Origin: a virus | Lineage: Duplodnaviria; Caudoviricetes | Direction: 5' to 3' (one strand) | Virus record (IMG/VR): IMGVR_UViG_3300021400_003144 | DNA length: 64,000 nucleotides | The notes under the pieces: generated by a model | Told to the model about the DNA's origin: nothing | Databases searched by the model: none | What the model saw: only the letters and a program-made list of their open reading frames with translations | Shown here: in pieces, positions 1 through 64,000 of the stretch | Layout: every line of letters starts with the position of its first letter | How positions within the stretch are numbered: position 1 is the stretch's first letter | Translations under genes and position numbers: made by a program

Positions 1-5
1 ATTGT

Positions 6-257
6 ATGCAATACTACTTTAACTCAGGATTTAGAGCTCTGATGTATAATGAAGGAGACAGAGTTAAGCATATAAATTCTGGTAGGAAGAGTTTAAATAC
101 ACCTATGATAGCTGACTTATTTGTTTCTTATAGGGCAGCTACTCTTGATATGGTAGTATCATCATTAAGCGGATACTTTAAAACACTTACCAAGTTATGT
201 GGTGGTTCTGAAGAAGATTATTATGAAGCAGCATTAAAGATTAGGACATTCAGTTAA
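6..257 (+). CDS. 3' part of a gene truncated by the window edge; hypothetical, immediately upstream of the RT-associated repeats
   Basis: Frame is open to the window start; TAA at 255-257. Confidence 0.6.
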   Translation: MQYYFNSGFRALMYNEGDRVKHINSGRKSLNTPMIADLFVSYRAATLDMVVSSLSGYFKTLTKLCGGSEEDYYEAALKIRTFS

Positions 258-296
258 AGGCAATGAAATAGGGTTTTAAATAGGTTTATGTACCTA

Positions 297-415
297 AGTG
301 TATATAGAAATCAGTACATATGGAAGCTCTATGACTGGACCGACTGTTCCAGTCCAATAGCTTCCATATCTCAATAAAAGAAGATTATATACATACAAGG
401 ATTTTAGTATACACT
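297..415 (+). ncRNA. Putative RT-associated structured ncRNA, unit 1
   Basis: Closing stem 297-312/400-415; inner hairpin 318-328/359-369 plus 333-339/348-354; G-U pairs work only on the + strand. Confidence 0.75.
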
Positions 416-441
416 AAATAAAAAATAGTACATGCACTATT

Positions 442-558
442 TGCTAAGTAGGAATCAGTACATTAGATTCAGGTATACCTGCAACGATTGTCACAGGTCA
501 ACCTGAATCTAATCTCAATAAAAGAAGATTATATGCATGCAAGGATTTATGCTTAGCA
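442..558 (+). ncRNA. Putative RT-associated structured ncRNA, unit 2
   Basis: Closing stem 442-456/544-558; inner hairpin 462-474/501-513 plus 477-481/494-498; same architecture as unit 1 with different stem sequences. Confidence 0.75.
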
Positions 559-576
559 TTTATTAAGAGAGTAGAA

Positions 577-1830
577 ATGGATAAGAACAAATTTGAAGTT
601 GAATTTAGGAATAATGAACATTGGGATGCATCTTATGAGCGTCTGATGTTGAAGAAATTAACACAAGAAGAAAAAGATGAACTGTGGAAGCTAAGTAATA
701 TATACAAAGAAGATATAATTAGTCAGATAATGAATGGAACATATACATGGTCAATTCCTAGAAAGCTCAAGATTGCAAAGCATGAGAGCACTAAGAAGAG
801 AATCGTTTATATGTATTCAGTTAAAGATAGATTTGTACAAGGAGTGTTATATAGAACACTTAGTGCATATTTTAAAGACAGTTTAAGTAATAACTGTTTC
901 AGTTATAAGAGAGATGTTAGTACTTCTAGTGCTATTGATTATATAAAAGATAACAGAACAAAAGAATTGAGCTATGGTGTTAAAACTGATATACATGCTT
1001 ATTTCAATAGTGTATGCAGAGAAAAAGTAGAAAGTGCTATTGATGAAATAACAGAAGGCTGTGAAGGTCTTAATAAAACATTAAAGAATTTAATGTTAAA
1101 TGATACAGTTCTTTGGGAAGGCAAAGAAATACAAGAGTGGAAATCACTTATACCTGGAAGTCCTTTAGGAAGCTTTTTTGCTAACTGGTGTTTAAAAGAG
1201 TTGGATAGAGAGTTTGATAAGGCTGGAAAGGTATATGCAAGGTACAGTGATGATATAATTGTACTTGAAGATAGTGAAGATAAGTTAAAAGATGACATTA
1301 AGATAATACAGAGATACATAGCAGATTTAGGGTTGGAGCTTAATCCTGATAAATATAAATGGTTTAAATCTGGAGAGGACATAGATTTTCTAGGACTTAG
1401 GCTTAATGATAATGGTGTTATTGACATTTCTGACCATGCTAAGCAGAAGATGAAAAAGCAAATACACAGATGGTGTAGAAAAGGCAGAATGGAAATAGAA
1501 AGAGATGGAAAAGAGTTTAAAGATGTAGCTCGTAGAATAAATAGAAGGCTTAATAGAAAGAATTTCAAGTGCTATATTGATAATGAAGCAACATTTGGGT
1601 GGTGTGCATATGCTTTTCCTAGAATAACAACAGTAGAGTCATTAAGGGAATTGGACTTATACACTAAAGAAAGACTTAGAGCATTAAAAACTGGTAAGAA
1701 TAACAAAGCTAATTATAGGAAGATGCAGGAGGATGAGTTTAAAGACATTGGTTGGGTTAGCCTAGTTCAGCTATATTATCTATTTAAAAAAGATTTTGAT
1801 TACTATTGTGAAGTTATAGAGTTGCTATAG
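577..1830 (+). CDS. Reverse transcriptase, stand-alone (unclassified/UG-like)
   Basis: RT motifs KKRIVY...DRFVQ, KTDIHAYFNSV, LIPGSPLGSFFAN, YARYSDDII, GLELNPDK, IDFLGL; thumb-like GWCAYAF...LD...RLR. Confidence 0.95.
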   Translation: MDKNKFEVEFRNNEHWDASYERLMLKKLTQEEKDELWKLSNIYKEDIISQIMNGTYTWSIPRKLKIAKHESTKKRIVYMYSVKDRFVQGVLYRTLSAYFKDSLSNNCFSYKRDVSTSSAIDYIKDNRTKELSYGVKTDIHAYFNSVCREKVESAIDEITEGCEGLNKTLKNLMLNDTVLWEGKEIQEWKSLIPGSPLGSFFANWCLKELDREFDKAGKVYARYSDDIIVLEDSEDKLKDDIKIIQRYIADLGLELNPDKYKWFKSGEDIDFLGLRLNDNGVIDISDHAKQKMKKQIHRWCRKGRMEIERDGKEFKDVARRINRRLNRKNFKCYIDNEATFGWCAYAFPRITTVESLRELDLYTKERLRALKTGKNNKANYRKMQEDEFKDIGWVSLVQLYYLFKKDFDYYCEVIELL

Positions 1831-1840
1831 AGGAAAGAAT

Positions 1841-2926
1841 ATGGACTTCTATATAATGAATAAAGACATTGAGGTAGCAATATTTAGATGTAGTTATACT
1901 TGTAATATAGAACAGATAAACATAACATATATAATAAGACAAGATTTATTACCTAAGGGATTAGTAAATGGAATGAGTCTAACTGAGTGGATTAATAGTA
2001 GATTGGCTATATCTAATAGACTAGATATAATGACTTTATTCAGAAGTATAGGGCTTAAGAATAAAGCAGATATTCTTATAGTAACTAAGGGAGTATCCTT
2101 AAATGATACTTATTGGATAAAAGAAGTTACAAATAAATCATTAAAATGGAAGAATGTATCACCTTATATAAATCCTTTAAACAGAAATATGTCTGATTAT
2201 TCTTTTGAAATCAGTAAAATAATAAAGAATATAGGCATGTCTCCTGACTTTGCTACTTCTGGTAATTTTCCTAAGTGCTGGAAGAGAATAAATGGACACA
2301 TGTATCTTATAAAGGGAGGCTCAAGATTATTTAGTAATGCTGGAAATGAAATTTATTCAGAGTTGTTATCTAGTGAGTTACTTACTAAATTAAGAATAAA
2401 TCATGTAAAATATGATTATATCAAATATAAAGGCTATGATGCCACTAAGTGTTTAAATATGTGTACTGAAGATATTGGAATATATCCATTACATCATGTA
2501 AATACTCGTGTAAATAACTTTGTTGATTTGCTTGAATACTATAAGTATGATAAAAATATCTTAGATATGTTACTGTTTGACTATTTAAGTTTAAATACAG
2601 ACAGACATTGGGGTAATATATCCGTATTTGTTAATAACAATAATCAACAGATATTAGGATTTACTCCTATATATGATAATAATTTGGCTTTTGTACCTTA
2701 TTATACAGGCAGTGAGAGATTAGAGGATTATATATGTAATAGTGAGGGAAGTCTTGTAGCTTCAGATGGAATGTCATTTGATGATTTATTTAAGCTTATA
2801 GATTGTAAGTATGTAAGAGAAAAGATAGAGTTAATCAAAGGAATTAAGCTTACATACAAGTGTAAGAGAACTGATATAGCTAATGAAGTTTTAGATATGC
2901 AGTTAAAGAAAATAAAGAGAACATGA
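1841..2926 (+). CDS. HipA-family Ser/Thr kinase-like protein
   Basis: ATSGNFPKCW (P-loop), YLIKG, NE..SE, DYLSLNTDRHWGN, TPIYDNN. Confidence 0.85.
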   Translation: MDFYIMNKDIEVAIFRCSYTCNIEQINITYIIRQDLLPKGLVNGMSLTEWINSRLAISNRLDIMTLFRSIGLKNKADILIVTKGVSLNDTYWIKEVTNKSLKWKNVSPYINPLNRNMSDYSFEISKIIKNIGMSPDFATSGNFPKCWKRINGHMYLIKGGSRLFSNAGNEIYSELLSSELLTKLRINHVKYDYIKYKGYDATKCLNMCTEDIGIYPLHHVNTRVNNFVDLLEYYKYDKNILDMLLFDYLSLNTDRHWGNISVFVNNNNQQILGFTPIYDNNLAFVPYYTGSERLEDYICNSEGSLVASDGMSFDDLFKLIDCKYVREKIELIKGIKLTYKCKRTDIANEVLDMQLKKIKRT

Positions 2927-2945
2927 AAAGGAGAATAAGAACAAT

Positions 2946-3311
2946 ATGGCAGCTAAGATAAATTTATTTACATATGATATAAATAAAAGAACATTGAGTT
3001 TACGAGAGATTGAATGTATAGACCAAATTGGTTACGTACAAGTTTATGATAAGAGCTTTTATATGCCTGATATTGTAGCAGGTAGGATTATAGGTTTTGA
3101 TAATAGATTTGGAGTCAAGAGTGATAATAGCATTTATTTTTATACCTTTATAAGTGATCCAAATGAAGCTTTAAAGGTCATTGAGAAATGGATAGAAGAT
3201 GAGTATGTGTCAGCTAGAGATAATTATGAGAGGCTATCAGAAATTCATAATAACTTTGATAAAACAAAAGTAACTGTAGAAAATGATTTGGCATTTGGGT
3301 ACAATGGATGA
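2946..3311 (+). CDS. hypothetical protein
   Basis: ORF with AGGAG RBS; overlaps next start. Confidence 0.7.
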   Translation: MAAKINLFTYDINKRTLSLREIECIDQIGYVQVYDKSFYMPDIVAGRIIGFDNRFGVKSDNSIYFYTFISDPNEALKVIEKWIEDEYVSARDNYERLSEIHNNFDKTKVTVENDLAFGYNG

Positions 3312-4108
3312 GTCAAAGAGAGTATGAAGATAGCATGGTAAGTATTTTAAATTACATAGGGAGAATGTCTAAGATACATGTAATAGATTGTATAGGCAAG
3401 TGTGATACTTATGTTGAACCATTTGCAGGAAGTTTTAACTGTGGGATTAACTTAATAACTGATGGGTTTAAAGGTAAGACAATATTAAATGATAAAGATA
3501 CATATGTGACAAACTTCTGGAAATGTGTGAAGCAAGACCCTGAAAGGTTGTATGACTTAATAAAAGTTATTTATGACAATTATGTTGGTTTTAATGCATC
3601 TGATTTAAGTGAATTTATGAGTATAGATGACACAACAATCTATAAGATAAAAAACTATGATGATGAAGTGTTAAAATTTAGAGCAGCAGCTTATCAATAT
3701 TTATACTGTATATATTATTTGAAGAACAGAGTAAAATATGATATAAATTATAAAGAAGAGTTTATAGAGGCTTCAGATATATTTAAAAATACAGAAATAA
3801 TGAATGAGGATTATGAATATATACTTGAAAAGTATAATAAAGACAATGTATTTATTATGTTAGATCCTCCTTATGATTTAAAGTCAGTTAATAAGTTTTA
3901 TAGAAACAAGCCTAGTGAGTTCAATCATGAAAGATTGAGAGACATATTAAAACAAAGCAATAGCAGATGGGTTTGTAGATATAACTTTAGTGATTATATA
4001 AGTAGTTTATATAAAGATTGTAAGGAATTATATAAAAGAAATATATGTACTATGGCTGAAGTGTATTATACAAATATAGATGAGGATGTACATTTGATAT
4101 ACAGATAG
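3308..4108 (+). CDS. Dam-like (D12 class) DNA adenine methyltransferase
   Basis: YVEPFAGS, ILNDKD, MLDPPY motifs. Confidence 0.85.
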   Translation: MSQREYEDSMVSILNYIGRMSKIHVIDCIGKCDTYVEPFAGSFNCGINLITDGFKGKTILNDKDTYVTNFWKCVKQDPERLYDLIKVIYDNYVGFNASDLSEFMSIDDTTIYKIKNYDDEVLKFRAAAYQYLYCIYYLKNRVKYDINYKEEFIEASDIFKNTEIMNEDYEYILEKYNKDNVFIMLDPPYDLKSVNKFYRNKPSEFNHERLRDILKQSNSRWVCRYNFSDYISSLYKDCKELYKRNICTMAEVYYTNIDEDVHLIYR

Positions 4109-4118
4109 GAAATAAGAA

Positions 4119-4997
4119 ATGATAGAAGGAATACCTTATTTTGGAGAAAACAATAATGAAATTATAGAAGCTATTTTAAATGCTGATTATACAAAAGTTA
4201 TTGACTATGAGTCTATCTATGATTTTATTACAGACAATATAAATAATAAAATCATAGTAGTTATAGGAGATAGGCTTACATGGTTGAATGATATTAAGTT
4301 TAATTACAGGGATAAGGAATGTTTTATACCCTATTATGATTTTAAAGTAGCTGAGTGTAATTATAGGACTTCAAATAAAGGTCATTTAATCAGAAATGAA
4401 AATAAATCTTATTTACGTTATGAATATAAACTTGAGAAATTCAGAATAGGCTTTGATGGAAATCCGGTGGGGCTGAGGTGTTATAATTTAGATACAGAGG
4501 ATAGTTTCCAAATTAGTTTGAAAAAATGGATAAAAAATGAAGAAGAGATAGACTTTGAGAAGTTATATAAGCTGTATGTAGAATCAAGTTACAATGAAGA
4601 TAATTTCTTGGTTAACAAGCATGCTGGTGGGTATCACTATATAATGAGAAGCCCTGATAATAAATTTAAGAACGTGGAAAGAAAGCTTAGGGAAGAATAT
4701 GAGCTTAATGATTATTCACCTGAGCATAAAATAGAAAAAGATTACAGAGATGTTCGTAAGTATAAGTACAGCGAGGTTTTAGTAAAGTACGGATTTCTTG
4801 ATAGTACAGAGCTGTATAGAGAAAGACGACTCAGATTTGAGAGTTATTTATATTGTTTAATACATGGTGGTAAGCTGAATAATTTAAAGTTTAAAAATGG
4901 TATACATAAGATAGGAAAAGGTGACATTAAGTTAATAATTAAAGACTATTGGATTTTAGATAAAGACAGACCTAATAAGACTTGGGTTAGAGGTTAG
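4119..4997 (+). CDS. hypothetical protein
   Basis: 292-aa ORF, last in operon. Confidence 0.75.
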   Translation: MIEGIPYFGENNNEIIEAILNADYTKVIDYESIYDFITDNINNKIIVVIGDRLTWLNDIKFNYRDKECFIPYYDFKVAECNYRTSNKGHLIRNENKSYLRYEYKLEKFRIGFDGNPVGLRCYNLDTEDSFQISLKKWIKNEEEIDFEKLYKLYVESSYNEDNFLVNKHAGGYHYIMRSPDNKFKNVERKLREEYELNDYSPEHKIEKDYRDVRKYKYSEVLVKYGFLDSTELYRERRLRFESYLYCLIHGGKLNNLKFKNGIHKIGKGDIKLIIKDYWILDKDRPNKTWVRG

Positions 4998-5006
4998 AGA
5001 GTGTAG

Positions 5007-5037
5007 AGGGAGGTAGATAATCTATCTTCCTTTATTT
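5007..5037 (+). terminator. intrinsic terminator
   Basis: AGGGAGGTAGA/TCTATCTTCCT stem then T-rich tract. Confidence 0.7.
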
Positions 5038-5149
5038 TATGCTATATAGCGTATATAAGTGTATAAAGATTTGGAAGTTTGAGAAGTTCAGGGTTTGACT
5101 TTTGAATTTAAAATGAGAAGCAGTTAGATTTATTAAGGAGAATAAAATA

Positions 5150-5413
5150 ATGAGAATGTATTCAGTTGAAGTTATAAGAACTAAAGATAGGATGTCTGTT
5201 GCTCAGTCAGGTATGATGGAGGCTAGAACTCCTAAAGAAGCTGTTATAGCAGTTATGAAAGATAAAGGACTTGTAGTAAAGTCAGATGATATTGACCTTT
5301 CAACTAAGGCAAGCATATATGCATGTAAGGTTTGTTTATTAGGTGGGGCTAGAGAGTCAGTTAGATATTTGAACATACATAGAGTAAAGGTAAGTTCTAA
5401 TTTAATTAGCTGA
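5150..5413 (+). CDS. hypothetical protein
   Basis: AAGGAG RBS. Confidence 0.75.
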   Translation: MRMYSVEVIRTKDRMSVAQSGMMEARTPKEAVIAVMKDKGLVVKSDDIDLSTKASIYACKVCLLGGARESVRYLNIHRVKVSSNLIS

Positions 5414-5424
5414 GGGTAAATATT

Positions 5425-5664
5425 ATGAGTATAGATTATGAAGTACAAGCTGAAAAATGGGCTGAGCAGTATGGAATAGTAACATATAAAGTAAAAGGTA
5501 GATTCATGACATATCATCAAAACTACATTGAAGATGTACGTGTAGCTAATAGATATGAGAAGAGACCAGTAACTTATAAGAGGGTGATTGACTTAGATAA
5601 AATGGTTACTGTTGAAAATACAATGTTATCAAGATTACAAAAAGATGGCTGGGATAATGTCTAA
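5425..5664 (+). CDS. hypothetical protein
   Basis: GAGG RBS; operonic. Confidence 0.7.
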   Translation: MSIDYEVQAEKWAEQYGIVTYKVKGRFMTYHQNYIEDVRVANRYEKRPVTYKRVIDLDKMVTVENTMLSRLQKDGWDNV

Positions 5665-5689
5665 GGTTTAGAGAGGTCAAGTAAGATTT

Positions 5690-6607
5690 ATGAATACTTT
5701 CAATGAAAATATATTCAAAGATGGTCATTATGAATCATGGAATAATGGGTTGGGTAACAACTTTGAACAGAATGATGGCATTCATAAAGACTTAATGATA
5801 CAAAAGAATATAGAAACAGGCGGTGGATACCAAGCTACTGTCTCAGGTATGTATGGAGAGTTTACTATAGCTTCTATATTTAAGTCTTTACCTGATGAAT
5901 ATGCAGTATTAAATGATATATTACTTCAGACAGGCATTCAGTACAGAAAGTACACCATAGAAGAGTTTAAGAAGTACGGTGAAAGTCCTTGGGAATTATG
6001 TTTAAGAGACAGGCAGAATAAAAGATACTTACCTTTAAATAAAGGAATAGCTCTTAATAGATTGATAAATTATCCTGGTACAGTCTTATATGAAGCAGTA
6101 AAAAAGAGTAGCCAAATTGACCATGTAATAGTTAGTCCATATGGAATATACTTAGTAGAAACTAAGAACCACAAGGGGTTCATTTTTGGAGGCATGCAAA
6201 GTAAAGTATGGACTCAAGTATTAAATGGACAGGCTGGTGCAAGAGCCTATGGTGGGCATTCACATTATACATTTTTAAATCCGGTTGAGCAGAATAGACT
6301 TCATGTAATACATCTTAGTCAACAGTTAAAGCTAAGTCCAAGATTTATACTAGGAATGATAGTATTTACAAGTCCTGATGCTAACTTAGATAATGTAATG
6401 TGTGACTGTTGTTATACAATAAGTACATTTACAAATACTCTTATGAATCATGGTTGTGCTATATGGGATAGGAAAAGAGTGGAAAGTTTAATTAAAAGGA
6501 TTGAGAGTATAAACTCTAGTAGTTACAGCTTATCAAAAGAACATGTGACTTATGTAAAAGATATACAACATAGGGCTGAAGTAAATAGAGCACTAAGGAG
6601 AATGTAA
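5690..6607 (+). CDS. NERD-domain nuclease-related protein
   Basis: G..GE, LNDILL, QIDHVIVSPYGIYLVETKNHKG, NPVEQNRLH. Confidence 0.85.
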   Translation: MNTFNENIFKDGHYESWNNGLGNNFEQNDGIHKDLMIQKNIETGGGYQATVSGMYGEFTIASIFKSLPDEYAVLNDILLQTGIQYRKYTIEEFKKYGESPWELCLRDRQNKRYLPLNKGIALNRLINYPGTVLYEAVKKSSQIDHVIVSPYGIYLVETKNHKGFIFGGMQSKVWTQVLNGQAGARAYGGHSHYTFLNPVEQNRLHVIHLSQQLKLSPRFILGMIVFTSPDANLDNVMCDCCYTISTFTNTLMNHGCAIWDRKRVESLIKRIESINSSSYSLSKEHVTYVKDIQHRAEVNRALRRM

Positions 6608-7290
6608 TGAATGGCAATACACTAATGACAATAGCTAATGTAATATGTAATAATACAGGAATAGAAAATAATGAGCTTGTTATAAAGAGAAGTTCATTCA
6701 AGATAGATGGGCATGGAACATATAAAGTAAATCTAGGTACATTGGAAGCAAAAAAGTTGAGTTTAAAAATAGACTTGTATGATAACCAATATAATACATT
6801 TGTAATTATAAAGTGTGCAGCTATTGGATTAGAGGTCATAAGTAAAGCTGGATATGATACAAATAGTGCTAAGCAGCATGTACTGACTATATTAGAATTA
6901 AAAGCTATACTGTTAAGCTTATATACAGCTGTTAGGGTAGTAGAAGTTAGTAAGCTATTATATGAACGTTTTGGAAATTGCTTAGACTATTCAAAATATG
7001 TATTAAAAGCAATGAGTTTATATAAAATCAGAAAGTTAGATATGAGGTCTGTATTTTATAATGATAGACGTTTCTTGATAGCTAAAAAAGCAAGTGATAT
7101 TAAATTATACAGTGGAATGCTATGTGAAGCATTTGGAAACAAAAATAACTTTATGTCAAAAGGAGTTACACCTGAAGATAAAGTAGTTTGTGCATATATG
7201 ACTTTAACAGGGTCTAATAATTTTAAAAATGAGTTAGACAGGTTGCAGGAAATGTATAACTCAAATAAGTTCATGGATATGCTAGGGTAA
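6607..7290 (+). CDS. hypothetical protein
   Basis: TAATG coupling to the NERD gene. Confidence 0.75.
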   Translation: MNGNTLMTIANVICNNTGIENNELVIKRSSFKIDGHGTYKVNLGTLEAKKLSLKIDLYDNQYNTFVIIKCAAIGLEVISKAGYDTNSAKQHVLTILELKAILLSLYTAVRVVEVSKLLYERFGNCLDYSKYVLKAMSLYKIRKLDMRSVFYNDRRFLIAKKASDIKLYSGMLCEAFGNKNNFMSKGVTPEDKVVCAYMTLTGSNNFKNELDRLQEMYNSNKFMDMLG

Positions 7291-7309
7291 ATAAATAGGA
7301 GATTTAAAA

Positions 7310-7660
7310 ATGAAATACAATCTTACAGTTAAAATTACAGATGGAAGAAATAGCAAGACATTATATCTGCTAGCTGAGTTTGGAAAGAGTAACTCAGGTT
7401 ATGGAAATGATATGTACTTAGCTATTACTGGTAGGGAATATAGAGGTATAAAAACTACCTTTGAAAACGTGTATGATATAAGATATGATACATCCTTTAA
7501 TAGAAAGAAGCCAGAGCTTTATTTAGCAGGGTGGGTTTATAAATACTGGACAGGAGAGAATGGTTCTTGGAAAGTTCAGAAGTTAGCAATAGAAAATCTT
7601 AATCCAGTATCAGTAAAACCACAGAAAGCTAAATTAAAAGCAGATGTAACATTAATTTAA
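7310..7660 (+). CDS. hypothetical protein
   Basis: AGGAG RBS. Confidence 0.75.
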   Translation: MKYNLTVKITDGRNSKTLYLLAEFGKSNSGYGNDMYLAITGREYRGIKTTFENVYDIRYDTSFNRKKPELYLAGWVYKYWTGENGSWKVQKLAIENLNPVSVKPQKAKLKADVTLI

Positions 7661-7689
7661 TTAGAGTGAACTAGGATTGGGTGTGAATT

Positions 7690-9954
7690 ATGTTATATTA
7701 TAAGAACAATACAGCTCTTGTAAGAGCTATGAAAGAGAATGATTTAGACGGAACAACATCTTCATATAAGCTTTATGCAAGCGGAAGAGAATCCAAATTT
7801 ATTGATTCAGTCAATAGAGATCAAATGTTATTTATACTGAAAACTAAAAGTTTCAATAGGGATGATCTTTTAAATTTATATGTTTCTAGTGAAATAAATA
7901 GAAAATGCAAGGTTGACATTGTGGATTATACACTTACGTCTGATAATAAGATATTCCCATCAGGTGAAAGAAAGATGGATGAATATAGGGAAGATAAATT
8001 GCATTTGTTCGATAGATTATTTACACCAGAAGAATATGAAATGGCTGTAAATGAAAGACTTGATACAGCTAATGGTAAGGAGGTTGAAAAGAATACAGAA
8101 GATAATAAGAATACAGAAGTTTATATAAGGAATTTTTTTGTAAAGCATAAAGATGATATAGCTAAAGCATTAAGTAGAAGTGCTAACACTGATATAAAAA
8201 TTGGTGAGTCTCGTAATATAACATTTAAGTCAAAAGAACCTAATATTTTAGGTGGGCATGAATATCCATTATGTACAGCTATTGCATGTGAAGATATAGT
8301 TGGTGGCAGTGGATATTGTAGCTGTAAAATGTATTTAACTGATGCTACAACTAATGCATATGGAGCTACTACTGTTACTGTTGAACTTAGGCCTTTTGCT
8401 ATAGAAACAAATAATTTTTCTATGCTATACAAGATTGCATGTAGTTCTACAGTATATGTAAAGGGAGTAGAAATAAAACTTAGCATAGGCAATAACAACA
8501 GAATAATTAATGCTGAGGTTAAAGGTTTAAACATTATTAAAGATTTAAGACAAAACAAGGATATATTTAGAAATACAGCCTTGTTCTATACAGGTAATAA
8601 AGTTGCAGCTTATGAATATAAGAATATAGCATTCAATTATGATTCTTATTCACTTGTAGATGAGAAAGACAATCATATGCAGAGGTTTAATTGTGGATTG
8701 ATTGGATGGAATGAGACTAATCGTATGTACAATAACCTAATGGTTGTAAGAGAGCTTAACACAGAAGAAGTTAAGGAAGCACTAGAATATTTTGAAGAGT
8801 GTATTAAGAATAATTGGGAAGTTCCAGAGGGTATATATTCAGCTATAAAGTATGGTATAGAGAACAAGAGGGATTACATTAAAGAAGCTTGTACAGCTAG
8901 CTATAAAACACCAGACCAGCTAGTAAATATCATGAATACAGTTAAGGTAGGACCTATTAATAACTACACTAACAAATCATTCTTTGATATTGCTTTAGGT
9001 AATAATGTTAAAGACATTAATTTCTTATATAACACTCTAAAGGATGGTATAAGAGGTCTTTCAGAAAGATATGAGAAACAAGTAGCTAAGAACTTAGGCT
9101 ATGTATATAGAGAGAATAACTCAGGGTTTATAGTTACATGGGTTAATAAAGAAAATAGTTCTCTTGTACATGAAGTATCAAGTAAGATTGATATAAATTT
9201 TGGAAATACAGTTAATAATAAAGCAAAGATAACTATTAATCTTGGTGATACACAGTTAGAAGTGAATGGAGATACATATTTAGTTTTAAATAATGAATCA
9301 TGTGCATCTAATATTAAGATGAAGCTGATGCTAAAGGTAAAGAGTATTGATACACTTAATGTATCAAATGGGGTTATAGATGCAAGATGCAGAAAACATT
9401 ATGAGTATCCAGATATTGCAGGTGATGATTCATCAGTATTTGAAATAATGAACATAGGGTCTGATTATCCTACAACTAAAGATATTAAGCTGTATTTAAG
9501 TGCTAAGTCAGAAAATAATTTCAATCATATACTTGAAAGAGCAGGATTAAGATGGACATATGACAGTTTTAAGCTAGGATTAAGGAAGTTTAATAATTTA
9601 TCAGAGCTATATGATGAACTGTGTAAAGCTTTTACTGATGATAGATACTATTTTGTAAAGTGCATATATGTAGAAAGTGATTCATCTAATAGAGAATATG
9701 ATGGCATGAAATTTGATCCAAAAGACAGTAAGTTAAAGAATCTTTACACTAAGGTGAATGAATACATAGTATTTTGTAAGCAGCATAATAACAGTGTTCC
9801 AGATTTCTTTACTAAGAACCTTGAGACATTTAAAAAGATAAGTGATGCAGTAGCTAGAGAGGAGAGTAATCCAGGTAGTTTTAACAAGAGAGTAGAGAGC
9901 AGTGCAAATGAACATGTAGGTTTATTTGGTACACTCAGAAGTCTTTTGAGATAA
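7690..9954 (+). CDS. hypothetical protein, tandem paralog A
   Basis: 754 aa; shares three conserved blocks with 10065..12377. Confidence 0.85.
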   Translation: MLYYKNNTALVRAMKENDLDGTTSSYKLYASGRESKFIDSVNRDQMLFILKTKSFNRDDLLNLYVSSEINRKCKVDIVDYTLTSDNKIFPSGERKMDEYREDKLHLFDRLFTPEEYEMAVNERLDTANGKEVEKNTEDNKNTEVYIRNFFVKHKDDIAKALSRSANTDIKIGESRNITFKSKEPNILGGHEYPLCTAIACEDIVGGSGYCSCKMYLTDATTNAYGATTVTVELRPFAIETNNFSMLYKIACSSTVYVKGVEIKLSIGNNNRIINAEVKGLNIIKDLRQNKDIFRNTALFYTGNKVAAYEYKNIAFNYDSYSLVDEKDNHMQRFNCGLIGWNETNRMYNNLMVVRELNTEEVKEALEYFEECIKNNWEVPEGIYSAIKYGIENKRDYIKEACTASYKTPDQLVNIMNTVKVGPINNYTNKSFFDIALGNNVKDINFLYNTLKDGIRGLSERYEKQVAKNLGYVYRENNSGFIVTWVNKENSSLVHEVSSKIDINFGNTVNNKAKITINLGDTQLEVNGDTYLVLNNESCASNIKMKLMLKVKSIDTLNVSNGVIDARCRKHYEYPDIAGDDSSVFEIMNIGSDYPTTKDIKLYLSAKSENNFNHILERAGLRWTYDSFKLGLRKFNNLSELYDELCKAFTDDRYYFVKCIYVESDSSNREYDGMKFDPKDSKLKNLYTKVNEYIVFCKQHNNSVPDFFTKNLETFKKISDAVAREESNPGSFNKRVESSANEHVGLFGTLRSLLR

Positions 9955-9978
9955 AGAGTTAAGAGTAACAGTTAAGAA

Positions 9979-10014
9979 TTAAGAGCAACTTATATGTATA
10001 TAGGTTGCTCTTAA
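9979..10014 (+). terminator. intrinsic terminator/hairpin
   Basis: TTAAGAGCAAC...GTTGCTCTTAA inverted repeat. Confidence 0.65.
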
Positions 10015-10064
10015 AATTTAATTAAAAGATAGTGTTGCAACTATATAATTTGTGAGGATATATA

Positions 10065-12377
10065 ATGTTATATTATAAGAACAGCATAGCTCTTTTGAGG
10101 GCTATAAAAAATGAAGATGAAAATGGTGATGTAACATATAATGTGTTTACATCAGGTAAAGATAGTAAGTTTATATGCACATTAAGCAGAGATGAAATGA
10201 AAGTAGCTCTTGAAAGAATGTCTCTTAATCATGCTAGAGGTTATAATACTGCTAATTTTCCAGAGTTACCAGTAGCTATGAAGGTGGACATTGTAGATTT
10301 CACTTTAACATCTGATGGTAAGATATTTCCATCAGGTGAAAGAAAGATGAACGAGTATAGAGAAGATAAGAGCAATCTTGCTGACAGGATATACTCTAAA
10401 GAACAATGGGATAAGCTTCAAGAGTCTAAAAGGAATAATTTAACAGGCAATAATACAGAAGTTAAATCAGAGCAAGTAAGGAACTTAGATATACTTTATA
10501 ATACTGAAGAAGCTAGTGCATTTTTAATTAAATACAAGGGTAATATAAATAATAAACTTTCATATGGTGAAGGTATCACTAAGGTTGAAGTTAAATTACC
10601 AATATATAAAATTGGTGGAAAAGTAAGTGCTGGAATAGTGAGTCCTAAGAATCGTAATAGAGCATTAATGACATCTATTTATTATGATGATGCAGCTCAT
10701 GATAAATGTGTTATTACATGTGAAATGCATATAAAAGATACAAAAATCATTGGAAATGACAAAGTGCATTTTGATATAGGTTTTGTACCTTATTTGATTG
10801 AAACTGACAACTATAATATGATTTATAGGTTTAATAGTAAGGAGTATGTTAAGAAGTTTCCACAGAGTACAGTAATGTCATTAGATATGGATGCTAGTGG
10901 ACAGGTAATTAAGGCTGAGATAGTTAATTTTGATTATCTCAAGAATTTAAATGATACACATAAAGAATATTTTAGCAATGTATGTGTTTCTGTATTATTT
11001 AAGGATGACACAGCAGAAAATGGTAAAGGTGCTGGGTGTAACATAATATCAATAAACTATTCATATGATGGGTTCAGAGTAGAGTACTTGGGTGATACAT
11101 ATAAGATTAAGATGAACTCTCTTGGGGCTAAGAATAGTCAGGGATTAGGTGAATCATTAGAAAGCAGATATTTTAATAACATTATAGTGGAGAGGGAGCT
11201 TAATGCTGATGAAGTAAATTATGTGCTACAGTATTTTGAAGAGTGTATAGATAAGCAGAGAGAAGTACCTGAGGGTCTATATTCAGCTATAAAGTATGGA
11301 ATTAAAAATCGTAGAGATTATATCAGAGAAGCATGTGAATTAAGTTATAGAAGTCCAAAAGATGTAATAGACTTAATGAATAGAGTTAAGGTTGGACCTA
11401 TTAATGCATATACTAATAAATCCTTCTTTACTGCTGATGCTACTGAAAAGATGAATGAAATCAAATATGTGTATGATTGTTTTATAGCACCATATAGTGA
11501 TACATTACAGAATGATATATTAGACATTTATAGATATAAGTTCTTTTATAAGAAGAATGAAAGTAGAGGAACATATGCTATTTCAGATATATCAGGTAGA
11601 GATGGCTGGAATGACATAGAATTTTGGATTGAGCCTAGATTTAGAGATGGTTTAAAAAGTAAATGGGCTATTAAAATCAAGTTTGGTAAAGATGTATATA
11701 CTGTAAATGGAGATGTAAGCATTGAAGCAAATACTACTTATATGACAAAACCATCAGTTATAGTGTATATGAAGCCTTATGAAATAGTTGCATCAGATAA
11801 AGATAAGGTGGTTTTTAGTAATAATGAAATGGGCAATGGTTATGATATTTGTCATATATCAACTAATGTTTCAACACCTGGAAAATTTGATGTAACTAGT
11901 AATAAACAAGAGAATTACAGATTACTGTTAGATGTAGCTAAGATTCTAAATGCAGGATACACTGCATCTCCAGTATATAAGTTAAAGACAAGCTATGATG
12001 GTTTGGGTGACCTTTATCATACACTTTGTCAGGCTTTAACTGATGAAAATTACAGGTTTGAGGATAATATAGAGATAAGAACTGGTGGACCTTTTGAAGA
12101 TTGTAAGTACTATTACTTTAATCAAGGTGAAGATTACTTATCTGACTTATATAATAAAGCCAGTGAATATGTAAACTTCTGTAGAGCAAATAAGAAACAT
12201 GTACCTATATTCTTATTAGAAAATGCATCTGTATTTAAGAGAGTAAGTGAAATCATAGAGAAAGAGAATAAAGGCATGGCTGAGTCAGAAGAGTATCTTA
12301 AAGAAAAGAAAAAGAAAGAGAAGGAGAAGGAGTCTTTCTTTGGAATATTTAGTACCATTAAAAATATAATGAGATAG
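10065..12377 (+). CDS. hypothetical protein, tandem paralog B
   Basis: 770 aa; KVDIVDxTLTSDxKIFPSGERKM and EVPEGxYSAIKYGI blocks shared with paralog A. Confidence 0.85.
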   Translation: MLYYKNSIALLRAIKNEDENGDVTYNVFTSGKDSKFICTLSRDEMKVALERMSLNHARGYNTANFPELPVAMKVDIVDFTLTSDGKIFPSGERKMNEYREDKSNLADRIYSKEQWDKLQESKRNNLTGNNTEVKSEQVRNLDILYNTEEASAFLIKYKGNINNKLSYGEGITKVEVKLPIYKIGGKVSAGIVSPKNRNRALMTSIYYDDAAHDKCVITCEMHIKDTKIIGNDKVHFDIGFVPYLIETDNYNMIYRFNSKEYVKKFPQSTVMSLDMDASGQVIKAEIVNFDYLKNLNDTHKEYFSNVCVSVLFKDDTAENGKGAGCNIISINYSYDGFRVEYLGDTYKIKMNSLGAKNSQGLGESLESRYFNNIIVERELNADEVNYVLQYFEECIDKQREVPEGLYSAIKYGIKNRRDYIREACELSYRSPKDVIDLMNRVKVGPINAYTNKSFFTADATEKMNEIKYVYDCFIAPYSDTLQNDILDIYRYKFFYKKNESRGTYAISDISGRDGWNDIEFWIEPRFRDGLKSKWAIKIKFGKDVYTVNGDVSIEANTTYMTKPSVIVYMKPYEIVASDKDKVVFSNNEMGNGYDICHISTNVSTPGKFDVTSNKQENYRLLLDVAKILNAGYTASPVYKLKTSYDGLGDLYHTLCQALTDENYRFEDNIEIRTGGPFEDCKYYYFNQGEDYLSDLYNKASEYVNFCRANKKHVPIFLLENASVFKRVSEIIEKENKGMAESEEYLKEKKKKEKEKESFFGIFSTIKNIMR

Positions 12378-12390
12378 CATTAAAAGGTAT

Positions 12391-12422
12391 AAAAGCAACT
12401 CAAGGTTTATTGGGTTGTTTTT
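12391..12422 (+). terminator. intrinsic terminator
   Basis: AAAAGCAACTCAA/TTGGGTTGTTTT stem. Confidence 0.6.
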
Positions 12423-12457
12423 AATTTTGAAAAATAAAATATTTTTTAAAATATTTG

Positions 12458-12486
12458 TTGACGAAAGTAAAATTATATGATATTAT
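12458..12486 (+). promoter_or_regulatory. sigma-A-type promoter with extended -10
   Basis: TTGACG-17 nt-TATTAT preceded by TG. Confidence 0.7.
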
Positions 12487-12558
12487 ATATTTGTGAGTGA
12501 GAGATAAGAAAGTTTAAATAAATATCTCTTAACAAAATTATTTTGGAGGATTATAACT

Positions 12559-12687
12559 ATGACAAAGACAGAAAAGGTTAACGTACTTAAGGCAAGACAG
12601 GCAAAGCTTATGCACTCAGAGAAGAACTTTAAGTGTCCTGGTGTGCTTAGAAAGGTAGCTCGTCAGATTAGAAATCTGGAGAAGTAA
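12559..12687 (+). CDS. small basic protein (42 aa), not in ORF track
   Basis: GGAGG RBS; MTKTEKVNVLKARQAKLMHSEKNFKCPGVLRKVARQIRNLEK. Confidence 0.75.
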   Translation: MTKTEKVNVLKARQAKLMHSEKNFKCPGVLRKVARQIRNLEK

Positions 12688-12726
12688 TGGCATAAGAAAA
12701 TAAGCAATAGCATAAAGGAGATAAGT

Positions 12727-13158
12727 ATGACACATAGTGAATTTGTTACAAAGGCTGATGCTGTATGCAAGGAACTCAGTGCAGAAAGAATCAATGAGAT
12801 GCTTGAGTTGATGTTTAAGGATTCATTGTTTTGGAATCTTGTGAAAGATTTTGAAGGCGTTGAGTATTTCAATAAACCTTATGTAGGAGTCAGATTTGGT
12901 GCGAATCCAGAACCACTGGATTTTGATTTTGGTCTACTTGGTGTGTTTGAGATTAACTGTGAGGAACATACTGTACAGTTTAGTGTTGAGAGAGACAATA
13001 CTTGCTACATTATAACTGTAAAGGATATAACTGATGCAGCTATAAATGACCTGTATGACATCTATATGGCATACTTATCTGGTGCAAGAGAGGATCAACT
13101 CAAGGCAATGTGTGATGGAAAGTATGACCTTATAAAGGGTGATAAAAAAGTTGCATAA
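12727..13158 (+). CDS. hypothetical protein
   Basis: AAGGAG RBS. Confidence 0.8.
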   Translation: MTHSEFVTKADAVCKELSAERINEMLELMFKDSLFWNLVKDFEGVEYFNKPYVGVRFGANPEPLDFDFGLLGVFEINCEEHTVQFSVERDNTCYIITVKDITDAAINDLYDIYMAYLSGAREDQLKAMCDGKYDLIKGDKKVA

Positions 13159-13195
13159 AGGTTAAGATATGGGATACATAGTATCCCATATATAA

Positions 13196-13279
13196 GCTCC
13201 TATGGTGGAATTGGCAGACACGTTGGATTTAGGTTCCAATGCCTTAAATGGCGTGCAAGTTCGAGTCTTGTTAGGAGCA
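13196..13279 (+). tRNA. tRNA-Leu(UAG), CCA not encoded
   Basis: Acceptor GCTCCTA/TAGGAGC, D arm TGGTGGAATTGGCAGACA, anticodon stem TTGGA-TTTAGGT-TCCAA, long variable arm, GTTCGAG T loop. Confidence 0.95.
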
Positions 13280-13358
13280 TATATAGAAGTAATATAGCAT
13301 AGTCATTTAGGTTTTATACTAAGTGGCTATTTTTAATGTAAAAATTTGAAAATAACTA

Positions 13359-13387
13359 TTGAAATTTGTATTAAATTGTGATAATAT
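13359..13387 (+). promoter_or_regulatory. sigma-A-type promoter
   Basis: TTGAAA-17 nt-TAATAT preceded by TG. Confidence 0.5.
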
Positions 13388-13441
13388 AAATATGAAATAA
13401 AATATTTGAGATACAAAGGATAATAGCAGGAGTTTATAGAT

Positions 13442-14416
13442 ATGGGAGCAAGGAGTGTTTTAGATGCAGATTATGTATCAAGTAATGAGCTTTTTGAAAA
13501 ATATAAAGCTGAGTTAAAGAAAAATAAGATAGTTGAGAAAGTTAAAAAGCCTATTGATGTAGCTAAGGGTAGCTATATTAATTTAGGGGTGTATCTACAG
13601 ATATGTGAATCTAGCCTATGTAAATATAGATTACCATTAGTATGTAAAAGCAGTAGCTTTGGAAAGATTAACATAGACTGTGGAATTTTTATTGATGAAT
13701 ATAGAAAATATAATTATGATTGTATGATATATTCTACAATGCTTAAGATAATGGGAGATGACCTATATAAATTCCTTAGTCTTAGAAATGGAAAGAGTGA
13801 GGAATACTGGTCTGAATACGTTAAGATTAAGACAGATACAAATAATAAGAGAATGGTATCTCTTATGAAGATTATTGATGCTATTAAAAATACAGGTAAT
13901 TTTGATTTAACATCAATGTCAAATACAGTTAGAAATTCATTTACTCTTATTGATGGAGCAGCAGACAGTAAGTATAGATATGTACTGAAAAGAAGAAATG
14001 TTGGGTTTACACTGTCTGAATATGTTGTACTATTTATAAATCTTAAACGAGCAGTTATGCTAAGAAAGATTGATGGTATCAAGGATATAACTAAATATAC
14101 TATTGAATATCCTGAGTTGAATAATATGAATAGAATGTGCAAGAGAGCTTTAATTGATTACTATGGAGATTTAAGTAAGAGACTTAAAGGATATTTAGGT
14201 ATATCTCGTGCAAAGTTCATTACTACTTTAAATAATAATATTGCACTGGATGTTAGAGGTAAGAAAATAAATGTCAAATTTAAAACAGATGAGGATCTAA
14301 AGAATGAGACATTAGCTTTTTCAGAAAAGCCTAAACATGATATAGTTTTACCTTTACATTCAGATTATATAAGTTCATCTGTGATAAGCATTCAAAAAGG
14401 AGGATTCAGTTTATGA
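13442..14416 (+). CDS. hypothetical basic protein
   Basis: AGGAG RBS; 324 aa. Confidence 0.8.
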   Translation: MGARSVLDADYVSSNELFEKYKAELKKNKIVEKVKKPIDVAKGSYINLGVYLQICESSLCKYRLPLVCKSSSFGKINIDCGIFIDEYRKYNYDCMIYSTMLKIMGDDLYKFLSLRNGKSEEYWSEYVKIKTDTNNKRMVSLMKIIDAIKNTGNFDLTSMSNTVRNSFTLIDGAADSKYRYVLKRRNVGFTLSEYVVLFINLKRAVMLRKIDGIKDITKYTIEYPELNNMNRMCKRALIDYYGDLSKRLKGYLGISRAKFITTLNNNIALDVRGKKINVKFKTDEDLKNETLAFSEKPKHDIVLPLHSDYISSSVISIQKGGFSL

Positions 14417-14497
14417 ATTAAATGAAGTTTAGATAAGCAAGTTTAAGTATAAATGTATATTTTTAATATTTTAATATCTTAATGGAGGAGATTAAAA

Positions 14498-15355
14498 ATG
14501 AAACTTAAGAAAGCAGCGATTATGTTCGCAACATCAGTAGCAATTTGTGCTAGTTCAGTTGTTAGTTTTGCAGCTACAGATACAGCTATAGGCAGCGGAG
14601 CTGTTAATGGAACTGTTAATGGGGATGTAACTAATGACAATGTAGCTTATAATCTTATTACTAACTTTAGCAATAAGATGAAGCAGAATGGAAGTTTTAA
14701 GGTACATGAGTATATAAATACTTCCATAACTGTTACAGATGGAAGTACATCTGAGACAGATAGTTCAGACATCACTAAAATCACTAGTGTTAATGGTGAC
14801 AAGATGATGGGAACAATTAATGCTGTTAAATATGAGAATGGCATTAAGGGAGCAGATGAAACTGCTAACCTATATGCTTATAGGGATGGTGATAAGGTTA
14901 AGACTTTTGAGGTTACACCTACTGGAGAAGTAACTAGACTTGAGCAGGCTTATGCACCTCTTGCAGACATGTATTTCCCTATTAAGTTCCATGGAAATGA
15001 AACAGTTACTCTTGAGGGTAACGAGTATGTTGTCACTGGATTTTTAACAAAGGAAGATTATGGAAACTCAATTACCAGTGAGGTTACAGATGATCTTAGT
15101 ATGAGTGGTTTAGATGCTACAGAACTCATTGGAAATATTCCTTATGTTTGTAGGTTTAATGCTACTACAGGTGATTTAACATTAATGAAGATTGATATGT
15201 CTGGTGTACTGAATGGAATGACAGAGTTAATTAAGAGTTTAGGTGCTGAGGGTATTCCTGAGTTAGCAGGTTTTGGAATGTCTGGCACAATGACATACAC
15301 AAGTACAATTAGTGTTGAAGCTACTGATGTTGTAATACCTGAGAATTTAAAGTAA
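14498..15355 (+). CDS. secreted protein
   Basis: GGAGG RBS; Sec signal peptide ending SFA. Confidence 0.8.
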   Translation: MKLKKAAIMFATSVAICASSVVSFAATDTAIGSGAVNGTVNGDVTNDNVAYNLITNFSNKMKQNGSFKVHEYINTSITVTDGSTSETDSSDITKITSVNGDKMMGTINAVKYENGIKGADETANLYAYRDGDKVKTFEVTPTGEVTRLEQAYAPLADMYFPIKFHGNETVTLEGNEYVVTGFLTKEDYGNSITSEVTDDLSMSGLDATELIGNIPYVCRFNATTGDLTLMKIDMSGVLNGMTELIKSLGAEGIPELAGFGMSGTMTYTSTISVEATDVVIPENLK

Positions 15356-15418
15356 GAGGTTATTTAAAAAGTGAATGAGCAGTACTTGGATATTTAATAA
15401 ATATTTAAGATTTAGGTA

Positions 15419-15447
15419 TTGAAATTTCAAGAAAAAAGATATATAAT
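15419..15447 (+). promoter_or_regulatory. sigma-A-type promoter
   Basis: TTGAAA-17 nt-TATAAT. Confidence 0.6.
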
Positions 15448-15518
15448 AATGTATGTTAAATCCGCATAGAGAAATCTAGCGGATTTTTATTTTGAAGCAT
15501 AAAAAGGAGAAATTAACA

Positions 15519-16154
15519 ATGATTTTAAAGAAATTTATCAATGGAGTTGTGTTCATACCTATGCTGTGCCTGATGCTTGGCAGTAACGTTTACGCAGGGC
15601 AATCAAAGACAGTTGCTAAGGGTGTAGATGTTACTGAGTATGAAGTGGTAGAGGACATTAGAGAGACTCCAGCACTTGCATTATTATCTGATGAGGACAG
15701 AAAAGAACTTGAGGATGCTAAGAAAGATGAAGATGATGAGTTAATTGAGGAGCTTCAGATTGGAGATGAAGCTGATAAAGAAGATGAGAATACAGATGAA
15801 AATCAGGCTGTATCAAATGTAGATAGTATAGAGTCTAAATTAGGTAAGAGTTTAGGCGTGTTCCAGTTAACTGGATACTGTCCCTGTAGAAAGTGTAACG
15901 GAAATAATCCTCCAGTGACTAGAATGGGAACTCCATTAATTCCTGGACAGACAATAGCGGTAGATAGAAGAGTTATTCCACTTGGAACTTGGGTTTATTT
16001 GAATCTTCCTGGCCAGGGTTGGACAAAGTTTAGAGCTGAAGATACAGGAAGTGGTGTTAAGGGTAATCATATTGATGTACTTAGACCTACTCATGGTGAG
16101 TGCTTTAGTGCATTATGGAACTCAAAGGTTGAGGTTAGATTGGCATTAGCTTAA
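15519..16154 (+). CDS. secreted 3D-domain (lytic transglycosylase-like) protein
   Basis: LTGYCPC, TIAVDRRVIPLGT, AEDTGSGVKGNHIDV; ATG at 15519 follows AAGGAG. Confidence 0.9.
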   Translation: MILKKFINGVVFIPMLCLMLGSNVYAGQSKTVAKGVDVTEYEVVEDIRETPALALLSDEDRKELEDAKKDEDDELIEELQIGDEADKEDENTDENQAVSNVDSIESKLGKSLGVFQLTGYCPCRKCNGNNPPVTRMGTPLIPGQTIAVDRRVIPLGTWVYLNLPGQGWTKFRAEDTGSGVKGNHIDVLRPTHGECFSALWNSKVEVRLALA

Positions 16155-16176
16155 AAATTTAATATAAAAATTTAGA

Positions 16177-16222
16177 AAAAATAATCTATTATGTATTTAA
16201 GGGTATATAATAGATTATTTTT
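16177..16222 (+). terminator. intrinsic terminator
   Basis: AAAAATAATCTATTATGTA/TATATAATAGATTATTTTT stem. Confidence 0.6.
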
Positions 16223-16230
16223 ATGTTTTT

Positions 16231-17862
16231 ATGGAGACTAAGATGATAAAGAGATTTTTGAGTGTATGTACAGCTATGATTTTTGGATTAACATTATCAG
16301 CCTATGCAAATACTGTAAATAATACAGTTAAGGTTGTAGATGGTCAGGATAGTATAAAATTTAAGATTACTTGGAGTAATGAGGCTGTTAGACCAGAGTT
16401 ATTTAACTCAGAAGGTGTTAATGTAACATCAGATGATGCTTTAAAGGTCACAGAATTTGGAAATGATTATACAGTGTATGAGTATAAGTCTCCATTTATG
16501 TCTAGTGGTGATTGGACAATATCTTATGACAATGGAAACAATAAATGGGTATCATTAGTTGATATTACTAATAATACAGTTATTAATGATGATAAAACAG
16601 AGGAAACTTCAAGTGTAGCTGAGACTGAGGAAGAAGAACTGCTAAGAGCAATAGATTCTGATGATTTAACATATAGAGCAGATATGAGTAAAGTCAGATT
16701 TAATTGGTGCTTCAATGGTAGAGATTATGGCAGTTCTATTGACCATTTCAATATAAAGGTCTATGAAGATGAAAATAAGTCTCCTAGATTTGAAACTGAT
16801 ACAAATGAAACTGAGTTTATTATTGATTATAATAAATATATAAGCAAGTATAGAGTAGAACTTAGCTATGTTGATGTAAATGGTAAGCATTCAGAAGTAT
16901 TAAAGAAGCAGATAATTCCTAAGATATCTGATATATACATTCATATTAACAGTGATTCTTTAGTTAGAGAAAAGGATGTTAAGATTACATATGGTAATAT
17001 TCCTGATGATAGCAAGGTTTATGTAATAATCAATGGTGTTGAACATATAAAAAATACATATGGCAATGGTGAGATTAATATAGAGCTTGAAAGAGGAAAT
17101 AATCATATACAAGTAGAAGTTAGAGCTCTTGATGAAAAGGGTGAAGCTTATAAATTATATGAAACTTCTAAAGATATAACATATACAGAGATGAGTGACA
17201 GTGTTATAAAATTAGATGAAGATTATGATAATTTACAGACAACTAAAGATGAGTTGGAAATATCAGGTGAGTGTAAAGGTGCTGTAGAAGTTACTATTAA
17301 TGGTAAGAGAGTAAGAATAAATGATGGAAGGTTTAAGTATAATTTACCTCTTGAGTATATAGGTGAGCAGACAATAATAATTAAAGCGGCTGATAAAGAT
17401 GGTAGAATATCTGAAAAGAGATTTAAAGTATTTAGGTCAAATGAACAACAGATTAATAAAGAGTCTGTAGTAGATATAGAGGAAAGCATGAGAGATGTTG
17501 ATGAGCAAGTAAGAGAACAACAGATTGCTGATAATGAGAAGTTACAGAAGTTTAAAATAACAGCTTGTGTGATAGGTTTGCTAGTATTTGGAATATCTTG
17601 TGTTGTAGGTTATATAGCAACTAATTTAAAAGATAGTGACATAAAGAATGAAAAAGAGAGCAATGGAAGTGAGGAAGAGCATAAAAATACAGAAGTTACT
17701 GTTAAGAATAGAAGTAAGAACAAGCAGGTTAAGAAAGTAAAAAAGAAAGAACAGAAAGAGGCTAAAGGAATTAGAAAGATTCTTAAAGCAAGAAAGCCAA
17801 TAGGCTATAAAGGAAATAAAGAACTTGGAGATATAGATAGTGTAGGTGAGAGTGATGATTAA
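16231..17862 (+). CDS. secreted, membrane-anchored protein with beta-sandwich (Ig/FN3-like) domains
   Basis: Signal peptide ending AYA; C-terminal TM helix ITACVIGLLVFGISCVVGYIA then a basic tail. Confidence 0.75.
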   Translation: METKMIKRFLSVCTAMIFGLTLSAYANTVNNTVKVVDGQDSIKFKITWSNEAVRPELFNSEGVNVTSDDALKVTEFGNDYTVYEYKSPFMSSGDWTISYDNGNNKWVSLVDITNNTVINDDKTEETSSVAETEEEELLRAIDSDDLTYRADMSKVRFNWCFNGRDYGSSIDHFNIKVYEDENKSPRFETDTNETEFIIDYNKYISKYRVELSYVDVNGKHSEVLKKQIIPKISDIYIHINSDSLVREKDVKITYGNIPDDSKVYVIINGVEHIKNTYGNGEINIELERGNNHIQVEVRALDEKGEAYKLYETSKDITYTEMSDSVIKLDEDYDNLQTTKDELEISGECKGAVEVTINGKRVRINDGRFKYNLPLEYIGEQTIIIKAADKDGRISEKRFKVFRSNEQQINKESVVDIEESMRDVDEQVREQQIADNEKLQKFKITACVIGLLVFGISCVVGYIATNLKDSDIKNEKESNGSEEEHKNTEVTVKNRSKNKQVKKVKKKEQKEAKGIRKILKARKPIGYKGNKELGDIDSVGESDD

Positions 17863-18448
17863 GATGCATAAGAAAATAAGCAAGAGCATATATAAGAGTA
17901 TTCTGATGGCAGGGGTATTAATGATGATAAGCTCCTGTGGGTCAAAGAATACTGAAGAATCAGGGTTGAGCTTAAAGGATTTTAAGAGTGAGCTTACATT
18001 TGAAGGTTATTATGTAGAAGAACATAAGGGAACTGAAGATTATGTCTTAGAAATCACTGGAAGTAAGACTGAGGGTCTTAATGGTTCAGCTATAGACTAT
18101 ATAAGATATAATAATGAATCAGATGCTAGAGAAGCTTACAATGAACAAGTTGAAGAGATGCAAAAACATTTTAGAGTTGGAGCTACAGTAGAGACTAGAG
18201 GAGCTGATGAAACATTAGCGGCTGATGACCCTGATAGAAATAAGTTGAGATTAGTAGCTAAAGATGGCTATGAGTTATCAGAGATTGAGTTTGAAGATGC
18301 TTTTGGAACAATAGTTAGAACACCTATAGTTACATATTATGTTTATAGAAAAGGAACTGATGTTGTAGTTGTAACATACAATACAGATAATTCAGAGTCA
18401 GTTGAAAAGTTCTTAAGTAGTATTGATTTATATACTGAGAGTAAATAA
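17846..18448 (+). CDS. lipoprotein
   Basis: Lipobox-like MISSC after hydrophobic stretch. Confidence 0.7.
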   Translation: MRVMIKMHKKISKSIYKSILMAGVLMMISSCGSKNTEESGLSLKDFKSELTFEGYYVEEHKGTEDYVLEITGSKTEGLNGSAIDYIRYNNESDAREAYNEQVEEMQKHFRVGATVETRGADETLAADDPDRNKLRLVAKDGYELSEIEFEDAFGTIVRTPIVTYYVYRKGTDVVVVTYNTDNSESVEKFLSSIDLYTESK

Positions 18449-18479
18449 AGGGAACTTAAGAGTTGGAGGGAATAAATAA

Positions 18480-20333
18480 ATGAATAAAGTGAAGGGAAGT
18501 ATGGGAAATAATAACAATAGTGGTAAGAATGATGCTAATAGTATAAATGCTTATGCAATGTATTTACTTAGCAGATACACTGAAAACATTTTAGCAGAAG
18601 ATAAAGATAATGAGATTGTCTTTAGGGATTTAGATAACTGTTTATGCAGAGATGTAGAACTTGAGAAATTATCAAGAGCATTACTTCTTAGAGATAAGAA
18701 CTATGTAGTACTTTCAGGACCTACTGGTGTAGGAAAAAGAAACTTATTTTACAAGTATGTTAGCAATTCATTTGTTGATTTGAATGTAAATTGTACAATG
18801 GCTTTCAGAGTAAAGCTTGTAGAGATGCTTGTAGATTTTGGTGATGTAACTACTATGATGAACTCCTTTGAGAATGCTGTAAGTTTTATAACTCAGATAG
18901 CAGACCAGCTAAGCAACGATGCAAGGGTTTTAATTTACATAGAGGATTTGGATAAGATACCTTCAAGATTATATGCTAACATATCAGTTAAGTTAAGACA
19001 GTTGTCTACAGACTCAAATATAAAATTTATACTTGCATATAATACTGATAATGCTGAAATATCAGAAGTTAAGGACATGGGTTATATTCTTGAGGATGCT
19101 GAGTTAATTAGTATGAACTTTCTTAGTAAAGAAGATACAAGAAAAGTTGTATTGACTAAGATTGATGATATAGGCAAGTTTCATAAGTGCAGATTCAGTA
19201 AGAAGATTGTAGATTACATATTAGATGTAATGTTTAAGGAGTTTGGAGAAAGCTCAGTTCAATGTATTCTTGACATATTAGATGCTTGTGGAGCATATAA
19301 AGAAGAGCATAAGAATGAAGTAAAACCTGGCGGATTAATAACTGAGGACATTGTTACTAAAGTAATCTATGATTATATTGGCAAGGACGTAACTAAAACA
19401 GAAAAGACTGGTGAGTTATCAGTTAAGAATCTTAATAAAAATCTTAAGAGTAACATATTTGGTCAGGATAGAGCTTGTGATATTGTTGATAAGTGCATTA
19501 AGGTTGCTAGTGTAGGATTAAATGATGATAATAAGACAGTATGTAATTTATTGTTTGTAGGTCCTACAGGAGTTGGTAAAACTGAGCTGGCTAAGGTTGT
19601 TGCAAAGTCATTAGATGTACCAATGTTAAGGTATAATATGACAGAGTTTCAAGATCAGATAAGCATTAATAAACTTATAGGAAGCGCTCCTGGTTATGTA
19701 GGATATGAAGAGGGAGGCAGACTTGTATCTGATGTGATTCATAATCCTAAATGTGTATTACTTCTTGATGAAATTGAGAAAGCACATCCAAGTGTATATA
19801 ACATGTTGTTACAGATTATGGATGATGCTAAGTTGACAGATTCATTGGGTAGAACTGCTAAGTTTAATGATGTAGTGCTTATTATGACAAGTAATGCTGG
19901 AGCGGCTGATATAGGTACCAGAAAGATTGGTTTTGAAGTTGATGAAAACAAGAAAGTAATCAAAGATGAGGCTATGGATGCAGCTATAGAAAGAACATTT
20001 CTTCCTGAGTTCATAAATAGACTTACTGAAGTAGTAAAGTTTAATTTCTTAGATGCTGAGGTAGGAAAGAAGATAATCAATAAGAAGTTAAATGAACTTC
20101 AGGAAAAACTTGATAAGCGTGAAATAAAGATTAAGTTAAGTAAGAGTGCAGAAGAGTACATTCTTGAAAGAGGTATAAACAATAAGTTTGGAGCTAGAGA
20201 AATAAGTAGAATCTTTACTAAAGAGATTAACAGTATACTAGCTAATATGATTATTGATAATGATATTAGTAGCAATACAAACTTAGAAGTTTATTGTAAG
20301 GATAATTCGTTATCAGTTAGAAAGAAAAAATAA
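18480..20333 (+). CDS. ClpA/ClpC-like AAA+ ATPase lacking the N-domain
   Basis: D2 module FGQD, GPTGVGKTEL, LIGSAPGYVGYEEGGRL, LLLDEIEKAH, PEFINRL, GAR; IGF loop; D1 degenerate (GPTGVGKR). Confidence 0.9.
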   Translation: MNKVKGSMGNNNNSGKNDANSINAYAMYLLSRYTENILAEDKDNEIVFRDLDNCLCRDVELEKLSRALLLRDKNYVVLSGPTGVGKRNLFYKYVSNSFVDLNVNCTMAFRVKLVEMLVDFGDVTTMMNSFENAVSFITQIADQLSNDARVLIYIEDLDKIPSRLYANISVKLRQLSTDSNIKFILAYNTDNAEISEVKDMGYILEDAELISMNFLSKEDTRKVVLTKIDDIGKFHKCRFSKKIVDYILDVMFKEFGESSVQCILDILDACGAYKEEHKNEVKPGGLITEDIVTKVIYDYIGKDVTKTEKTGELSVKNLNKNLKSNIFGQDRACDIVDKCIKVASVGLNDDNKTVCNLLFVGPTGVGKTELAKVVAKSLDVPMLRYNMTEFQDQISINKLIGSAPGYVGYEEGGRLVSDVIHNPKCVLLLDEIEKAHPSVYNMLLQIMDDAKLTDSLGRTAKFNDVVLIMTSNAGAADIGTRKIGFEVDENKKVIKDEAMDAAIERTFLPEFINRLTEVVKFNFLDAEVGKKIINKKLNELQEKLDKREIKIKLSKSAEEYILERGINNKFGAREISRIFTKEINSILANMIIDNDISSNTNLEVYCKDNSLSVRKKK

Positions 20334-20458
20334 TGAGTATGTATATCTGTGGTGGGGTAATTTTTATTTGAAATAAAGCTATGAAGTGTAATAAGGTAGT
20401 TAATTAAAATAAGAGTTAATTTAGAGTAATTTTATAGGTTTAAAGGAGAAATAGTATT

Positions 20459-21307
20459 ATGTTTTATGTAGTAGCTAGTATCATTGGAAATGATGGTAAG
20501 ACTGTTGGTTACAGACTCTTTGATACTGACAAGATGAATAAGGGCGTTACAGTTAAGGATGTATCAGAGAATGAACTTGCAAAGGCAATTTCATCTTCAC
20601 CAAAGGCTTTCGGAAATGTAGAGTTTGCAGGTGGTAAACTTAAGGGAACCAATGGTGCTCTTGATAGATATGCTAAGGTATCTATTTCAAATGAGGTTGT
20701 TGGCAAAGCTATTGTAGCTATCCTTTGCAGAGTAAAGCCTAAGAATGATTTTATTCTGGCTGATTGTATGGGTAACTTTACAAGAGTTTCTAATGATGAA
20801 ACACTTGCTCTTGCTAAGTCAGTAGGAATTGCAAATGCTAAGATTGTTGATAAGGGTGGACATAAGATTGTATCTTCTATCAGTGGTGAGTATCCAACTA
20901 TTGAAGAGAATGATACAAACAAAGTAAAGATTAAGTTTATTGCTGTCAATGATAATGATGATATTGACGTAACAATAAACAAGATTGCTGAGAATGTTAA
21001 GAATCCTGACATTAGAATAATCGGAAAGCTTAACAAGGCTAACTCAGATTCAGCTATTAAGGGATTAATCAATAAGTTTAAGATTATTGATGCAATTTCT
21101 AACAAGGATAATGAGAGAGCAGCAAGTATCATTAGAGAAGTAGCTACAAGATATATGCCTGTACTTAGTAAGGTTTGTGACAAGAAGGTTGTAGTTGAGA
21201 ATACAGTTGGTCTTAAGGCACTTTACACAAGTGTAACAAACGATGACTCTTCTCTGATTGATAGAGCAATTAAGGGAATGGAGAATGACAAAGTAAATAT
21301 TAAGTAA
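20459..21307 (+). CDS. hypothetical protein
   Basis: AAGGAG RBS; N-terminal VGYRLFD motif. Confidence 0.8.
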   Translation: MFYVVASIIGNDGKTVGYRLFDTDKMNKGVTVKDVSENELAKAISSSPKAFGNVEFAGGKLKGTNGALDRYAKVSISNEVVGKAIVAILCRVKPKNDFILADCMGNFTRVSNDETLALAKSVGIANAKIVDKGGHKIVSSISGEYPTIEENDTNKVKIKFIAVNDNDDIDVTINKIAENVKNPDIRIIGKLNKANSDSAIKGLINKFKIIDAISNKDNERAASIIREVATRYMPVLSKVCDKKVVVENTVGLKALYTSVTNDDSSLIDRAIKGMENDKVNIK

Positions 21308-21367
21308 CATAGTTAGTATACAATACTTGTGAATAGCTATTACTTATATTAATATCCCATCAAAAAG

Positions 21368-21404
21368 GTGCAGGTACTACTGAAAAGTGGTATCTGCATT
21401 TTTT
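21368..21404 (+). terminator. intrinsic terminator
   Basis: 14-bp stem, GAAA loop, T tract. Confidence 0.8.
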
Positions 21405-21445
21405 ATGCTTTATAGTGATAATAGGAAGTATTAATTTTATTTATA

Positions 21446-22750
21446 ATGTTATTTGAGGAGATACTTATGAAAAGAAAAGTGGCACTTTTAGTATTAGGAA
21501 TGAGTTTAATGACTAGCATAGTATCAAATGCTGGTACATGGAATAATGAAGATGGTAAGTGGTATTACTTAAATGAGGCTAATGAAAAGGTATCTGGTTT
21601 CATTACAGATAATAATATGACATATTATTTAGACCCTTTCAGTTATGAACTTAAAACCGGTATTCAGGATATTGGAGGAAAGACCTATTATTTTTCTGAT
21701 GATGGACACATGAATAAAGGCTGGGTTAAGAGTGACCATGATTGGTACTATTATGGTGATGATGGTGCACTTATTAAAGGTTCTTGGGTGCATGATGGTG
21801 ATAGTTGGTACTACACTGATAATAGTGGTAAAATCATTGATGGTTTACAGGAGATAGGTGGAAAGAAGTATTATTTCTCACAGAGAAATGATAGTACATA
21901 TGGTAAGATGATTAAGGGCTGGGTTAAATCTCAGGATAAATCAAATAACACAGTATATTACTATTTCGGAGATGATGGAGCAGCTGTTACAACAAGTATA
22001 ACTGAGAATGACACAGTTTATAACTTTAATGCTTCAGGTAATCTTGTTAAAGATAAGAATGGTAACTTACCAAGTGTAAGTGGTAACGTTACAAATGTTA
22101 TATTATACACTATTGATTATAAGTCAGATAAAGCTGATGAAGCTAAGGCTAAGAGTGAGACCAGAGCTGAGATAAATAAGTACATTGATAAGATGCCTAA
22201 TATTTTATTAAATGACTTCTTTAATGGTGGTAAGATAGAGTATTATATAGATAAGGACTATATAGAGAAAAAGACAATCAGTCTTGGAAATAGTGACTAT
22301 ACTTATGATAATTTCTATGACGATGATGAAGATACTTATGAGACAGATAAGGAAGATGATAAGTACATATATGAGTTATATAGATACTCTACTAATAGAA
22401 TAGAAGCATGTCAGGAGCCTATAAATGTACTTAGAGGATTTGGAAGATACATAGATGAAAAATCACAGAGTATTATAGGAACTTATAAGGCAGCTGGACT
22501 TCCTTCTGGAACAAATGAGTTTGAGAAGATATTTGATGAAGAAAAGGATAATCTTTCAGGTTTTGAGAAAATCAGTTATGAGGATGATACTTTAACTGCA
22601 CATGCATATTTTGATATTTGTTATGCATTGTATAGAAGTGATAATAAAGAGTTTAAAGAGAGTTGTCCAAACAGTTATAACTATGTAAAGAACATAGAGG
22701 GATTACTTATGGACAGCATAGTTGAGTCAAATACTGAGAATAAAAATTAA
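21446..22750 (+). CDS. secreted protein with cell-wall/choline-binding repeats and an ATLF/PPEP-like domain lacking HExxH
   Basis: Signal peptide; WYY-G repeats; VLRGFGRYID, EFEKIFDEE, CPNSYNYV; start probably 21467. Confidence 0.75.
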   Translation: MLFEEILMKRKVALLVLGMSLMTSIVSNAGTWNNEDGKWYYLNEANEKVSGFITDNNMTYYLDPFSYELKTGIQDIGGKTYYFSDDGHMNKGWVKSDHDWYYYGDDGALIKGSWVHDGDSWYYTDNSGKIIDGLQEIGGKKYYFSQRNDSTYGKMIKGWVKSQDKSNNTVYYYFGDDGAAVTTSITENDTVYNFNASGNLVKDKNGNLPSVSGNVTNVILYTIDYKSDKADEAKAKSETRAEINKYIDKMPNILLNDFFNGGKIEYYIDKDYIEKKTISLGNSDYTYDNFYDDDEDTYETDKEDDKYIYELYRYSTNRIEACQEPINVLRGFGRYIDEKSQSIIGTYKAAGLPSGTNEFEKIFDEEKDNLSGFEKISYEDDTLTAHAYFDICYALYRSDNKEFKESCPNSYNYVKNIEGLLMDSIVESNTENKN

Positions 22751-22788
22751 GTTCTAAGCGAGTTGTGAGCATTGGTCTAAGGTTTGGG

Positions 22789-22826
22789 ATATTGGGAATG
22801 TTGAGATATACATTCCCAATATTTTT
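22789..22826 (+). terminator. intrinsic terminator
   Basis: ATATTGGGAATGT/ACATTCCCAATAT then T tract. Confidence 0.8.
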
Positions 22827-22829
22827 AGC

Positions 22830-23240
22830 TGTTAATAGAAAATATTTTTCAAGATAAAATAAAAATTAAAGTTTTATTTTAATTAAAATATTGGAAATAA
22901 ATTTCTATAAAAATTTCTCGATTAAAAAAATAGTGGGATGTGCTTAAAAAATATGGGTATGCTGTAGGGAAAAATTTGGATGAGCAGAGGGCGAAAAATT
23001 TGGGAGCAGAAGGGGTATTTTTAACTAAATAAAAAATCAATTTTATTTATGATTAAGTTAAGGTAAGGAAAATAAAATAAAGAGGCTTGTTGAAAAACTG
23101 GGGCTTAAATATAGACAGTAAATTAAAAATTGGGGTTTTTGGATTATATGCTTTATGAGTAAATTTAGTGTGTCTAGATATAAACATAAATGACTAGTAA
23201 TGAGCTATAATGAGTTTAATTGTTGTTAATAAATTATTAG
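22830..23240. repeat. non-coding region with AAAAATTTGG-like motifs, homologous to 53020-53460
   Basis: 23046-23068 vs 53114-53136 match 21/23; 22994-23009 vs 53205-53220 match 15/16. Confidence 0.7.
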
Positions 23241-23241
23241 T

Positions 23242-24246
23242 ATGTTTGTAGCTAGACTACAGAAGGGGATTAGTTGCATGAATAACGGTATACTTGAGCA
23301 TCTTGAAGTAGAGCAGGGTCTTGATATTAAAATTGGTGGAATGGGTAGAATTGCTGGTGACATTGCTAGTGAAATGGAGTACCTTAGAAAATTAAGTAAT
23401 GAGCTAAGTGACAGAAAGAAGAACATTTATTATTCTTTTGGTGACAATAATATTGTATTATGCACCAATGATTTTGGTGATGTAGGAGCATTAACAATAT
23501 ATCTGGCTAGGCAGGCTGGCTGTAAAGTTATCTGTTGTGCTGAGGGTTCTTGCATAAGTGAATTGCATAATAGTACAGATAATTTCTATAGCGGATATGA
23601 TTATAGTGTTGACATTGGGGATATTATAAGTGAAGCTGAGCTGTTCATAACAGTTGCGTCTATATTATCTAAAGGGCACATGTTTTATTTAGATGAAGAT
23701 AGTTATAATAGCAATATGGGATTCATCAATAAATTTAAGATGTGTGCATCAAGACCATTTGGTAGCGATGCAATAGGTATATTGGACAGTGAGGATTATG
23801 ATGATGACATAGGTTTAGAATTTAAGTGTCAGCATATACATTTAGGTATAGCAGATGAAAACATAGTATATGCTGCTGGTCCTTTGTTCAGAACATATGT
23901 AATTGCATATACATTGTATCAGTGGTTACTTGATAACTATTTGAGTACAATACATAAGGGTGTTGTATATAGCAGAGTAGGTGAAGCAGCTATGCTTGAG
24001 CAGCTAGCTGAAGATGCTTCAAAGTTGTCAGAAGCAGCTATTAAGAAGGCAAGAAAGATTAGGCATGAGAATCCTATATTCCAGACAACTGATGAATTAG
24101 GAAAGGGGCTTATAGAGAAGTACTCAGAAGTTTATAGTTGTGCAGCTGAACTAGGATTGAGACCAGATAGAGATGTTATTAGAACATTAGATACCAGATT
24201 TTTGGAGAGATGGTATTGTGACAGAATAAATAGGAGTGATGATTAA
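23242..24246 (+). CDS. hypothetical protein with a possible degenerate MazG-like C-terminus
   Basis: KIGGMG near N-terminus; LEQLAEDASKLSEAAIKKARK..ENP...LIEKYSEV. Confidence 0.6.
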   Translation: MFVARLQKGISCMNNGILEHLEVEQGLDIKIGGMGRIAGDIASEMEYLRKLSNELSDRKKNIYYSFGDNNIVLCTNDFGDVGALTIYLARQAGCKVICCAEGSCISELHNSTDNFYSGYDYSVDIGDIISEAELFITVASILSKGHMFYLDEDSYNSNMGFINKFKMCASRPFGSDAIGILDSEDYDDDIGLEFKCQHIHLGIADENIVYAAGPLFRTYVIAYTLYQWLLDNYLSTIHKGVVYSRVGEAAMLEQLAEDASKLSEAAIKKARKIRHENPIFQTTDELGKGLIEKYSEVYSCAAELGLRPDRDVIRTLDTRFLERWYCDRINRSDD

Positions 24247-24797
24247 TGAAAATAACTTTTGATCTTGATGGTGTTATAATAGAGCACCTAGAGTATAAGT
24301 TAAATCAGATGAAAATACCTATTGAGTTTATAAATAAATATAGTATAGGTAAGCTTGATTTGTTAAAAGGTTCAGAGAAGAAAGCTATATTACAGAGTTT
24401 TTCAGATGTGGAAAACTTTATGTATGCTGAGAAACACTCCGATGTTCTTAATAGACTGGCAAAGAGGTATGAGATAGCTATTAATAGTTTAAGCTGTACT
24501 AGAGAGATAGCTAGATACAAGGAATTTTGGCTAAAGAGTGAAATAAAAGGCATAAAAAATAAAGATATTGTACTTAGTATAATAGGAGATGGTTCTGGGA
24601 ATGGAAATAAAAAGATAGGAAAGACAGATATTTATGTTGAAGATAGTTTAGAGAATTTAATTAGCAACATAGATAATTTTCATGTTGGCATATTAATTGA
24701 TAAGCCCTACAATAGGGTTAATGTAAAAGCAGATAAAATTATAAGAGCTAAAGATATTTATGATGCTGAGAGAATAATAGAGAGGCGAATCAAATGA
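24246..24797 (+). CDS. HAD-family 5'(3')-nucleotidase-like protein
   Basis: FDLDGVI, IYVEDS, KPYNR. Confidence 0.8.
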   Translation: MKITFDLDGVIIEHLEYKLNQMKIPIEFINKYSIGKLDLLKGSEKKAILQSFSDVENFMYAEKHSDVLNRLAKRYEIAINSLSCTREIARYKEFWLKSEIKGIKNKDIVLSIIGDGSGNGNKKIGKTDIYVEDSLENLISNIDNFHVGILIDKPYNRVNVKADKIIRAKDIYDAERIIERRIK

Positions 24798-25105
24798 TTA
24801 AACTGGACTTGAGTAAATGTAATGTAAAGGATTTGATATGCAGTAAAGAATATGAACATTCAAATGAGGAATTTGGCAATTCATACAAGCAAGTTATAAA
24901 GCATAGGTTTAAAGAGAACTATGTAGTATTTTGTGATACATCTATGCACACTGTGTTAGCAGCTAAGACAAAGAGGAATGGCTTAAAGTTTATAAAGTTT
25001 ATAGTGTTAGATGGTGATGTGTCTGACATTAAAGAGTCTGAGTATGATATTGCTATAGACAAGTATGATGATTTATATACAATGGAAAGTATAGAATTAA
25101 ATTAA
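24794..25105 (+). CDS. hypothetical protein
   Basis: ATGA overlap with upstream gene. Confidence 0.7.
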   Translation: MIKLDLSKCNVKDLICSKEYEHSNEEFGNSYKQVIKHRFKENYVVFCDTSMHTVLAAKTKRNGLKFIKFIVLDGDVSDIKESEYDIAIDKYDDLYTMESIELN

Positions 25106-25126
25106 ATATTTTGGAGGTAGCTTGTT

Positions 25127-25456
25127 TTGGCTAGAAATGCAGCAGCTAGTATTTATTTTAAACTCTGGGATAAATACCATGCTAAAGATTGTAATACTGA
25201 TGAAACAGAGGAAGAGATGCTTAATGATGGTATTGAAGTAGCAAGATTTGTAAAAACTGATGAGCTAGGTAATACAAAGAATACATTATATGATATAATA
25301 TATACTGGAAATGATGTAGTGTTATCAGAGCAAGTTAGATGCGGAGCAAGGACAGATATTAAAGCTATAGCTAGAGTCAGTAGATTAGGTTACATAGAAT
25401 TTTGTGATAAAGTTAATGTTCTTTATAGAAAGAGAGCAGCAATAAGAAAAAGATAG
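25127..25456 (+). CDS. hypothetical protein
   Basis: GGAGG RBS; TTG start. Confidence 0.7.
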   Translation: MARNAAASIYFKLWDKYHAKDCNTDETEEEMLNDGIEVARFVKTDELGNTKNTLYDIIYTGNDVVLSEQVRCGARTDIKAIARVSRLGYIEFCDKVNVLYRKRAAIRKR

Positions 25457-25460
25457 AAGT

Positions 25461-25491
25461 AAAAGAATAGGCAAATCAGCCTATTCTTTTT
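25461..25491 (+). terminator. intrinsic terminator
   Basis: AAAAGAATAGGC/GCCTATTCTTTT. Confidence 0.75.
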
Positions 25492-25558
25492 ATTTTGAAT
25501 AAAGCATTAAAATAGTTAGTGATATATTATAGATTTTTTATGTGTGAGGTTATGAAAA

Positions 25559-26590
25559 ATGATAAGAGACTATATGACAATTATAAGGCAGTTATTTCTA
25601 ACTTGTCAGAAATTTGGATACAACTTTTATACAAATAATCATGGTGTATTTAAAGTTGAAGCTCCTAACTTAGTGATGCTAATTAGTAAAGATGCTGTTG
25701 AGATAGAGAGTAACAAATTTAATATGACATTGCACCCTTATGATATAGGGATACTTACTAATGAAAGAACAACTGATATACATGTAAATGAGTTTGAGCG
25801 TGAAAGGAAATTCAGTGCATTGAAGTTTAAACTGAATTTCTATATGGGAAGAACAGTTGGTGTAAATGTAGGAGTTGTATGTTCATTAGAAATAGATAAA
25901 AATACAGGTGAGGTTACAAGAGTATTTAATCCTTGTAAAACAAATGTATATAATAAGTACTGTGACATTGATGGAAGAGCTTATGAAGATGTATTAAAGC
26001 TTGGTAAAATGGCTTCCAATATAAGTATTACAGAATACAGAAATAAATTTAAGGTAAATTTAGGATATATAGATAAGAGCATAGATGATGTTGTGAGAGT
26101 AATTAAAAAGTTAATTCAATACATTCCTGATAATGCAGTACCTAATGTATGTATAAATGAGCTTAGGAACTTGAAATTCATTAAGAGATATGAGAGTGAC
26201 AATAGTGAATTATATATGTGCGGTGAGTATTATGTATTAAATCATGGAAATGGTAAAAGATACTTCTTTAAGGTTAATGAAGATTGTTACAAGACTCTTA
26301 AGATAAATAACATTATGTTAAATGAATATGCAAATGATAGAAATGGGATGCATAATGTAAGAGTAATTGGTGACAAGAAGAATAAATTAACTCAGTTTAT
26401 TGTATTGTTTGAATACAATGGGTATGAAATTATTTTTAATTTTTTAAATAATTTATTCTATATAAAGGTTAATAACTTTCTGATAGATTGTACAGATACA
26501 TTTATAAAAGCCTTTAATAGATTAGATAGGATTGTTCAGCATCAGGATGCAAATGATAAGTGCATAGAAATTAAAAATATGGTTTATTAA
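25559..26590 (+). CDS. hypothetical protein
   Basis: GAGG RBS; 343 aa. Confidence 0.8.
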   Translation: MIRDYMTIIRQLFLTCQKFGYNFYTNNHGVFKVEAPNLVMLISKDAVEIESNKFNMTLHPYDIGILTNERTTDIHVNEFERERKFSALKFKLNFYMGRTVGVNVGVVCSLEIDKNTGEVTRVFNPCKTNVYNKYCDIDGRAYEDVLKLGKMASNISITEYRNKFKVNLGYIDKSIDDVVRVIKKLIQYIPDNAVPNVCINELRNLKFIKRYESDNSELYMCGEYYVLNHGNGKRYFFKVNEDCYKTLKINNIMLNEYANDRNGMHNVRVIGDKKNKLTQFIVLFEYNGYEIIFNFLNNLFYIKVNNFLIDCTDTFIKAFNRLDRIVQHQDANDKCIEIKNMVY

Positions 26591-26605
26591 ATAAGGGGTG
26601 ATACA

Positions 26606-27010
26606 ATGGATAGAAAAGATTTAATTTGGCATGATAGAAAAAGACATTTTGGATTACCTATAAGCTTTACAGCTTATAGTATGAGTAATGATAGAATTTT
26701 CATTAAGACAGGTTGTTTTAATATTGAGCAGAATGAGGTTAGATTGTACAGAGTTCTTGACCTTAAGCTCAAGAGGAACTTAATTCAGAGGCTATTTGGA
26801 GTAGGAACGGTTATAGTTAGTTCTTCTGATAAAAATATGGGAACATTTTCACTTGTGAATATAGCTAAGTCTGATAAGATTATGGAGCTTATATCAGATA
26901 AGGTTGAAGAGCAAAGAGATTCTAAGCATATAGTTGGAAGAGAATACATGAGTAATGATTCTGAATATGATATTGATGATAATGATACAGATGATAATTT
27001 AGAAGAGTAA
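26606..27010 (+). CDS. bacterial PH-domain (bPH_2-like) protein
   Basis: EVRLYRVLDLKLKRNLIQRLFGVGTV. Confidence 0.8.
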   Translation: MDRKDLIWHDRKRHFGLPISFTAYSMSNDRIFIKTGCFNIEQNEVRLYRVLDLKLKRNLIQRLFGVGTVIVSSSDKNMGTFSLVNIAKSDKIMELISDKVEEQRDSKHIVGREYMSNDSEYDIDDNDTDDNLEE

Positions 27011-27023
27011 ATAATGGGGAGGA

Positions 27024-27725
27024 ATGAGTATTATGTTTGATTATTCTAAATATCTTGTTGTAGCTATACCTAATCGTGAAGTAATCAGTAAGATGAGTCC
27101 TGATGATAAGTATATTGGTATAGTTCCAGTTGAAACTAAAGAGTGGACTTGGATAGATGCTAAGAAAGCTTGTGAGCTAGGTATTTTAAAAGAAGATAAT
27201 ACTAAGTACAGAGTGAAAGGTTATATATTTGCATACAATGAATCTGAGGGATTAAATATTGAGCCTAACGTTTATGATGTAAATGATGATTTTGATAAGG
27301 ATTATTACAGGGCTAAACTGATAGGCAGTAGAAAATCCTCATATATAATTCCATATAATAAGGTATGTGCATCTATGAATGATGATGATTCTGTTGATGA
27401 ATTTTATTCAGAGATAAATAATCTTTGTAAAAAGTATGGGCTTGAGAGTGAACAGGATAAAAGAATATGGTCTAAGATATTAGGATATAAAGTCATCAGT
27501 GAGGGTAAGATAAGAGTTACGTTTAAGAGGGGAGACTCTCTTGTTGATGATAAGGTAATAAAGACTAAAGAAAATGCTATAGGCTTAGATGCCTATAGAT
27601 ATCTAGTAAACACTGGAGTTATAGATAAGAGCATAGATAAAGGTACAAAGTACAGAAGATGGTATCCTTGTGACTTAGTTGTAAGTGATGATGCTATTTT
27701 TTGTACTATAAGAAGGTACTTATAA
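27024..27725 (+). CDS. hypothetical protein
   Basis: GGAGG RBS region; 233 aa. Confidence 0.75.
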   Translation: MSIMFDYSKYLVVAIPNREVISKMSPDDKYIGIVPVETKEWTWIDAKKACELGILKEDNTKYRVKGYIFAYNESEGLNIEPNVYDVNDDFDKDYYRAKLIGSRKSSYIIPYNKVCASMNDDDSVDEFYSEINNLCKKYGLESEQDKRIWSKILGYKVISEGKIRVTFKRGDSLVDDKVIKTKENAIGLDAYRYLVNTGVIDKSIDKGTKYRRWYPCDLVVSDDAIFCTIRRYL

Positions 27726-27807
27726 AAATCTAAATGACTTTAAATATAACTTAAAATTATATAATAAGTGTTATTTTTAATTAATTTTTAAATTAATGAG
27801 GTTCAGT

Positions 27808-28920
27808 ATGAAAAAGAAGTTATTAACTATGATGATTGTAGGACTTGCAGCTATGCAAGTAACAGCCTGTGGAGGAAAGAAAACAATAGAGAAAGAATCT
27901 TCTCCAAAGGCAGAGTCAACTTCAAGAGAATCAGAAGAATCAGATAAAAAGTTAGAAGAAACAGATGAACACATATATGGACAGCTTCCAAAAGAAAAAT
28001 ATGAAGAGGTAGCTCTTCAGTTTGTAGAAGCTATCACAAAAGGCAATTATGAAACAGCTTGCAGTCTTATGGCTCCTGATGATGAAAACGGATTTGAAAT
28101 GACTGCTGAAAAACTTGAGGAACTAGCTATGTATGGCAACTTAGCATGGATCTTTCAGAATAGTATGAACCATTCAATAGGTGAATGGGAGGTTGAGCCT
28201 AATAATGAGCAGAATGTAAAAGTACTTACAGATGGTTGGACAGGAGACAATGATGTATTTGTTACAGAAGTGGGTGATGAAGCAAAGATAAGCGGATATA
28301 TGTATGGTCTTGCATATGATGATGCACATGAGCTAAAAAACAATATTGAAGAAGCATATGCTAATGAACTTTCGGGAAATAAGAAAGAGTTTAAGCTGAG
28401 TTTTTATGACACTAACGATTGTACTTTACATGTATATAAAGATTTAGATGATGAAACAGATGAACTGATCAGAGGATACAATAGTGATACGCACATATAT
28501 TTAGATGATAAACATGGTGAATACAAACGTACTGTAGAATATGAAACAGAGTTTGATGCATCTGACAAATATCTTCCAGATTTTGAATACTTTAATGACT
28601 ATTATGAAAATATATTGTTTTCAAATGAGGATGCAGAGCCATTTGAATATGGAAATGGGAAAAAGGGGTACATAACATATGAATTTGAGCCAACTGGCAA
28701 TAGTGCCACTGTACATATACCTTTGTTCTATAGAGTAGATACAAAACAAGATGCTGATGAAGTAATGCTACATGCATTAAAAATAACTATTACTGAAAGT
28801 GCAAAATCAGATACTGAGAAGTTTAAAGAGTTTGTTCAGAGCTGCATCCCGGAATATAACAAGGATCTGATATTGAATTATGATCTGAATGAATCTTTAG
28901 AACTAGTAATTAACAAATAA
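27808..28920 (+). CDS. acidic lipoprotein
   Basis: MKKKLLTMMIVGLAAMQVTAC lipobox. Confidence 0.8.
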   Translation: MKKKLLTMMIVGLAAMQVTACGGKKTIEKESSPKAESTSRESEESDKKLEETDEHIYGQLPKEKYEEVALQFVEAITKGNYETACSLMAPDDENGFEMTAEKLEELAMYGNLAWIFQNSMNHSIGEWEVEPNNEQNVKVLTDGWTGDNDVFVTEVGDEAKISGYMYGLAYDDAHELKNNIEEAYANELSGNKKEFKLSFYDTNDCTLHVYKDLDDETDELIRGYNSDTHIYLDDKHGEYKRTVEYETEFDASDKYLPDFEYFNDYYENILFSNEDAEPFEYGNGKKGYITYEFEPTGNSATVHIPLFYRVDTKQDADEVMLHALKITITESAKSDTEKFKEFVQSCIPEYNKDLILNYDLNESLELVINK

Positions 28921-28946
28921 GACAATACAAGTAACAGGAGAAAAAC

Positions 28947-30251
28947 ATGAGAAAAAAGATATTAACAATGCTATTTGCTGGACTTGCAGCTATGCAGTTG
29001 ATGGCTTGCGGAGCTGTTAAGTTTGAGGTTAAAGGACCTACAAGTAGAACTGGGGCTAGCATTACAAAAGATGGAAGTACAACTGGTTCATCAAATACTA
29101 AGACACTTGATAGGGGAAGTGCATCATTTAATATAGATGATAGCAAAGCAGAATTTACTAATGTATCATTTGATATTCCTGCTGGATATAAGGTTAGTGT
29201 TGAAACTGTTGATGATGCTTTTGTGTACAATCAGGGTGTAGTTACAGACAGCAATGGAAAGTTTGCAGCTAGTATAGTAGAGGGAAATTATACAGAAGAT
29301 ATTACAAAAGTAAATTATAACGAGGCTTTAAATGAATTACTTAAGCCATTTCAGGTAACAGAGAAACTTGATTTTGATACTTTAGGTAATGCAGGTAAGG
29401 TATCAAGTATTGAAGATGGTGTACTATATAGTTGTGTGCAGTTTAGCAATGGAGTAACAATTTTCATTAGAACTGAGGGCAGTAACTACTATATGGTAGC
29501 TGTTCAAGATTTAGATAGTACATATGATTTACTCGGAAAGATTGGATTTGATAAATATCTGAAGTATTCATTAGAAAACGCAAAGGCTGAAGCAAAGAGT
29601 GACAGAGAGACTGAGAGTAGTAAGGCTGATAGCAGTAGTAAGGCTGATGAAAGAGATTATGAAACAGTACAGTCTGAAAGTGAGTCTTATAAAGAAGTAG
29701 ATGACATTAGAGAAACTAATGGAAATGCAGATGAATATAAAGAAGGCTTAAAATCAAAGATTGAGTTTAAGGATGGTGAGGATACTTTTAATGAAACACA
29801 GAGTGAAGTTAAGGCATCTGGGGATACATCTGGGGATATAGCTAAATACTTAATAACACTTGATAATAAGCCTTATTCAGTTAATATTGATAGTTCACTT
29901 GTATCAGATTCAACTGACCACATCATTTTTCTGGATAATGGACTTGAGAGTGTAAGTGCTACTATAACAGATAGTTATGTTGATATTGGTGATACAGAAG
30001 AGTTACAGCTGGAACTTAAATCACTTGAGGATGTAACAGGTAAGAAGGGTCAGTTGGGTAATGTAACATTTGAAAATGGGCAAGAAGATGCTTATGTAAT
30101 AGCATTAGAGGATGATGATTGGAATAAATTGGAAGTTTATCAGCCAATTACAGGATATAATCATTATATTAAGGTAGAAATTACTGATTTTTCAAAGTCT
30201 TATGATATTGATACACTTATTAATACTTATGGTGTAAATACAACAGCATAA
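28947..30251 (+). CDS. acidic lipoprotein
   Basis: MRKKILTMLFAGLAAMQLMAC lipobox; signal peptide homologous to the upstream gene. Confidence 0.8.
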   Translation: MRKKILTMLFAGLAAMQLMACGAVKFEVKGPTSRTGASITKDGSTTGSSNTKTLDRGSASFNIDDSKAEFTNVSFDIPAGYKVSVETVDDAFVYNQGVVTDSNGKFAASIVEGNYTEDITKVNYNEALNELLKPFQVTEKLDFDTLGNAGKVSSIEDGVLYSCVQFSNGVTIFIRTEGSNYYMVAVQDLDSTYDLLGKIGFDKYLKYSLENAKAEAKSDRETESSKADSSSKADERDYETVQSESESYKEVDDIRETNGNADEYKEGLKSKIEFKDGEDTFNETQSEVKASGDTSGDIAKYLITLDNKPYSVNIDSSLVSDSTDHIIFLDNGLESVSATITDSYVDIGDTEELQLELKSLEDVTGKKGQLGNVTFENGQEDAYVIALEDDDWNKLEVYQPITGYNHYIKVEITDFSKSYDIDTLINTYGVNTTA

Positions 30252-30326
30252 GTATTATGAAAAGGCTAACAATAATAAGGAGTATGCAGAGGATATTAGT
30301 TAAAGTACAAGGAGGTACAACATAAA

Positions 30327-33300
30327 GTGATAGGTATGAGTAAGAAACTTATTCCAGTAGCATTAGCTACTGGATTTTTAACAATTATGCTTGGAGGAGG
30401 CAATGCATTTGCTAGTGATATACAAGCACATTCTGAACCTGAAGGTGAATATACAAATCCTATAGATATTACTTTTAAAGTAACAGATCCATATAATGTT
30501 GGAACCAACAAATTTACATTATATATGCCAGTGAATGCCCTGGATTACTGGACTCCAACAAAATATGTGAAGGCTGCTGAAGCTTATGCAGATGCTGATG
30601 GAAATGTTACATTTCCAACTTTTTATAGCAATGGTGAGCATCAAGTATATATGAATCCTATGGATGTTGGTTTTGACCCTGTGGTAATTCAGAGTGTGCC
30701 TGATGGGGCACCTGATTGGGCATATGTATTTGGTGGTGCAGGATATCTAAAACATTTATATGATAATATTTATGAGTATGAAGCTGGGATCAATCTGTCT
30801 GGTTATGAAGGTTATGAATCAGTAACAGCCAATTTAGACGTTTATCATTATGATACATCTGCAGGTACACCTTTCATAATTGATAGATTTAATCCTGATT
30901 TTCATAATAAACCATGGAAGAAGTCTATAGACATTAAAGCTAATATAAACAATTCAGGTGAAGGACCACTAGAACAATTTGAGTTATTTGATGAAGATGG
31001 GAATAGCTTAGGCTTATCATCTGTAAATAGTGATGGACAAGTTGTTTGGAATATAGAAGAAAAATGGGATGAGGTATGTGCAGATAATGTAGTAGAACTG
31101 TTTGTAAATAATGATAAGATTATATATTATAGCATTAACACAAGTGGAGATAATGTATCAAGAAATCTTAGTAATACTATATATAATAATGTAAGCAATA
31201 ATCATACAAAGAATTATAAGATTGTACAGAAGAAAGGTACAGATGCTGATTATGTATATGATAATACAGAATTTACAATTAGTACATCAATGCATATTGA
31301 CAAAAATGCAGGGTTAGTTGTTGATGAGCTTGCAGTTCCAACATTCACAGTAAATAATACAAAGATGCAAAAAGGTAGAATTAAATTAGAACTTGAAGTA
31401 GCACAGGATGTAGACATAGGTAACTTGGACTTACAAAATAATCTTATAATTAGCAATAATGATACTAATATAAATGGTGTGGTGACAAAGAATGGTGATA
31501 AATACATATATGTAAGTGATGATAATCTAGAAGGGAATAGTTTTAACCTAAAAGTAAAAGGGTTGCCAGAAGGTTTAATAGCATTACACATAAAGAAAGC
31601 TGATACTAGTGAAGATGGATTTATTACATATACAGGGTTAATACAGAATTTAGATGCTTGGCTAAGTGAAGTAGAGATAGCAAATAGGACAAATATACCT
31701 GTGTATTTTGAATATGATGTTAATGCTGAAATGAACAGCGGATATTCAAGTAGCAGATTTGATATATACTGTGATGGAGAACAGACAAGTTTCTATGATT
31801 ATATAAATAAAACAAGTAATAATAACTATACAGGAAGAATATCTATTGGTGATTTAAGTTTAGATGAATCTAGCATGAGTAAATATAAGATTGGAGATAC
31901 TGTTGAATCATCAGATATAAGAGAAGGCTTAATAAATAGTAGTTTTAACTCTCAAAGTTCACGTGCACTAAGCGATTTTCGTGACATATATTTTAAATAT
32001 GAAAATGCTAAATCATTAGATGGCAAGTATTGTGGTATATCACCACTTATGCAAGGAGAGTATAAACTGATACAAGATGGTTCTGAAACTTACAATAGTG
32101 AAGATCAAAAGTGGTATATCAATGCTATTATTGTAAGGGAGTTAAAATATAAAGGAGACGAAAGCAATTTACCAGTATTTAAGTTCAGTGTTCCTGCTGA
32201 TAAAGTTGAAAAGAACTTAAATAATTTTGGTCATGAATATAGTACAGTTAAAGCTATAGTAAGTGTACATAAGTCTGATAATGAAAATGAGGACTATAGC
32301 TTAGATGGTTATTTGTCTAAAGTAAGTGATACTGAAGTAGCATTTGTATCAAACATGCAAATTCCTGTTGGAAATTATACAGTAAATGGTGTAAGATGTT
32401 TAGGTCTTAATTATGCAAACAGTGCAGATGAACAGAGTTTTAATGTTGAAGCTGGGGTTGATTATACTTTTGAGAATCCAACTGCATTATTTGAAATGAA
32501 TCGTTCCATATTGGTTAATGGAAACTTAAATATTAGTGACATTTTTGATACTGGAAATACAGAATCTATAATTATAGCCAGTAATGATGATCCTTTGATA
32601 AGCACACATCCATATACTAAGAATATTGAGCTAACTGTTCCTTGGCATAAATTAGGCGGTAACAGTGGTTCAAATATATATATATTTGATAAGACAACAG
32701 GTAATTTTTTAACCACATACGGACATGCATCAACAACTGTATACAGCGAGTCAAGAATGCCACTGCTTTGTTTAGGCTATTATGATGGAAGCAGCACAAA
32801 TTTTCCTTTAGTTGGGTTTGATAAAGGAAAGTTAACTTTAAAGCTTGGATTTACAGAGCCAGGAGTACATGAGCTTAATTTCTATTGTCATGATTTTGAT
32901 AGTGGTAAGATTATATCGGTTAAAGATGTGTCTGTATTTATCACAGAAGATGATATAGAACTCAGTAAAAAGATTGAGTTTTGTACATATAAAACTTTAA
33001 AGTTTATTTTTGATAGGATTCCATTATCTGGTAATGAATTTATAGGTACAGGTAGTACTAATTATGCTTATACTTTTGTACATAATCTGCATAATATGGA
33101 ATGTATAGAGCAAGATGGAACATATATATTTGAAGAACAGATACCTATATTAGGCAAGGTTCAGGGTGACCTAAACTTGGAGCCTGATTACATAGACTAT
33201 AGCTTTACTTTTAATTATACAAGGGCTAAAGGGTTCTATTCAGGTAGTGAGAACCTATATAGAATGGATTGGGAATCCAATTTAGATGATAATGGGGATT

Positions 33301-35738
33301 ATATTACTGGAGTTAAGGTAGATGTGCATTGTGATGATGCTGATAAAGCATATATAAGTGTAAATGGTAAGAAAGCAGATACAGTTAATTTTAATGCATC
33401 TGAAATACTAGAAGTAGTTAATACATCATTGTGTGAATCAGAGTTATATGTGTATTCAGCAAGGAAGGCTAGCAGTACTGAGATGTACTCAGAGGTTATA
33501 CCTCATGCAACTACTAATGATGAAACATACGTTGGTAATAGCTATTACAGAGAGAAAAACTATATAGGTTTAAAATATACATTACAGCCTGGTGAAAAGA
33601 TTGATGTACCTATATACATACCTATGCAATATAAGGCTGGAGATACACGTAACATATATGTTAAGTTAAAAAATCAATTTGGTTGGCAAGAGAAAAAGAT
33701 TGAAGTAAGATTTAAAGGAGCTGCAGAAGCAGAATTTAGTCCTTCTAAAATATCATTTGAAGGTAATAGTATAAAGTTAACAGACTGGTTTGATAATAAG
33801 ACAGGCATATCAGTAACTAAGGATGATATTGAATACAGTATTGAGGATGTAGGATATAAGAAAGTATCTGTAGAAGATATAATGTCAGACTATTTATATT
33901 GGTATCCACTTATTGGTGACCTTTTTGATAATCATAATGCAGCTTACTTCAATTATATAAGTGTTTATGGGCTTACTCAAGAGCAGATTGAGCAGAGGTT
34001 ACAGTATCATAATATGGATATTTCATATGAAAAGTTACTGACAATTATAAGTAGTGTAGTAGATCATCCTGACTGGTATACTGACACAGATGCTACAAGA
34101 CATAAGTTAGATAACAAAGAATTTGATTTTGGAACAAATGTAGTAGAGGATATTATTGTAGTAGATGATGATTTAAACATGACTGTTAATCCTAATCTAA
34201 TTTATGCAAATGGGTTAAGCGAGAAGCTAGCTAATGGAGAACTCAAGATAAACATAGGGTTAAAAGGAGATAAGTTTTCAGATTGCATGATAACACTTGG
34301 AGAGATAAAAGTACCTAAGTATACAGACTATAGTGATTTTAGTTTCTCATTAAATAAGAAGTTAACACTTGATTATGGTGAAGCTAACTTGGAAATATCT
34401 AAAGAAGCTCCAGCTGGAAAATATGGAATCTATAACTCAAACAAGGAGTTAATAAAGGAAGTTGAAACTGATGATAATGATATAATATCAACTATTATCA
34501 GTGTTGTTAAACAGCTGGGAGAAACAATTACTTACTATATTAAGCAGTTAGAAATATTTGATGACTCATTGAATGTAGACAATGAATTTAAAGAGTTTAC
34601 AGTAATAGCATCTCCAAGTGAATTAGGTTCTAGTGAATTTACTATGGTAGCAAAGGGATTAGATGAAATTACCTTTAATAATACTTCAAAGCAAACTAAT
34701 CCATCAGATACTAATAGTGAAGAAATTGAGATTGAAGTAGATGATACTATATCTGAAACTGTAGACCTTGATGAAAATAGGACTGATGCAGTTAGAGCTT
34801 TCAACGTGTTAGAGTTTATATATGATAATCATGATGAAGATTATTTTAAACGTTCACTAAAAACATCAGGACTTACAAGCAAATATAAGTATGGCTTTAG
34901 TGAAAATAAGAATCTGTTCTTTGACCTTACTGAGAATGAAGATGATGCTGATTTGACAGACTTAGTGATGTATACAGATAATAAAAATACAGAGATTAGG
35001 TTTAATGTACCTGATGAAGTACAGGCTGAGCTTATAGATGCTGGTATAGTTGATAATAAACTTACATCAATACATATTAAGTTTAATAATTCAAACTCAG
35101 GTGTAGCAACTGGTTCTGAGATACCTAAGGGTGACTCAGATGATAAGAAGTCAGATGTAGCAACAGGTTCTGAGATACCTAAAGATAGCTCAGATGATAA
35201 AAATACATCTGAAAATACAGACAAGTCTGATGTAGCTAAGAACAATTTAGATGATAAAGGCACATCTGAAAATACAAATAAGTCAAATACTTCTAGTACT
35301 AAGAAAAATAAGAAGTCTGATGATGATAACAAGCCTGCATATGATGGTGACTGGTACACATTAGACAATAAGCTTTTCAATAAGCCTGTGTCAAAAGCAG
35401 GTGGAGCTAAATTCAAAGTTTGGCAATCAAGTCTATATGTAAGAAATGAGACTAGGACATTACCTATACATGGCAGGTCTGGAGAATATAGAACATATCA
35501 TTTTGATAAAGATGGTAAACTGCTATATGGTTGGTTTAAAGACCCTCTTAATCATCAGTGGTATTACTTCGGAGAAGATGGAGCTCAAGTATATGGATGG
35601 CAGTTCATTAATAATAAGTGGTACTACTTTAATAAAGATATGAAATCCATTGACCGTGGTCAGATGCTTAAGAATTGTACAATAAATGGATGTAGACTTA
35701 GTTCAGATGGAGCTTATATTGAAGAAGAGGTAGGCTAA
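30327..35738 (+). CDS. giant secreted surface protein (1803 aa) with shared C-terminal module and cell-wall-binding repeats
   Basis: Signal peptide ending AFA; ATGSE repeats; C-terminal GW...WYYF repeats. Confidence 0.85.
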   Translation: MIGMSKKLIPVALATGFLTIMLGGGNAFASDIQAHSEPEGEYTNPIDITFKVTDPYNVGTNKFTLYMPVNALDYWTPTKYVKAAEAYADADGNVTFPTFYSNGEHQVYMNPMDVGFDPVVIQSVPDGAPDWAYVFGGAGYLKHLYDNIYEYEAGINLSGYEGYESVTANLDVYHYDTSAGTPFIIDRFNPDFHNKPWKKSIDIKANINNSGEGPLEQFELFDEDGNSLGLSSVNSDGQVVWNIEEKWDEVCADNVVELFVNNDKIIYYSINTSGDNVSRNLSNTIYNNVSNNHTKNYKIVQKKGTDADYVYDNTEFTISTSMHIDKNAGLVVDELAVPTFTVNNTKMQKGRIKLELEVAQDVDIGNLDLQNNLIISNNDTNINGVVTKNGDKYIYVSDDNLEGNSFNLKVKGLPEGLIALHIKKADTSEDGFITYTGLIQNLDAWLSEVEIANRTNIPVYFEYDVNAEMNSGYSSSRFDIYCDGEQTSFYDYINKTSNNNYTGRISIGDLSLDESSMSKYKIGDTVESSDIREGLINSSFNSQSSRALSDFRDIYFKYENAKSLDGKYCGISPLMQGEYKLIQDGSETYNSEDQKWYINAIIVRELKYKGDESNLPVFKFSVPADKVEKNLNNFGHEYSTVKAIVSVHKSDNENEDYSLDGYLSKVSDTEVAFVSNMQIPVGNYTVNGVRCLGLNYANSADEQSFNVEAGVDYTFENPTALFEMNRSILVNGNLNISDIFDTGNTESIIIASNDDPLISTHPYTKNIELTVPWHKLGGNSGSNIYIFDKTTGNFLTTYGHASTTVYSESRMPLLCLGYYDGSSTNFPLVGFDKGKLTLKLGFTEPGVHELNFYCHDFDSGKIISVKDVSVFITEDDIELSKKIEFCTYKTLKFIFDRIPLSGNEFIGTGSTNYAYTFVHNLHNMECIEQDGTYIFEEQIPILGKVQGDLNLEPDYIDYSFTFNYTRAKGFYSGSENLYRMDWESNLDDNGDYITGVKVDVHCDDADKAYISVNGKKADTVNFNASEILEVVNTSLCESELYVYSARKASSTEMYSEVIPHATTNDETYVGNSYYREKNYIGLKYTLQPGEKIDVPIYIPMQYKAGDTRNIYVKLKNQFGWQEKKIEVRFKGAAEAEFSPSKISFEGNSIKLTDWFDNKTGISVTKDDIEYSIEDVGYKKVSVEDIMSDYLYWYPLIGDLFDNHNAAYFNYISVYGLTQEQIEQRLQYHNMDISYEKLLTIISSVVDHPDWYTDTDATRHKLDNKEFDFGTNVVEDIIVVDDDLNMTVNPNLIYANGLSEKLANGELKINIGLKGDKFSDCMITLGEIKVPKYTDYSDFSFSLNKKLTLDYGEANLEISKEAPAGKYGIYNSNKELIKEVETDDNDIISTIISVVKQLGETITYYIKQLEIFDDSLNVDNEFKEFTVIASPSELGSSEFTMVAKGLDEITFNNTSKQTNPSDTNSEEIEIEVDDTISETVDLDENRTDAVRAFNVLEFIYDNHDEDYFKRSLKTSGLTSKYKYGFSENKNLFFDLTENEDDADLTDLVMYTDNKNTEIRFNVPDEVQAELIDAGIVDNKLTSIHIKFNNSNSGVATGSEIPKGDSDDKKSDVATGSEIPKDSSDDKNTSENTDKSDVAKNNLDDKGTSENTNKSNTSSTKKNKKSDDDNKPAYDGDWYTLDNKLFNKPVSKAGGAKFKVWQSSLYVRNETRTLPIHGRSGEYRTYHFDKDGKLLYGWFKDPLNHQWYYFGEDGAQVYGWQFINNKWYYFNKDMKSIDRGQMLKNCTINGCRLSSDGAYIEEEVG

Positions 35739-35767
35739 AACATAAACTAAAAGCACATAATTATTGA

Positions 35768-35803
35768 TTACACCTCTACAGACTTAGATATGTAGAGGTG
35801 TAA
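35768..35803 (+). terminator. intrinsic terminator/hairpin
   Basis: TTACACCTCTACA/TGTAGAGGTGTAA perfect 13-bp stem. Confidence 0.75.
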
Positions 35804-35866
35804 ATTTATGAGAAAATATACAGATTATAAAATTTAAGCTATAATATTTTGGAGGGATTTTAAGAT

Positions 35867-38800
35867 ATGAATATTATATGCAAACTGAAAAAACTAATAA
35901 TTAGTTTAGTAGCTATGCTATTCATTTGTGGTTTCACTTCATTTGCATCAGAAGCTACTTTTATTGGGAGTCCAACTGTTGGTAAATCTTGTAGATTTAA
36001 TGATTTAATAAATAGTATTAGAAGTAGGTCTTATGTAACTGAGATTAAATGGAGTGATACAGCACCAGATAGTGGAGTAACAACAGTAAATGTAGGTGAT
36101 AATAGTGGTGAAAGCATATTAGCATGGGCAGATGAAAATACTATTTACTTATATACTGAAGCAGATAAAGTATATATGCCAAAGGATAGTACTGCATTTT
36201 TACGTAAATTTACTAAGTTAACTAATTTAGATTTTCTTACAAATGTAGATACATCAAAAGTAACTGACTTGGATTATGCATTTAGTGATATGAATAGTAT
36301 TACTAGTTTAGATGGACTTTCAAATTGGAATATTCCTAAAGTAACAAGCTTATACAGTACTTTTAGTAATATGACATCTGTAACAAGTCTAAACGGAATT
36401 TCTACTTGGAATACATCTAATATAGAAGCATTATCATTTACTTTTAAGGGAATGTCATCTGTAACAAGTTTAGATGGGATTTCAAATTGGGATACTTCTA
36501 AAGTAACAAGGTTATACTGTACTTTTGAGGGAATGTCATCTGTAACAAATTTAGATGGGATTTCAAATTGGAATACTTCTAATGTAACAACTTTATATAA
36601 CGCTTTTAAGGGAATGTCATCTGTAACAAGCTTAGATAGTCTTTCTAATTGGGATACTTCTAATGTCACTGACCTTGAGAGTACTTTTGAAAATATGTCA
36701 TCTGTAACAAGTTTAGATGGGATTTCAAATTGGGATACTTCTAAAGTGACAACACTCGCACATACTTTTTATGGCATGTCATCTGTAACAAATTTAGACG
36801 GAATTTCAAATTGGAATACTTCTAATGTAACAGTACTCAGCTATACTTTCTATAAGATGTCTAAAGTGGATAATATAGATAGCTTATCAGGTTGGGATAC
36901 ATCTAAAGTTACATACCTAGTTTCAACCTTTGGCAGAATGACTACAGTACATAATTTAGATGGAATTTCAAATTGGAATACTTCTAATGTAACAACACTC
37001 AGCGGTACTTTTGAGAAAATGTCATCTGTAACAAGTTTAGATGGGATTTCAAATTGGGATACTTCTAAAGTAACAAATCTTGTATGTACTTTTGAGGAAA
37101 TGTCATCTGTAACAAGTTTAGATGGAATTTCAAATTGGAATACTTCTAATGTAACAACACTCAGAGGTACTTTTGAGGAAATGTCATCTGTAACAAGTTT
37201 AGATGGGATTTCAAATTGGGATACTTCTAAAGTAACAAATCTTGTAGATACTTTTTATGGAATATCTGTTACAAATTTAGATGGACTTTCAAATTGGAAT
37301 GTATCTAATGTGACAACACTTGATTATACTTTTAGAGATATGCACTCTGTTACAAATTTAGATGGACTTTCAAATTGGAATGTATCTAATGTGACAACAC
37401 TTTTATATACTTTTGAGAATATGAAATCTGTTACAAATTTAGCTGGACTTTCAAATTGGAATACTTCTAATGTAACAAGACTAGAAGGCACTTTTAAAGG
37501 TATGTCATCTGTAATAAGCTTAGATGGACTTTCAAATTGGAATACATCTAATACAACAAATATTTTATATGCCTTTGAATATATGACATCTGTAACAAGC
37601 TTAGATGGAATTTCAAATTGGGATGTATCAAATGTAATTAAAACTAGTGGCTGTTTCAAAGATATGAAAAAATTAAAGAATACTGATGGAATACAGAACT
37701 GGGATCTAACTAAGATAACTATTACATCTTCTGGTATGTTTTCTGGAGATACAGCTATAGAGGAATTAAATTTAGCTTCCTTAAATAAATCTTATGCTGC
37801 TAATGACCCATTTGCTGTAAGTAATACAAACCCAAGTCCAGCTAATATTAAGACTTTTGTACCTCCTACAAAATTAGTAGTAACTAAAGATATATTCAAT
37901 AATAAAATATTGAATAGTATTTCTAATTCAGCTATATGGATTGTAGAGGGCAGTCCAGATACAGTATATACAAAGGCAGAGATATACAATTTATATAAGG
38001 ATAATGTACAGTCTAATATAGATAATGGAACAAATAATATAATTAAATTTATAAAGTGTCATTCAATCACATATAATTACAGTGGTGGTACTAAAGTTGA
38101 TACTAATAATAAGTATCCTACCACATATACTGAAGATAGTGTGATAAAGGTCAGTGATATAGGGACAGTTTCTAAAGAAGGATACACATTCATAGGATGG
38201 TCTGTAAATGGTAGTACTGAAATTAAATCTAATCCGGATGATATACTGATTAATGGTGGAACAACTAATGTTACATTAAAGGCTAATTTTGTACAGTGTC
38301 CTTCAATCACCTATAATTACAATGGAGGTTTAAAAACAGACAGTGATAGCAATTATCCTGCATATTATGTTCCTGGTTCTACAATAACAGTAAGCGACAT
38401 AGGCGGTGTATCAAAATCTGGATATGCATTTGGCGGATGGTTAGTAACTCCTGGAAATGGAAAAGCTAAGGTTAAAGACACTGATGTTATAATTGATTCA
38501 ACTACAACTGGTGATGTTACACTAAAAGCCACTTGGAAAATAGCTGAAGCAACCTTATCAGGTTCATTTACAACTAAGCTAAATAAGCTTTTTGCATCAA
38601 TTAAAAAGATAGAATATATTAGGTGGAGTGATATAGCTCCTGACACTAGTATAACTACTGTTAATGTAGATAGTGGTAATAAAGGGTATATAAAAGCTTG
38701 GGCATCTGGAAATACAGTCTATTTGTATAGCGAGGCAGCTAAAGTATACTTACCAGACAGCTGTTATCAGTTATTTTCTGGATTGTACGGATTAAAAGAT

Positions 38801-41611
38801 ATAAAGTTTATTAAGGATGTAGATGCTTCAAGAGTAAATACTTTACATGAAACATTTAGTGGTTTGAAAAATGTTGAAAGTCTTGAACCTATTAGAAATT
38901 GGAATGTATCAAATGTAACAAACATGCGTAATACATTCAGGGGTATGCAAAGTGTAACTACTTTGGAACCATTAGCAAACTGGGATGTGTCAAATGTAAC
39001 AATTTTATATGGTACATTTGACGGTATGTCAGGTCTTACAAGTATAGATGCAATCAAAAATTGGGATACATCTAAAGCTATTGATATAGAACTGCTATTC
39101 AGAGACGTATCTAATGTTAAGAGTCTTGAGCCTCTTAGAAACTGGGATGTGTCAAATGTGACGAGCATAGAGTATATATTCAATAATATGCAAAGTGTTA
39201 CTAGCCTTGAACCAATAAAGGATTGGGATATATCTAATGTAACTAAACTTGATGGGGCATTTAGAGGAATGACAAGCATAACAAGCTTAGAGCCAATTAG
39301 AAATTGGAATGTGTCAAATGTTACAAGTATGTATAGCACATTTGATTCAATGACAAATGTAACAAGTCTAGAACCAATAAGAAATTGGGATATATCAAGC
39401 GTTGTTGATTTGCATCAAGCATTTAGAAGGATGAGAAGCATAACAAGCTTAGCACCAATTAGTAACTGGGATGTATCCAATGTTATTTATTTAGAAAGCA
39501 CATTTGAAGGAATGACAGGAGTTACAGATTTAGAACCTCTTAGCAATTGGAATACTTCAAATGTAACTAAATTAGCTAAGACATTTTGGGGAATGACTAA
39601 TGTTAAAAGTCTTGATGGACTTGAAGATTGGGATGTATCTAAGGTGGTAAATTTGAGCAATACATTTGAATATATGGATAATCTATTAAGCACTGATGCT
39701 ATTGAGAATTGGAATTTAAGTACTTTTAATTATGCAGATTCTTATTATTCAGCTTATGGATTATTTGCAAGTGACTCAAAGATAAGGAATCTAAACTTAG
39801 TAAGTACAGGCAGATTATTTACTAAAAATACATTTGGTGGTGTTGAAAAATCTCCAGCAAATGTAGTAACTATTACACTTCCAGCCACATATTTAATAGA
39901 TGAATCATTATTCTATGATAACATACTTAATAATGTAGGTTCTGATACTAAGTGGGTTGTAGACGGAGACAATACTGATAATACTTATACAAAGGCAGAT
40001 ATATATGCACGTTATCAAGACAATGTACAGAGTAACATAGATAATAATACAAATAACACAATAAAATTTATATTGTTATCAAGTATAAGTGCTGATGTAG
40101 ATATATCAAAAGAAGTTCCCGCAGGTACCTATGGTATTTATGATGAGGACAAGAACCTTATAGCAGAGTTAGAGTCAAATGATGATAATATCATCACAAC
40201 AATAATTAATGTAGTGAAGAATATAAAAGATACTTTCATTTACTACATTAAGCAGTTAACTATAACTGATGAAGATTATAATGTAGATGGAGATTATCAT
40301 CAATTTAAGATTGTAGCTACACCTAGTGAGTTAGATGATACTTTAGACACTGAAGTTGTAGGCTTAGAAGATATAAAGTTTAATAATACACGTAAAGTAC
40401 CAATACCTTCACAGTTAGATGAGGAAACTATTGAAATTGAGGTAGATGACATTATAGATGAAGCAGTAGACTTAGATGATAATATGTCAGATACAGCAAG
40501 GACCTTCAATGTTCTAGAATATGTTTATGAGAATCACGATGAAGATTACTTTAAACGTTCCTTAAAGACTAAGGGTGCCAAGAGCATGTATAAGTACACC
40601 TTTGATGATACTAAGAACCTTCATATAGACCTTGAAGAAAATGAGGACGACAGTGACTATTATGACTTAAGCATGTACACAGACAATAATACAGATGAAA
40701 TTAATTTCAATATTCCTGATGAAGTTCAAGAAGAATTGATTGATGCTGGAATTACTGATGTTAAGCTTACCAAGATAAATATTAAGTTTAATAGTAGTGT
40801 AGCTACAGGCTCTGAAATTCCTAAGGATAACAATGATGATAGTAAAGGTAACACTGGTAAGGCAACACCATCAGAGTTAGATAAGGACACTGATGATAAC
40901 ACTGATAGTGGTAAAGCTACACCATCAGAATTAGATAAGAACACAGATAATAATACTGGTGACACTGGTAATACTGGTAATACTGGAGATACTGGTAATA
41001 CAGACAATAAGTCTGGTAGTTCTGATAACAATTCTAATGTTTCAGATAATAACACTGGTAGTAACGATGATAAGTCAAATAGTTCTGATAACAAGTCTAA
41101 TAAAAAGAATAAGAAGGACAGTGATGAGGATACTGATAACAGACCAGCTTATGATGGAGATTGGATTGACTTAAATGGTAAGAATAAGAATGCTCCTATG
41201 AGTAAAGCTGGTGGTGCAAGGTTTAAGATTTGGAAAACATCATTATATATCAGAGATGAAAGAAGAACACTTCCTGTACATGGACGTTCAGGTATCTATA
41301 GGACTTATCAGTTTGATAAAGATGGAAATCTAGTATATGGATGGGCTAAAGACCCTAAGACACATAAATGGCATTACTTTAATGAAGAAGGTGCTGAGGT
41401 ATACGGATGGAATATCATAGATGGTAAGTGGTATTTCTTTGATAATGACATGAGTAGCACTTCAAGAGGAGAGATGCTAAGTAATTGTTACATAAAGAAT
41501 TGTCACTTAGGACTAGATGGAGCTTTAATAAAGGAAGAAACACCATCAGAAATAACTAAAAATGCACCATTATCTGAGATATTAAAAGTAGCTTTAGATA
41601 AGGCAGAGTAA
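35867..41611 (+). CDS. giant BspA/DUF285-like leucine-rich-repeat surface protein (1914 aa)
   Basis: Signal peptide; two arrays of ~26-aa WDTSxVTxLxxTF repeats; two InlB-B-like repeats (KEGYTFIGW, KSGYAFGGW); shared C-terminal module. Confidence 0.9.
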   Translation: MNIICKLKKLIISLVAMLFICGFTSFASEATFIGSPTVGKSCRFNDLINSIRSRSYVTEIKWSDTAPDSGVTTVNVGDNSGESILAWADENTIYLYTEADKVYMPKDSTAFLRKFTKLTNLDFLTNVDTSKVTDLDYAFSDMNSITSLDGLSNWNIPKVTSLYSTFSNMTSVTSLNGISTWNTSNIEALSFTFKGMSSVTSLDGISNWDTSKVTRLYCTFEGMSSVTNLDGISNWNTSNVTTLYNAFKGMSSVTSLDSLSNWDTSNVTDLESTFENMSSVTSLDGISNWDTSKVTTLAHTFYGMSSVTNLDGISNWNTSNVTVLSYTFYKMSKVDNIDSLSGWDTSKVTYLVSTFGRMTTVHNLDGISNWNTSNVTTLSGTFEKMSSVTSLDGISNWDTSKVTNLVCTFEEMSSVTSLDGISNWNTSNVTTLRGTFEEMSSVTSLDGISNWDTSKVTNLVDTFYGISVTNLDGLSNWNVSNVTTLDYTFRDMHSVTNLDGLSNWNVSNVTTLLYTFENMKSVTNLAGLSNWNTSNVTRLEGTFKGMSSVISLDGLSNWNTSNTTNILYAFEYMTSVTSLDGISNWDVSNVIKTSGCFKDMKKLKNTDGIQNWDLTKITITSSGMFSGDTAIEELNLASLNKSYAANDPFAVSNTNPSPANIKTFVPPTKLVVTKDIFNNKILNSISNSAIWIVEGSPDTVYTKAEIYNLYKDNVQSNIDNGTNNIIKFIKCHSITYNYSGGTKVDTNNKYPTTYTEDSVIKVSDIGTVSKEGYTFIGWSVNGSTEIKSNPDDILINGGTTNVTLKANFVQCPSITYNYNGGLKTDSDSNYPAYYVPGSTITVSDIGGVSKSGYAFGGWLVTPGNGKAKVKDTDVIIDSTTTGDVTLKATWKIAEATLSGSFTTKLNKLFASIKKIEYIRWSDIAPDTSITTVNVDSGNKGYIKAWASGNTVYLYSEAAKVYLPDSCYQLFSGLYGLKDIKFIKDVDASRVNTLHETFSGLKNVESLEPIRNWNVSNVTNMRNTFRGMQSVTTLEPLANWDVSNVTILYGTFDGMSGLTSIDAIKNWDTSKAIDIELLFRDVSNVKSLEPLRNWDVSNVTSIEYIFNNMQSVTSLEPIKDWDISNVTKLDGAFRGMTSITSLEPIRNWNVSNVTSMYSTFDSMTNVTSLEPIRNWDISSVVDLHQAFRRMRSITSLAPISNWDVSNVIYLESTFEGMTGVTDLEPLSNWNTSNVTKLAKTFWGMTNVKSLDGLEDWDVSKVVNLSNTFEYMDNLLSTDAIENWNLSTFNYADSYYSAYGLFASDSKIRNLNLVSTGRLFTKNTFGGVEKSPANVVTITLPATYLIDESLFYDNILNNVGSDTKWVVDGDNTDNTYTKADIYARYQDNVQSNIDNNTNNTIKFILLSSISADVDISKEVPAGTYGIYDEDKNLIAELESNDDNIITTIINVVKNIKDTFIYYIKQLTITDEDYNVDGDYHQFKIVATPSELDDTLDTEVVGLEDIKFNNTRKVPIPSQLDEETIEIEVDDIIDEAVDLDDNMSDTARTFNVLEYVYENHDEDYFKRSLKTKGAKSMYKYTFDDTKNLHIDLEENEDDSDYYDLSMYTDNNTDEINFNIPDEVQEELIDAGITDVKLTKINIKFNSSVATGSEIPKDNNDDSKGNTGKATPSELDKDTDDNTDSGKATPSELDKNTDNNTGDTGNTGNTGDTGNTDNKSGSSDNNSNVSDNNTGSNDDKSNSSDNKSNKKNKKDSDEDTDNRPAYDGDWIDLNGKNKNAPMSKAGGARFKIWKTSLYIRDERRTLPVHGRSGIYRTYQFDKDGNLVYGWAKDPKTHKWHYFNEEGAEVYGWNIIDGKWYFFDNDMSSTSRGEMLSNCYIKNCHLGLDGALIKEETPSEITKNAPLSEILKVALDKAE
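36235..37740 (+). repeat. intragenic tandem array, ~19 x 78 bp
   Basis: Recurrent ATGTCATCTGTAACAAGTTTAGATGGGATTTCAAATTGGGATACTTCTAA framework. Confidence 0.9.
38790..39730 (+). repeat. second intragenic LRR array, ~12 x 78 bp
   Basis: SLEPIRNWxVSNVT repeats, more diverged at DNA level. Confidence 0.85.
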
Positions 41612-41652
41612 TTAAAATTTCATAAGTGTATAACAAATGATGCAGGTTTAAT

Positions 41653-41701
41653 AAAAAGTGCTAGTATTTAAGCTAAAGAAGCTTAGTACTGGCACTTTTT
41701 T
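41653..41701 (+). terminator. intrinsic terminator
   Basis: AAAAAGTGCTAGTA/TACTGGCACTTTTT stem. Confidence 0.75.
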
Positions 41702-41763
41702 AATTCAAATAATCTAAAGTATGTTTAAGTTATATAAAAGAGTTAAAGTGAGGTAGTGAGGTT

Positions 41764-42630
41764 ATGCAGGCTAAATGTATAGGTAGGGCTAAGGATAGCA
41801 AGGGATTGACAATATATAAATTAATAGATGTAAATGGTAATACAGCTATTAAATCATATGAATGGGTGCATAAGCAACTAGATGACAGAGATAATGGTAG
41901 ATTAGGCTCTTTAGGTATAGATATAATTAATTTAAAGCTTAGTAGTGATGGCAAGATTCTGGAGAAAAAGAATACAGATACAGCATACAATGATGTACTA
42001 AATAAAGTGTTGCGAAGTAAGCTTGAAATTACCTTAGGTGATGCTTTTAATTTAGCAGCTAGGCTTGATGTATGCTATTGCATGACGGATTTAATAAACA
42101 GAAAGTACAATGAAAATCTTGAGGATATAATAGAGGATGAATTTGACTGTGCATACAATGATGGACAAGAACAGTTTAATTACTTTAATGAACTAAGTAA
42201 AAAGTCTGAAAATAAAGGATTGTTACAAGCACTTTTATATAAAGCAATTATGAAGTACAGGAATAAAGTAGTTAATACTATATTATATAGAGGAATGACT
42301 GTTGAAAATTCAGAGAGACTTGGAATAACTATAGATAAGCTTGATAATAAGGTAGTCAGTTTTGGTAATCATGTTTCTTTTGTTGAGGATAAAGCAGAAG
42401 CTATTAGATACATAACAGGTGAGCTAGGATTCATTTCTGAAGGTTCTGATGTAGCATTGGTTAGATTAAATACATCAAAGTGCAGAGTGCCAGTCTATGG
42501 AGTAAAGTTTGGTGCAGAGTGTGAAACTTTACTAATAAATAAAGATATACAGATGGGATTCAAACTAGTAGGTAAGAGGCAGCATGGAGGAAAGAATGTC
42601 TATTTTTATGATTGTTATGAGTTAAGATGA
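41764..42630 (+). CDS. hypothetical protein with ADP-ribosyltransferase-like C-terminus
   Basis: TILYRGMT, HVSF, AECETLL (R-S-E pattern). Confidence 0.55.
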   Translation: MQAKCIGRAKDSKGLTIYKLIDVNGNTAIKSYEWVHKQLDDRDNGRLGSLGIDIINLKLSSDGKILEKKNTDTAYNDVLNKVLRSKLEITLGDAFNLAARLDVCYCMTDLINRKYNENLEDIIEDEFDCAYNDGQEQFNYFNELSKKSENKGLLQALLYKAIMKYRNKVVNTILYRGMTVENSERLGITIDKLDNKVVSFGNHVSFVEDKAEAIRYITGELGFISEGSDVALVRLNTSKCRVPVYGVKFGAECETLLINKDIQMGFKLVGKRQHGGKNVYFYDCYELR

Positions 42631-42686
42631 GCAGAGAAAGATAGAGGTTTGTCTAAAAGAATTATTAGTAGGAATATAATTTAAGG

Positions 42687-42725
42687 AATGGTAGTAAGTT
42701 TAATGCTAGACTTACTACCATTTTT
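42687..42725 (+). terminator. intrinsic terminator
   Basis: AATGGTAGTAAGT/ACTTACTACCATT then T tract. Confidence 0.8.
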
Positions 42726-42780
42726 GTATATAGACTATAATATAATTATAGATATAAAATGGTTATATTAATTTGTTCTT

Positions 42781-43725
42781 GTGGAGGTCATTATGTATAT
42801 GTTTGAGGACATAAGCGAAGATATTGAATCTATTAATAAATTTAGGAATCTTAACTATGATAGAAATAGTGTAGAAAAGGCTTATACTAAATATGTAAAT
42901 AGTAGTACAGCTGAGAATGATGGTGAAATACAATTCTATGCTATAGAAGAAGCTAAAGTAATAAAGATAGGTAATATAGAAAATAGTGGAGTACCTATAA
43001 GAGAAAATTTAGAGCTTTTGTATTATGATTATATATCAGTTAAGAATACAGGTAGTATTGCTGTTGGGAACTTTACAGCTATGAGTTCCAGAAATGACAT
43101 TGACGACAATGAAGTTGACTGGTATGGATTAAATGTGACACTTAGTGATGTAGTCGAGACTATAGACTTATCAGATTTGAAATGTGATGGGAAATTGTTT
43201 ATAGTAAGATTGTTCAGATGTAAGAACTTTAAGAACATAATATATCCAAAAGATGCAAATATTAATGTTAAGGTTATAAATGAGAAGTATCTTGTATCAT
43301 ATATGTTGGACTTTGAAGAGTTTACAGAGTTTCAGCCTAATGGATATTTAACAGTTCCAATAGGAACATATAAGCAGCCTTGCTTAGAAGATAAGAATTT
43401 AGGTTTAAAGGGTTATCTGTTAATAAAATATGATAACATAGGCGATAAGATAGACGATATAGGATTTATTGATGGAGACTTAAAAGATGGAACAAATGAG
43501 CTAATAGGCGGTATGCAATACACTATAGAGAATGATTGTGAATATGGAAATTGCACGTGTAAAGAATCTATAGACTATGGTGCTCATTTAGATATATATG
43601 ATTTAGTACAGAATGATTATAAAACAAGCACTAATAGAATATTAGATAATGTAAATAAGCTGATTGATAAATTATTAAGTGATGAAGATTTTAAGCAGGC
43701 AGTTATAAATTATAAAGGATTATGA
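42781..43725 (+). CDS. hypothetical protein
   Basis: 314 aa; start probably at the ATG after GGAGG (42793). Confidence 0.75.
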   Translation: MEVIMYMFEDISEDIESINKFRNLNYDRNSVEKAYTKYVNSSTAENDGEIQFYAIEEAKVIKIGNIENSGVPIRENLELLYYDYISVKNTGSIAVGNFTAMSSRNDIDDNEVDWYGLNVTLSDVVETIDLSDLKCDGKLFIVRLFRCKNFKNIIYPKDANINVKVINEKYLVSYMLDFEEFTEFQPNGYLTVPIGTYKQPCLEDKNLGLKGYLLIKYDNIGDKIDDIGFIDGDLKDGTNELIGGMQYTIENDCEYGNCTCKESIDYGAHLDIYDLVQNDYKTSTNRILDNVNKLIDKLLSDEDFKQAVINYKGL

Positions 43726-43727
43726 AT

Positions 43728-43766
43728 AAATAGGGATAGGTTGTAAATAGACCTATCCCTATTTTT
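43728..43766 (+). terminator. intrinsic terminator
   Basis: AAATAGGGATAGGT/ACCTATCCCTATTT. Confidence 0.8.
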
Positions 43767-43824
43767 ATGAATGAGTTTAAAGGCATATAAGAGTAAATAA
43801 ATAGAAAAATTTTTAATTTTAGTA

Positions 43825-43853
43825 TTGAAAATTTATAAATTAAGTGTTATTAT
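43825..43853 (+). promoter_or_regulatory. sigma-A-type promoter with extended -10
   Basis: TTGAAA-17 nt-TATTAT preceded by TG. Confidence 0.65.
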
Positions 43854-43873
43854 ATAGAAGTGAGGTAAGGATA

Positions 43874-44827
43874 ATGAGAGATATTGATAGAGTAAGAAGG
43901 GCAATAGCAAGAAGAAATAGTAACTATGATGTTTGGAATACACTATATGGATATGTATGTGCAATAAGTTTAGCTTATGTTTGTACAATGGGAATACTAA
44001 GTATGCATAATGGTATGGAAAAGATGCTTAGTGTTGAGAGGTATTCTGTAAGCCAGGAGCTTGTAAATAGAGTGGCTGAAGATGCTGAAAAGGTATTCAG
44101 AGCTAATGAAGCAACTGGTGAGACAGTGGAGCTTCCAATAGTATCAATTACTGATTCTTATGTTTCACCTTTTGGAGCTACTAAATTTGAGGTTAGTAGA
44201 GATTTAGAATTTGAGGACGTTTCAGAAGATTTGAGTAGAGCAGATATACTAGCTGAAATATATAAGCCAGAAGTTATTGATGAAAGAATTGAAGCATTAC
44301 TTGATGCTGATGGAACTATAGTAGTTGAGAATAATCCATTTGGAAAAATAAATGGTGCAACTGGAATTTATTATGATTTAAGTGATGCTGAAATTACTCA
44401 GATAGCTAGATTATGTACTCAGGAACAAGGATATAGTGTAGATGGTGTTCAGGCAGAGGCTTCATTGATGCTGAATAGATATGAAAAGCATGGAAGCGAG
44501 TACAGTAGTCTAATGAGTTATATTCGTAATAGTGGTTGGTGGAGCAACTCAGATTATTACATGGATAATGGTAAAACTACTGATGAACTTGTAGAAGCTG
44601 TTAGAGAGGTAGTTAATGGAGATAGATTCTTTCCAGCTAATGTTGATGAGCATGATTGTTTGAGAGATATTATAAGCGTAAGCAATAATGGAGTTGAGTT
44701 TGACGTTTATGATAAGTCTCAGTACATTAGTGGTGTAACTAAGATAAGGAATAGATACCATAGTGTGTATACTTTCTATACATTCCCTACTGAGAAGTCT
44801 GACCCATTTGGAATGATAGAAGCATAA
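43874..44827 (+). CDS. membrane-anchored cell-wall hydrolase-like protein (SleB/Hydrolase_2-like)
   Basis: TM segment; QIARLCTQEQG...VQAEASLMLNR; ATG 43874 after GAGG. Confidence 0.6.
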   Translation: MRDIDRVRRAIARRNSNYDVWNTLYGYVCAISLAYVCTMGILSMHNGMEKMLSVERYSVSQELVNRVAEDAEKVFRANEATGETVELPIVSITDSYVSPFGATKFEVSRDLEFEDVSEDLSRADILAEIYKPEVIDERIEALLDADGTIVVENNPFGKINGATGIYYDLSDAEITQIARLCTQEQGYSVDGVQAEASLMLNRYEKHGSEYSSLMSYIRNSGWWSNSDYYMDNGKTTDELVEAVREVVNGDRFFPANVDEHDCLRDIISVSNNGVEFDVYDKSQYISGVTKIRNRYHSVYTFYTFPTEKSDPFGMIEA

Positions 44828-44876
44828 AAATAAGAAGGCGTCGCGAATAAAAATATATAAGGATATATTAAAGAGT

Positions 44877-44922
44877 AAATGACATTAGGGGAGTTGAAGA
44901 AGCTTTTCTAATGTCATTTTTT
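44877..44922 (+). terminator. intrinsic terminator
   Basis: AAATGACATTAG/CTAATGTCATTT. Confidence 0.75.
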
Positions 44923-44953
44923 ATTAGAAGTCTAAAAATAATTTAAAAATATA

Positions 44954-44982
44954 TTGATTTTTATATAAAATAGTGTTATTAT
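44954..44982 (+). promoter_or_regulatory. sigma-A-type promoter with extended -10
   Basis: TTGATT-17 nt-TATTAT preceded by TG. Confidence 0.55.
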
Positions 44983-45028
44983 ATATTTAGTTGATATAGG
45001 TGGATATTTTATTTATTGAGGTTTAAAT

Positions 45029-45571
45029 ATGGGAAATGTAACATTTAAAGAAGTAAATAAGGCATTCAGAGATCTGAGAGTTTTGTATATTTTAGGTAGC
45101 AATCTTAAGAGTTTTAAAGATTATGAGCGTAATATGATTAAGGTTGACATTAAGGAATTGAAAGAGGACTTCAATGAGTTTGTAAGGAAGTTCCTGTATG
45201 ATACACCTTTAGCAGGATGTTCATTTGAGATAGAAGGATATGGCTATGATACTGTGCAGGCTATATTTAAGACAAGATACAATGATAAGTATAAGATATA
45301 CTTTCAGATGTTCATTGATATAGATGAAGATACAGGAGAAATATATGCTATATCTTTTGGTATAGGAAGTAATATCACTGATAATGGTGAGGAGGTTTAT
45401 ATAGAGAAACGTATAGACAAGGATTTTGATAAGAATCTAGCTAAGGCACCTCAGGTTATAACAAGTATATACAATAAGTTTGTAAAGGCTTGGGAAAAAG
45501 ACAATCTACAATACTTAAAGGACAAGGAGTACAAAGGGTTAAGCATTACATATATGGATGAAGATTTTTAA
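45029..45571 (+). CDS. hypothetical protein
   Basis: GAGG RBS. Confidence 0.8.
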   Translation: MGNVTFKEVNKAFRDLRVLYILGSNLKSFKDYERNMIKVDIKELKEDFNEFVRKFLYDTPLAGCSFEIEGYGYDTVQAIFKTRYNDKYKIYFQMFIDIDEDTGEIYAISFGIGSNITDNGEEVYIEKRIDKDFDKNLAKAPQVITSIYNKFVKAWEKDNLQYLKDKEYKGLSITYMDEDF

Positions 45572-45890
45572 GAGTGACTCTTTTATTTAGACTAAACTAT
45601 GTTATAAAGTGAAAAATATTAATTGGGTTTATGGCATAAAAGTAGAGGTAGACTCATGAAACATAACTATTATATTGAATTTGGTTCTCAATTAAATGAG
45701 CAATACTCATTACAAAATGGAAATATGGTTTCTGAAACACCCAAAGAAGCTTTAGAGAGGTACTTAACAGATTATACTATTACATCTATAAAAAAGGTAA
45801 ATAACAAATATCATGAGATATAGTTAATGAAGCAAAAGACTTATATCCTAATGGAAAACGCTTTAGGCAAATATTAAAGGAGTTTATATA

Positions 45891-46298
45891 ATGTTTAGTT
45901 CATCATTAAATAGAGAATGTGATACACTAGGTAACTGTTTTGTATTAGCAGGTCAGGATGGTTGGGATACAAAAGACTTTGTAAATAAGCTTTTCAAAAC
46001 AAGTTGGGGTAAAAATATATTAACAGGTAAAGCAGTAAATGAATATGCTTGTGACACCTTTATGTATGAGGGGCTGAAGCGAGAGTGTAAGAAAAAAGAT
46101 GGCACAGTACTACCTAAGCAAGTATTATGGTTCTGCGGTTATTTATATAGATATTTGGCAGCCAATACAAATATTAAACCATCACAGATATATAAGATAG
46201 CAAAAGTAGACTTATTAAATAATCGCTGGGGTTTTTACCATACTCAAGACTGGGAATATATCAAAGAAGATTTATTGAGTGGATATAAATCAGAATAG
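45891..46298 (+). CDS. putative antitoxin-like protein of the type found beside DUF3990 genes
   Basis: AAGGAG RBS; LWFCGYLYRYL...FYHTQD pattern. Confidence 0.55.
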   Translation: MFSSSLNRECDTLGNCFVLAGQDGWDTKDFVNKLFKTSWGKNILTGKAVNEYACDTFMYEGLKRECKKKDGTVLPKQVLWFCGYLYRYLAANTNIKPSQIYKIAKVDLLNNRWGFYHTQDWEYIKEDLLSGYKSE

Positions 46299-46448
46299 CA
46301 ACATATAGCAATACCATAAAAGGACATGTACATAGCAATCAGTTCTTTTATAAAGTGAAAAAGAAATTATGTTTGATATTATACTACTCTTTAGATAATA
46401 GCATACTATCTAAAAACATTTTCAATGCATTATAGGTGGGTAATATTT

Positions 46449-46688
46449 ATGACTAGTACTAATACTGAGACATTAGCTGGATTGACATATCTGTATGATT
46501 TGTATATTAATGAGATATGCAAGCGTAGAAATATAGGCTGGGATGAATTTAAGGTACTTAATCAAAAATATGGCATACTTAATACAATAACCAAGTTCAG
46601 TGAAGAGTTTAATGAGTGGGATATAGAGGATGGTATGAAATATTTTGATAAATATGTATTTAAGGATGAAAGAAATGTTTACAGCTGA
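46449..46688 (+). CDS. DUF3791-like small protein
   Basis: INEICKRRNIG...KYGILNTI..FSEEFN pattern; likely start MTSTN. Confidence 0.45.
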   Translation: MTSTNTETLAGLTYLYDLYINEICKRRNIGWDEFKVLNQKYGILNTITKFSEEFNEWDIEDGMKYFDKYVFKDERNVYS

Positions 46689-46842
46689 GCAGTTAAGCAA
46701 ATTATCACTTGAAGAACTTGAAAAACTATACAGAGAAACACCAGAACCAGAAGTACCTACATTAAAAGAACTCGAAAATATGAATGTAGGCATATATGAT
46801 GAAAAAGGTAAGCTAATAGGTGAACTTGAAGAAATCAGATAA
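46645..46842 (+). CDS. small hypothetical protein
   Basis: ORF ends just before a terminator; start uncertain. Confidence 0.5.
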   Translation: MINMYLRMKEMFTAEQLSKLSLEELEKLYRETPEPEVPTLKELENMNVGIYDEKGKLIGELEEIR

Positions 46843-46845
46843 CTT

Positions 46846-46884
46846 AAAAATAACACTAGTTGAATAAGCTAGTGTTATTTTTTT
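46846..46884 (+). terminator. intrinsic terminator
   Basis: AAAAATAACACTAG/CTAGTGTTATTTTT. Confidence 0.8.
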
Positions 46885-46959
46885 ATTTGAAAATACTTCT
46901 AATAGTATAAATGTAGATTTTAATTTTAAATTAGTTTATTATTTATAGGAGATATAATC

Positions 46960-48576
46960 ATGGGTAAGATTGAAGATTATTTAATGGATACAGCAAATTG
47001 GAAAAAGACTCATAAGAAGAAGTATGATGTCTATGTTTGTATGCCAAATGATGGCACAGTAGTTGAGAACTTCTTAAAAGGAGCTAAGTATACCACTAAT
47101 CAGAACACTCCATTTGTATTAAGTGGTACTGTTGGAGAACAGTGGGTTATAGACTTTAAGGAGTTAGCTAAGACATATACTTTTGCTGATGGTACTGAGA
47201 TAAATGAAGTAAATTTAAAGAATAAAATGCAAGGTGGTACACTTCCTTGGATTAAGCTGACAACTAGAGCAGATGCAGGAACAGTATGGAGTTGCCATTT
47301 ACCTACAAGTGTTAAGAATTACCCTATAAAGACATCTCGGGGAGCTGTATTACAGGCTAATAGAGATGGAGTTAAGCATGGATATGGTGATTTTATCATG
47401 GCTTCTGATAATGGTGGAGCACCTAATTTAAAGGATGTATGGGTAGTTAATGGTATAATATTCCCTAGAACATATGACCTTCATGCTTATGCTAATAAGT
47501 TCCCAGATAGTGTAACAAATGCAGAAACAGTTGTTCCAAAGCCTTTAGCTAGTGGTAATGCAGCTGAGCAGGTTTTACCTAAGATATACAAATGGTTTAA
47601 GAGTAACTTTGAGAGTAGAGCACAGGTAAAATTATTAAATAATCAGGTTGATGATTCAATAAGTCCTAAGATTGAAGTTAAAGTCAATGATAAAGTATCC
47701 GGACAGTACTTTATGTCAGTTGATGAGGATGGAAAGGTTGATGCAGAGTTCTGGATTACAGGACCTGCTTATGATAAATTTAGTGAGGGTGGATTCTTAT
47801 TTACTACACATGATATAGATGTACCTACTGGACCTAAAGATGACTGGATTGAATTTAGAGACCATATATTACTTCGCATGAATGAGGCAAGTAAGAAACA
47901 GAAGAGAGATTTATATGATGCAAATAAGATTGCAAAGGCTTTAAGTGCTAGAGGTCATAGAATTGGTAAGATAGTTGATGATACTAATGATAACTCAGTA
48001 TCATTCAAGTTTGATAATGGTAAGTATGGCGTAATGGTCAGAGATGATGCCAATGCTGGTACATTTTTATCATTATTTGGAACAAATGAGAGCAATGAGT
48101 TTGTAGAAATACTTGGTTTCTTCTTAGATGATTCTGGAATAGAAGATGCTGTTGATAAGATACATAATGTAGCAAGTGGTAGTGCAAAAGGTAAAGATGT
48201 AGTACAGAGAGCTTATAATGAGACTAAGGGTTATTATGATAGCATATATGTAGATGGAAAAGACGTAGACGAATTTGATAATGACTCTTATGCACAGAAT
48301 TGTAAGTATGCTTATCAGGCTATGCAGAAAGCATTTGGAACTAGAGGATTTGAGATAAGCAATCCTAACTTCAGTGCTTGTGATACTGAGGATGCTTTGG
48401 AAGTATTCAGAATATACAAGATAGGTAAGAGTGATGCTCAGGTAATAGTTATGAATCAGGAGCTTGTGTATGCACGTGATGGCGAGGGTATTATAGATTC
48501 AATACCATTACCTGATAGACATAATAAGAATGACTGGAAGGCAGCTCTTAGTTGGATAGTAAAAGTATTGAAGTAA
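46960..48576 (+). CDS. hypothetical multi-domain protein
   Basis: AGGAG RBS; 538 aa. Confidence 0.85.
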   Translation: MGKIEDYLMDTANWKKTHKKKYDVYVCMPNDGTVVENFLKGAKYTTNQNTPFVLSGTVGEQWVIDFKELAKTYTFADGTEINEVNLKNKMQGGTLPWIKLTTRADAGTVWSCHLPTSVKNYPIKTSRGAVLQANRDGVKHGYGDFIMASDNGGAPNLKDVWVVNGIIFPRTYDLHAYANKFPDSVTNAETVVPKPLASGNAAEQVLPKIYKWFKSNFESRAQVKLLNNQVDDSISPKIEVKVNDKVSGQYFMSVDEDGKVDAEFWITGPAYDKFSEGGFLFTTHDIDVPTGPKDDWIEFRDHILLRMNEASKKQKRDLYDANKIAKALSARGHRIGKIVDDTNDNSVSFKFDNGKYGVMVRDDANAGTFLSLFGTNESNEFVEILGFFLDDSGIEDAVDKIHNVASGSAKGKDVVQRAYNETKGYYDSIYVDGKDVDEFDNDSYAQNCKYAYQAMQKAFGTRGFEISNPNFSACDTEDALEVFRIYKIGKSDAQVIVMNQELVYARDGEGIIDSIPLPDRHNKNDWKAALSWIVKVLK

Positions 48577-48611
48577 TAAGAATAGAGCATAAAGCATAGA
48601 AGATTAAGATT

Positions 48612-48640
48612 AAGCACCTATAGAAATATAGGTGCTTTTT
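48612..48640 (+). terminator. intrinsic terminator
   Basis: AAGCACCTATA-GAAA-TATAGGTGCTT then T tract. Confidence 0.85.
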
Positions 48641-48664
48641 ATTGTAAATATTTTTAAAAACTAC

Positions 48665-48693
48665 TTGAAATTTAGAGTAATTTGTGATATAAT
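48665..48693 (+). promoter_or_regulatory. sigma-A-type promoter with extended -10
   Basis: TTGAAA-17 nt-TATAAT preceded by TG. Confidence 0.75.
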
Positions 48694-48725
48694 ATATTTA
48701 AGTTAAATAAATAAGGGGAGCTGAT

Positions 48726-48917
48726 ATGATAAAGATAATGTTTCATGGAAAGGATAATAAGGCATATAGACATATATGTAAGTCATGTGAATGTGACTTC
48801 TTATATAATAAGTGTGACCTTGAGGATGATAGGTGTGGCTATAGTTATATAAAGTGTCCAGAGTGTGGACATCGTGACTATAACATTGACAATGATAAAG
48901 GAAGTTGTATGCACTAA
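48726..48917 (+). CDS. small Zn-ribbon protein
   Basis: CKSC...CPEC. Confidence 0.7.
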   Translation: MIKIMFHGKDNKAYRHICKSCECDFLYNKCDLEDDRCGYSYIKCPECGHRDYNIDNDKGSCMH

Positions 48918-48958
48918 AGAGTTAATATAGATATGATAAATAAAATGGAGGAACTGTA

Positions 48959-49441
48959 ATGAAGAAGTTTTTGTTAGGAAGTTTATTAGGATACGTTGTT
49001 GGAACAGTAGCAGGTATCATTGTATATGATAAGTCTCTTAAAGAGGACCTTAATGATGGTAAGTGTTCATGTGTAAAGAATGCTAAGTCAGATGGATGTA
49101 CACATAGTTGCGGAAATGACCCAGACTTTGTACAGGAAGATTATTCCTTAGATACATATAAGAGATTTGAGAGTCAGATGGGTCTTTATCCTGGAGCTAA
49201 GATTAAGCATTTCAAGCGTGACCTTTTTCCTTATAAGGATGATGATAAGAAATATCTTTACATTTATGATGGACTTGCAGTCTCTACAGAAGATGGTGAG
49301 ACTAAGCTTTGTATCTACCATGAGGATAAGGACTTTGGTAAGACTTGGGTAAGACCAGCTCTTGAGTTCTTTGGGGATGTAGATGAAAAGAAGTATCCAG
49401 AGCTTAAAGGCAAGAAGAGGTTTGAGGTTGTAAGAGCATAA
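48959..49441 (+). CDS. DUF1653-like protein with N-terminal TM helix
   Basis: KHFKRD, AVSTEDGE...IY, WVRP..EFF..VD..KYP, RFE. Confidence 0.8.
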   Translation: MKKFLLGSLLGYVVGTVAGIIVYDKSLKEDLNDGKCSCVKNAKSDGCTHSCGNDPDFVQEDYSLDTYKRFESQMGLYPGAKIKHFKRDLFPYKDDDKKYLYIYDGLAVSTEDGETKLCIYHEDKDFGKTWVRPALEFFGDVDEKKYPELKGKKRFEVVRA

Positions 49442-49543
49442 TAATACTGAGAATGTTATTTAAGGTCTGTGTATAATTAGTGAAAGTTCTATGGAAGTGT
49501 AATCTATACAGTAGAGAAAGAGAATGAAAGCAATTAGTTTGAT

Positions 49544-49984
49544 ATGGAAGGACATAGCATAGGATACTATTTAGAGTTGAAAGAGATTGAGTATAGAAAA
49601 TATCCAGAGTATAATACAAGAGTTCCTTGTGCTTGTATAGTTCGTACAGCTAATATATGTTATGAAGGCAATGTTATAGGTACAGTATCTGAGGAAAAGA
49701 ACGATGCTGATGAATTTGACTGGGCAATTAAGATAGATTGGGATGCTTGGGAAAAAGCTGGTAGACCACCTATAAGTGGAATAGATACAAGTACTAGAAA
49801 AGAAGAGTATATAACACAATATGATAATGATTTTATAGCTGAAAGAACTGTAGATGGAGATCATTATAAAATACAAGATAAACTTGAAGCTGTTGGGTTA
49901 AAGTGGAATGATAAGTTTGAATACATGTGTAGGACACATGGTTTATGTGAATCAAGTAAATTAACAATAGAGAGGCAGACATGA
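49544..49984 (+). CDS. HipA N-terminal (coupling/HipS-like) domain protein
   Basis: FIAERTV...IQDKLEAVGLKWNDKFEYMCRTHG resembles the N-terminal subdomain of 1841..2926. Confidence 0.5.
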   Translation: MEGHSIGYYLELKEIEYRKYPEYNTRVPCACIVRTANICYEGNVIGTVSEEKNDADEFDWAIKIDWDAWEKAGRPPISGIDTSTRKEEYITQYDNDFIAERTVDGDHYKIQDKLEAVGLKWNDKFEYMCRTHGLCESSKLTIERQT

Positions 49985-50022
49985 CAAATTTAGAAGCATA
50001 TGAAAGATACAATAGTATCTAA
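49981..50022 (+). pseudogene. truncated 5' copy of the 50401 gene
   Basis: MTNLEAYERYNSI* vs MTNIEAYERY; TAGAAGCATATGAAAGATA shared. Confidence 0.6.
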
Positions 50023-50041
50023 ATGAATTGAGGTGTAATAA

Positions 50042-50215
50042 TTGGGTACTTCAGAGAGAAAGTGTGATACTTGTAGGTTTAGGGGAATAGACAGGTTTGG
50101 TGATTTCTGTGACAATCCTAGAAATGAAAGAGAATATGGATTGAGGTCTGTATATGGTTGGTGTGAGTTCTATGATAAAAATACTAAGGCTAAGACTAAA
50201 AATACTAAAGGCTAG
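50042..50215 (+). CDS. small Cys-rich protein (57 aa), not in ORF track
   Basis: GAGGTG RBS, TTG start; CDTC...C...C. Confidence 0.6.
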   Translation: MGTSERKCDTCRFRGIDRFGDFCDNPRNEREYGLRSVYGWCEFYDKNTKAKTKNTKG

Positions 50216-50280
50216 TAGGGTTAAGCAATAAGCGTTAAGCGATAATAGGGATCATTTAAAATAAAATATGAAATTAAGTT

Positions 50281-50315
50281 AAAGGGTCATTATAGTTAAA
50301 TATAATGACCCTTTT
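50281..50315 (+). terminator. intrinsic terminator
   Basis: AAAGGGTCATTATA/TATAATGACCCTTT. Confidence 0.8.
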
Positions 50316-50400
50316 ATTATGTGCTTTGGTAATATTAAAGGACATACAAATAATAGGGTGTATAAATGAATTTGTTTAATTTTATGGGGGTGGGCATGGT

Positions 50401-50778
50401 ATGACTAACATAGAAGCATATGAAAGATATGCAGGGCTAAGATATGCCATTGAAAGTTTAGCATCATATCTTTTAATTGAGGTAGAAGATACTATTAGAA
50501 AACTGGGTGTTGGATATAGCAGAGAAAATCCAGTAGGAATTGTTAAGAAGTACTATAAGAGTCATAGTATAGACAGCATAGATAATGGAAGTGGCAAAGA
50601 TGGGTTGATAGAGATTGTAAATATTTATATAAATGCTGTTAAGACTAAGTCAGATATAAACATAAATGTATCTGAGTATGTGGATAAGTGGCTCAATGAA
50701 GAAACTTATTTTGACACTGACTATGCAGAAAAAGCTCTTGCTGATAAGGATAGTCAGGGAAATTATGTTGATGTATAA
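50401..50778 (+). CDS. hypothetical protein
   Basis: 125 aa. Confidence 0.7.
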   Translation: MTNIEAYERYAGLRYAIESLASYLLIEVEDTIRKLGVGYSRENPVGIVKKYYKSHSIDSIDNGSGKDGLIEIVNIYINAVKTKSDININVSEYVDKWLNEETYFDTDYAEKALADKDSQGNYVDV

Positions 50779-50789
50779 AGAGGTACAGT

Positions 50790-51176
50790 ATGACTAAAGA
50801 AGAGATTATAAAGAGTTTAACAGAAGAGGCTAATTATTTTGAAAGATTAGCAAATGGTTTATTTTATAAAAATGAAAATAATCCTAAATGGGTTGAGTTC
50901 ACAACTAAAGTAAATAGAGATAGAGACATTGTAAGACTACTTGAAAACAGTGTCGAAAGAGAAGAAGCTAGCTGGGTTTATAATAAGGATGGAGTTGATT
51001 GGGGTATACCTTCTTGGGATTGTAGTAAGTGCAAGTGTAAAAATGATATGATACCTGCATTAGTAAGACAGCATAATGGTAAAGCTAGTGTAGTCACTAA
51101 TCCATTTGCATGGGCTGGAAGTAAGTTCTGTCCTAACTGTGGAGCTGTAATGAAAGGTGTTATAAGAGCAGATTAA
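50790..51176 (+). CDS. phage-type Zn-finger protein
   Basis: CSKC...FCPNCGAVM. Confidence 0.75.
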   Translation: MTKEEIIKSLTEEANYFERLANGLFYKNENNPKWVEFTTKVNRDRDIVRLLENSVEREEASWVYNKDGVDWGIPSWDCSKCKCKNDMIPALVRQHNGKASVVTNPFAWAGSKFCPNCGAVMKGVIRAD

Positions 51177-51185
51177 GATGCATGG

Positions 51186-51554
51186 GTGTTAAAAATGAGT
51201 GAATGTGATAAAGTATTTTATAAATGTTCTATTGCCATGGGTGTAGCTGTAGTATTAATGACTGCTATAGCATTTATTTTTATTAATCATATGAGGGATG
51301 AGCTTACACAGATGAATGTTAAGCAAGAGGCTTTTTATGATGAAGTTGACAATAAAATTGACAATGGATACAAAGTATTTATTGATGGGTCAGAAATTGA
51401 TGGTGACAGCATAGATGTTAGACTGTATGAAGTTAAATGTTCTGATGAAAAGAAGTCAGTATATCTTACAAAGAAGCGTGATATTACTTATAATGTCAAC
51501 AATAATAGAAGATATAATGCAGTAATACCTTATGGGGGTATGTTTATATATTGA
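51186..51554 (+). CDS. membrane protein
   Basis: Single N-terminal TM helix. Confidence 0.7.
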   Translation: MLKMSECDKVFYKCSIAMGVAVVLMTAIAFIFINHMRDELTQMNVKQEAFYDEVDNKIDNGYKVFIDGSEIDGDSIDVRLYEVKCSDEKKSVYLTKKRDITYNVNNNRRYNAVIPYGGMFIY

Positions 51555-51574
51555 GATTGTGGAGCATATAAGAG

Positions 51575-52267
51575 ATGAAAATATCAGATAAGATAAAAGG
51601 TGAGATTATTGATTGGATAGAAGTCATTATAATTTCAGCTATAATAGTCTTTATATCAAATAACTACGTTATAGCTAATCAAATAGTACCTACAGGTTCT
51701 ATGGAAAGCACTATTATGGCAGGGAGTAAAGTAGTAGGTTCCAGGTTAACATATAAGTTAGGAGATGTAGATAGGGGAGATGTAGTACAGTTTGTATATG
51801 GATATACATGTAAGAATGATGGTGAGATATATAGAGAAAATGATGAACATGCTTGTCCTATTTGTGGTAGAGCAGATAAAGATAATACAGAAGTGTATTA
51901 TTTAAAGAGAGTCATAGGATTACCTGGTGACCATGTAGAGATTAAGCAGACTGGAACATGTAAATCTTCTGAAATTAAGAGTATACATATAAAAGATGGA
52001 ATTGATGTTCCAGTTGGAACACTGTACATTAATGGACAAGCTATAGAGGAAATGTATTTAACTGAACCAATGATAGTAGATGGTTATAAATATCCAGAGA
52101 TAGACATAGTTGTTCCTGAAGGACACTATTATATGTTAGGAGATAACAGAAATAATTCATTTGATGCAAGATATTGGGGTAAATACAATATGGTTTCAAA
52201 AGATAAGCTTGTATCTAAGATTGTGTTTAAATACTGGCCTCTAAATAATGTAGGTTTGGTTCATTAA
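51575..52267 (+). CDS. lepB: signal peptidase I
   Basis: TM anchor, VPTGSMESTI (catalytic Ser), YLKRVIGLPGD (catalytic Lys), MLGDNRNNSFDARYWG. Confidence 0.92.
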   Translation: MKISDKIKGEIIDWIEVIIISAIIVFISNNYVIANQIVPTGSMESTIMAGSKVVGSRLTYKLGDVDRGDVVQFVYGYTCKNDGEIYRENDEHACPICGRADKDNTEVYYLKRVIGLPGDHVEIKQTGTCKSSEIKSIHIKDGIDVPVGTLYINGQAIEEMYLTEPMIVDGYKYPEIDIVVPEGHYYMLGDNRNNSFDARYWGKYNMVSKDKLVSKIVFKYWPLNNVGLVH

Positions 52268-52298
52268 ATAAATTTTAAAGAAAGGTAGAAGAATATGT

Positions 52299-52838
52299 AT
52301 GGTACATTTAGGGAAAGATAAGAAACTTGTTAGGGATAACTTGTATGCAAGAGATACAATGTCTAAAATCTATTATGATAAGGTTGCCGACATTGCAAGG
52401 GAAAGAGAAAGACTTGAAAAAGAAAAGGAGAGGCTTGAGGGGGAGAAAGAAAGACTTAATAAAGAAAAGATTGAAGCAGATAAAACTGAAGAACCTAAGT
52501 CAAATACAGTAAGTGATAGTACTGATGGGCGTGTAGGTTCTGATGTTGCAGCTAGTCTTTATATGATAGCTGCAATTATAGTAATGATAGTAGTGGTATT
52601 TGAAGTTGGCAATAGTTTGATGAGATCAGGTATTGATAGAGTAGAAAAAACGTTAAATGAAAGCATAAGCAGTGAATATGAGGAAGAAACAGAGAGTAAT
52701 GAGAGTGTAGTTGAAGAGGAGACAGAAAGTGCTGAAGAAGTGGCAGAAAGGGCTGAAGAAGAAACAGAGAATACAGAGAGTATATCTGATAAACAAGCAC
52801 GGAGTGCAGAGATAGATATATGGGATTTTTTAGTATAA
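52299..52838 (+). CDS. coiled-coil membrane protein with acidic tail
   Basis: EKERL heptads, TM helix, Glu-rich C-terminus. Confidence 0.7.
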   Translation: MVHLGKDKKLVRDNLYARDTMSKIYYDKVADIARERERLEKEKERLEGEKERLNKEKIEADKTEEPKSNTVSDSTDGRVGSDVAASLYMIAAIIVMIVVVFEVGNSLMRSGIDRVEKTLNESISSEYEEETESNESVVEEETESAEEVAERAEEETENTESISDKQARSAEIDIWDFLV

Positions 52839-52845
52839 CAATATA

Positions 52846-52977
52846 ATGATAGTGAAGATACTGATAATAATAGTTATAATCATAATAAGTATAATTGCTA
52901 TTCTATTTATAATAGGGTTTATACTAGGTATGATTGAAGAGTTTAAGAATAAGGGTGAGGATAATAAAGATAATTAA
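52846..52977 (+). CDS. small membrane peptide (43 aa), not in ORF track
   Basis: MIVKILIIIVIIIISIIAILFIIGFILGMIEEFKNK...; ends at a terminator; no clear RBS. Confidence 0.45.
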   Translation: MIVKILIIIVIIIISIIAILFIIGFILGMIEEFKNKGEDNKDN

Positions 52978-53019
52978 TTAGGAGCATGTGATGAATAAGT
53001 CATATGCTCCTAATTTTTT
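52976..53019 (+). terminator. intrinsic terminator
   Basis: AATTAGGAGCATGTGA/TCATATGCTCCTAATT then T tract. Confidence 0.8.
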
Positions 53020-53460
53020 GTTGTATGGACTTATTAAATAAAAAAGGTTAGACAGAGTGCTAAAATTTGGTGTACTGTAGGTATAATTTTAGCTAATTTT
53101 AAAAATAAAAATTTTTATGATAAAGTGAAGGTAAGGTATATAAAATTTAAAATCTAAAAATTTTTATGATAAGCAGTTAAGTTTTTTAAAGGTAAGCACT
53201 GAGTAAAAATTTTGGAGCAGTGAGTGCTAAAAATTGGGTTAAAAATTATTGAGTAAAAATGGGATAAAATTTAGATTGTGTAAAATATAAATAGAGATAG
53301 TTAAATAAATTTAATTAAAATATTTTAAATATTTATTAATGTAGGATATGAGAAATAAGGTACATGGTGAGGTTATATAAAGTTATATGATAAGACAGTA
53401 GATAGTAATAGTAGTGTAAATATAAATTTTCAAAGTAGTTTAAATATTTTAGGAGATATA
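53020..53460. repeat. non-coding region homologous to 22830-23240, with internal direct repeats
   Basis: TAAAAATTTTTATGATAA at 53106-53123 and 53155-53172; GAGTGCTAAAA twice; several AAAAATT(T)GG motifs. Confidence 0.7.
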
Positions 53461-53462
53461 CT

Positions 53463-53876
53463 ATGGATAATAAAATTAGTTACGAGTATAAAGCTGTAGG
53501 AAGGCTGTTTAGAGGTAAAAGACCAGTAGGTTTTAGATTAAAAAAGCTAAATGGTGGTCTAGTAGACTTCAATAGAGAAGCTACAGCAGCTTTATTAGGT
53601 TATAAGAAGCTGGATGGTTTAAAGGCAAGCAGTAAGATTGGTAAGACTTTTGCAGATGCTCAATTTGCATTTCTTGGAGCAACAGATTTACCTTCTATAC
53701 AGATAGAAGATACAAACAAGCTAAAGACTGTTGCTGATGTAAAGAAAGAGGCTGTTAAGAAAGAACCTGCTAAGACAGCATCTGCTAGCAATGTAAAGGT
53801 GGTTTCAAATTTAATACCTTCACCTGAATTTTTAGGCAAGTCTGTTGGTTTTGTTGGTAACATTGACATTGATTAA
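53463..53876 (+). CDS. hypothetical protein
   Basis: AGGAG RBS. Confidence 0.75.
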   Translation: MDNKISYEYKAVGRLFRGKRPVGFRLKKLNGGLVDFNREATAALLGYKKLDGLKASSKIGKTFADAQFAFLGATDLPSIQIEDTNKLKTVADVKKEAVKKEPAKTASASNVKVVSNLIPSPEFLGKSVGFVGNIDID

Positions 53877-53887
53877 GGAGAACAAAG

Positions 53888-54079
53888 ATGATTGTAAAGT
53901 TTAAGGATACAATAAGTATATCTGGTCTTGGTAAGTTATTCCTTATGAGTCAGAAAGGTGGCAGAGCAATGTACTGTGATAGCTCTGATAGAGAATACGA
54001 GTTGACATTAGATGATAAACAGAACTTAAAGTTCAGGAGAATTGACAATAGAAGTAGATTAGCTGTTGGCAGTATTTAA
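53888..54079 (+). CDS. hypothetical protein
   Basis: AAGGAG RBS. Confidence 0.7.
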   Translation: MIVKFKDTISISGLGKLFLMSQKGGRAMYCDSSDREYELTLDDKQNLKFRRIDNRSRLAVGSI

Positions 54080-54090
54080 ATAATTTAGAG

Positions 54091-55224
54091 GTGCATATAA
54101 TGGGTAGCAAAAAGTCAGTATATAGAATAAATAAACTTTATATGGATAGTTTAAATCCTAGAGTTGGTTTTATAGGTGCTAGTGTAAGTAGGTTTAATAA
54201 GAGTGGTGCAATTGATAAAGAAGGTTTCATCACAACTGAGCAGATTGATTATTATATAGCTCAGGATAAGGTTGTAGCACCTAATGGAGCTAAGATTGGT
54301 GGTACATTAAGAGCACATGGAAAGCTTGTAGGGTTTGATGTTACACTAAGCAATTATAATATAGACATCTATGATGGTAGTGGAATCATAACTGGTAAAT
54401 TAAGCAATGACCTTATCAAAAAGCTAAGTGATAAGGGTAAGGCTCTTACTAATAAAAATACACCATTAAGAGTAAAGCTTAATTACTCAGGAGTTGGATT
54501 AGAGAACAAGGGAATTAAGAAGAGTGCAGAGCAGAGTTACTCAGAGACTCTTGATAATGAAACAATAGCTGAGTTACTTATTGAGGGTATGTTTATTACT
54601 CAGGGTAATGTACTAACAGGACTTGTTCCTCATGCAAAGGCTAGAGAAATATACATTAAGAAGATTAATGAGCGTAAGGGAAAAGTTAGTACAACTACAT
54701 ATAATAGAGTCTATGGTATGCTTAAGAGAGGAGGTCTTTTTGATGATAACCTTGATGAGCGTATCAAAAAGAATAATGAGGCTAAGGCTGTTCAAAAGCA
54801 GAAAGAAGCTCCAAGAGTTACAGGTAAGCCAGTTAATAGCATAGCTAAACCTGTTGCTAATGAAGTAAATGCACAGTGGGTTGTGACTGATGTTTATGCT
54901 AGAATAAATGTAAAGAATAATAAAGAGTATAATGCTATATATGATATTAAGAACCTTATGGATGGTACGGTTAAGCGTATAGATGGTAAGGATAGACTGT
55001 ATAGACTTGCACGTAGCGGAACTAAAATCATAAATGTTAATGTATTACCAAGACCTGTAAAGGATAAGGCTGGTAATAAGATAGGTATGGACTATCAGGT
55101 TACTACAGTACCTCAGTATCGTGGTAAATATCCAATCAGGTCACATAATGCAGCTGAGACTGTTAGATTAGGATTAGGTACAAAGCATACAGAGAAGATT
55201 CTTGAGAAGAGAAGCAAGAAGTAA
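54091..55224 (+). CDS. hypothetical basic protein
   Basis: 377 aa; start probably 54100 after GAGG. Confidence 0.8.
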   Translation: MHIMGSKKSVYRINKLYMDSLNPRVGFIGASVSRFNKSGAIDKEGFITTEQIDYYIAQDKVVAPNGAKIGGTLRAHGKLVGFDVTLSNYNIDIYDGSGIITGKLSNDLIKKLSDKGKALTNKNTPLRVKLNYSGVGLENKGIKKSAEQSYSETLDNETIAELLIEGMFITQGNVLTGLVPHAKAREIYIKKINERKGKVSTTTYNRVYGMLKRGGLFDDNLDERIKKNNEAKAVQKQKEAPRVTGKPVNSIAKPVANEVNAQWVVTDVYARINVKNNKEYNAIYDIKNLMDGTVKRIDGKDRLYRLARSGTKIINVNVLPRPVKDKAGNKIGMDYQVTTVPQYRGKYPIRSHNAAETVRLGLGTKHTEKILEKRSKK

Positions 55225-55250
55225 AGAGTTAGACATAAGATATATAATGG

Positions 55251-55285
55251 AATAGAAGTTCACTGAGAAGTGGGCTTCTATTTTT
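55251..55285 (+). terminator. intrinsic terminator
   Basis: AATAGAAGTTCACT-GAGA-AGTGGGCTTCTATT. Confidence 0.8.
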
Positions 55286-55350
55286 ATTTATAGACATTAA
55301 AATAGTTATGGGTATATAAATGAATTATTTTTGATAGCTAGGAGATTGAC

Positions 55351-55992
55351 ATGTTAAGAATAGAAAATACATCAGTTTCAAATTTTGAGCCAGCAATTCG
55401 TGGAGCTAGAAATCCTATGAACAGTTGGGATAGAAGCGATAGTCATTATGATGGAGAAGTGTTTAAGTTTGGGCCTAATGATTTAGACCTTGCAATTAGA
55501 TTGAGAAAAGCAGGATCAGACCATAGAAAGTATCTTAGAATGATTACTGTTTGTTGTGACGTGACAGCTCCACTTTACTGGTGGAAAGAATATGATACAT
55601 ATAAGGTTGCAACTGTAGCTAACAGTACTTCTACAATGCATAAGATACATAGCAAGACTATTGAAATGAGTGACTTCTCAACAGACCATCTTACAGAAGA
55701 TGCAAGGCAGATTATGGAAAAGTATGTAGCTGAGATTGAAAAGATTAGACTCAGATATATGAAGAATGGTAAGAATAAGGAAGATTGGTATGACCTCATT
55801 CAGATGTTGCCATCTTCCTATAATCAGACTAGAACAATAATGTTGAATTATGAGACATTAATAAACATATATTTTGCAAGAAAAGACCATAAACTTGCTG
55901 AGTGGCATACATTTTGTGATTGGATTAAGCTACTTCCTTATAGCAAAGAGCTTATTATTGCAGGTGAGGATGCTGAAGAGGGAATAGATTAA
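55351..55992 (+). CDS. ThyX-like (FAD-dependent thymidylate synthase-related) protein
   Basis: DHRKYLR, TAPLYWWKEYDTY, NSTSTMH, LPSSYNQTR, RKDHKLAEW. Confidence 0.7.
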   Translation: MLRIENTSVSNFEPAIRGARNPMNSWDRSDSHYDGEVFKFGPNDLDLAIRLRKAGSDHRKYLRMITVCCDVTAPLYWWKEYDTYKVATVANSTSTMHKIHSKTIEMSDFSTDHLTEDARQIMEKYVAEIEKIRLRYMKNGKNKEDWYDLIQMLPSSYNQTRTIMLNYETLINIYFARKDHKLAEWHTFCDWIKLLPYSKELIIAGEDAEEGID

Positions 55993-56042
55993 ACTAATAA
56001 ATTGGAATAGACTAGGAATAAATTAGGGAATAAACGGATATA

Positions 56043-57449
56043 TTGGAGGACATTGTTTTGAGTATAGACAAATTAAGACTTACACCTATTGATATTAATG
56101 ACTGTGTAAAAGATAAGTTAATCAAGTATGAAAATGGAGCATATTCAGACCCTTATGATGTAGAGTCTTTGATTAAAGATAAGAGTAGAGTTAAGAGTAA
56201 TGGAGAAGTATTTACACCAGCTCATATAGTTTCTGATATGCTTGATATGACAGATAAAGCTATCTTTGAGATTGAGGGTAATGATGATTGGAATTTCTAT
56301 GAGTTTGTAGATAGTTGTGCAGATGCTAATAAGCTTAGAAAGTATATCTACAAAACATATCTTGAGCCTTCTTGTGGTAATGGTAACTTCTTGGTTCAGG
56401 TACTTGAAAGAAAGATTGTTGCATCTATAAAGGTGTTTAGACTTACTAATGATAAGGAAGAGTTTATTCTTAATACATACAGGTGTTTTACAACTATATA
56501 CGGTGTTGATATTAAGGGTGACAATATTATAGAGAGTAAGAACAGAATGTATATAAGATATCTTAATACATTGAATAAGTATAACCTTGTATTAAGTGAT
56601 AAGCATTCTGAAGAAGTAAAGCAGCTTGCATATTTTATTATGGACAGAAATATTCAGCTTGGTGATACATTGAAATGGTCTTATGTACAGGATGGAAATG
56701 CACCAATGTTTGAAGCTGAGGTTCTTAGATCATATAAGGAAAAGCCTAAGGAAGAAAAGGGAAGTATTGATGATGCAAGCATGTCTGATGGTGTAACAGT
56801 CAGTACTAAAGTAAAAGATGGTTCAGATGAAAATGTGACTAAGCTTGTCAAGTGGCTTAGAAATCCAGATGGCGAGAAACCAAAGTACAATGATAAAGAC
56901 AAATATCCAATGCTTATAACAGAGTGGATTTTTAATGCTGATAGACTTAGCAGAAGAACCTTTGAGGGTACAGAACTTGCAAAGGAAGAGTCAGACCAGA
57001 TTATTTTCCATGACATTACAGATAGAGTACAAATCAGATATAACAACATATTATCTGATGTTAATACAGCTAGAATATCTGAGGGTGAGAGTGTTGATTT
57101 GAGTACTGAGATTGGAAAAGCTTCAGAAGAATATGTTGAGCCAGATAACATTGAGAGTGAGACATCTGATGATATAGAGGATGACTCAGATGATGAGAGT
57201 AATGGTTTAAATGAAAACATTAATACTAAGAGTGAAAATACAGGAGTTGAAGGACAAATGAATCCTCCAGCATATAATAGTGCTGAGGCTATTGCACAGG
57301 CAGCTTCTGAGGACTCAGGTAACTTATCAAAGAAAGTTAAAGCTAAGAATGAGGCTAAAGAAACAAAGGAAAGTGGTAAAAAGACTACTGCTAAGAATAT
57401 TAAGGGTGTAACTCAGATGCCTAAAGGTGGTCAAATGTCATTGTTATGA
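56043..57449 (+). CDS. N6-adenine methyltransferase-like protein (SAM-binding half) with disordered C-terminus
   Basis: RVKSNGEVFTP, LEPSCGNGNFL, IYGVDI, NIQLGDTL; no canonical NPPY after these motifs. Confidence 0.75.
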   Translation: MEDIVLSIDKLRLTPIDINDCVKDKLIKYENGAYSDPYDVESLIKDKSRVKSNGEVFTPAHIVSDMLDMTDKAIFEIEGNDDWNFYEFVDSCADANKLRKYIYKTYLEPSCGNGNFLVQVLERKIVASIKVFRLTNDKEEFILNTYRCFTTIYGVDIKGDNIIESKNRMYIRYLNTLNKYNLVLSDKHSEEVKQLAYFIMDRNIQLGDTLKWSYVQDGNAPMFEAEVLRSYKEKPKEEKGSIDDASMSDGVTVSTKVKDGSDENVTKLVKWLRNPDGEKPKYNDKDKYPMLITEWIFNADRLSRRTFEGTELAKEESDQIIFHDITDRVQIRYNNILSDVNTARISEGESVDLSTEIGKASEEYVEPDNIESETSDDIEDDSDDESNGLNENINTKSENTGVEGQMNPPAYNSAEAIAQAASEDSGNLSKKVKAKNEAKETKESGKKTTAKNIKGVTQMPKGGQMSLL

Positions 57450-58543
57450 GGACATATAAAGCTATGGAAGAAATGAGTAATACAGAAGAAAATGGTGTTA
57501 TACTTAGAAATATAGCTGGTAACATAGGTCAGATAGTTAAAGGAATTGGTATGCTTTTAAAACAAGGCATGCCAATTAAAATTAATAATGGTACATTTAT
57601 AGATGAAGATAAATATGAAGAAGATACCAGACAATATAAGTTAGTTGACTTTGCTAGAGATTGTTATGGCATAGAGTTTAGTAAGATAGATATTAACTTA
57701 GATAACTCACATCAGTTGATATTAGTAGGTGTACCTGGAGTTGGTAAAACAACCATAGCGTTGGCTTATGTTAGGGCTAAGACAGGATATGTAAAATCTA
57801 AGTATTATGAGTTAATAACATTTGGAGAAGATTGGGATAGGTCAGACTTTACAGGTGGTACAGTTAATGTAGATGGAGTTTGGCGTAGACAAAAAGGTAT
57901 ATTCACTAAGATGTGTGAAAGAGCTCTTGCAGATAGGAGTCATAACTATTATCTTATAATAGACGAGATCAATAGAGGTAATACAGCTGGAATTATGGCT
58001 GATGCTTTTACAGGTTTATCTCAGCGTGATGTAAGGTATAGAACTCAGCTTGGAGAATACATTACAGTGCCTAGTAATTTATACATTATAGGTACCATGA
58101 ATGCATTTGATAGTAGCATTAGTGACTTGGATATGGCTATGAAGAATAGATTTCCATTCATAGAACTTGACCCAGTATGGAATGACCCTGGATTTGCAAG
58201 TAATCTGACTAGGATTATAGGAGCTATAGAGTATGGTTGGGATAGTCCTTGGTTAAGAAGATTAATGAAGAGAATAGCAAATGATATAGCAGCTCTTAAT
58301 AATGCTATAATGGCTCAAGGAAGAGTTGGAAATGCAGCTTTGATAGGTGTAAGACCAATCTATAAGAAATTTAAGAGTCTTGAGCATTTTAGAGAGTCAT
58401 ATAATAATGAATTATTACATACAATTAAAGACTCTACAGAGTTTGTGCAGGATGTTCCTGAAATATCAGACTATATAAAGGATCTTGAGGGAGTATTGGA
58501 AGATATAGATAGAGTTCTAAGAAGAGATAGCACTAATGGTTGA
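57446..58543 (+). CDS. mcrB: McrB-like AAA+ GTPase
   Basis: GVPGVGKT, LIIDEINRGN, YIIGTMNAFD, AMKNRF. Confidence 0.85.
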   Translation: MRTYKAMEEMSNTEENGVILRNIAGNIGQIVKGIGMLLKQGMPIKINNGTFIDEDKYEEDTRQYKLVDFARDCYGIEFSKIDINLDNSHQLILVGVPGVGKTTIALAYVRAKTGYVKSKYYELITFGEDWDRSDFTGGTVNVDGVWRRQKGIFTKMCERALADRSHNYYLIIDEINRGNTAGIMADAFTGLSQRDVRYRTQLGEYITVPSNLYIIGTMNAFDSSISDLDMAMKNRFPFIELDPVWNDPGFASNLTRIIGAIEYGWDSPWLRRLMKRIANDIAALNNAIMAQGRVGNAALIGVRPIYKKFKSLEHFRESYNNELLHTIKDSTEFVQDVPEISDYIKDLEGVLEDIDRVLRRDSTNG

Positions 58544-59600
58544 TAAAGGTATTAAGTTACAGACAGTTCTTGAAATATTAAGATTTGATGATAAAGATTT
58601 GAAGATAAATGTTTCAGACTTAAACTTTGATGAAATAAATAATATCAATGATTTATTTGGTAGTATACTTGAAAAGGGTATGCAGGAGATAAAACAGTTT
58701 GGTTTTAAGAAAAGTTATGTCAATAGATATAGAGAATTGTCTAAAATAAAAGGTAAGATAGATTTTAATAAATCTATCAGTAAGGCAGCTGTTGCTCGTG
58801 GTAGACTAGTGTGCAATGTAGAGGAACTGAGTATAAATAATATATACAATCAGATACTTAAATTTGCAATTATGAGTCTATTTAAGGGTAGAATTAGTGA
58901 CAGAGAAGATAATGGGGCACTATCACGAAGTATACGGATTAGATTATTACAGTATGTAGATATATTGAAAAATATAAATAATATTAATGGGGTTGACACG
59001 AAACTTGTTGAGTATATAAAACAGTCTGCTCCATTTTATTATGCTAATGGGTTGCATACTGCATTATATATATCTGAGCTATATGGAACTTTAGATATAG
59101 ATGGTAGGTCTAGATTAAAGACTAGTAAGGATTGGAATAGATGCAGAAATATTTTTGAAAGACATATTCTGAATCTAATTCGAGACAGCATAAATGAATA
59201 TGAAAAAGAGTTAGGCAAATTCAAGGTATTACCTAGAGTTTATATGGACAGTAAAGGTAGAAAACTACCTGATATAATAATGTCTGATGGTAAAAGGGCA
59301 ATCACTATAGATGTTTATTGGTATGATAAAAAACATCATAGCACTGGAAAACTTGAAGATGGCTATGATAATTCACACTATGCTAATTATATATCTGATA
59401 CACTTCAAATAGCTAATGTAAATAATTTGATAGTTTATGCAGAAAAAAGAGAAGTCAGTGAGTATTCAGAATATACTAGTGACTTAAAGCAGAACTACAG
59501 ATTAAAAGCATATGTATTTGATATGTACTTAAATAAACCCGTAGAAGTTTTTAATAAAAGGTTTAAAACTGTGTTGAAAGATATGACACAAGTAAGATAA
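58536..59600 (+). CDS. mcrC: McrC-like protein
   Basis: Overlaps mcrB; IKGKIDF, ELSINNIYNQILK, IFE, LPDII...IDVYWY. Confidence 0.75.
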   Translation: MVDKGIKLQTVLEILRFDDKDLKINVSDLNFDEINNINDLFGSILEKGMQEIKQFGFKKSYVNRYRELSKIKGKIDFNKSISKAAVARGRLVCNVEELSINNIYNQILKFAIMSLFKGRISDREDNGALSRSIRIRLLQYVDILKNINNINGVDTKLVEYIKQSAPFYYANGLHTALYISELYGTLDIDGRSRLKTSKDWNRCRNIFERHILNLIRDSINEYEKELGKFKVLPRVYMDSKGRKLPDIIMSDGKRAITIDVYWYDKKHHSTGKLEDGYDNSHYANYISDTLQIANVNNLIVYAEKREVSEYSEYTSDLKQNYRLKAYVFDMYLNKPVEVFNKRFKTVLKDMTQVR

Positions 59601-59627
59601 CAAGGAGGTTACTTATAAAAATAAAAA

Positions 59628-62600
59628 ATGAAACTTAAGAAGATAGCATTAATAACTTTACTTATGACACTTGCAGGTGGTTGTAAATCATTTGCAAGTG
59701 ATACTTTTTTGCCAGGACCACAGGTAAACATACTATTACAAAGGTGCCTTCCATCTACTCCTGGTTATAGTAATTATATACCTGGTGATAGAGTCAGAAG
59801 GATGGAGAGAGTTAATATAGTAGACACAGATTTTGACCCAGAGCATTATGTGATATTTAGATATGACAGTAGTCAATACGGAGAGTTTTCTGTTGATGAA
59901 AGTCATGCTAATAGAGATACTTTAGCTGATGGGCAAAAACTTTCATATATTATATTAGTAAGTTCTACAAATTCAAATTCAACTAGTGAGAAGAACATCT
60001 GGGCATACTATGATGCAGATGGTGGTGGAGAATTGTATGGACAAACAACAGGAAGTATAAAGTTCTTTTATGGTTCTCAAGATGATTTTGGAGTTAAGGA
60101 GCCTACTAATCATGACAGTGATGAATATTGGAATGACTATTCCAAATATATGAATACAATGTCTTCATCTAAAAATACAATTTATTTGAATGCTGATTCA
60201 TCAAAAATGTTCAAAGGTCTAAACTTAGGATATGATGCTGATATAGATTGCGTGTATGCAGATAAGCTATTCAGGACATCATACAATCTTGATAATGGAT
60301 ACTACATTGATACTCAGTATGTAACTGACTATACAGAAATGTTTTTCGGGTGTGTATCTGGAGATACACCATTAGACATAGACTATAATGCTTTTAAATA
60401 TATAAGATGTACTTCTACAAAGAAAATGTTCTATTATGTTAAAGGAGTAAGTACTAATGTGGGTAGCAACTTTGACAATACAATAAACTCAAATTGTGAT
60501 ACAACTGATATGTTCTACACCAGTTCTTACTATAATGATATGCTTAGTTTCAGTGGATTATGGTATGCTCCAAATCATACTAATTATACTAATATGCTCT
60601 ATGAAAGAGCGGAAGATATTCGTAATTTAGACCTCAGATTTATAGCAGTTGATAATTATGAAAAATTATTAGGGCATGGGATGTTCTTAAATTTGAAAGA
60701 GTTTGCACCTCCTATGTTTAAGCTAATGTCTAGACAGCTGGTAGAGAATATAATCAGAGGTGTGGATACATATACTCCAGACTTATCAAATTATCCAGAG
60801 CAATACTGGGATACTAGACCAGCAGGCAGAGGAGATTATATAATGTGGACTGTACAGGGAGATGATACACATAGATTATATGATTGGAAAGAAGTATATG
60901 CAGTATATAAAGAGGCTTATGATAGTGATAAAGAAATAACTTTTGAAGCAGTAGAGATGATAGAACCTATAGTGAAGTTTAATTGTAGTTCTACTGATGA
61001 TATGGATAAATTAAACGGAAGTGAGCTAATTATAAATTTAAATTGTAAATACGGTAATTTTACAATAACAGGTACACTTAATAAAGATGGGAGTAAACTT
61101 AGATTAGATGCTTCTGAGAAAATACCAAAAAGCATGTATAGTATTTCAAATATCAGTGGGTTGGGTGATAACTATACTATAAATAACTTAAGTAATACAG
61201 CATTAGACTACTATAATTACTATAGTACTCCAGTATTAACAATTAAGAATCTACATAAGTATAATCCTAAATTATCAATAGATAAAGATAATACAAATGA
61301 TTCTTATGTAATTACATTTGGTAATTTAGCTAGTGGCATTAAAGTCATTGATAAAGATAACAATGAGACAGTACCAACTGGAATGAAATTAGAGATGTAT
61401 GAAGGTACAGGAGACATAGTAGGAGATGGAGTAACACATTCTAAGTATACTGAGAATCTTAAAAAAGTATCTGAGACTACACTTAATAGCACTACTGGTG
61501 AGTTGAAGTTCAGTGTGGATTGGAACACTAAGGATGCAGATGCTAGGTATTATTATCTAGTAATACCTTCAGATCAAATAGGAGACTATAGATTATCATT
61601 AGACCATGAAAACTCTTACTATTATGTAGATGGAGTAGGCTATATAGTACCTAATGCAGGTGATGATAAATATATTACCAATAATGTTGAGTTTGGAAAG
61701 CATTTGATAACTAGCAATCCAGATAAAAATGCATATAATTCTGTATGGTGCATAGATAAGGATGAAGAAACAGCTGAAAATATTGTGTTTAATATACATG
61801 GAAATGCTGAGCTTCAAGTAACAGTAGATAAGACATCTAATGATGCAAGTATAGTAACATCCTATAATGCAAATAATTCTGATGGAGTTAACTTAGATAC
61901 AGAAGGTGGAATCACATTATTTGCAAAGTCCATATATGATACTGGAGAAGCACAAGTAAAAATATCTACAGAAGTTCCAGCTGGTAAGTATGGCATATAT
62001 GATGCAGACAAGAATCTTATTAAAGAAGTTGAGACTGACGATAACAACATAATAAAGACAGTTATAAATGTTGTTAAGCAGTTAGGAGAAACAATTACTT
62101 ACTATATTAAACAGTTAGACATATTTGATGATACATTAAATGTTGATGATGAGTTTAAGGAGTTTGAAGTAGTAGCTTCTCCAAGTGAGTTGAATCCAAA
62201 CGAGTTCACAATGGTAGCAAAGGGATTGGATGAAATTACCTTTAATAACCCATTAAAGCAGGCTACACCATCAGAACTTGATAAAAAGGACATCGAAATT
62301 GAAGTTGATGATGTTAGAAAAGAAACTGTTGACCTTACAGATTATAAATCAGATGCAGCTGTGACATTCAATGTTCTAGAGTATGTAAATGATAACTATG
62401 AGGATGAATACTTTGATAGGTTACTAAGAACATCAGGCATTACAAGTAAGTATAAGTATACTTTTAATAATAAAAAGAACTTGTTTATAGACCTTCAGGA
62501 AAATGAAGATGACAACAGCTTGTATGATTTATCTATGTATACAGACAATAATACAAAGGAAATAGAATTTGATATACCTGAGAGTATACAGGAAGAACTT

Positions 62601-63350
62601 GTAGATGCAGGAATTACTGATGTAGCAATCAGTAAGATTGAAGTAAAGTTTAAGAGTAACTCTGGTATAAGTACTCCTTCAGAGATTGGTAAGAGTACAC
62701 CATCTGAAATTACTCATGACAATGATGATAAGAAGAGTACACCTTCTGAAATTCCTAGTAATAATGGAAAGGGAAATGGAAAAGGAAACGGAAGCAATAG
62801 TGGAAACACTGGAAATAATGATAACAATGGTGAAACAAGTGGTAATGAAAGTGGAGCTAATATCGGAAACAATAGTGAAACTGGTAATGTAGTTAATAAC
62901 ACTAATAAATCATCTAATAGCAGTAAAAAGAACAAAGATGATGAAGATAATAGGCCAGCTTATGATGGTGATTGGTTTACATTAGATGGAAAGCCTTTGA
63001 ATAAACCAGTATCTAAGGCTGGTGGTGCTAAGTTTAAGATATGGCAAACAAGTCTTTATGTTAAAGATGAAAAACGTATACTACCAGTACATGGCAGATA
63101 TGGAACTTATAGAACATACTTGTTTAACCATGAAGGTCAAATAGTTTATGGCTGGGCTAAGGACCCTAAGACTCATAAGTGGCATTACTTCAATGATGAG
63201 GGAGCTGAACTCTATGGATGGCAATTCATCAATGGAAAATGGTATTTCTTTAATGATGATATGAATGACATAAATCATGGAGATATGCTTAGCAACTGTA
63301 CTTATAAAGGATACAAGTTGGGTGAAGATGGAGCATTAATAGAGAATTAG
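59628..63350 (+). CDS. giant secreted surface protein (1240 aa) with shared C-terminal module
   Basis: Signal peptide; a few degenerate BspA-like repeats; STPSE/ATPSE repeats; cell-wall-binding repeats. Confidence 0.85.
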   Translation: MKLKKIALITLLMTLAGGCKSFASDTFLPGPQVNILLQRCLPSTPGYSNYIPGDRVRRMERVNIVDTDFDPEHYVIFRYDSSQYGEFSVDESHANRDTLADGQKLSYIILVSSTNSNSTSEKNIWAYYDADGGGELYGQTTGSIKFFYGSQDDFGVKEPTNHDSDEYWNDYSKYMNTMSSSKNTIYLNADSSKMFKGLNLGYDADIDCVYADKLFRTSYNLDNGYYIDTQYVTDYTEMFFGCVSGDTPLDIDYNAFKYIRCTSTKKMFYYVKGVSTNVGSNFDNTINSNCDTTDMFYTSSYYNDMLSFSGLWYAPNHTNYTNMLYERAEDIRNLDLRFIAVDNYEKLLGHGMFLNLKEFAPPMFKLMSRQLVENIIRGVDTYTPDLSNYPEQYWDTRPAGRGDYIMWTVQGDDTHRLYDWKEVYAVYKEAYDSDKEITFEAVEMIEPIVKFNCSSTDDMDKLNGSELIINLNCKYGNFTITGTLNKDGSKLRLDASEKIPKSMYSISNISGLGDNYTINNLSNTALDYYNYYSTPVLTIKNLHKYNPKLSIDKDNTNDSYVITFGNLASGIKVIDKDNNETVPTGMKLEMYEGTGDIVGDGVTHSKYTENLKKVSETTLNSTTGELKFSVDWNTKDADARYYYLVIPSDQIGDYRLSLDHENSYYYVDGVGYIVPNAGDDKYITNNVEFGKHLITSNPDKNAYNSVWCIDKDEETAENIVFNIHGNAELQVTVDKTSNDASIVTSYNANNSDGVNLDTEGGITLFAKSIYDTGEAQVKISTEVPAGKYGIYDADKNLIKEVETDDNNIIKTVINVVKQLGETITYYIKQLDIFDDTLNVDDEFKEFEVVASPSELNPNEFTMVAKGLDEITFNNPLKQATPSELDKKDIEIEVDDVRKETVDLTDYKSDAAVTFNVLEYVNDNYEDEYFDRLLRTSGITSKYKYTFNNKKNLFIDLQENEDDNSLYDLSMYTDNNTKEIEFDIPESIQEELVDAGITDVAISKIEVKFKSNSGISTPSEIGKSTPSEITHDNDDKKSTPSEIPSNNGKGNGKGNGSNSGNTGNNDNNGETSGNESGANIGNNSETGNVVNNTNKSSNSSKKNKDDEDNRPAYDGDWFTLDGKPLNKPVSKAGGAKFKIWQTSLYVKDEKRILPVHGRYGTYRTYLFNHEGQIVYGWAKDPKTHKWHYFNDEGAELYGWQFINGKWYFFNDDMNDINHGDMLSNCTYKGYKLGEDGALIEN

Positions 63351-63369
63351 TACAGTAAAATAGTTCAGA

Positions 63370-63526
63370 GTAAAAAAAGAACCCTTTTATAGGGATTGAT
63401 TTGATAATGTATTATTCTTTCAGTTCACAAGGTCAGTAAGTGAACCCTTGCAATAGGGATTGAATGATTACAGCTTTTAAGTTATAATTTTCTTTATTCA
63501 AGAGAACCCTTCTAATAGGGATTGCA
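63370..63526 (+). CRISPR. degenerate CRISPR-like mini-array, 3 repeats, no cas genes
   Basis: GAACCCTT-(TT/GCA/CTA)-ATAGGGATTG cores starting at 63379, 63442, 63504; unique intervening sequences; CCCT/AGGG hairpin. Confidence 0.55.
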
Positions 63527-63612
63527 TACTATATTTAAAACAATATTGGTTTAAGGGTGACTTGTAAAAGGTACTCTTTATTTATATAAATTAAAATTAT
63601 TTTATAAATATA

Positions 63613-63641
63613 TTGAAATTTATATAAATTTGTGTTATAAT
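63613..63641 (+). promoter_or_regulatory. sigma-A-type promoter with extended -10
   Basis: TTGAAA-17 nt-TATAAT preceded by TG. Confidence 0.75.
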
Positions 63642-63664
63642 ATATTTATTGGAGGATTAAATTT

Positions 63665-64000
63665 ATGGTAGATAATAAGATACTTAAGACTTTTAAAGAT
63701 AACATTACAGAATATATAGATACCTTTATGTCATGTAACACGGCATTTATAAAGGTTGATAAAGACTTTGTAAAGAAGTATTTTGAAGAGGCTGGTAAGA
63801 AAGTTATCAATGAACATAATAAAGAGGACAACACTTATGTTTGTGGAGACCTACAGTTCTCATATGATAAGGATACAGAAGATGTAACTGAGGTACTTTT
63901 ATTTCCTACATACTATGATGATAACCTTGGTTATTATAATGGAGAGGATTTTATAGATTTAACAGACAAGTATAGTGAATATGGAGCTGAGGTATTAAAG
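63665..64000 (+). CDS. hypothetical protein, truncated by window end
   Basis: GGAGG RBS; MVDNKILKTF... open to the end. Confidence 0.75.
   Translation, partial: MVDNKILKTFKDNITEYIDTFMSCNTAFIKVDKDFVKKYFEEAGKKVINEHNKEDNTYVCGDLQFSYDKDTEDVTEVLLFPTYYDDNLGYYNGEDFIDLTDKYSEYGAEVLK

Follow-up and report, generated by a model that had tools for sequence, protein, structure and literature searches.

The window analysed here comprises 64,000 nt of DNA assigned to a virus of the class Caudoviricetes (Duplodnaviria; IMG/VR record IMGVR_UViG_3300021400_003144) and corresponds to the reverse strand of a 282,865-bp sheep-rumen metagenome scaffold (ENA ERZ28612966 scaffold_29). Its GC content is 31%, and nearly all of its long open reading frames (ORFs) lie on the plus strand. 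A 314-nt intergenic gap near the end of the window separates a gene for a 1240-aa secreted protein from a gene for a 120-aa protein and contains a block of three short direct repeats (Table 1). In scaffold coordinates, which equal 250873 minus the window position, the block occupies 187346-187497. When 5.8 billion protein clusters were searched, the 1240-aa protein had no homologue of similar length and was found only as itself, on 2 contigs. Directly upstream of its gene (57446-59600) lie genes for a McrB-like AAA_5 ATPase and a McrC-like protein, and the neighbourhood as a whole is accessory or defence-like in character, with the McrBC-like pair, an IetA-like ATPase, a NERD protein, methyltransferases and a reverse transcriptase. 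Among 52 proteins, PADLOC matches were obtained to IetA, PD-Lambda-5_B, TRIP13-like proteins and type II methyltransferases, and Pfam matches to NERD and HipA-like domains. The window also carries a tRNA gene at 13196-13279 (Rfam, 53.6 bits), with no repeat of the family described below nearby.

Table 1. Features in and around the repeat block, in window coordinates; R1 is the covariance model of the repeat.
Feature	Coordinates	Strand	Description
Upstream gene, 1240-aa secreted protein	59628..63350	+	ORF; C-terminal choline-binding-type repeats, weak Choline_bind_3 match
Repeat 1	63376..63401	+	26 nt; 5-nt loop; 3' tail ATTGATT; R1 39.5 bits
Spacer 1	63402..63438	+	37 nt, 30% GC
Repeat 2	63439..63465	+	27 nt; 6-nt loop; 3' tail ATTGAAT; R1 37.6 bits
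Spacer 2	63466..63500	+	35 nt, 20% GC
Repeat 3	63501..63527	+	27 nt; 3' tail ATTGCAT; R1 42.3 bits
Possible third guide	63528..63564	+	After last repeat, without closing repeat
Weak hairpin followed by T-rich run	63553..63580	+	-7.6 kcal/mol, z -1.2; not called terminator-like
Sigma-70-type promoter of next gene, outside array	63613..63641	+	Near-consensus, 11/12, TG (extended -10)
Next gene, 120 aa	start 63665	+	ORF; complete in L002

The original prediction had described the block as a CRISPR-like mini-array with three degenerate repeats, and the three cores were recovered where it had placed them, with repeat starts 63 and 62 nt apart and with spacers that are unique within the window and its flanks. 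The 27-nt register of the repeats was taken from a longer array on another contig (L029, see below). In the form used here, the block consists of direct repeats at a regular period, of a length within the range of CRISPR repeats (~23-50 nt), and of unique spacers of similar length, as expected of a CRISPR array. This recurrence is far beyond chance: the core pattern with a 3-nt variable loop had 2 exact matches, against 0.06 expected, a number reached by none of 100 shuffles, and a looser stem-plus-flank pattern had exactly three matches in 64 kb, all of them in the block, against 0.01 expected and with none of 100 shuffles reaching three. The pairwise identity of the repeats, at 21-23 of 27 positions (78-85%), is low for a CRISPR array. 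None of the 13 alignment columns that are invariant across the repeat family (see below) is changed in any of the three copies.

Relatives of the block were sought by an exact-pattern scan of metagenome contigs, with a pattern built solely from the window repeats; apart from the loci described here, the matches were mostly single and attributable to chance. One relative is the 1.7-kb contig L029, on which five exact matches lie 60-63 nt apart and are accompanied by a sixth, variant copy. On this contig, a gene is followed in turn by a very strong terminator hairpin (-40 kcal/mol, z -7), an AT-rich leader of ~170 nt and an array of at least six repeats with unique spacers of 33-36 nt, the last repeats being increasingly odd. 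At the tip of the terminator (L029:1157-1217) is a small hairpin resembling the repeat in stem and loop (ATCC...GGAT, same loop), which gives the impression that a repeat has been built into the terminator. A second contig, L126, contains the end of an array, in which progressively degenerate repeats give way to a strong intrinsic terminator, located on the same strand, and then to a gene for an HsdR_N-domain protein; the arrays of L029 and L126 share an odd far-end repeat and no spacers. Two further contigs carry three-repeat blocks (L246:541-763 and L247:165-408), each flanked by a gene ending in KERK on one side and by an HsdR_N-domain gene on the other; the HsdR_N-domain products are orthologues of the L126 protein at 88% identity. 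Both blocks begin 35-55 nt past the preceding stop codon, in the same layout as the window block, in which repeat 1 begins 25 nt past the stop codon of the 1240-aa gene. From the tail of the second repeat onward, including the far spacer, the last repeat and the downstream DNA, L246 and L247 are the same; their first spacers and upstream sequences differ. Related arrays thus share far ends and differ at the near end. Collectively, the family displays longer arrays, a leader (L029), a degenerate far end (L126) and spacer turnover (L246 versus L247), that is, full CRISPR anatomy, so that the description 'CRISPR-like' is supported.

The window repeats are tied to these arrays by sequence as well as by layout. 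Repeat 3 is identical to repeat 4 of the L029 array at 25 of 27 positions, and its tail, ATTGCAT, is the commonest in that array; the tail of repeat 2, ATTGAAT, is also that of L029 repeat 1 and L246 repeat 2. Several candidates were rejected as family members. L032, a bacterial contig that encodes spore photoproduct lyase and siderophore functions, has a single exact match, which was judged to be due to chance; it should be noted that this match had been included in the seed of the covariance model. L001 and the other single matches fall within coding DNA of unrelated composition and were likewise ascribed to chance. A search with the spurious minus-strand ORF that runs across the L029 array, intended to catch ORFs called inside other arrays, returned no candidates. 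More distant HsdR_N orthologues are encoded on contigs of 144 kb (L244), 216 kb (L248) and 540 kb (L250), none of which carries family repeats. Those on L250 (ENA ERZ27244937 k141_320834, 540,614 bp) and L248 (216,047 bp) have 67-75% identity to the protein encoded next to the arrays, and both contigs look like huge phages, nearly all of their called genes being on one strand and most genes on L250 having no Pfam match; the orthologue on L244 is found in an ordinary bacterial context.

Each window repeat contains the CCCT/AGGG hairpin noted originally, and the folding is weak: the 4-bp stems have energies of -5.0 to -5.3 kcal/mol (z -1.2 to -1.6), singly no better than shuffled sequences, and folding of the whole 250-nt gap revealed no structure that beats shuffles (z -1.27). 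Across 18 copies from five contigs, all four stem pairs are paired in 100% of cells. At the closing pair, 12 copies have U-A and 5 have C-G, and none of 500 shuffles reaches the observed covariation score. The stem is accordingly conserved through compensatory change at one pair only, which probably reflects one or two events in an alignment that was itself fitted to the model. The stems of L246 and L247 are CCCC/GGGG or CCCT/GGGG, and copies in which CCCT stands opposite GGGG can pair only as RNA, through G-U pairs, and break the palindrome at the DNA level. The leader of L029 and the terminator of L126 fix the direction of transcription, which is the plus strand in the window. Read in this direction, every family repeat ends with a tail of 7-8 nt that starts with ATTG and immediately precedes a spacer.

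A fourth copy of the repeat is present on the same scaffold. In the 2 kb upstream of the window (L003), ~1.8 kb before the window start, a lone repeat (L003:233-280) lies between genes for tRNA-Ala and tRNA-Asn, with a tRNA 5' half in antisense orientation directly behind it, in a repeat-then-guide arrangement; the antisense half resembles the adjacent tRNA-Asn without being identical to it. The covariance model R1 detects only four copies in the 76 kb of the element that were read, all of them on the plus strand. By analogy with this lone unit, the sequence that follows repeat 3 in the window may be a third, open-ended guide.

These observations bear on the possibility that the repeats are protein-binding sites, such as iterons, operators or a partition site, in which a dimeric DNA-binding protein would occupy three imperfect palindromes spaced about six helical turns apart, ahead of a strong promoter. 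An operator or iteron array was also what the original prediction would have fallen back on. The layout has features of this kind, since the 62-63-bp spacing approximates six turns, the individual units are imperfect inverted repeats and the block ends 85 nt before the near-consensus promoter of the next gene; direct imperfect palindromes at helical-turn spacing near a promoter are equally what plasmid and phage iterons and operator arrays look like. However, the family is independent of context, unlike such arrays: the unit occurs alone inside a tRNA operon, lies between genes on L246 and L247 with no promoter nearby and forms arrays of at least six units with periods of 60-63 nt, a leader and a terminator elsewhere. 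Furthermore, all copies are on the transcribed strand, and the RNA-type pairing described above is at odds with a DNA palindrome. Because the repeat unit is found both in the tRNA operon and in long arrays elsewhere, we regard a binding-site function as very improbable.

With respect to transcription, an AT-rich leader with a promoter is absent ahead of repeat 1, and promoter-like sites within the block occur at chance level only. One of these, a 10/12 site at 63460-63488, is composed of TTGAAT from the tail of repeat 2 and a TATAAT within spacer 2 and would start transcription shortly before repeat 3; such sites arise at chance frequency in AT-rich DNA. A terminator scan detected no terminator-like site between the stop codon of the 1240-aa gene and repeat 1, and the transcript of this gene is the probable carrier of the array. 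The weak hairpin beyond the last repeat, which the original prediction had also pointed out, is present; it did not pass the terminator scan, and it is possibly the leaky end of the transcription unit. A position in the 3' untranslated region, together with small hairpins, would also suit RNA 3'-end or stability elements of the upstream gene, either terminators or REP-like hairpins. Yet 4-bp stems of -5 kcal/mol without T-runs make poor terminators, none of them passed the scan, and regular spacing, unique spacers and long arrays elsewhere are not typical of such elements. We therefore consider this explanation extremely unlikely.

Neither Rfam nor any other reference collection searched contains the repeat family. 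In Rfam, only a tRNA passes the gathering threshold in the window and no CRISPR family does so, the best CRISPR match being CRISPR-DR47 (RF01360) on the plus strand at repeat 2, whose 17.6 bits (E 0.74) fall short of the gathering score of 39. The proposed likeness of the repeat end to the ATTGAAA(C/G) handle is thus real, though weak. Like CRISPR-DR47 and other repeats with AUUGAAA(G/C) tags, the window repeat has an unpaired 5' part, a 4-bp stem, a loop of 6-7 nt and an AUUGAA-type tail; in contrast to CRISPR-DR47, it is 27 rather than 37 nt long and its tail is variable after ATTG, so that it is not a member of that family. Three pattern scans and one protein scan of IMG/VR gave single chance matches only and no family array, a BLAST search of the L029 array against GenBank phages and PLSDB plasmids returned no match, and the window region itself had no match in GenBank phages. 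When 185,579 bacterial and archaeal species, each represented by one genome, were scanned with the exact pattern, 98 single, unclustered matches and no array were obtained, a negative result that is weak because arrays are often missing from metagenome-assembled genomes. As to Cas proteins, none of the Cas families was found among the 52 proteins encoded over ~76 kb (the window together with 2 kb upstream and 10 kb downstream), nor were cas genes present on the short contigs of the relatives; the term 'cas-less', by which the locus had been described, is accurate for this stretch, that is, locally only.

One conceivable role of a viral array without adjacent cas genes is directed at the host: the repeats would mimic a host CRISPR repeat and either enlist host Cas proteins against rival phages or, in the manner of Racr RNAs, act as decoys that soak up host Cas6 or effector subunits. 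Each is an established activity of mini-arrays and single repeat units carried by viruses (PMC11656645; PMC7162821). The mini-arrays of portogloboviruses SPV1 and SPV2 have repeats identical to those of host arrays and spacers that match related viruses (Medvedeva et al. 2019, PMC6858448; PMC11656645), and Racr units mimic the host repeat and act as decoys (reviewed in PMC11656645). The window block resembles the former in that a viral genome without neighbouring cas genes carries repeats separated by one or two spacers, and the latter in that repeat-like hairpin units are found on a mobile element away from cas genes, including a lone unit on the same element. The lack of any cas gene within 76 kb fits such a role, and L029, L126, L246 and L247 are too short for phage to be told from host DNA. 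On the other hand, unlike the SPV1 and SPV2 repeats, the window repeat has no matching host array that could be found, and its spacers no target; the 98 unclustered matches among 185,579 species genomes argue, albeit weakly given the frequent absence of arrays from assembled genomes, in the same direction and lend no support to the originally proposed borrowing or inhibition of host Cas proteins. In contrast to Racr units, the window units carry unique spacer-length sequences, and the family forms growing arrays with spacer turnover, unlike pure decoys. A host-directed mini-array or decoy is, on balance, unlikely.

Phages and this genome itself had been put forward as places to look for targets of the spacers; nothing above chance was found in GenBank phages, the 76 kb of the element, all fetched loci and 399 scored Clostridia genomes. 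Spacer 2 has chance-level matches only, and the candidate third guide has no target in the same collections (GenBank phages, fetched loci). The best match of any spacer, 23 of 24 nt within the glmS coding sequence of a Clostridia genome, was rejected, as it is near chance and mRNA-sense, an orientation unsuited to a guide that targets RNA. Stop codons close every one of the three frames of the reverse complement of spacer 1, which makes an mRNA target within an ordinary ORF unlikely for this spacer. No protospacer was thus found for any of the spacers in these collections.

That neither targets nor a leader were found could also mean that the block is a decayed relic, either a remnant of an older array or a stray copy, recognisable as such but without working guides. 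The window repeats, only 78-85% identical and with 3' tails that differ at 2-3 positions, would agree with decay, and the lack of homologues of the upstream gene may indicate that the locus is a recent patchwork. However, all three copies retain a perfect stem and every position that is invariant in the family, the differences are confined to regions that are variable elsewhere in the family as well (the loop, the tail and the 5' flank), and two of the three window tails are the commonest ones in other arrays. A relic is accordingly quite unlikely.

The reading that we consider the probable one is that the block is a small leaderless CRISPR array with three repeats, two complete spacers and, perhaps, an open-ended third guide, which would form a Cas6-processed tail of the upstream mRNA. 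With similar confidence, the repeat family is likely to be specific to a lineage of low-GC rumen or gut mobile elements. Membership of the family, the array anatomy of the relatives, the conserved hairpin, the orientation and the position behind a stop codon with no intervening terminator are observed; transcription and processing are proposed. Under this reading, the array would be transcribed by read-through as the 3' tail of the mRNA of the 1240-aa gene, and a Cas6-type endonuclease would cut at the 3' base of each 4-bp hairpin, leaving a repeat-derived 5' tag of 7-8 nt (ATTG plus 3-4 variable bases) on the spacer that follows. The guides would then be loaded into an effector encoded elsewhere. 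Two guides with a 5' tag would be produced, and possibly a third, open-ended one as in the lone unit of the tRNA operon, their 3' ends being trimmed as in type III systems, in which 3' trimming is part of Csm/Cmr crRNA maturation. Against this interpretation stand the points raised above, namely, the absence of a cas gene in ~76 kb, the failure to find a protospacer, the closed frames opposite spacer 1, the weak hairpins, the 78-85% identity of the repeats, the missing leader and covariation at a single pair.

A bolder version of the leaderless-array reading, which we put forward as doubtful, is that the element scatters its guide-RNA genes deliberately, placing them in the 3' tails of ordinary mRNAs, here that of a giant surface-protein gene, and in tRNA operons. 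The timing and amount of each guide would then follow those of its carrier transcript, and the Cas6 cut at the first repeat would set the 3' end of the carrier mRNA and perhaps protect it through the bound enzyme. If this were true, CRISPR processing would double as mRNA 3'-end formation.

Among the closest known systems, the compact arrays of huge phages, which lack adaptation genes and in which the median repeat number per array is six (Al-Shayeb et al. 2020, PMC7162821), are similar to the window block in that a very short array is carried by a large phage-like element with no Cas1 or Cas2 nearby and with guides presumed to act against hosts or rival phages (PMC7162821). The window block differs from these arrays in being leaderless, in lying 25 nt past a stop codon and in having unusually dissimilar repeats. 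Compared with these arrays and with virus-borne mini-arrays and single repeat units, the block is distinguished by its leaderless position in the 3' tail of a gene, by the heterogeneity of its repeats and by the lack of any matching host repeat found; a full-text literature search turned up no account of arrays placed in this way.

The block adds to the known theme of phage-borne CRISPR guides and is, on its own, a modest addition to it. The gene-tail layout is not confined to the window, as it recurs on at least two other contigs (L246 and L247). If the leaderless-array reading is true, the crRNA genes of a giant phage-like element need not share one leader-driven array beside cas genes; rather, blocks of two or three guides would ride in the untranslated tails of unrelated genes, far from cas. 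This bears on how phage CRISPR repertoires are expressed and on how they evolve without adaptation genes. It also has a practical side, in that blocks of this kind would escape array finders that require strongly conserved repeats, a leader or cas genes close by.
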